Origin: Pocillopora damicornis
Lineage: Eukaryota
Reading direction: 5' to 3'
Assembly (NCBI RefSeq): GCF_003704095.1
Contig: NW_020844976.1
Span: forward strand, 1 to 64,000
Length of the DNA stretch: 64,000 nt
The notes under the pieces were generated by a model. It was not told the DNA's origin. It worked only from the letters and a program-made list of their open reading frames with translations, and did no database searches. Each line of letters opens with the position of its first letter. Position 1 is the first letter of the stretch. Below, piece after piece: positions 1 through 64,000 of this stretch. The position numbers were made by a program, and so were the translations under genes.

Positions 1-12578: not shown

Positions 12579-12803
12579 TACAGTAAATGCTCTAATAAGC
12601 CCTTCCTAAAAGGTTGTGTAAGACCCCCTCTCTAATAGGCCCCCTACTTTAAAAAGCCCTCTCTAATACGCCCTCCTCTCTAATACACCCCTCTCTCATA
12701 AGCCCCCCCGCCCTCCTAGAAGCCCCCCTCCATAATAAGCCCCTCTCTCTTGTAAGCCCAAGTAATTTATGAGCCCTCTCCTTCCAGGGGGTTATTAGAG
12801 CAT
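12579..12803. mobile_element. MITE-like element with terminal inverted repeats and an internal (ctctaataagcccc)n array, family D
   Basis: The left end tacagtaaatgctctaataagccc and right end ggggttattagagcat are inverted complements. A related element lies at 57269-57892. Confidence 0.7.
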
Positions 12804-12903
12804 GGGACACATCAAGTGAGAGACAAAAACCTTTCTCCCCCATCTTAGACACACCACTACACACACTTTCTCTCTACGCCAGTTATCCCCTCAAGATGTT
12901 TCA

Positions 12904-15900
12904 TCATCTGTTGCTCTGCCTTCCAGTTTGGGATACAAGGCTTCGAGAGGATACAGGCTTGGTTGCTGATTTCATCTTACTAGGGCCAGTCTTCCTGGAA
13001 GCACTCCCTGTGCTCTGCTGTGTAGTGCCTGGCCCTGTCAACCTCTTAGGTTGTGGTGATCGCTGCACTCTAGACTGTTCCTTTTCTGCCTTCAGCTGTA
13101 AAAGCAGGAATGTTTACTTGTCAAGTCTTCCTACTTATTGTAACTTGTAAATGTGAACAAAACTCAAAAGAGATTTACATTAAATTTCACTCACTCTGGC
13201 TTGGTATCGCTTCTCAAAATAGGCCATGTCCTCTTCCTCAGTGGTTCTACATGCCACCTGTCCTGCACCAGCACCCATTCCATCCTCTAATGACAGCCCA
13301 GCCAGACCAGCTTGTGCTCTGAGGAAAGGGTGGTCATTAGGTCCTGGGAAAAACAACAAAATTGAAAAACTGTAGACATCTTGCGCAGTATGGAAAAACT
13401 CCTGTTATACATATTTAAAAAAAAGAACACCAGTTAAAGCAGAGCTCTTGTGCTTGAATTTAATGTCTTTTTCTGAGGTTTTTTGGGAACATGTTCTTAA
13501 TCTAGGAAGGCAGCAAACCCTGGCAATTTTTTTTTTTTTTTTTTGCATACCTACTGGCTGCTCCAACATATGCAAGGGTGGTGGGCCAATTCCACTGTCA
13601 TCCAAGCGCATGTAGCCATCCATCAGTGAACTGAACCCTGTGATTCCACCCATGGCAGCATAAGGCACATCATGGCCTGTTGGGTGGCCACGAGATATGC
13701 GTTCTTCTTTTGTTTCAACAATTGTCTTGTGGGGAAAAATTTCAATAGAGAAAAAAAGACAGCTTGCTCTATGCATAGTTCATTAAAGTCAAATGGTTAC
13801 TGTGAGTACTGGACTTGAAACCTGGTGGAACCACATGCAAGTCCTCTTCCCTGCGATCTAACCCTCTGAACCTATAGAGTGACTGACATCTAATTTCTCC
13901 TTAGAATATCACCCCACATATCACACATTAAGGTCATGAGAACACAGGAAATAATCACGAACTTAAGAAGCTCGTGACTGTTATATCAATTCTCCTTGTC
14001 AGTGCATTATTGTATAGAGAACAGTATGAAGAATACGTATACTGATGCTAGGTGTAAAAGGTTAAGTAGGAATACTCTAGATGAGGGTTTTTTGTTTTGT
14101 TTTTTGTTGGTTTTGTTGTTGTTGTTGTTGTTGGTTTTTTTTCAAGACAAACTCAGTGGTTGTGCCCTAAGAACAGCCCACTGTCTGGTCTACCTTCTGC
14201 AAGTTGAGACTCTTAACCAATACATTTAAATTTATTTTGAAAATTCATTTTATTCTTCAGTAATTGTGTCAGCCCCATGAAAAAAATTAATTTTATGCCA
14301 AAAGTAAGATTGTGGTATGAGAGGAGAAGAATCCCAGTCTTCCAGAGAGAGTATGTGAGAGCCGATTTTTTAAAATCTAAATCTAACAATGAGATAAAGT
14401 TTGGACAGTTTTACTGCATTTATTTATGAGTTTAAAATATGAGCTGTTCCTTATTTGATTAACAAAAATTTGCAGGAGCCAAAGCAAAATTGTCTACAGA
14501 AATTCTAGCAAATTTTAATGATGTCTCATTTCCTCTTAAGACCTCTGAAAGCGGGGCAGGAGGAAGGGAGGGGTGGGAGAAGGTTTGCTTACTCATCTAG
14601 GACCCTAAGTTAGAAACAATGGCACATTTCACCAACCTTGTGAGCATAAGTTGGTTCTCCACAGCCACAAGTGTAAGAACTTCTGAATTTTTTACATGCA
14701 CATCCTTTTGAACACTTGTATGGTACCACCTCGGAATGATCATCAGCAAAGTGTTTACACTGACATCTGATTGGCTGGGTGCCGTTCTTTGGTACATAGT
14801 GGTAACTCTTACATTTACAGCCACTAACACGGCAAGGGACTGGGATCGGTCTGATTTGCGGTAGTGTCTCATAATCAGTTTTGTGTTGTTTGTACCTATG
14901 TTGGAAAAAAAGCATTAAAAGTTCTTTGTAAGTTTGATTTCTTGTATTTTGGAATAAAATGTTACCAAATTATTTATTTTGCTTTTTTTCTATTTCTCTA
15001 TGTGACCCTACATGTGACTGCTGATAGATGGCTCCAGGAAATGGTTTGCTCTTATGTAATACTGTCATACTGTAATCTCCTGCAAAAACATTCTGCTTAC
15101 GAGTAGAAATGTCCATGCTCATTCATGCAAATTGTCAGATCACTTCTTTAAGCTGCCAAAGAAATACCCCCCAAAAAAAAAAAATAATTAAAAGCCAAGA
15201 TTTCCATATCATCCATACTTCATTATACATACAGTTGTTTGATTAAAGAAAACTGTGGTATAAACTAGTTTACCAATGCAGCTGAAGTTTACGAAATAAT
15301 GAAAAAAAAATAGTAATCGATTAATAGGACAATCGTCTCGCTTACCCCAAAATATCGTGATTTGCCAGCGTCTCGCAGATCACTCATTAGTATCGATTTT
15401 CTCGTTGCTGACAATCAACGATACTTTGCTCAAAGTCATCTAATAATTGTCAGTAATTCCATTTTTGCATTTCTCACCTGTGATTGCAGAAACACATTGT
15501 TTCAGGGCCGACCATCTTGCAGTCCATACCGTTTGGTGCTGTCCAACTTACATACAGCCTGTTCTTCATTCTCTGTGGCAGAACTTTTTTCTTGTACTCT
15601 TCATATTCTTCAGGAGTAAAGAGTTTTCCTCCGTCGTCATCCCCAACAATTCTGAGAAAAAAAAATAACAACAGTCTTTTCGAAATTATGCAAATGTAGC
15701 ACAAGTGTGTCTCCAGCTAACTGCGCACACCCTGCAATTCTGTTGCAGCATTCATTGAAATGCAAAATCACAGCTGTTAGGTTTATATAGGTTTAGAAGA
15801 CCTGAACCATTGTAAATGACTCATTTCACACGAAAATGCTGCTACTGCATGCCAGCCAATAACCAAGCTCGCTTCGATTTAAATTGCTATTTTAGATCGC

Positions 15901-15992
15901 ATTTAGGTGACAAACCTTCGATATTCCAAGTATTGATCTATAGAAGCCGCAGCAGTACTATCCAGCTTTAGATGTATTCGATCTCCAGCCAT
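12904..15992 (-). CDS. FAM221A: Protein FAM221A (Cys-rich), 6 coding exons
   Basis: ATG at 15992: MAGDRIHLKLDSTAAASIDQYLEYRR | IVGDDDGGKLFTPEEYEEYKKKVLP..DCKMVGPETMCFCNHR | YKQHKTD..QPIRCQCKHFADDH..CGCGEPTYAHK | TIVETKEER..VPYAAMGGITGFSSLMDGYMRLDDSGIG | ..EEEDMAYFEKRYQAR | ..SNR* (TGA 12906-12904). Matches human FAM221A motifs. Confidence 0.93.
13858..14065. mobile_element. MITE family A copy (TTAA/CCCTT ends, piggyBac-like)
   Basis: Same roughly 210-bp body (gagtgac..aatttctcct..aatatcacccc..attaaggtca..gaata..tactgatg..ggtgtaaaaggttaa) as 49739-49950. Confidence 0.85.
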
Positions 15993-16270
15993 CTAGCCGC
16001 AAGAAAGGTCAAAATTCAGACAAAAATTCACAGCAAACAGCTTGGTAGAGGCTTCCTTCGTTTCCAAAACGACTGGATGGATGTTGTATAAGCCATACCA
16101 AATGTCCCTCAAATTAGTTCCAGTCTTTTTCCACAAAAATCGTTGCCAGGCAAACGTGAATACGAGGCAAAAACAAAATTTGCAAAATTCAAATTCCAAA
16201 AGATAACTTTATCTTTCCGACGATATTCCTTCCAAATAAACCAAATAAAGCCTAACATACATCGAAAGGT
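15993..16270. promoter_or_regulatory. Bidirectional promoter and 5' UTRs of FAM221A/ZSWIM2, with an X-box (RFX)-like motif at 16142-16155
   Basis: Divergent ATGs are 278 bp apart. cGTTGCCAGGCAAACg matches the X-box GTTGCCATGGAAAC at 12/14 positions. Confidence 0.7.
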
Positions 16271-19200
16271 ATGGCTCGAAGGATTCCCTGGAGAAGAAAT
16301 TGCCCTGATGTTGTTCTGAACAGAATTGAGGAAGCCATTCAAGCTAGAATTTATCTTCTTCGCGAGACAGGCCCCACAGGATTTCTTTTGAAGGAAGATG
16401 GCTTGGATAAGAAATTTAAGGTTTGTTGACGTAAACAGCGATTTCTTAACAATAACAACAAGTCTCATAGCCGTATAAAACGTCTATTTTCTTTTACGAA
16501 TGATACGAGAATACAGACGAGCCCTAAAGTTTGTTGGATGCATGATGAATGTACCCAAAGACGTTTGAAAACTTATATTAATTCTACTTGATTGTCATAT
16601 GAACTGGGGTAAAACTCAAATCTTTGGTTTTCCCTTACCATAAGCTATTTACTCTGAAACAATACTATTGTTGTATAAAAAAGTTTGACAATGGTGAAAC
16701 TAACATACAGTAACTTGCAACATGATTCTGCAAATACATAATTATTGTCTCCTATTTATTTTGTTTGCCGGCGTTACAATATGAGAACTTACATTACAAT
16801 ACGTACATGTATACTTTCCACGTTTTCAACTGTACCATAACAGTTCCCTAATAATCTAACTCTACCCTATCATGAGTTTTAACTCACTTTGAACCTTAGG
16901 ATACCCTGCTAGGAATGTTACCAGAAGTAAGCCACAAAAAGTATGCATGACTTTTCATATTTTATTGTCTCATTCCATATTATTTTGTTTTTCAGGTGTT
17001 TTTGGGCGATCAACATTCTTGTACTTGTCAAAATTTCACAAAGGAGAAGGAGCTATGTATTCATATCCTCTGGTAAGTACAATTTTAATTCCAACACATA
17101 ACAAAAATTTGTGCATGCACTCACTTTTAATGCACAAAGATATTTAAACATCTTCTTTTCAAAGACTTCATTAGCACTCAATAGTACTGTTTGAAAATGA
17201 TAGCTTATACATCACTTTTTTGTCTTTTGTTTTCTTCTTTGTTATTTTACTGCAGGGTGCTTCTCAAAAAATTTCGAGTTCCTAAAGAAAATCAGAGTAA
17301 GTACTTTATCAACTATGTACATGCAAAAATGTTGTACCCATATCACTGTTTGCTAAATGCCTGTTTTGCACTTTTTTCTGCTAGTTTTAAATCAGATTAT
17401 TTTAAATTTTTAGGGGGAAAAACTCAAAACAAATACCTACAATGTTGGTTGCCTATATGTGTAACAGCTTGTCAGTATCTATTGTGATCAGTGCAATTGA
17501 CTGTGGGTTGAGAGGTCTGGGTTAAAACCCCAGCTGCATCAATATGTTTATCTGTTCTTGGGTGAGAAACTTTACTCTCTCAGTGCCTCTTTCTCTCCAC
17601 CCAGGAATATAAATGGTTACAAGAAAATAATTAGGAAAGCCTTAGAAAATGCTGGAGAAAGCCTTGATGGACTAACATCTAATACAGAGGGGGTTGTAAG
17701 ATTCTTTGTCAATTCATGCAGCTGAAACTTGGATAAGCTCTGGCCAGATGGGCCAGGAGACTTATAAGCTGATTTTACTCTACCACCGTTTAGTGATTGT
17801 AAAGATAATGAGCAAGGAACAAATGATCACTGTTTGAATCTTAGTTATATTTCAACTATCACTGGTGGAACGTGAGATTAATGAAGTGATGAAGGGAGGC
17901 TACTCAAGGTCAAACAGATCAAAGAGGAAGGATTCTGGTAAAGATATGGCAAACTCTGATGATCGAGAGAAACTTAAACAGAAACAGATCGAGGAAGAAG
18001 ATGTGTGTCCAATCTGTCAGGATGAGTTGCTGCAGAAACCTGAACCACTAACTTATTGCAAGTAAGTGTCAAAGACAGGGAGCCTCTGATAAGATACACA
18101 GTAGCAAACATTCCACATAATGGAAAAGAAATTCAGCAAACAAACCTTCGTTCACTTGTTCTGTATGGCAATCTTTTCTTTCAATAATCTCCACATTGAA
18201 AAGTATTCAAGTTTTGCCTTGGGACTTGGTAAAAACTCCAATTAAAAGGGACAAGTTTGTTGTTTCACAATAGTTCTTGGAAGTTTTGCTGCAAGCATCA
18301 ATATCATGTTTTCAGTGCACTTTTTCCGGCTGGCATCTAAACTAACCACAGTTTAACCAATGAAAGCATTTACATTGTTGTTTGTAGGTATGGCTGTGGT
18401 AATAGTATTCATGTAAAGTGCATGAAAATCTGGGCTGAACACCAACGTTCCACTGGAGAAACCATCATCAAGTGTCCTCTTTGTAGAATTGACTTTGGGA
18501 CTTTGCAGGTTAGTCATTCAACATGAAGATGTTCATGACCTGTTTTTTTCATTTCTGTCAGTAATTTAAAACATCCTTTTGATATTTTTACCATGACGCT
18601 CATTTTACCCAGACATTTTGGATTTTTATTTCTTAACTTGGCTTTTACAACTAAAGTATTTTTAATTAAAAGGAATTAATGGATGAGTTTCACAAATCCT
18701 CTCGACGTAAAACAAGAGCAGAAAGACAAGACCTTCACCTTGGTGCAACTTGTAAGAGATGCAGAGTTTGTCCCATAGCTGGAAAATGTTACAGGTAACA
18801 CACACCTGTTGTATCTATGAGGTAGACTATTTTGTGGCTATGGCTCTGACAGAAGATTAAAAGTCATAATGTTAGCTGTGGAAACTCTCTACAGAGGCCA
18901 ATTTACATTTATCAACTCAGAAACCAAATTATCTTGTAATATCCCTCCCCCCACCCACCCATTACAGTACTCCCTTTACTATTTTGTAGTATTTTATTAA
19001 CAGTTAATTCTGATTTATACAACTTGACAGCTTACTAATTTGAAAAAATTTCTGGCTTGTTTACAGGTGTGTTGTTTGTGCAGATTATCATCTGTGTCAC
19101 TCTTGTTTTGCCACAGACACACATTTACAGCATTCTTTCCAGTTTAGACAGGTAACATCAGTATGCGTACTCTCCATACTGTTCTTTATACCTCTCCTAA

Positions 19201-21772
19201 AGTGCTGACAAGAATAATTTGTTTTATAATCATGACCTTCTTTAGTTGATGATCATTTCTTTTATTCTCCTCACCTTAATGTTTGGCTCAGGGGTGATAT
19301 TGTGAGAAGAAATTGGATGCTAGTCACTCATCAGAGTCGAAGGGTTAACTGCTCACACAAAATCAGATTTCAATCAATTTCAATGGTGAAATTTGTTGCA
19401 TGTAAATTCTACATTGATTGATAGAATCTCACACTAATTGTTATTTGCATCACATGAAGTTGGAGATCAGTACAAAATTGTATTCTTCATGTTCATTAGA
19501 AACCCAGTGAACGATGGCGAGCAGCTTCACGGATAACTCCTTTACCCAGTGCAGTAATGAGTGACTTGGAAAATAGAGATATTTCTGAGAGTGATTATGA
19601 ATTGCTGTTGCAACTTGACAGGTAGGACAACAAAATTATTTGGATCAGTTTCGTACGAGTATCAAAAGTGATTAAAAATTTAATTTAATTTTAGAACTAT
19701 CCTCATTACCTGTTTGGTCCTTGCATTCACAGGCAGGTTACTGATCAGGATGGCATCCCTGCAAATGTGATCCACAGTCTACCAACACAAGTGTTGCAAG
19801 ATGGACACAGGCTGTTGGGTGACAGCAGCAACTGTGGTGTCTGCTTACAAGGATTTCAAGTCCACCAGCGCATCAGAACTCTTCCTTGTCACCATCCTTT
19901 TCACATCACTTGTATCGACAACTGGCTTTCAAACCATTCACAGTGCCCTGTGGATGGCTCTTATGTTGGATCTGTTATTACCACGGCACCCAGGCCACCA
20001 AACAGACAAATGGTGTCAGGAGTGGGGCAATTTAGGTCTGGACCAAAAGGCAGTCATGCATTAGGAGGGGCTGGGAAAAGACCAAGCCAGAGATTAAAAG
20101 GACTTAATGATAGTAGCAACTCAGCAGCAAGTTTACCAAGTAGTTTTACTCTCAGCGGATCTCAATTGATGGTAGTACAAAATGATAAGTCACGGTAAGA
20201 GTGGAAAAAATTGTCAGACCTTGGAGTAAAGTTCCTATAGAGATTTGAATATTGCCCCAAAGTTACTTGCATTTCTTTTTTGCACATAAACGCATCAACT
20301 GAATTTAACTTATTTCACCAAAGTCAAGATTGATTACTTCACCCACAACCTATGGCTGGTTTCTTTAAAGTTTCTTAAGTTTTGAGATTTCTTTAGATTA
20401 TGGCCGTTCAAACTTTGGTGTCTATCAAAAGACCAAATTCTATGCATGAATATAGTACTTGTTACACTTTCCTATGAATATGGCCGGCAAACCTGATGTT
20501 AAGTGATTATAACTCCAGTGACTTTAGTACAAGTCGTATTCCAATAGTTGACCCCTAACCCTTTATTTCCTATGAGTGACCGAGACATAATTTCTCCTTG
20601 CAATATCAATACAACATCAAGAAGACAAGTGATGAGAATACAAGCAATTATCAAGTAGGAAATTATTAGTTGATACGATACCAAATTCTCCAATCTAACG
20701 TGGGGAGAATTGTGAGGGAGACCGTGAGGAGAATTACTAATGAGATCGTTTAAGGTTCAGTGATATATTTGGCTTTACAATGGTGCTACAACTGTTATCC
20801 ATTTTCATACAGGTCCGATGGAGACATTCAGATTCCCAGTCATGACCGTGTGTCATCCGTAGAGCCTCCGCTAATGGATCAGCCTCACATTATTCCCCAC
20901 GTGGGTCTTTTTCGAGTATCTTCAGCGGGACGGGACAAGACGCGATCTCAACACAGAACTTCTCCTGAATCCTCCGCTGGAATAAAATCGTTCACGCGGT
21001 ACAACTTAAATTTTAATCCTGTGAATGCTTCTAAACCACCCATGCCGCCTCAAAGTTTGAACAATAGTAGAAGTTCGAGCAGTGAAACAAGGAGGCCGAG
21101 GGCAAAACTGGACAGAACTCAACGAAGCAGTGTAAGTTGGTACTTGCAGTTGTAGTGTAATAGAGCGCATTTCGATTATATATGTTGTAAAAAAATCCAG
21201 CATGATCAACCGAACCAATGCCAAATCAGAGAAAAATACAAAGAGCTAATGATAGTTAAAAGCCAAAAACGGGCAAACAGTCTAAAGCGCGGAAAAACGC
21301 GGGTGACCAAGTCGTGAGTGTTGTAGTTCTTTCATCTGATTGTTTGGGAAGTTGGGGCGAGTTTTCTAGACCAATCACACAGCGAAGAAGCAAACGCAAG
21401 ACAATCCGTCTCGTACTTACAGAATAAGCCCCCTCTATCTATAGAGACATTTGGAGGCCAGATATCTCAAAGTGAAAGCATAAGCGCTTTTCGTGAATGG
21501 CGATTTCGTGTTAGGTATCTTACTTATTCCGTATCATTTCTTTGCAGTCGGTTGGAGAACTTAGTTTGTTCGCATCAGGCACCGCTGTGTCACTTGGATC
21601 GCAGGCTCCGCCATTAAACACAGACAAGAAACTTAAAGGACAGCTTATGAAAGGAAAGCTAACAACCAAGAATTCTCGGCAGTCTCTATCGGACCCAGGC
21701 CTAGCCGTGACGTTGGAGCCTATTGTTGGCTCTGGAATATCAGTTTACCTCCCTCCTGTTGATATAGATTGA
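16271..21772 (+). CDS. ZSWIM2: E3 ubiquitin ligase ZSWIM2 (MEX): SWIM, RING, ZZ, RING-H2 and a disordered tail
   Basis: MARRIPWRR..IYLLRETGPTGFLLKED..FK | VFLGDQHSCTC..ELCIHILW | VLLKKFRVP (SWIM); CPICQDEL..YCKYGCGNSIHVKCMKIW..KCPLC (RING); CKRC..GKCYRCVVCADYHLCHSCF (ZZ); CGVCLQGF..LPCHHPFHITCIDNWL..CPVDG (RING-H2). The last exon ends at TGA 21772, with AATAAA at 21870. Confidence 0.93.
17480..17785 (+). mobile_element. Degenerate tRNA-derived SINE with a conserved central domain (MetaSINE/CORE-like)
   Basis: B-box-like ggtctgggttaaaacccc, then ttcttgggtgagaaactttactctctcagtgcctct..ctccacccagg..ataaatgg, and a tail ggataagctctggccagatgggcc. This layout is typical of metazoan SINEs (recall, not searched). 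Confidence 0.6.
19153..19348. mobile_element. MITE family A copy (opposite orientation) abutting a ZSWIM2 splice donor
   Basis: taacatcagtatgcgtactctccatactgttc..gaaattggatgctagtcactc..agggttaa is the reverse complement of 49739-49950. Confidence 0.85.
20556..20758. mobile_element. MITE family A, divergent subfamily copy
   Basis: taaccctttatt..gagtgac..aatttctcctt.caatatc..aaattctcc..gagaatt. Similar copies at 56562-56764, 58956-59134 and a fragment at about 51010-51075. Confidence 0.7.
21195..21405 (-). mobile_element. Repeat family B copy
   Basis: aaagcgcggaaaaacgcgggtgaccaagtcgtga..tctgattg..gcgagttttctagaccaatcac, as at 4580-4835. Confidence 0.75.
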
Positions 21773-23452
21773 GTCAAACATAATTTGTAATGAATAATGA
21801 AAAGTGTGCAGAGGGAAAAAAAATTCAAGACCGACACGAGAGGAAAAAGAGTCAGTTTTGTTTGAATTAAATAAAGTAAATTTGAAGGAAACATGAGTTA
21901 CTGGGTCAGAACTTCCGAGAATTAAACATCTCGAATAACGTTGGCCACCAAATTTGTTTTAGACCAGTTTATCCCTCTTTTGATAAACTGAACCATCAAC
22001 AATTTTCTTTCACTAATAGCTGTTAACTGGTACGGTATATTACAGATAAGTAACCCAACAGATGCAGTTATTTACTCTATGCCCCTTCCCTCCCCCCAAT
22101 ATTTTTACTTAATTATTTTCCAAAGATAACAAACAGGAAACCTCTTTTCAGCCACCCTCTCTATCCCCTTCATACTTGGAAATAAATTAACCCCTACTCA
22201 AGAAGATAAAATCAGGTCCAAATTATTAGATGAAAGAGTAAAAGCTATCAGAAATTATACAGCGTTATTTGTGGCGTGTATTTCTAAAATTCACAAGTTG
22301 ACATTTAATTCTAATATTGAGTAAAACGAACGATCTGAAAACAAATTTGCCGTATTGTCAAGCTTTCATTCTTTATGGTAACTAATCATTTCGTCTAAGA
22401 GTGGTTCGCTAATTAAAACGACAAATTCACTAGCGCCATAGGTCGGCCCGTCAAAGGCTAAGTCCTTTCGTAAACGCACTATGTCACTCGCAAAGATTCG
22501 TATTTTTAAAGTCTTAGCAACTACAAAGTGCGACGCGTTATTATTCATCAAGATATTTAAAACATGTAAATCGGCCATTTAAGGTGTGTTGCTGTTGTTC
22601 TTCGATTTCAGAGGTGCTTGTCAACTGAGCAGGTATTTTCCCTTTTTTTTTGGCTTATTGTTTTGGTTTAGAAGACCTTACATAACTTCTTTTAACCGTA
22701 TTGGCCACAATACATGTAGAGAGTATATATATCTCAGGAATGGTTTGAATATCTCAATATTTAACTTTCTTTGAAGTAATACGCCCACGATACGCCCACA
22801 GGCGCCCAATGTTATCTTTTCAAATATTAGACAAGCCTCCAGACTTGTTGTGGGGAATTGTGCTTCTATCTGCAGCGAACTGAAAGAATTTATATTGCAG
22901 CAAGAATTAGCAGGCTTTTGTTTTGTTGCCGTTTGTAGAATTTCTTTCAGAGGTGAGGTAAGTGGAGTCCTTCTAAGTTTTCGCTTCAGCTTTTTCGTCT
23001 AAAACTGCGGAAGAGTGTTTTCGACTACTGCAGAGTGAGTCTGTAACGCTGTTTAACTACATTAGATTTGATGCCTGTGGAGATAACCTTTATGACAGAG
23101 GTGTAAATAATTAAAATATGATTGAAATGAAATTTGCTTCGATCTTATTGCCAACTTACTGCGGCATACTCTCGGTTTCGAAAAAATTCCCTTCCAGGGT
23201 GAATATAAAGCGATTCAACAAATATTTGACGCTGTTGTTGGTTAGGAAATTGGTTATACTTTTCAGTCCATGCAAAGCAAGATTTTCTCATGTTGATGAA
23301 GTATAGAGACATCTCTTTGGTCATAATTTAACCTATTTACTCAACTGCCGAGTCGGTTTTCATTACATTTTATCACAAGTATTGAAGGGACATTTCATTT
23401 CTCGTATACGCTGGCATTTGCTATCGAAACCCATTTCAGTGTACATGAAATC

Positions 23453-23474
23453 AGCCAATCAGTGGTCACATGAC
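23453..23474 (+). promoter_or_regulatory. CCAAT box next to an M-box/E-box (GTCACATGAC), upstream of a candidate non-coding first exon (donor at 23602)
   Basis: agccaatcagtggtcacatgac, followed about 130 bp later by tcg|gtaagt. Confidence 0.35.
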
Positions 23475-25515
23475 TGAAAAACACTGTTTTGCATTCGATT
23501 TTGTGTCAAGGTCGCGAAGGTGTGTCGCGGATGTGTCGCCTGGATTCAAAAATTTTGCCTCGTGTTGATTAACTTCAAAGAGTAGCGCCTTACTAGTATC
23601 GGTAAGTAGACTGTAGTCATTCTTTACTCGTGATATTGTCTTTGAGACGCTTGTGGTTTTGGCAAAAAATGCTACATAACGTCATAAAAATTCCCCAATA
23701 TTTGAAAACGCGAAGCTCTATGGCACATGGATTCGTTGAAATTGCGTAACGGCAGGATTTTACACGGGAGCCTTCTCTTGACTTTCTTTCCTTAATATTT
23801 GGAGCAAAATTTCACCTGTAACGTTCTATCACAAGGCAAGCGCTGTTATTGAAGCAAAATCGTGTAAAACTTGGAGGACTTGAGTAGTTTAGGAATGTTC
23901 ACTGATTTAAACTGTTGACTTCAAAGAGGGATTTTGAACAATCAGTCTCTCTCTAAAATCATTCCTCTAAATCTGTCAACGAATTGTGTACGTTGCTAAG
24001 ATACTGTTTTGGTCCTTCAATTACCAATCTCTATTAATGATATTAGCGCTTTCGTATTTGGCTTAAAAACTTTAAAAAACGTTACTTTGCTTTCTTAAAT
24101 GCCGCTGTGTAATCGTCGTCGGGTATGTGCAACTGTTTTAACTTAGAATCAGACTTATTCAATAAGATATTAATATAATAACTTGTTTATTTTTAAGAAT
24201 GTCGTCTAAAATTGTCTGTTTATTTTAGTTTAAACAAGCTATCGTTTCAATATTGGCTTTCAATTTTTTTTTGTCTATATTTCTATATATAATATTTTGG
24301 GCAATATTATGTAAGAAAAAAAATAGTAAATGTAATCTTCTTTAGTTCTCTTCAGCGTACTGTTTAGGAGAACTACCCCTAAAAGAAGTTTGACATTTTT
24401 ATAAAAATCTAGGGCAATATTGACTCAGTAATGGAGGAGAGGTTTTTGGTGAACGAAAGTTACATTCGTGAGGTTTTCGGTGACTTCAAACAGATATCGA
24501 GACTGCTCAAGCTTTTCTGAAGAGAAGAGTTGATTCAGAACAATGGGATACGTAACAAAATATGACATTTTCAAGTGAATGACTACCTTTGGGCCAAGGG
24601 CAGCCACAGAGGGAACATCATAGGTCACTACTTTCTGATGTCAGCGCGAAATTTTAAGAGACAGAGCCATTTCGAGGCATTTCGCCAGTCTTTTTCTCCG
24701 GCAGACGTTGAAAACAAGTGGCCTTTTACGAAGAAAAATTTTTCGTGTATCTAAGCTTGTTTCATATTGGGTGAAATATAGTTAAGACAATTCATTGAAT
24801 CACAGACAGACGTATAAAATAAATTTTGAGCAATTTAGATTACCATGTAAAATGTAGACGGCCTAATTTGGTAGGCAACGGTGCTGGCGCCGTTTTAATG
24901 TAGTAAACCTTTATATTCTCAACAAAAATTTAAAAAAACACACACACAAAATAAATTTGGAAATACTTCAGTGAGCTGTTACGCTCGAACCAGATAGAAA
25001 TATCGCTGCTAATAAGTTTTGTTAGAGGTAAAGCCTTTTAGCTTTCAGACATGTACATTTTTACCAAAAACTACCAAATCAAGAAACACGTCTAGATGAG
25101 CAATATGTCATGGTACAATTACCCTTTTTACAGAAAACAAGATCAGGAACTTTTTTTTGACATGCAATTCTTGGAAAATTATCAAACTGATGTCTTCGAG
25201 GCAAAAACCTTTATCATATAAATATCTGACTTGCACGATTCCAATTCTGCGCATTCATTCTGCATGTTAAGAAAGAGAATGGGTTTCTGCCATATTTATT
25301 TACTTATTTATCTATTTTGTCATAGCTCAGTCTCCCTTGGTGATTTAAATCAAGTTTTTTTTTAGTCACACTGGACAGTCGAGGAGAACTGGCATCAAAA
25401 ACAACCAAATCTGGCTCTTCTTTTCCATTTTAAAGTCTTCCTTGTTTTGAAAAACACAAAGCATAAAAAAACAAGAGGGTTGACCAATAGACCAGTAGCC
25501 CTCGGAATCATGTCG

Positions 25516-25538
25516 CCTCTCTCTCTCTCTCTCTCTCT
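25516..25538. repeat. (CT)n microsatellite
   Basis: About 11 CT units. Confidence 0.9.
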
Positions 25539-27328
25539 GTATTATTCTACTCAGTATCAAAGACCATAGAAAGAAGGTCGAGCGAAAGCGAATATATCCC
25601 ACAAGATTCATCGAAATCTAGCTCCTAGGCATTACCTCGTATTTCAATCTTGTTGAAGAACTGCTTGTTACGACGGTAAATTTACCCAATCATCTTAATT
25701 TGCTCAAAAAACGGAAAAACCTTCCACTGCACGACATCTCGTGCCGCTGACACACGATTTCCACAAATAAGAATTTTGTAATGACCTTTTCAGAAAATAA
25801 TCACAAATCTATAAGAAAAGTTGACAGCTTGCTGTTTTCCCTTATTTCATTCAACGCCTTAAAGCTGCTACATTAGTATTCCAAATTTTCTCAGTGGAAT
25901 ATTCATTCAGCAGTTTTAAAACACGGAAATGGTGCATTTTTTTTTTATTCAACAACAACTTCCGCCGGAAAAAATTTACTTGAGTGATACCACCTGCTGT
26001 GAAACAGCTTTCGCTTTTCGTTCCATTAGCGGAAGTGAGGCTCTTCAAAATAACACATCATATGTGCTTTACACCGAAGGTATAAGTCGGCAAAAACTGT
26101 TTCAAAGAGGTTGGTCTTGCATGTTAACCACACGGAATTTAATGCATTTTTTTCACATTGAACAAAGTGACCTAAGACCATGCGGTTGACGAAGGCCCTT
26201 AAATACAAATTGGTTTTTTTTGATTTGCTTTTAATGACGTATTAAAGCTTTTACATCACTAATCGAGCTTTTTTTGTTTGAAAATTTAATAACCGTAACT
26301 TAATCTTACGTAGACATCGTAATTACATACCGAATCATCACGAACAACAAGAATTTTGCCTAAAATGATTGTGGTTTAATTAATAAGTTTAGATTTCCAA
26401 GAACTGTTTACCCTAAATGGTGTTTTAAGTTAAGTTTTATGCCCCATCACATTAATTATATCCAAAGAAGTCTTGTATCTGATGCTGATATCAATACATG
26501 GTATACCTAAGTACGATGAAACTACCATTCTGATCAGTTTTAAGCTCTACAATCACTCAAGAAAATCGAGTTGTAAATTTCTTCACAATTTTGCTCTGGG
26601 TTAAACAGAATTGAATAATTTACGTGCTAATTTTAGATCAAATGTAGCCACTAAATCGGATTATATTTTTATCACCACTGAAGAGGTTTCGTGTAGTTAA
26701 CAGGTATTAAGTGTTTGAGGTAAGTACGTGGGCAAATCACACGAACACGCAAAACCTGCCCAGTGCACACGAAGAGAAAGGCTCCGTTCACACAATGTTT
26801 GTCACTCAAGTGTGCATAATAATTGCAAATTCATTCATTTGCGGATCACAGTGCATGAAAATGGGTTACTTTGCGGGCTTATGACTTAGCATGTTTCGTG
26901 AGGAAAATTAAAACAACCATTTCGGTAACAACGGATGGAAACTTTTTAGTATTGTGCCTGCTAGAAGCATGTAGGAACTGCATGTCATTGGTCAAATTCT
27001 CCACTTTAACTCTCCACAAGTTTGTAGAAAAGTTTGAAGCTTTGTTAAATTCTTTACAGTGATCGTGAATCCGACAGGTAAATATTCGCTTTGTGCGCCG
27101 TGAACTCTTGGGCCAAGGGCAACTCCTGCAAGCTAATTGCACTCCCAATGTCTTAGAAATTTAATTTTGTATTGTTCGTCGTACACGGCTGTTTATAGGC
27201 CTACCGGTTCTGCACCGGTGATTTTTGGAGTGAATTTATTACGGTAATAAGGCTCTGAGCTTCAACGCAAATTCTGAATTAATTTCAGACACTCGCTGAG
27301 TGAAGTGTACGCTAACACTACATATTCT

Positions 27329-30300
27329 ATGAGGATGGCCGCTACTCTCAGTTACTGCGAGCTGATGTTATTTCTTGTGGCGATGACGTGCTCTCGACTT
27401 CCAACTTCAAGGTAAATTCTTAGTTTTGTCGTTGTGAAACTTCATGATGGTGTATTATTTACTGCGTAGTTCTAGGAAACTTGCGCTTTTAAGCTACTAT
27501 AATTATAGTGTACGGAACATAGGAAGAACAAAAAAGTTCTGTTCGACGCAAAACTAACTGGCGTCGCTGTTTTTACCATGTTAAACCGCCATATTTCTTT
27601 CTTTTAGCTTAGGCCAAGAGACGAACTCCACGGGAAATGGGAAAGACATTTCACGCTGCAAGAGCGTAACATGTTGTGTAAGTTGTAAAAACATTTGTTA
27701 GTACTCTCTCATTCAAACCTAGCGGGACTGCTTAAAATTCAGGCGCCGATTATTTTCCAAAAGTCGTGCGCACAAGTCGAACCGCAGTAGAAGAAGAAAC
27801 TTCGTAGAGTTGGTTCTCGGTTCTTTGTGAATATGCCATGATACGTTTGCGCTCTCTTTTTAGTTGGCTGTGAGACAATCCACTTTTACTCAATAGCATG
27901 CATCTAATATAGAATAACACAAACCCTTGACCTTCTACTTATTTTCGTCCAAAACCGGATCACTGATGTTCAAAGGAAAATTAATGTTCTTGCCGCGGTC
28001 TTCATTTTGGTCAGCGCTGTATTAAAAACCTGCTGCAAAGTTGGTTGGCCGTTTTACCGAGCAAACACTGTTGTTCAAAATTGAAATATAGGAAAGTTTT
28101 GCTAGTAGTTTCAAACAGCTGAAGGAATTGTATTTGCGGTGTTTTTTTCTAATACAATATCGCCTTGGTTAGTGACGAACGAAGAAATGTCGAAATGTTC
28201 TTTATTCTGAACAGTCTCACTGAAAGTAAATATACACTCCAGTTTGTGAAATTTCGAGCTGCCTTACTGTCAAGCAATCTTTATCCAGGGAAATACTTCA
28301 GTTGCTTTTAGTTGAGTGAGTGTACAATGTTTGCGAGAGCGGTCTTTTTGATAATAACTTGTCAGCTGGGTAGAAACAATAAGAACGTGTTAATTTGTTC
28401 AGTCAGTAAATGAGCTTTGTGATTCTTGTTTACATGTGAACAGCTCCAAAACACACCAAGATGCGAGAGCGTTTAAATGTTTGTTCAGGTTGGAAATTTG
28501 TTGCAGCGTAAGGGCCGTGAAATTAGGTTCGCAGTGTGTTGAGGAGTCTCCGTTTAACAATATGCCTCTTAGCACCTTATCAACGAAATGGGATTTATCA
28601 ATGGTACGAAATTATCTGATTAGTAAGAAATAGCTTGTGCGTGAGCGAAGAATCTTCGTTTCCTATGTTAACATCTCGAAGGAGTAAATCTACAATTAAA
28701 TCTTATCAGTAAAAGCGAACGAACCATAAAGTTTATTGTAAGTGGAGACGCGGTTTCCTTTGCCTTTGATAAGAACCTTACGCAACCCATCTGCTATCTC
28801 GCTAAACATTTCCGCCCTCTCTCGTGAATAGAAGTAACGTGGCTTGAACGAAGCCGAAAGGAAACACATTGTTTCCAGCGGATCAGAAAAGTGCCACCGC
28901 AGTGGATGTTACACCTCGTACTAAACGCACATTCGGCACCAAATACACCCACACATTGCAAAGCCGTGACAATAGCTCTAGAGTGATTTATTATAAGTCA
29001 AAGAACTAGTCCAATTCATATAAATCCTTGTTTTCTTCCAGTGCATACAATTGCGGTTAGACATTGTGTTCTAAGTCTGCTTGCTCGAACTGTAGTTTTT
29101 CATTCGTCTTAAAATGGCGTCGAACGTTTCCCAAGGGAAGCTCTCAATAAAATACCAGAGAGTTGAGACTGCAACAAACTAAGGCAATTGTTTCATTTTA
29201 GATATCGTAAAAGGTGAAGGTTATATCGACAGCAAAAGAGAGTTGATTTCTTTCTTTTTTGTTTATAAATGAATGCAAATAAACACGAGAACTCAGTGTG
29301 GGTTAAATTCAACAGAAATTGGGCGCATATGTGTCATTAGAAACACTTGTTTGAGTTTTGCTGTCGGTTGTGTCGACATGAGCGTCGATTTTTCCTTTAA
29401 CATGTTCATGTTTGGACGTTTAAGAAGCCAAATGAAAAGAAGTTATCGAAGAAATACGTGACAATCAATAGAAAGCCGTATTCTTAGCGCAAATCTTTTA
29501 TGACGTAGCCATCCGTAAAGGTTTAAAAAATCTAAGCAAGGAGGATGGGTCGGGGGCTGGTGATGGGAAGATCAGGGGGAGGAGACTGGGAAGGAACGCT
29601 GACGAAATTTTGTCCCTGCTGACAAACTGTTTAACTGTTGTAATCAAGAATTATTTTTAGCTCATGCAGTGAGAAAATAATCCAACTTCAGAAAATTTGA
29701 AAATTCTGCGTCATTTGAGACCCCACTTGGCAGTGCTTACAACTTAAAACACCAAACAACTTGTTTCCAGAATTCTGGAGCAAGGTTTGTCTAGTTTTAA
29801 AACTATTTACCTTCGTAAGACATTCAAAGTATTTTAGAGCATTAAGCCTAAGGTTAACATCAAATAGAGCGAAAAATACGCGTATAGAACTACCAAAAAA
29901 ATCCCACCGTAAAATTTCAACTGAAATGAAGACTATAGAGCTTTGAAAGTTGGCATGTAGAAGCCAAACTTCTTCGAGTTCGAATTTTTGTCTTGATGAT
30001 AATAACGAAATGTAAGTTTTCATTCACGGTAAAACTCATTAAGACATTTTAACTCACCTGCCAGATTTCCACGTCCGTTAAAACTTTTCAAGCCAAGATC
30101 TTTTCTCAGTGCGATCCCATTTGTTTTTGTTTCCAGTATCCCAGGTAATGATGACGCAACAATTTGCATGCACGCTCGCGTAATAACTTAAAAAGAATTG
30201 TCGCGCGCAGATTGTTGTCTAGATTATTAATTCCACTATTTCATCTTAAAAATAACTGTAATACCAGAACTGTCCTTGTGAAAATGTCCTGTTCTTTGAG

Positions 30301-33300
30301 GGTACCCCTATTTTTTAGCAAAACGGCATGTGTCGTCCTACGCAAAGAATAAGATAGTTTACCTTTTTTAGCCGTTTTTGATTGAAAACCGGTATAGATA
30401 TAGAACATGGAGGTCTCAAATGAAACATGCTTCCTGAGATAACTAAAGGAGCATATGCCAAATAAATGATAACATTTGGAAAAATTTGGGTTGAGTCTTT
30501 CGTGCACCAATTCGCTACTTCTGCACTTAAGTGACAATTGATTTTGCCGCTTAAAGATCAAGTTCAACGGATCGAAAAATGGGTGTAGACGGCAACTGCC
30601 TAGGGCTCGTTGGTAGAAAGTTCCGAAAACTTAATGGGCCCAAAGAAGTGTTTTCATCTAATTGTTAGGAATGACGGCACAGGTCCTAGTTCAAAATCAA
30701 GTCCATTCTTATTTCATATTTCATGATGTCGTAACTGCTTGAATTTCATAACTGTTCCCATCTTGATCATGAATGAAAAAACGATCCCGATTTTGAAAAG
30801 GGGTCCCGGATTTGAAGAACCGAGCGGTACTTCCTCACTAAAAATTGTGAACAGTCTCCCCCCCTTATCCCCCAACTCAGAAAAAGACCAAGAATCAATT
30901 TGTTACTTAGGTAAGAAGCTGATTATGACAATCATTTCTATGTTTTAACTATCCCCATTCTAAACCAAATCCTTTTTTATTCTTTTTTACAGGGAATTCC
31001 GGGAACTCCTGGTAGGAACGGTAAGTTCTAATGAAGGAATTTCACTTAATTGAGGGAATTTCTTGATTATAGACTGAAAGTGAATTCCCAAAGTGAGATT
31101 TTCCACTCCGAACCAAAATTTGAAATTCTCTGAAGGGGTGATCACTCCTCTTAGAGCAATTTTCAATTTAGTGTCGAAGGTAATCCGGGATCTCATTGGT
31201 TTTACTTTTGCTCTGTGATTCGTGGTCAAGAAAACTCGTGCCACGCTCTCAACTAATTAGATTCAAAGCTGACACCAATCACGATTTGGTCACGTGCGTT
31301 TTACTGCGCTTTAGACGGTTTGCTTTTGCCGTTGGAATAAGTTTGGTTTTGGCCTTAAGACACTAAATCGAAAAGCGCTCTAATTTGAGTAGTACATCTA
31401 AGGACTTAAACCCAATTCAGGAACTTTTGGTGAACGTGATAACCCCATGCTAACATTCAACAAACATTGGACCTTTTTTTAGGGTCAAGCGTGCCTCAAC
31501 AGATTAACAAAAACATTTTTCGGATTTGCTTCCTTCAGGTTTATCACCTACTGATCGATTTTTCCTCCTCACACAATATTCCGTGTCCTTTTAACTGATT
31601 ATCTCGTCTCTATATCAGATATATATTGCTCATGAAATGTTTCAATTTTCTCTTCTACTTGGATTAAGTACCTAGCAATACAAACAGCTCATCTTAATAT
31701 GGCTAATTTTATTTCAAAGTTGATTAAACCAAGACATCTTTTAATACCCCCCACCTTCTCAGCACCACAGTTTAAAAAAGTTACCCCTTACATGGATTTT
31801 AAACTTGTTGACTAGACAGCTGTGAACGTTTATACGATTTTCTGGAAAAGGAAGGCAAACATGATTTTTTACTTGGTTCCGCCATTTTTTCCCGTTTTGT
31901 TTTGTTATTTATCTGAGTTTCACATGATTCGTAAAAATGCAAAAAGTCTATAGGCTTACGTACAAAGCTATTTCATGCTTTCATAGGTCTTTGCTATTCG
32001 GTGGAAAATTAGCGGGAAGCTACGAAACAATTTACCCGCCAGTAGGATACAACCCTTAGGCAAAATGTTTTTTCTGGTTTAGTGTCTCTGCTCTGTGTGA
32101 TTATCACACCCTTAGGCCTTGTTTACTTTCTGTAAGTGTCATTGTGTGCAGCATTTTAAAAATAATAATAATTTCATTTTATAAGGATAGGTTCTGTTTG
32201 CACAAGGGCAATCGTTGCTCATGCCATGGCTTGAGGCAAAACTCATCAAAATCTGCGGTTTTTTTAAACAATATATCATCCTGTCATGTTCCTTAGTATT
32301 TATGCAGTGGAACTGTTCTAATTACTATTTGCAATGAGCTTTAAGTGCATCCATCAATTTAAGAATGGTCAAATCACTTAGTGTTCAGTCAAAATAAGGA
32401 GCAGATTGATATAGAGATCAAATTTGCGCGAAATAAATGATTTAATCTTTCCTTATCTTCCAATCTTTGCATAATTAACTCTCAAATTTGAAAAACACAT
32501 ATTCTCACGTACTCGAATGGAATAGATCCATTGCTCAGTTAAACTTAGAAGTAAAGACCTCACGCCAAAAACCGCGCAGACCAATATCGGCTATTTAGTT
32601 TAGAATAACTAAAGGAAGCAAGTTGATATCGTCAGGTTTGGCCGTGTCTATTAGCTCCTCCTATTTCGAAACTCAATCAGTAATGCAACGAAGTTTGCAC
32701 CTAAGTTAAAAGTTAAATAAGCCGACATCCGGCGTGTGATACTTTAAACTAACATACATGATACAGGTGGCGGTAGCTGGATATGGAACTGAAACTCCTC
32801 CAACATAAAATCTGCAAAATCCGAGTTTGACGCAATAAAATTTGATGCTGTTTCTTAAAGAAACTTAAGTTGTCTCGCAATAACATGTGAAGCAAACCAT
32901 ACGGCGAAAAAGGCATCGCGAAACAACCTTGAGCAACCTTTCCGTTTTGTTCTGGGTTTATGTCGCTTGCTGAACGATCAGCGTCGTTCCCTACCCATTC
33001 CCTTTAGTTGCATTTCTTAAAGTTTCTATAGTTAGTTTCATTATAGGGCACTTAAACATGCTCAAACAAGGCTGGGGGGGGGGGAGGATTTCTTTAACAG
33101 GCATGTGATCGTTATCTCAAGTGTATTTAAAAGTCAACTCACCGTATTTCGGTTTGGCAAAAAATAATCGAGCCATTTTTTACAGGGAAGCAGCCAGGTT
33201 GGAAACCAAAACTTAAATGGCGATGCACAACTCTTAGCGTATTTGAAGTCAGTTATCGAATGGTTATGTTACTCTTTCGAATCTAAAAACGAAGTAACTA

Positions 33301-34407
33301 GTAAAATAGGTAATTTTAGTGTTAACAACTGAATTGAAAACGTAAATTGGCCACCGTAAAGGGTAAAAAAGCTAAAATGTTCGATATACTTTGAGATTCT
33401 GGGGCACACTTTTCCTTCGACTTGCGTTGTGATAAATGTTGCAATTTCCTTCATTTCAGGAATTCCCGGACACCCTGGGCCCCAAGGGCTAAACGGACCT
33501 CCCGGTAGGAACGGGCTAAACGGAATCCCAGGGAGCAAAGGCGAAAAGGGAGAATCAGGATTAATGGGCCGGCGGGGGAGAAAAGGAGCACCTGGAGAAC
33601 CGGGTATCAATGGTACCGACGGCATCCCCGGTTGGAGGGGTAAGGAAGGACCAAGAGGAATGAGAGGCCCGATGGGTCCCCAAGGGCCTACAGGCGAGAA
33701 GGGGGATTCTGGAAGCCCTGGTGAACCGGGGCCCCCTGGGTCTGAACGAATCCTCAAGGTATGCACATGTGAAAGAAATGTCCCAACACAAGTCTTTTAC
33801 GTAAACTCAGGCCACTGGATCTCAGAGAAGGCCATGACAGGGTTTCAGGATGTCAGTTCAGCATACGGGGAATTTCAAGTCAAAGTTGTGGTACCTGTCA
33901 CCTATGTTCTCCATATTGGTGGTAAGTTTATGTCTTTGAATTACGACTCATTCAGAACTGAGATGTTGTACAAGTTTTAAAGTTTGCCAGGAACCATTTA
34001 TGCTTCTGAATAGAGATTAAAAAGTCTAAAAGACGAGTACAAGGGATTTTCGCTCCGATGCTCTACCACTGAGCCACTAAGAGCTTGAATGTCGAGCTAA
34101 TTATCTTTCCGACCTTTTTCCTCTTCCACTTACAGGAGACTGGGTGAATGACGATTCTGTAACCTTGTTCTACCGTCTCCGTTGCGCTCACCGCCGACGA
34201 ATGGCGTACCTTCCAAACGAAACTGGCCACAAAATCTACAAGTTCAAAGAGGAGAATCGATTGGAGTCGGAAACTTTTACACATGTCACCACAGCGCTCA
34301 GCCATCACGGAAAATGGAGATGTCTGCTGCAGATCAGCAAAGGGATGGATCGGGCATTCTATCGCTGGGACTCACAATACGGTGAAATCAGTTTGACCAT
34401 GTGGTAG
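27329..34407 (+). CDS. Secreted short-chain collagen-like protein: signal peptide, Cys-Cys N-terminal segment, about 35 uninterrupted Gly-X-Y triplets and a roughly 150-aa C-terminal domain of unrecognised family
   Basis: Phase-compatible exons: 27329-27411 (MRMAATLSYCELMLFLVAMTCSRLPTS), 27608-27677 (SLGQETNSTGNGKDISRCKSVTCC), 30993-31020 (GIPGTPGRNG), 33460-33921 (32 GXY plus RILKVCTCERNVPTQVFY..HIG), 34136-34407 (GDWVNDDSV..YGEISLTMW*). All junctions are GT-AG. Confidence 0.82.
31151..31382 (+). mobile_element. Repeat family B, near-complete copy with terminal inverted repeats
   Basis: Begins ttagagcaattttcaatttagtgtc and ends gacactaaatcgaaaagcgctctaa (inverted complement). Confidence 0.85.
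33295..33385 (-). mobile_element. Repeat family C fragment
   Basis: gtgttaacaactgaattgaaaacgtaaattggccaccgtaaa is the reverse complement of about 61776-61817. Another fragment lies at about 31715-31790. Confidence 0.7.
34045..34080 (-). mobile_element. tRNA-like (A-box) SINE head fragment in a collagen intron
   Basis: The minus strand reads agtggctcagtggtagagcatcggagcg, with no T-arm or acceptor stem. Confidence 0.5.
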
Positions 34408-35140
34408 CTATTGTTGAGCCTTCCACACCTTCACTGGTTTGATTCTTGCATCGTTAGAAATTTTTTATAAGCGAGGAACTCACCACGCGAGAATTTAGGT
34501 TTAGGAGGGCGTCGCCACCTCTTTCCGTTAACCGTTGCAAAATAATCACGTTGTTGACACGAACGATTAAATCCTAAAGTATGTTACAGTTCGGTTGTGT
34601 TCCAAGCATCTGAACATCATTAGAAACAGACTGATCCGTTAGGCCACAAAAATTTGTTGTAAAAAGATATATCATACTTTCAGAGGAGACCGAAGGAAGT
34701 TGGACGAGATTATTGACATCACCTCATTGCCGGTTATGTGACTTCTCCTCAGCGAGTATGACTGACAGCTGTATAGTAAAAACCTTGGAACGTGCGCTAT
34801 GAAGTACAAGAGAATTACTGTTGAAATCAGTTGAGTTGAGTTGAGTTCTCCCAGTCTTCAAAGAGATATTTCATAACCGTGACAAAATATTTATGAACGA
34901 GTAATTGTCAGATTAAGCATCGCCATTTCGGCGATTCAAAAGTTGAAAACTTCCTGTGAACTAACACAGGTGAGAAAAGTTCGCTTTCACTTCATTCCCA
35001 AAATGAACTCCGTAATCAACAGCGGTTGCATTTCATTGTTCCCATAGAATAAAGAATAGTTCGTAATATAAAAGCAGGTATCCCATCCAAAGAGTGATGT
35101 GTGTTAACGAGCGTAATTGGGGCGTTTTAGCTTTTAGCTT

Positions 35141-35403
35141 TTAGAGTGTCCAAAGTAATCCAGGATTTCGTTGGTTTTACCTCACTTTTCTCTGCGATTG
35201 GTCCAGAAAACTCGCGCCATTCTCTAAACCAATCAGATGCAAAACTAAGTCCATCACGTCTCGGTCGCTTCAGTTTCCCAGCTTAAGGCAGTTTGGTTGG
35301 TTTTTACTCCGAGTTATCATTGGATGTTCAGGGTAATTATCTTCCTTCTGATTGGCCGTTGTGATAACTTTAGTTTTGGTTTACGACACCCAATCGAAAA
35401 GCG
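35141..35403 (+). mobile_element. Repeat family B copy
   Basis: gattggtccagaaaactcgcgccattctctaaaccaatcagatgcaaaac..ttacgacacccaatcgaaaagcg. Confidence 0.8.
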
Positions 35404-35926
35404 AAACTAGCAGCGAACCAAGTGTCGTCTACACGTTTAAGATCGTGTAGTCTCGTCCATAGTCACATTAAGTTGCGCATTATATACTGCAAATTGGTAT
35501 GTCAAGTTAACGATTTTTGCGTTAAAAAGTTTTGGAAATTTTGCTACTATGTAGCTCAATAGCAAGTATTTTACAATAATTCCAGTAGTCTGATGAAAGT
35601 AATGAAGAATATAATAATTATAAGTCACACCATCTGCCCTTAAAATGTGTAAGTACGGTCGATCACAGTATAGAAGTGTTGGCGTGATAATGCGTGACTG
35701 TGACAACGAATGACCGTGATACGGAGGAAATGACAATTGTTTCTGGAGTTTAAAGGCTTCTTCGTTGGTGTATATACAGACGTTACTACATTTAAGTTGT
35801 ACTTCAAAGTGTTGACTTTATGAAAGTTTGTAAATCTCGAAAGCATGTACAAATTTGAAACGAGCATAAATAGACAATTAAGTGAATAAAAACAAACGAA
35901 TCAAATAACCCGACTGTGAGCGCTTT

Positions 35927-35979
35927 NNNNNNNNNNNNNNNNNNNNNNNNNNNNNNNNNNNNNNNNNNNNNNNNNNNNN
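35927..35979. other. Assembly gap (53 N)
   Basis: Run of N. Confidence 0.98.
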
Positions 35980-37937
35980 TAAAGCCTAAATAAGCTTAGA
36001 AATGTTTCAAGGTAAGTAACTATCAAATACTTCAAGTTGAGTGGTAATATGTGATCCTATCGTTTGAAGTACTTCCGTTTAAGAAAAGTAGCAAGGAAAA
36101 TCCCAAAAGCCTGATCTGGAGGCAGGCGCTCCTGGACACCCCCCATCACTTCAGTCCCTAAAACTTACCCACCTTCACCATATCAACAGGAGCATCGGTC
36201 ATAGTAGTGGGTCAACAGACTCATTGCATGATTAAAAATTATTTTACTTTCAAATCTACTTGAAAGAGAGCCTTAACCTTCATTAGATGTGACATTTCCA
36301 CAAACAAAAATTGATCATAGCTGGACAACACAGGTATGTACGGTAAAAGCAATAAATATGGTGATAAAAATAGAGCATATTATATTTAAAGCTTCAAACT
36401 ATTCAATCGCGATTTTTTTCGCTGCACACATTCAAGATAATTCAACGAATTTACTTGATCACCACAGCAGAGATTAAAAGTGCGTAGTTTTTCGATAATA
36501 AATTCTAAGCGGACAGTTATAGCTTCACTTCCGGTTATCGCTACCGGAAGTAAAGAGCGACTTTTCTTCATCTTGTTCAACTATATATTACTCTTTATAA
36601 AATACTTTTTAACGTGTATAAATAGTCTTCACTTGAAAAGCACATATCTCTGAAAAGTTATGCAAAGTTAACTGAACACGCCGTTGAGTTCAGAAAACCA
36701 ACTGGAACCTTTCAATTAGCTGAAGGAATGCCATATAACTGTCAATTCAACTTATGCAAGTTAGAGCTTAAGAAACCATATAATTTTCATCTCCGCGTTA
36801 ATTTGGTCACTAATGACTGATGCCTTTATTGTTAAGCTCCCAATTGTTCAAAACTAGATCAAAGTGAGTTGGAAAAACCAAGAGTAAAACTTTGTTACGT
36901 CACAAAAAAGAGGCCAGGTTACCAAGAAAGATCAAATGGCAGCGATCTTAAGCGAATTTTAAGCACATCTGAAAACAGTTTTCAGAAAGCTGAGTTTCTC
37001 CTTGAATCACGCGGTAATTTCACATAAAATTTTAAGCAGCGGAGATAAAAACTACATTGCTTTTGCATATTTCTTTACAATTCACTTTAAGTACAACTAC
37101 CAAGGCGATGGTTCCATATCTTTTAGTCATCTAATGACATAACGAGTATTCTAGACCTAAAAGTTCCCATTTAAAACAAGAAATGTGGAATTCAATTTGT
37201 GTTTTAAAAAAAAAAAGCGAACAGGCTTTGACGTTAACCTCTACAAGAATCACAAAATTTGGCAAGCTACATTTTTCTGGCTCTGAAAATACAACAACCA
37301 GTCAACTAAAAGCGAATTCGTAATCACTGAAATTGAAGATGAATAACTCTCACAGGTTTAATAATTACATCACGATGGGATGGATGGGAGAAAAATGTAT
37401 AAATAAATTGCTAAGAACAAAATGCGTGGGGTAAAAGTTGCTACAATGCAAAGATTGCCGTACGTATTTTAAGAAAATTTGCACTGTCACGCAGACCTTT
37501 GACACAGGACACGACGATTAATTTGGATGGGAGCTCTAGAAAGTAGCTCAAAGTTATGAAGTCAATGTTTGTTATGCTTAAAAGTTTAAGTCAAATAGAA
37601 AGTTATGTCGAATAAAAAAAACAAGCAAAAGCCAGAGCAACAAAAGAAAGTTTTTCTTTCGCGTTTGACTTAGCTTTTCTTTTCTTTTCCTACAGTGGAT
37701 TGAAAATGTTTCCAACAGTGAAAGTTTTCTAGCTCGAGTCCAAAAATATTGAAGGTGACTCTTATCTGTACCCCAATTCATTTTTTTTTAATCTCAACAT
37801 CCCTCTGATTTCTTCAAAGGTCGGCTTAGTCCTACACCGTGAATTTTCTCAGGTTAACCTTCAATGTTGTGCCACCGAGCTGTACAACCTTGCCGAGGAG
37901 TTTCACTTGCGAAAGATTCTGTTCTAGTGCTTGGCAC

Positions 37938-40900
37938 TTATGACGGTTTTACCATCTCCTCTATAGAAAGAAAAAATTCAATAATCAAGGAAAACTCTGG
38001 CTAACGATTAGGTATATTTATTCAATGAACGTTTCACGCAATTTCGTGAGGCATGCCATAACATCAAGCGTAACGCAAGATTATGACTTTCATTTAAGTC
38101 TATCAGAAGTAACACTCACCGTCGTAAGCTTTTAGCAGTGCCTCCAGGACAAAAATAAATTGTCCCTGAAGAAAAACAAGGGACAGGACTAAGAATTAGT
38201 AAACAACGAATATTCAGAACGACCCGCAATCAAAATGCTGTTGTTACAGTCCAAACACTGTTACCTGCAGCACTTGCACAAACCTGACCAATCAGGTTAC
38301 TAGAAACTAGTTAAAAGTTACATCGAAATTCGACGCTATGTATGCTTGCTTTGGTCCTAGGCACAGATTGGCTCATCTGAATTTATTCGGTAAAATTATT
38401 CGTTTGCTATGATGCGATTGGTTAATTTTGGTTCAGTGGCCCTGTAATGATGAAAACTTATCGATACTGTAACGCAATCTCAACTTACCGGAGTTTGTAT
38501 GAGTGAACATCTTTGATCCCTCATCTTTCGAACGATTTCTAATGGATAAATGGGTTCTGCACTTTCAATCATGTTGAATGCTGACTCCATAAAGATAAGA
38601 ACACCTGTTCGACCAACACCCGCACTTAAAAGGGAGAAGAAAAAAAAGGTACTTCACTCACACAAACCATGAAGTGATGTGACACTTAGCCTAAATGTCA
38701 CGCCAACTTGGTTAACGTGAAGATGCTTAGATTCAGCTGTGAGATTACACTCGCTAACACAATCTCTCAAATTTTTGATGGAGAAATAGAATCTCTAAGA
38801 TTTCAGCAGAAGGTGAAATGATGTTCAGATTTGAGTGCATAATTATGTTTTTTTTCAGTCTTTTGCCGCAGAAATCGTAAGCTTCAAAATCAAACTATAT
38901 CAAAGCGATTCCTTTTGAGAGAAATACTCAGTTTCTTCAGCTTTATTCTAACATTTTGTGTAAGTTGTCTGCTTACCTGCAATGTAACACAGTCGGAGTG
39001 TTTGTTCCTTCCCGGTAATGACGAACAATGTGAATAAACTCCAGAAAATCTGTTGAATCGTCCGGAACATCTACAAACGAACACAAAAACAGTATAAATT
39101 AAAGTTAGAAATAATTATAAACCTTTGAAGACGTTTCTTTTGGATACAACATCATTAATGATAAGCTACATAAATTCAAGGTATACAAATAAACACTCAA
39201 ACTAAGAACTTTGAGGGGAAGCTTCCTCAAAACAAATTTAAAAAAGCCTTGGAAATTGATTAACAAACAGTGTCACAAATTTACCGAAAATTTTAATTTG
39301 TCAACAAAAGGAAATTTCGTTTCCAAAATAGATAAATGAGTAGACGTTATAGTTGATGGAAAATAAATCTGACTTCCAACTCAAAATTACATCTCATCGG
39401 TCCTGATAATAGCGGTAAACCAGTGATTTTTTTTAACAACTTTTGGCTACAAGTAGCGTAGAATCAGATAGATTTTGGAAAACTAAGGGAAAAGTGTCGA
39501 AATATTTGACCAGGTGGCCTACTGCTAAATATTCCTTTCCAAACAAAACCATTTTAAGCCAGGTTTCAATGCTTTGGCTATTGTTTGAGTAAAGAAACAG
39601 AACAAAGCGACATAAAACCAGTAACATTTTCCAACGATGTTAAAAATTTCTTTCTTTGAAAAAGGGACTGGAGGATTTCCACACGCAACACAAGGAGAAC
39701 TTCTAATTGGTTGAGATTTCCCGCGCAATTTCATCACTGTTTCATCGCCACTGGAGCGCATTTTGTAATGTAAGCTGGTTTCACCTTCTTAAAACATTTC
39801 ATATTTTAAAGCGAAATATAACTTAGGTTTGAAAAAATTCAGGTCAAAACCAGCTTTAAGGCTACTACCAATGGGCACAGTTAAAGTTTTCATAGAAAAG
39901 GTCGGGCAGGCGCCTCCGCCGAGCAAAGATTTTCATCAACTCGTCGTGAATGAAGAAGAAGTAATATGGCGAACATGGAGAATTGCGATCCGGAGAGATC
40001 AAAGAGGGTTACCGCCAAACCAAAAGAAAGTTCCTTGGGAAGATTTTGACGACGATGCACTTCTACAAGGTGATATAAGCCGTGTATTTGGTGAGGAAAC
40101 ACTTCGGCACGTTCATGCTATAGTCTGCGGAGACTGGCTAATTCGCTTACCGCCTCGCGTAATTGTTAATATTGCTTCGTATCTTGACCTCATCGACATA
40201 GTTCATTTAGGAGCTGTTTGCAAGTTTACAAGAAAGATATGTGCAAGCGACCAGCTCTGGGAAAAGATCTATCTGGCTTACTGCGACAGTGTGACAGATG
40301 AAGTCAAAACCTTGGCCAAGCAACATGGTTGGCGGAAAGTTTTCTTCACAAACAAGCTAGAGCTTCGCGTAAAATTACGACGAATACAGCGGATCAAATG
40401 AACAGTAAACTGACCTAAAACAATGGCGATGTCTCAGTATACTCGAGAAGAGGCCTTTCAAAGGTCTACAGGAGGTCTCGCCAATCGTTTCAAATTTATT
40501 TTTGAAATCAAATATTCTACTAACAGTACATTTCACTTGAATAAGAGAATTTTAAAATTTTCCGATGTAGAGATTTCCTCAAGCTGGATTGTGATTACTG
40601 ACACACAAATGGCACTAGGTTGTTTACCTTTCAAGAATATCTTGGATGTGTAATCTCTTTAAATGACAGATGTTGGATTAATTTCAGATAAGGCTCAGAA
40701 CCTTATTTTACTAATTGCAAACCGATATTATATTTTTCGAAACTGAATGTTATCTGTGTTGACCTTTCGAAAACCGTAGAAATTTAAGACTCAAAGAACT
40801 TGTGGCATTTCGTACTAATATCTTCTGAAGCTATGAATAACAATCTCTTACAAATAAAAACCAGTTTATCTTTGCTATGAAATCAGAAATGTCTTCGTCA

Positions 40901-43900
40901 AAGACAGTCAATCCAAATGGGTTTTAATTCTACAAAAGTCTTCAAAAGATTAAGCAAAAGTTTTCGTTAGGGAGGGGTGAGGTGGTCGTATATTAGTGTT
41001 ACCTACCATGGTCCGGCCAGGCAATATATTGTAGCTGAACAACAACACGGCTTCGAAGACTCTATAAATAGAAAGAACAGGTGTCAATTTTCAGAGAAAA
41101 AACCGAAAAACTTATTTTGAGCATCATGTTGATGATTTTCCCAAAACACAGTGAAAAACTTATTTTAGGCCACAAAATGTCAACCAAACACACTTCGTAA
41201 GACGCGTTCGGAGAAGTAGGTTTTTTTTCCGCCGCAATTCGAGTGCGTCCGAAAAAAGCCAAAGGCCCCGCTCGTCATGAAGACGGTACCAATTACCGAT
41301 GCCGTATTTTTCGAAGCCAACTTACCTTCGTTTCGGTGACATACATTTCTCTGTAAATATACGACGGTGAGAAGTCGCGGATTTTTGTGCAGACTATTTC
41401 TAGATCTCCAAAGGTAAGAGTTTCCTCTCCTTCCGGCCAATATTGGTGACACTTCACCTGGGAAAATACAAAAAGAAGTGAATTCAACATCGCTGTTATA
41501 AATTCAAAATGGGAAAAAAAATTCAAAATGGGGAAAATACAAAAAGAATTTAATTCAACATTCAACAGTCCCAGCCCCAAAAGGTAGCCAGTTTGTAGGC
41601 CAGAAGGCCTAAGTCACCTCTTAAAGCGAGTACTGAGACGTGATCCCTGCCACAGAAAACCCTACATTCTAACCTCTCATAAGCGACTCCAGACACCCAT
41701 TATGAGGATATTTTTCGAGCTCCAAGGGAGGGGAAGGGAGGTGGTCTCACTGGAGGGTTTACCGCATTAAGGTTCCCGAAGAATCAGCCACCTATCCAGG
41801 TAAACTGGTATACATCCGGAATCTATCGCATTCATGAAACTCGTAATGATCTACAAAATCTACCGAAGATAAGATTTTTCTCTTCGATTTTATACAGTCT
41901 GATGCAGTCGATAATTAGAGAGCCTATAACCCTACCCTTCCTCTCTCGACTGTGGTAGTCAGCATAATAATAAGAGATGCCTCTTGCTCCCACACCATCT
42001 GTAATTCATAGAACAGATATCACTGTTAAAAAGCGACAACATAATCATCAAGCTAATTTAGTGACAATGTATTTACACATTACCTGCCAGAAATCCCCGC
42101 ACGTCTTCTCCAGTGGACCTTGAGCAGCTATGTATCTGTTAAGTAATCCTCTCGCAGGAATTTCCATCTGAAAGGTAATCATAGAAAAGGCTGTTTAGCC
42201 AACCAACAGAGCTGCGACAACTTGATTTCCTCATTGGCTGTGGTCACGTGTTCACGTGTGACACTCACCGTGACGTAGTTAGCGTTGATATAGTCATTCT
42301 TTCCTTTGTAAAGTTTGCATCGCGTATCATCGTCTGTGCATGTAAAGAGTTCAAACACAATTTGAAACTTTTTCATTGCCAAAACACTACACAAAAAGGG
42401 GCCCATTAACAAAATTAAAAAAAGAAGAACGGTAGATAAACTCAAGTTCTCACAAGGTAAAATATCTCTGTATCTGTTGCGTGGAAGGTTTTCGGGCTTT
42501 CTCGCTTCTTCCATAGACATTCCAGGCTTTTTTCTGTACAATTCCTGCAATAAAAGACAGTTAGATATTACTCATTAGCTGTGTAGTATTCTACATGCCA
42601 AGCACTAAAACCTCGTCTAAGAAGAGTTAGGATACTTCAAGTTGCTCAGAAGCAGGGATAGACTTGGTTCAATGGAGCCGGTAAAAAAAGGCCGGTATAC
42701 CACTGCTCACCTGAAAGTACACGAGCAGATCGCCGCTTTCGAGATTCTAGGAAACAATCAATAAAATATATGTATCAGCACACAGGTGTATTACCACTTG
42801 ACAACCAAAGCATCACATTTTCTATTAATAAAAAGTGACATAACTGTAGAAAAACAGAGGTGCACGGTACAACATGGCCGCAGAAATTTGCAGGTAGCTA
42901 TTGCCTGCAAGCCAAGCCCTCAATATTAGCTCTTCGGCACGAACCCGACGGCTTGCCCACACGCGAGGTAGCTGTGAAGGACATAACCAGCGACAGCTTG
43001 TAGCGGCACATAATTTGTGACCAGGACGTTCACACAATTAAAAAAAAAGTCGCGACGAACGCAACATATTTTAACTCTGAACTTTCCTTTGTTCTGGTTA
43101 GCTGGAGAGTGTATCATAAGTCTTCTACCGCCCGGCTTGAAGCATATATTACCTCTCGGAGTTGATCCATAGAAACACGAAGAGCTTCGGTGTCCTTCAC
43201 CACCCCTTTTTCCTTTACTTGTTTGGCAACAACTTTTTCTTGTTCGTGTCTCTGTTCAGCCGCGGCAAACTGCTCCGGACTCACCGCATGCACGGGCGAG
43301 GGGGCAGAATTCGTGAAAACTGGAACGGAATGGAATTAATTTACCTTTAGTAAACATAAAAAGTTCACGTTACAGTCTTCATTCTTCTTGTCGTTTAAGC
43401 TACAGAAACCCAAACAAGCTATAGCAGTGATAGATACTTGATAGGCTTGACCTGTTGTGACATAATAAATACAGAGGAAAACACAAAATATTCTTACCGA
43501 ATGGTCTTATCGTCATTATCAGTAGTCGTCGGTTTGATTTGCTGATTGTTCTTATGAGATCCACAATCTAAAACCAAACCAAAATAGAAATGTAAACAGG
43601 TATTTTATTATCATTATAATTATTATTATTGTTATTTAAGTCTTCAGACATCATCTGCACGCGTTTGACCTCAGTTTATTCATCAAAATGATAAAAAAAT
43701 AGTTTGAATTGCTCGATCCTTTTGGGAGTATAGTTTTCAAGGCTTTCAAAGCATGACAGTTGTGACCCCGCCAAATTGGTTCATAAATGTTGCGTCACTC
43801 TCTCAACATAGCAGATAGAACTACCCTAAACCATCACTATTCAAGTTTTCTCGCGCTTTGAGTACGCTGCTGCAGTTACTCTGGTTTTATGAAAGACGAA

Positions 43901-46900
43901 TTGGAGAAAAAAAGCACAGTATAATTGCACAGATAAAAGCCAGACTCAGTAGACTGATCAGTAATGAAAGGTTTCGTACTTCTTGATGCGGCATTTCCTT
44001 GACAATTCTCCCATTTATGTGGACAATCTCATCTCCTTCCTGTAGCTGCGGCATGCACATATCCGCCTAAAAACAAAAAGCCGCGATATAAAAAACTTCA
44101 TATGACAGCACTGAAACCTGGCAAAATGCTGAACTTGATTAATTTGATCCCAAACACGACTTCATGATGGGGTTCGCTCTGGTGGACTGGTAACTAACAG
44201 CATGGGAACGAAGCCAGTTAACATTTAGCACGAGCCTTCCCCAGTTAAAAATACAGTCCAGCGTGATCTTAAGTGTGTGTGTCAAATGAATATGCATTCC
44301 GCTGGGAACAGTAATGTAATAAATACAATTAATTCCCTGTACAACAGAACGAATGAAAGCCTTCAAACTCACCGGCATTCCTCGTGCGATCTTGGATACA
44401 ATCACTGGTAAATCGATATCAGCTCCACCCTACGAAAGAGAAAAATCACAATGAAAAAATTTGTCTGGGTAAAACTGTTAACACGAGAAGGTAATAACTT
44501 ACCTGAACGTTAAATCCGAATCGTCCTTGTTCATCCGGTTCCATTCTGAAAGAAAAAGAACCATCGATAATTACTGACATATATGCCAGGTTAATCTGTC
44601 TCTCAAAACCTTCACAAGACTGAAAAAGAAAGAGTTGGATGCACAGGAGTCTCTAACAATGCCTTCTTCACCAGTTCATATTACAGACAGGCAGCTAGGT
44701 AAAAACTCTTTTATTAACATTTGATTAAAAAGGAGATAAATCGAACAAATAAATCGAGCAAATATATCAGTATTTTTCCGCACGCAGCCAAATAAAACAT
44801 GTCTTCTTTACCTTACAGTAATAAGACCTTCTTGATTAGCAGAACCATTTCTCTGCGAAAAAATAGCAGAAGTAAATAGATTTAGAATCACATTAAAAGA
44901 TACAAAATAAAGATATGGGCTCAGCACGCTAAAATCATGATAGAATACTTATTTTTGGACCAGAGGAAATTTACATATTCACATATGTAGCTGCTATTTC
45001 TGGGTTTACGAATGATATACAAAAATTTCCTCCCAAAAGAAAGAGCGTTTGTAAAAAATAATAATCTGTATGCAAGGAGAGAATCTACACAAGTACAAAT
45101 AAATAAAACAGGGCGGAGGATGATAAAAATTTCAAGAGGATACAGTCGGATTGTGAGTGAAGGAAAAGACAATTTAAGTGCTTAAAGCAAGGCAAATGTG
45201 CAGTGGCATGAAATACGAACGTCATTTTAAAGAGGATAAGAATGCTTAGGAGCATATCATAAACATTTCCGCACAGAAGGATTTTCGTGTAAAGTTTCCA
45301 AGGGAAAAACAAACAGGAAGAAACAAAGAAGGCTTTCGTTTCCGTCTCTCTCGTCTGATCCATACGTAAAGACAAAAACAACTTGACTGTACTCTGATAA
45401 AGAAACAAAGTAATGGGGAAATGAGAAAATCCACATGGAATTCAATTTTCAAACTTTGAACATCCATAGCTGCAACTACTGAACATTGTTCAGTGAACAC
45501 AAATATTGCATATTAAGCAGATTTGAAGTAGAAACAGAGAAGAAACACTCTAGAAGTGAAATGAATGCTGTGGAAAGAGGAAAGTGAAGAAACACAACAA
45601 ATGAGAAGTTCGCGTTTAAAGTAGCATAGTCCTGATCAAGATTCCAGATAGTTACTTTTACTGTTTTCATTTTGTTTCTCATACATACCGGACGAGAACT
45701 GTACTCAGCTGCCTCGTCTTCCATATCAGAACCACAAGAGTCGTTAGAGGAAACACTTTTACGCTGAGCGAAGGAGAAAGATACGGAGAAGAGAGAGCAA
45801 GGAAACTCAGGTAGTAAACAGAACAGTATGCACGCTGCCCGCATGCTGTAGAAAAGCAAGAAGGCTAAGAAGCAACGCGAATTGACGGACCTCACCAAAG
45901 TTTTTTTTAGCTGTTTTCTGAAATGTCACGCAACATCCTCAATCCCCTACCCCGCCCTATTACAGCTCCTGCCTCAAGAAGAGTTGCGTGACTCCCAACT
46001 AACGGCTGCGATGGAGGCTATGTTAACTATAAACCTTCTTACATGTAATTCTGGCGTTAGAGCAGGTTTTAGTCGATTCATATGTCCCTCGGCGTCCGCC
46101 ATTCCAAGGCTCTTGCTTCGAACTAAAGAGTTGTTCATTCTAGAAACGAAAAATGAAACAATTCATCACGTTAAGAAGTCATAGGCTTTGCTGGTTACCT
46201 CAATGATGCCCGCGATAAAAAGATGAGCCCGCGTATTGGCGGCCGGAGATTCGCGCATGAGTAAGCACGCGCAAAGATTGAAAATCCTTGTGACTGAAAC
46301 GCCCGCTCAATTTTTTCAATAGTTAGAAAATTCGCCCGGAACTGTGTGAATGTAACAGGACCCACTAAATATGGAAAAAAACAGATCACTCGCTCACTCA
46401 CTTGTCAAAATTTGACGGGACAGATGACGAATAATTCAGACCAGCAGACTTGTCGTTGAATACCATGTCATCTTTGTCAAACACGTGATCAAGGTCTATT
46501 CTCCGCCGAGAACCTGGACAGAATTACGAAAATCAAGACTTAAAAATATGTATAGAAACTCGAAAACTTAAGTTGAGTTAACCAGATTCCTAGTGCAACT
46601 AACCGTCATCATTCCTTTTGGAATACCTTCTGCTGAGAGTCCTAGAAAAAAACAGAGTAATAATTTAAACATAAATTCACTCACAAAGAATATTAAAACT
46701 AGAAAATATTTCCCTCAATGAATAAAACGCAAAAACGACCTACATTACGAAAACAATTTAAATACCTCACAATCTTAGGTTCAGTTCTTGGCTGTCTTCT
46801 ACCTTCTTCTATCGCCTGATATTCTGTTTTCCCCCTGCAGCGAAGTGAACCAAGGAAATTACAATATAATAATTTTCCGCAAATGCACCATGGCACAAAA

Positions 46901-49900
46901 TATCTTTGCACGGTGTTGCAGCGCGCAGATATTACCTGTATCTGTACTTCGAGCCGATCCTCACAAGCGAGCCTTTGTTGTTCGTTGGTTTTGGAAAATG
47001 AGTTCTATAAAGGAAAAGAAAAAAAAATAATGTTAAATTAAATCAAGCACTCAAGTGAAAATTGCTGAATGGTTTCACAATGCAGTCTTGCTAAAACTAG
47101 CGCCCAATATGCTCTTGTTCGCGGGGCTGTCATGAGCATTACATAAGTGTACTACACACGCGTGTAATAAACAAGAGAAAAAGCCCCTTAAATCATCGCG
47201 CGCGCGTGAATTCTCGCTCGCGCGTGCTGATCTCAATCACGCACATCTAGCACGCAGGCAGAGTAAAAACTGACCTATAAAAAGTGTGATATTCAACACA
47301 GGTTTTCCAAAGTGTTTTGCATGCTCTGTAGGTTGGCATGTGAAAACCAATGACATTATCAGTCCATTCATTCTGAAAACAAAAATGAAAACAAAACTAA
47401 GCATGTTAAAAATAACAATCCCGTCCAAAATTGTGGTGTATCTTAAAAGTGTAGATCAGGAGAGAAATCCCAAACGGGGATGCTTGTAATCTAACATTTG
47501 TAAAAAATAAAACTCTTACCCAATCTGGCCGTATCTGAACAAAGAATCTTTTCCTTTTAAAACAAACTTTTACAATCTTTGACCTGCAAGTAAAGCAAAT
47601 CACAAAGTTTTTCAGCTTCTGAACATTTAAAAAGAGAACTGAAAGGGCAATGTTAACAAAATGTTCAAATGTCAGATTGTGTTAGTATAAACCCTGGAGG
47701 ACATTTTTCAGGAAATTTTCAAACCAAGAAGATCTTTTGGAAACAATTCAGTCTGAATACTGTTTATCTTGTAATCTTTACACCAAAGAAAATTTTGGGG
47801 CTGTACATACAAAGACACGAGAGGGCTAGAAGCTGTCAATTTCTGACCAGACTGCAATAGAATTACTGACGTGATTCTGGATTACATGTAAAAGGATCAA
47901 TCCTACACTAGCTACTAGGAATCTTACATGTATAATACATCCAGGGGTTTCATAATTTTTTCCATAAGTGGCTTCCACTTGTGTGATGAGCAACTGTGCC
48001 CAAAAGGAGGGAGTAAGGCAACACCCAAACAAGTGAACCTTTTCCCAGCCTAAACAGACGGTGGTAAGAGGTCTTACAGGCAGCAGCAGACCCCTTGTAA
48101 CTGGCTATTATCAAAACAATGGTATACCAGCCTTGATGTTCTACAATCTCATCTCTACATACCATGGGAAGAAATTAATTTTACATCTGTTGTGGTAGAC
48201 AGTCAAACCAAGAGGAGAAATTCCAATGTGAAGATCAAGGCCATCATGATCCTACAAAGAAAGAGGAAAGAACCTTAACATCAAAACAATTATTTTTGTC
48301 AGAATTAGTATGGACCATACATTACATTTCACTTAAAAACTCTAACAATATTAGTATTGATAATAGGATTGAGTGGAGTCTAATTCAGTCTGTGATCATA
48401 CAAATGATTAACAAAATCTGATGAATGCAAGGTGGGAGTTTAATTTTGTTAATTGTTCATGTGATTACAGACAGAACTGGACAACACAAAGTCCTGTCAC
48501 CAATTTATCAAAACTATCACAAAACTAGTGAAACAAACTAGCCATTCAGTGGTTGTATGTTTTCATTCATAAAACACACACAACAACAATAGTAAACAAA
48601 TGGAAACTTGTGACAACAGCACATACACATAGGAGCAAAGAATTTATAAGCAGATTGTCTCCCATACCTTAGCAAAATGAAGATCTACTCCATAGAGATC
48701 CAAATTTTTGGCTACCTCAAGAAAATTGAATTCTGCATCTGCTGGACTTTGGCCACTGAAAAAGATTCATTACTTTAAGATTCAAGTTGAGTACATGGAA
48801 TCTCAAGTATACTGACAGAAAAAAATAGGCCATCATCAATCCTTAAATTTATTACCCATGATGTTTGTGAAATTCTGCTGCCCTTTCTTCAAAATCCTCT
48901 GACTGGAAAGAGAAAAAATTAAGCCATGTTTAACACATGCCATCAAGAAATATTTGCATTTTTAAATTACCATATCTTAAATTTGCAATATTCTGTATAT
49001 GAGTACACTGTATGTCTCAAGGTAACATTGTACACTTTCATTCCCATGCATAACTGTAAACATACATGTTATGTGTGTGTGTGTTTTTTTTTTTTTTTCA
49101 GACATGTCATTAGCATATCACAAATACCAAAATCCAAGTTATTACTGCAGTCAAACAGGAAAAAAGAACAACATCACATGTCCCAATGTTTACTACCAAA
49201 ACAGCTTGATTACAAAGTCAGTACAGCATTAGGAAGGGAGAACACTTCACAGACCTGGTCGGGTACAAAACGGAATTCAGACACATATGCTTCATGCATT
49301 GCCCTGGGGTCATAATCACCAAGTTCACCTGAAATATTGACCAGTAAATAAGTAAGGATACTGCGCAAGCATAAGTTAATTTGGAATTGAACATGCACAT
49401 TGTGAATGTTTTAGGAGAATATCTACCTTGAATGTATCAACTTCAGAGGATTTTTCTGTTACAGTATTTTCAGCATAAGACTGCAATTTATTAATTAGTG
49501 GCAAGGAAGAACAAAAAGAAATTTCTTGGAGCAGAATTCATAACCTGTTCAGAAAAGCTAGTTTATACATCCTGAAGAACACACCATTCATTTTCACATA
49601 TTTTTATTGTCATAACCAGTTGATGACAAAATTCAAGTTGAAAGGAAAAACTTAGTTCACCTTGAAGTACATAGGAAGCTAATTCTGCTGCAGTGTCGTA
49701 CAAACATGGCAATCTGCAAAAAGGAAATCCTTCATCTATTAACCCTTTAGCCTCTCAGTGTGATCAGTAATAAATTTCTCCTTACAATATCACCCCTAAA
49801 TCCAACATTTAGGTCACAAGAATAAAGAAATGATCACAAACTTAAGTGGCTCTTGATTGATAGACAAATTCTCCCCTGTCAATACCATAAGGAATGGAGA

Positions 49901-52900
49901 AAGGGCAGTATAGAGAAAATGCATGCTGATGTTAGGGTGTAAAGGGTTAAAGGTCTTGTACCCACAAACAAGCAAGTTATGTGTCAAAGTAAATCAGAAA
50001 TCCTTCATGAGAAAAGAGTAGTATATTTATCTAAGAGTTAGATGATCATCAATTACCTTCCAGTCAAAAGGTCTCGTTTTATTTGAAGATAGAATTGATA
50101 TCTGCAAATGTACAATTTAATTAACGATTAACTACTTAAAGTATTTCAATTGTGACAGTAATAGGAAGAACAAGGTTGTAATTGTTGATATTGCATCAAG
50201 TTTATAGCAAATGATTTATAAAATTTCATACCTTGTTACATCCTCAGAAAGTTTGGAAGGATCTGAAGCAAAAAATCTCACTCTAAAATAAAATATGTAG
50301 GGGGGACCACCTGTGAAGTAAAAATTAAAAGAGCATTAATTTAAGTAATAATCAGTATGGATAATTTCATTGCCTGGAAGAGGCTGAGTGCCTGAGATAC
50401 CCAGGAGCTACCCCTAAGATTGGCATTTAATTTCTCCTTTCAATATCACCCTTCAATCACATGTTAAGGTCACAAGAATGAAGAAAATGATCACCAATTT
50501 AAGGAGCTCCTGATTATCAAACAAATTCTCCATGTCATTACAAGAGGAATTGTGATGATAAGAGTATAGAGAATATGAATGTTAATGTTAGGATGTAAAG
50601 AGTTTATATTCAGGTCCTAGAACAGTACCATTCTCATGGTAAATACTGGCAACCTAGCTGGGGGATGTGGGAATGAAAATGCCACCCTTACTTGAACATG
50701 CCTTCATCCACTTGATACACTTCAGTTAGAAGGTGATTGTTAGAATCCTGGCACATGAACAAATTATTCAATTATTTTAACTGCACTTTTTATCCACCTC
50801 TTATAAAAGTTCCTATGTGACAAGACCTCAAAATGAAACAACTCCCCTAATATAGTAATGAAGACCCAAATATCTTTAATGTACATTGTTACAATATTGT
50901 TACTTACGTTTCAGTTGTTTCCTGATTTGTTTGTCAGAATTAAGCCATTGCTATTAAATGAAACAGGAGATGTGATGGTCAATGGAAAAGTCACAAACAA
51001 AACTGATATTATAAAAATTGTATGGCAGACATTAAGGAGAAGTACTTACGAGATCTTGGGAGTGAAATTGTTAATGAAGGGGTACATTTGATACAGGTTT
51101 CACTGTTTGCAAAAGAAACTATGAAGTAAATTTTGCAGAAAAAATATTGGAGGGTACCTACCAAGTTGTCGGGAGAATCAGCAACAAATTGAAGACCAAA
51201 GAAATGTTTTTCCAACAAGTCAAGATGCTTGAAAACAGCTTCTAGCAAAGTTTCACCCCTGGAATGTTTCTAAATAAAGCAAAGACAGTAAATATTTGCA
51301 AGTTTTAAAGCTACATGTATCACAAAAATGCAAGCATTTCTGGAATGTCAAAAGAAAACTCATCTTGATGAAACATCAACCTGAAGTCTGTGGTTAACAG
51401 ATTAACAAATTACCTAGAAGTTAATTACATCTGTAAAAACCACATTACTAAATTATCATATATTTTTTTAGATGTGCAAATCACAAACATTTATAGCTTC
51501 AAATCTGCGATACTATGATGCTAAAAATATCAAAAAGATTTGATCAGAATGTTGGCTAATCAAAGATTTATCTACATTTCATAAATGATAATACTAAAAA
51601 TAGAATTTGTTAATAGTGTTGAAGTCGAAGGAGATCAGAAGTTTAAAATTAAAGTAAAGGAAAAAAAGAATGAGTATTTTTGAATAGTTTAGAATATCCA
51701 AACTACTGCTAAGTCGCAAGTTTCACAGGTAATCAGCTTTAAGACATTTGTTACATAAATATTAATGAAAGCAAGACCCCCCTACGACCTCTACAGAAAC
51801 TTGTAGTTTTAATTTAAAAACTTGCTGTAAGAAATTGCCACTCAGAAATTCTACTCACATGTATGAGGATATCAACAGAAAATTTACATTATTACTGATT
51901 TATGCTGTATATTTAACTCACTAGAACAAAGACGAGTTCCAGAAAATATCTTATTTTTAAATGACCAAATTAATCTTTGCGATGTTCTTGAGACAACTTC
52001 AAATTTTATGAAAAATATTATATTGTTTTAAAAATCTAGGCGATGATGCTGTCGTAGCACACAGACAATACCTTCTGAAAGTAAAAGAAAGAAAAACGAT
52101 AATGATGTTTAAAAAAAGTTCAAAATTACATCATCATGCATAACTGAAAATAAGTTAATAACTTTCTTTCATTTACATAAAAATAAAACAATACCTAGGA
52201 AGCAGTAACAGCAAAATGATGACTCAGACTCATTCAAATTCCATTCACGTAATATAGAATCCATCAAATAGAATTGTAAATCCTTTTGAAGATTTTAAAT
52301 ATTTATAATTGGTAGGATTTTTTTCTCATCAACATATATCACATATAAAACAGTGTCAATGGAAAACTGCTTTCATTGAATTAAGGTATATTTTTCATTA
52401 TTTTATGTGTAATGCAATAGATATATACTAAAAATGAGCTGAAAATTGTATAACACGATCAAACTATAAAATGTACTTGTAACATGATACTAGTAAGACG
52501 ATTTACTGCTCTCGACAGATTTCAGCTGAATCGTGTTCAAAAATAGACCAGGAAAATATTGAAGAAATGCAAATAAAGTTCGAAAGAAGAAAACAGAGAT
52601 TCAATTCAAAACTCTAAAATGGGAGTTCTGCTTCTTCACACTGTAAATTTTTTACTAGAGGAAAACACCAAGGTGTGAAAATATGCGTAATTTGTAACTG
52701 TCGCATACATTCTCCGGCTTCTTTCATTTTTCGAGATTTTTGAAAAGATAATGCAAAACTAAAATACACCGCCGGAGTTTTGAAGCTCATCAAAACGTAA
52801 TTTAAAGTTAGATGTTTTCCAATGGCTTCATATATTTTCGCTAATTTTGGTGTTTATTTTTTAAACACATTTAACTCGATCAGAATCGCCTTAATTTCAT

Positions 52901-64000: not shown

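Follow-up and report, generated by a model that had tools for sequence, protein, structure and literature searches.

A gene of the stony coral Pocillopora damicornis encodes a short collagen whose C-terminal head belongs to an unannotated domain family common to hexacorallian animals, giant viruses and bacteria. By analogy with bacterial TNF-like lectins, to which the predicted fold of the head is closest, the protein is likely (with a probability of about 0.5) a secreted, disulfide-bundled trimer in which the head would bind a conserved glycan and the stalk would bind polyanions. The architecture and the fold superfamily are already known, and a description of the head family, of its anthozoan, giant-virus and bacterial spread and of its closeness to lectins was not found in the literature searched. 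If the head binds sugar, corals would gain a conserved candidate glycan reader for the recognition of symbionts or microbes, and giant viruses of algae and protists would gain a candidate host-attachment tip.

Gene structure and transcripts

The gene lies on the forward strand of the window, that is, the whole stretch of 64,000 nucleotides analysed (positions 1 to 64,000 of contig NW_020844976.1). Its coding sequence runs through five exons, with GT..AG boundaries at all introns, and forms one open frame of 304 amino acids, in which the last intron splits the codon of G215 (Table 1). Four RNA runs, drawn from four studies, all show splice joints 1-3, and three of them also show joint 4; of four further runs, three carry all four coding joints, and in the other, X17, the last intron is left unspliced. 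The short side of joints 2 and 3 comprises 25-27 letters because exon 3 is 28 nt long, and single contigs span both flanks (X3 record 15). Two runs carry 69-72 extra letters upstream of position 27288, with unique placement at 23577-23600. A spliced gene joining the collagen and head exons, as postulated in an initial sequence-only reading of the window, is borne out by the RNA contigs, which carry all four coding joints.

The gene model is identical to P0075 (XP_027042137.1, pdam_00012648) of P. damicornis, the automatic database name of which is "C1q and TNF-related protein 9-like" (C1QTNF9-like); other database names given to the coral protein are collagen XVI-, IV-, VI- or XV-like. The head lends no support to any of these names. 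A second genome copy, sought with both head exons in a search that scores best candidates only, was not found.

Table 1. Positions in the window of the parts of the collagen gene and of the exons that flank it
Feature	Position	Strand	Basis or remark
Flanking exon	14613-14969	-	Protein-family match
Flanking exon	19695-20195	+	Protein-family match
Non-coding first exon	23530-23601	+	5' end approximate; ends at 23601, GTAAGT donor at 23602
Exon with ATG at 27329 and likely signal peptide	27289-27411 (coding 27329-27411)	+	RNA, hydropathy
Linker exon with C45 and C50-C51	27608-27677	+	Splice frame, RNA contigs
28-nt exon, first GXY triplets	30993-31020	+	Splice frame, RNA contigs
Exon 33460-33921, collagen stalk portion to residue 156	33460-33746	+	Frame, Pfam Collagen
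Exon 33460-33921, neck (CxC) and first third of head	33747-33921	+	Frame, predicted fold
Last coding exon, remainder of the predicted TNF-like head and stop codon	34136-34407	+	Frame, RNA, predicted fold
3' untranslated region	34408 to at least 35200	+	RNA contigs reach 35200
Flanking exon	39793-40398	+	Protein-family match
Flanking exon	42182-42571	-	Protein-family match
Flanking exon	62167-62529	+	Protein-family match

Protein architecture and the anthozoan family

In the spliced frame the protein begins with an N-terminal hydrophobic stretch, followed by C45, C50-C51, 35 uninterrupted GXY triplets (residues 52-156), the pair C162-x-C164 and a head of 148 amino acids ending in GEISLTMW. This is the order that had been read from the unspliced letters, with hydropathy making the signal peptide likely. 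No other GXY run of at least four triplets occurs in any frame of the 64-kb window, all six having been read; the stalk matches the Pfam Collagen profile with an E-value of 7.8e-19 and carries a basic patch (GRRGRKG), a sequon at N111 and the motif GWRGKEGP. The remaining cysteines, C231 and C277, both lie within the head, and the strand register of the predicted model suggests that they could form a disulfide. The layout is that of C1q-type proteins: signal peptide (by hydropathy), N-terminal cysteines, collagen and a C-terminal jelly roll (predicted).

Word-indexed protein searches returned 12 of 26 candidates and then 14 of 27. The named members come from the stony corals Pocillopora, Stylophora, Porites, Montipora and Acropora and from the anemones Actinia, Exaiptasia and Nematostella; no animal group beyond corals and anemones appears among the named matches, names being attached to a minority of all matches. 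Residues 170-304 are identical to those of three anemones at 100-102 of 135 positions (74-76%), and the collagen X and Y positions at 36-37 of about 70. The helix is 35-36 triplets long across the orthologues, the N-terminal pattern C-x(4-6)-CC is shared by all 11 full-length family members, and all ten orthologues carry G[RK]RG[RK][RK]G, G[WF]RGKxGP and an NGT sequon, three motifs that are absent from the divergent paralogue P0013. Judged by these comparisons, the collagen gene is single-copy and slowly evolving. In the Montipora RefSeq entries P0106 and P0108, the divergent paralogue is annotated behind a fused WD40-like protein; in Logan, members of this cluster are separate proteins of 296-303 amino acids, and the fusion is probably a chimeric gene model.

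Comparison of the head with known domain families

PF01391 is the sole Pfam match of the full-length proteins, and the check for a confident full-length match to a characterised family brought up only this collagen profile. The head, when compared with Pfam, PHROGs, NCBIfam and PDB sequences, gave chance-level matches only. A propeller match to the head (E 3e-4) was rejected as the sum of three weak repeats and as being at odds with the fold.

The C1q profile PF00386, which is able to detect a viral C1q tip above its cut-off, matched none of 12 family members at E 10, none of 9 heads at E 10 and none of 38 heads at E 0.1; its search of the P. damicornis genome gave no match, with the control silent too. 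The CTHRC1 profile PF25815 (CTHRC1_C) matched 42 places in this genome, none of them on NW_020844976.1, and the head profile aligned with 18 CTHRC1 heads of the same genome at an hhalign probability of 1.7%. The TNF profile PF00229 matched 15 places, again none on this contig, and left the family members and heads unmatched. For PF21592, the family of the lectins BC2L-C-N and PLTL, no match was obtained among 38 heads at E 0.1, and the PDB chains of these lectins gave no sequence match to the head at E 10; a PF21592 search of one bacterial genome also gave no match, with its controls silent too. The terminal domains of collectins, ficolins, spongin/collagen IV NC1 and minicollagens (C-type lectin, fibrinogen, C4 and cysteine-rich, respectively) were likewise not found. 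The sequence-only reading, in which no C1q, C-type lectin, fibrinogen, CTHRC1, NC1 or minicollagen motif was recognised in the head, agrees with these profile searches.

Predicted fold of the head

The head model computed from 38 alignment rows is all beta, with a pLDDT of 93.1 and a pTM of 0.86; an earlier model from 10 sequences had a pLDDT of 72, yet matched C1q, TNF and BC2L-C. In a structure comparison against 48,161 chains, the best chain was the fucose lectin PLTL of Photorhabdus (Z 12.0, 2.6 A, 122 residues aligned), and the N-terminal domain of Burkholderia BC2L-C (BC2L-C-N) scored Z 11.4 and ranked first with Foldseek. These nearest folds (Z 11-12 over about 120 residues) are soluble bacterial lectins without collagen, and the identity of the coral head to TNF-like lectins is 8-12%, with no PF21592 match. 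Other Z scores were 10.6-10.7 for the Pgp3 C-domain, 9.7 for Bd2734, 9.3 for EDA, 8.9 for RANKL, 8.2 for BclA and 7.9 for zebrafish C1qA; birnavirus VP2 scored 9.4 in the first comparison and 11.5 in another look. A shared fold proves no function, as VP2 equals the lectins in score and Pgp3 trails them by no more than about 1 Z. Among predicted viral structures there were 138 matches at E 0.001, with an identity of 7-16% among the best 50 of the 138. In the language-model Atlas, the coral head produced only leads under 0.9, to C1q clusters rather than lectins, and for the non-animal homologue P0037 the first match was Bc2l-C_N (0.94, 176 shared features). The model predicts a TNF-like jelly roll for the head, closer to bacterial TNF-like lectins than to C1q, so that the C1q/TNF/BclA-like jelly roll considered earlier as a possibility finds support in the predicted model, at Z 8-12 over the whole head.

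Head homologues in viruses and bacteria

A profile of 10 anthozoan heads, searched against 1.84 billion representatives at E 0.001, gave 52 matches. Five of these (P0028, P0042, P0046, P0055 and P0057) were dropped as repeat-rich proteins with summed short matches; 32 non-anthozoan-type proteins were kept, 30 of them entered alignment A4, and the head alignment comprises 38 rows. Compared with two homologue subsets, the anthozoan-head profile reached probabilities of 99.6% and 98.7% over 131-133 columns. In a check of 45 proteins, a near-full head turned up in 39 of non-anthozoan type, and all but one of these (38) stop at most 10 amino acids past it. The check for bacterial or phage relatives proposed by the sequence-only reading has yielded homologous heads at the C-termini of proteins of giant viruses and bacteria.

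On viral contigs, head-bearing fibre-like proteins were found at 11 loci from 53 candidate stretches. One locus, L037, carries the gene of an NCLDV major capsid protein as well; the fibre-like paralogues of this locus have a common N-terminus and a tip that is either the head (in two genes) or, above the Pfam cut-off, a C1q domain. The cassette at L037:1341-9533 consists of short paralogous fibre-like genes, several further tips of which have no Pfam match, and the same cassette occurs in L036, L038-L041, L047 and L048. The viral stretch L045:643-7831 holds an array of RING/TRAF-type zinc finger/coiled-coil proteins in which the C-terminal domain varies (SPRY, the coral-type head and others); these variable domains occupy the usual place of MATH, and the array is followed by a gene recognised by eye as serpin-like. 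In bacteria, a coiled-coil-like head protein is encoded in a proteobacterial MAG (L044), and a LamG protein with the head is named from a Candidatus bacterium. Repeats and analogy suggest that the viral and bacterial head proteins are fibres and trimers, and the stalk of homologue P0032 presumably resembles the MAT fibres of Bdellovibrio. A tblastn search of GenBank phages with one head homologue found nothing.

In a tree built without two fragments, the anthozoan heads cluster as a single group (100/100), the long branch of which has an ambiguous attachment; P0030, a fragment of 81 amino acids whose host organism might point to the origin of the animal branch, groups with them at 97/86 in a tree without P0065. 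No donor lineage for the animal head was identified in these trees. In a bolder scenario, which we regard as speculative and rather unlikely, an ancestor of corals and anemones would have captured the fibre-tip adhesin of a bacterium or giant virus and joined it to a collagen already present in the animal, giving an independently invented collectin and the first animal TNF-like lectin, which would read symbiont or microbe glycans in animals without collagen-bearing C1q, MBL and ficolin.

Proposed function and alternatives

All 29 non-anthozoan rows have W292, G297, G215 and R228; Y296 is found in 26 of them, R256 in 24 and E or D at position 258 in 26. Across animals, viruses and bacteria, no other polar and aromatic residues are conserved as well as those of GDW (215-217), RLE (256-258) and YxWxSxYG (290-297). 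TNF topology was used for assigning loop positions and, applied to the predicted strands, would place all three motifs on loops distal to the stalk. In BC2L-C-N, fucose is bound atop the jelly roll between protomers (PMC7024360), PLTL is described as binding it likewise between protomers (PMC12914763), and the TNF-like tips of Bdellovibrio fibres hold sugar between protomers, as reported for Bd2439 with GlcNAc (PMC10769870). Under a rough linear scaling with no residue alignment, the BC2L-C-N pocket residues Tyr48, Glu81-Arg85 and Arg111 fall near positions 219, 255-259 and 288, and by the same scaling only, the places expected for the fucose pocket (Tyr48, Thr74, Thr83, Arg85 and Arg111) come close to W217, R256-E258 and Y290-Y296. 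Inter-protomer binding in the lectins and the presumed distal position of the conserved motifs together favour a glycan-binding trimer, although the conserved residues could instead be structural.

The mechanism that we propose starts with export through the signal-like N-terminus. Three chains would form one stalk, with the trimer nucleated by the head; a homotrimer is assumed because a collagen stalk is present. The trimers would be bundled via C45/C50/C51 and C162/C164, and the stalk would be tethered to sulfated glycans or other polyanions by its conserved basic patch, which we take to resemble the heparin-binding sites of ColQ. With a glycan held in the inter-subunit grooves by GDW, RLE and YxWxSxY, the product would be a multivalent glycan-binding adaptor in the mesoglea, in mucus or at the cell surface. 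Its ligand is probably conserved, whether it is a glycan of the host's matrix or mucus or an unvarying sugar of microbes, since the gene is present in one copy and evolves slowly.

The same slow change and single copy, with 74-76% head identity to anemones, would also suit a conserved protein partner, as expected of a secreted signalling ligand of the CTRP, CTHRC1 or ectodysplasin kind, whose trimeric heads would be brought together by the collagen and act on a protein receptor. TNF ligands come next in the fold ranking (EDA 9.3, RANKL 8.9), and CTHRC1, which has the same overall plan, acts in signalling (PMC7058181); we nevertheless consider such a ligand unlikely, given that neither the Pfam TNF nor the CTHRC1 profile matches and that the same motifs are kept in viral and bacterial tips facing very different surfaces. 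A structural matrix collagen like collagens VIII and X or BclA, whose head only trimerises the chains and links a lattice, would account for the cysteine clusters at both helix ends and the fixed length of 35-36 triplets, and C1q-type NC1 heads do likewise in collagens VIII and X (PMC7058181). The polar and aromatic residues placed by prediction on the distal loops are retained in animals, viruses and bacteria alike, which argues against this, tip swapping among viral paralogues points to recognition, and a purely structural role seems quite unlikely to us. The skeletal-matrix role suggested earlier gained nothing from the analysis, as anemones, which build no skeleton, have the gene too, with a head that is about 75% identical.

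A complement-activating pattern receptor that replaces C1q and MBL in cnidarians is, in our estimation, improbable. Its appeal lies in the report that cnidarians with C3 and MASP lack C1q, MBL and ficolin of the collagen-bearing kind (PMC11312191), to which the empty PF00386 genome search (albeit with a silent control) and a conserved G-K-x-G-P with Lys in the X position can be added. The MASP motif is, however, Hyp-Gly-Lys-aliphatic-Gly-Pro, and the sole xGKxGP of the stalk is RGKEGP, found in 8 of 10 orthologues, with Glu at a place where it is barred for mammalian MASP binding (PMC2856262); the reading is weakened because this only candidate motif has a glutamate, the rule being one of mammalian MBL that may differ for cnidarian MASP. 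The gene is also unexpanded compared with CTHRC1 at its 42 matched places. Slow evolution, single copy and the failed motif argue against a complement-type immune receptor, so that the parallel to defence collagens drawn by the sequence-only reading holds for the architecture, and a complement-type defence role has so far gained no support.

Relation to known proteins and to the literature

A counterpart in overall plan within the same genome is CTHRC1, which like the coral protein has a signal peptide, a short collagen and a C1q-like head of 130-150 amino acids, and which differs in having about two dozen near-full-length heads in the genome as opposed to a single-copy gene. CTHRC1 has been defined as a C1q-like collagen family, the head of which also occurs in bacteria and protists (PMC7058181), and this spread is, by analogy, a precedent for the animal, bacterial and viral pattern of the head described here. 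C1q, C1QTNF (CTRP) proteins, adiponectin and collagens VIII and X share the architecture, the N-terminal cysteines and the jelly-roll superfamily with the coral protein, whereas the head has no PF00386 match and a Z score of 7.9 with C1qA as against 12.0 with PLTL. BclA and EDA likewise place a TNF-like head after the collagen (Z 8.2 for BclA and 9.3 for EDA), while the coral head lacks any Pfam match; EDA is made as a type II membrane precursor, whereas the coral protein has a short signal-like stretch. The Bdellovibrio MAT tips Bd2734 and Bd2439 combine a TNF-like tip with a trimeric stalk, which would parallel the presumed stalk trimer of the coral protein, and differ in that the solved tips have no sequence match to the coral head.

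In the literature, six accessions of the coral protein drew no mention in full texts, a scope mostly outside subscription journals, and the database name combined with coral terms was not found among the papers listed, which is a weak test; coral supplements may use such automatic names. In the consulted part of PMC13581030, C1q and TNF are not mentioned. Ten Nematostella "collagen-like" proteins are said, in the portion consulted, to be without additional domain motifs (PMC12549020); the Nematostella orthologue may be among them, the matrisome tables carrying no sequences.

Surroundings of the gene

Short high-copy repeats in the last two introns (33315-33376 and about 34044-34082) draw hundreds of unrelated contigs, and the N runs at 3367-3648 and 35927-35979 both lie outside the collagen gene. 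The flanking exons match FAM221, a RING finger, an F-box, a tyrosine phosphatase (just under the cut-off) and CCDC93, and on these matches the gene neighbourhood is an ordinary animal one.
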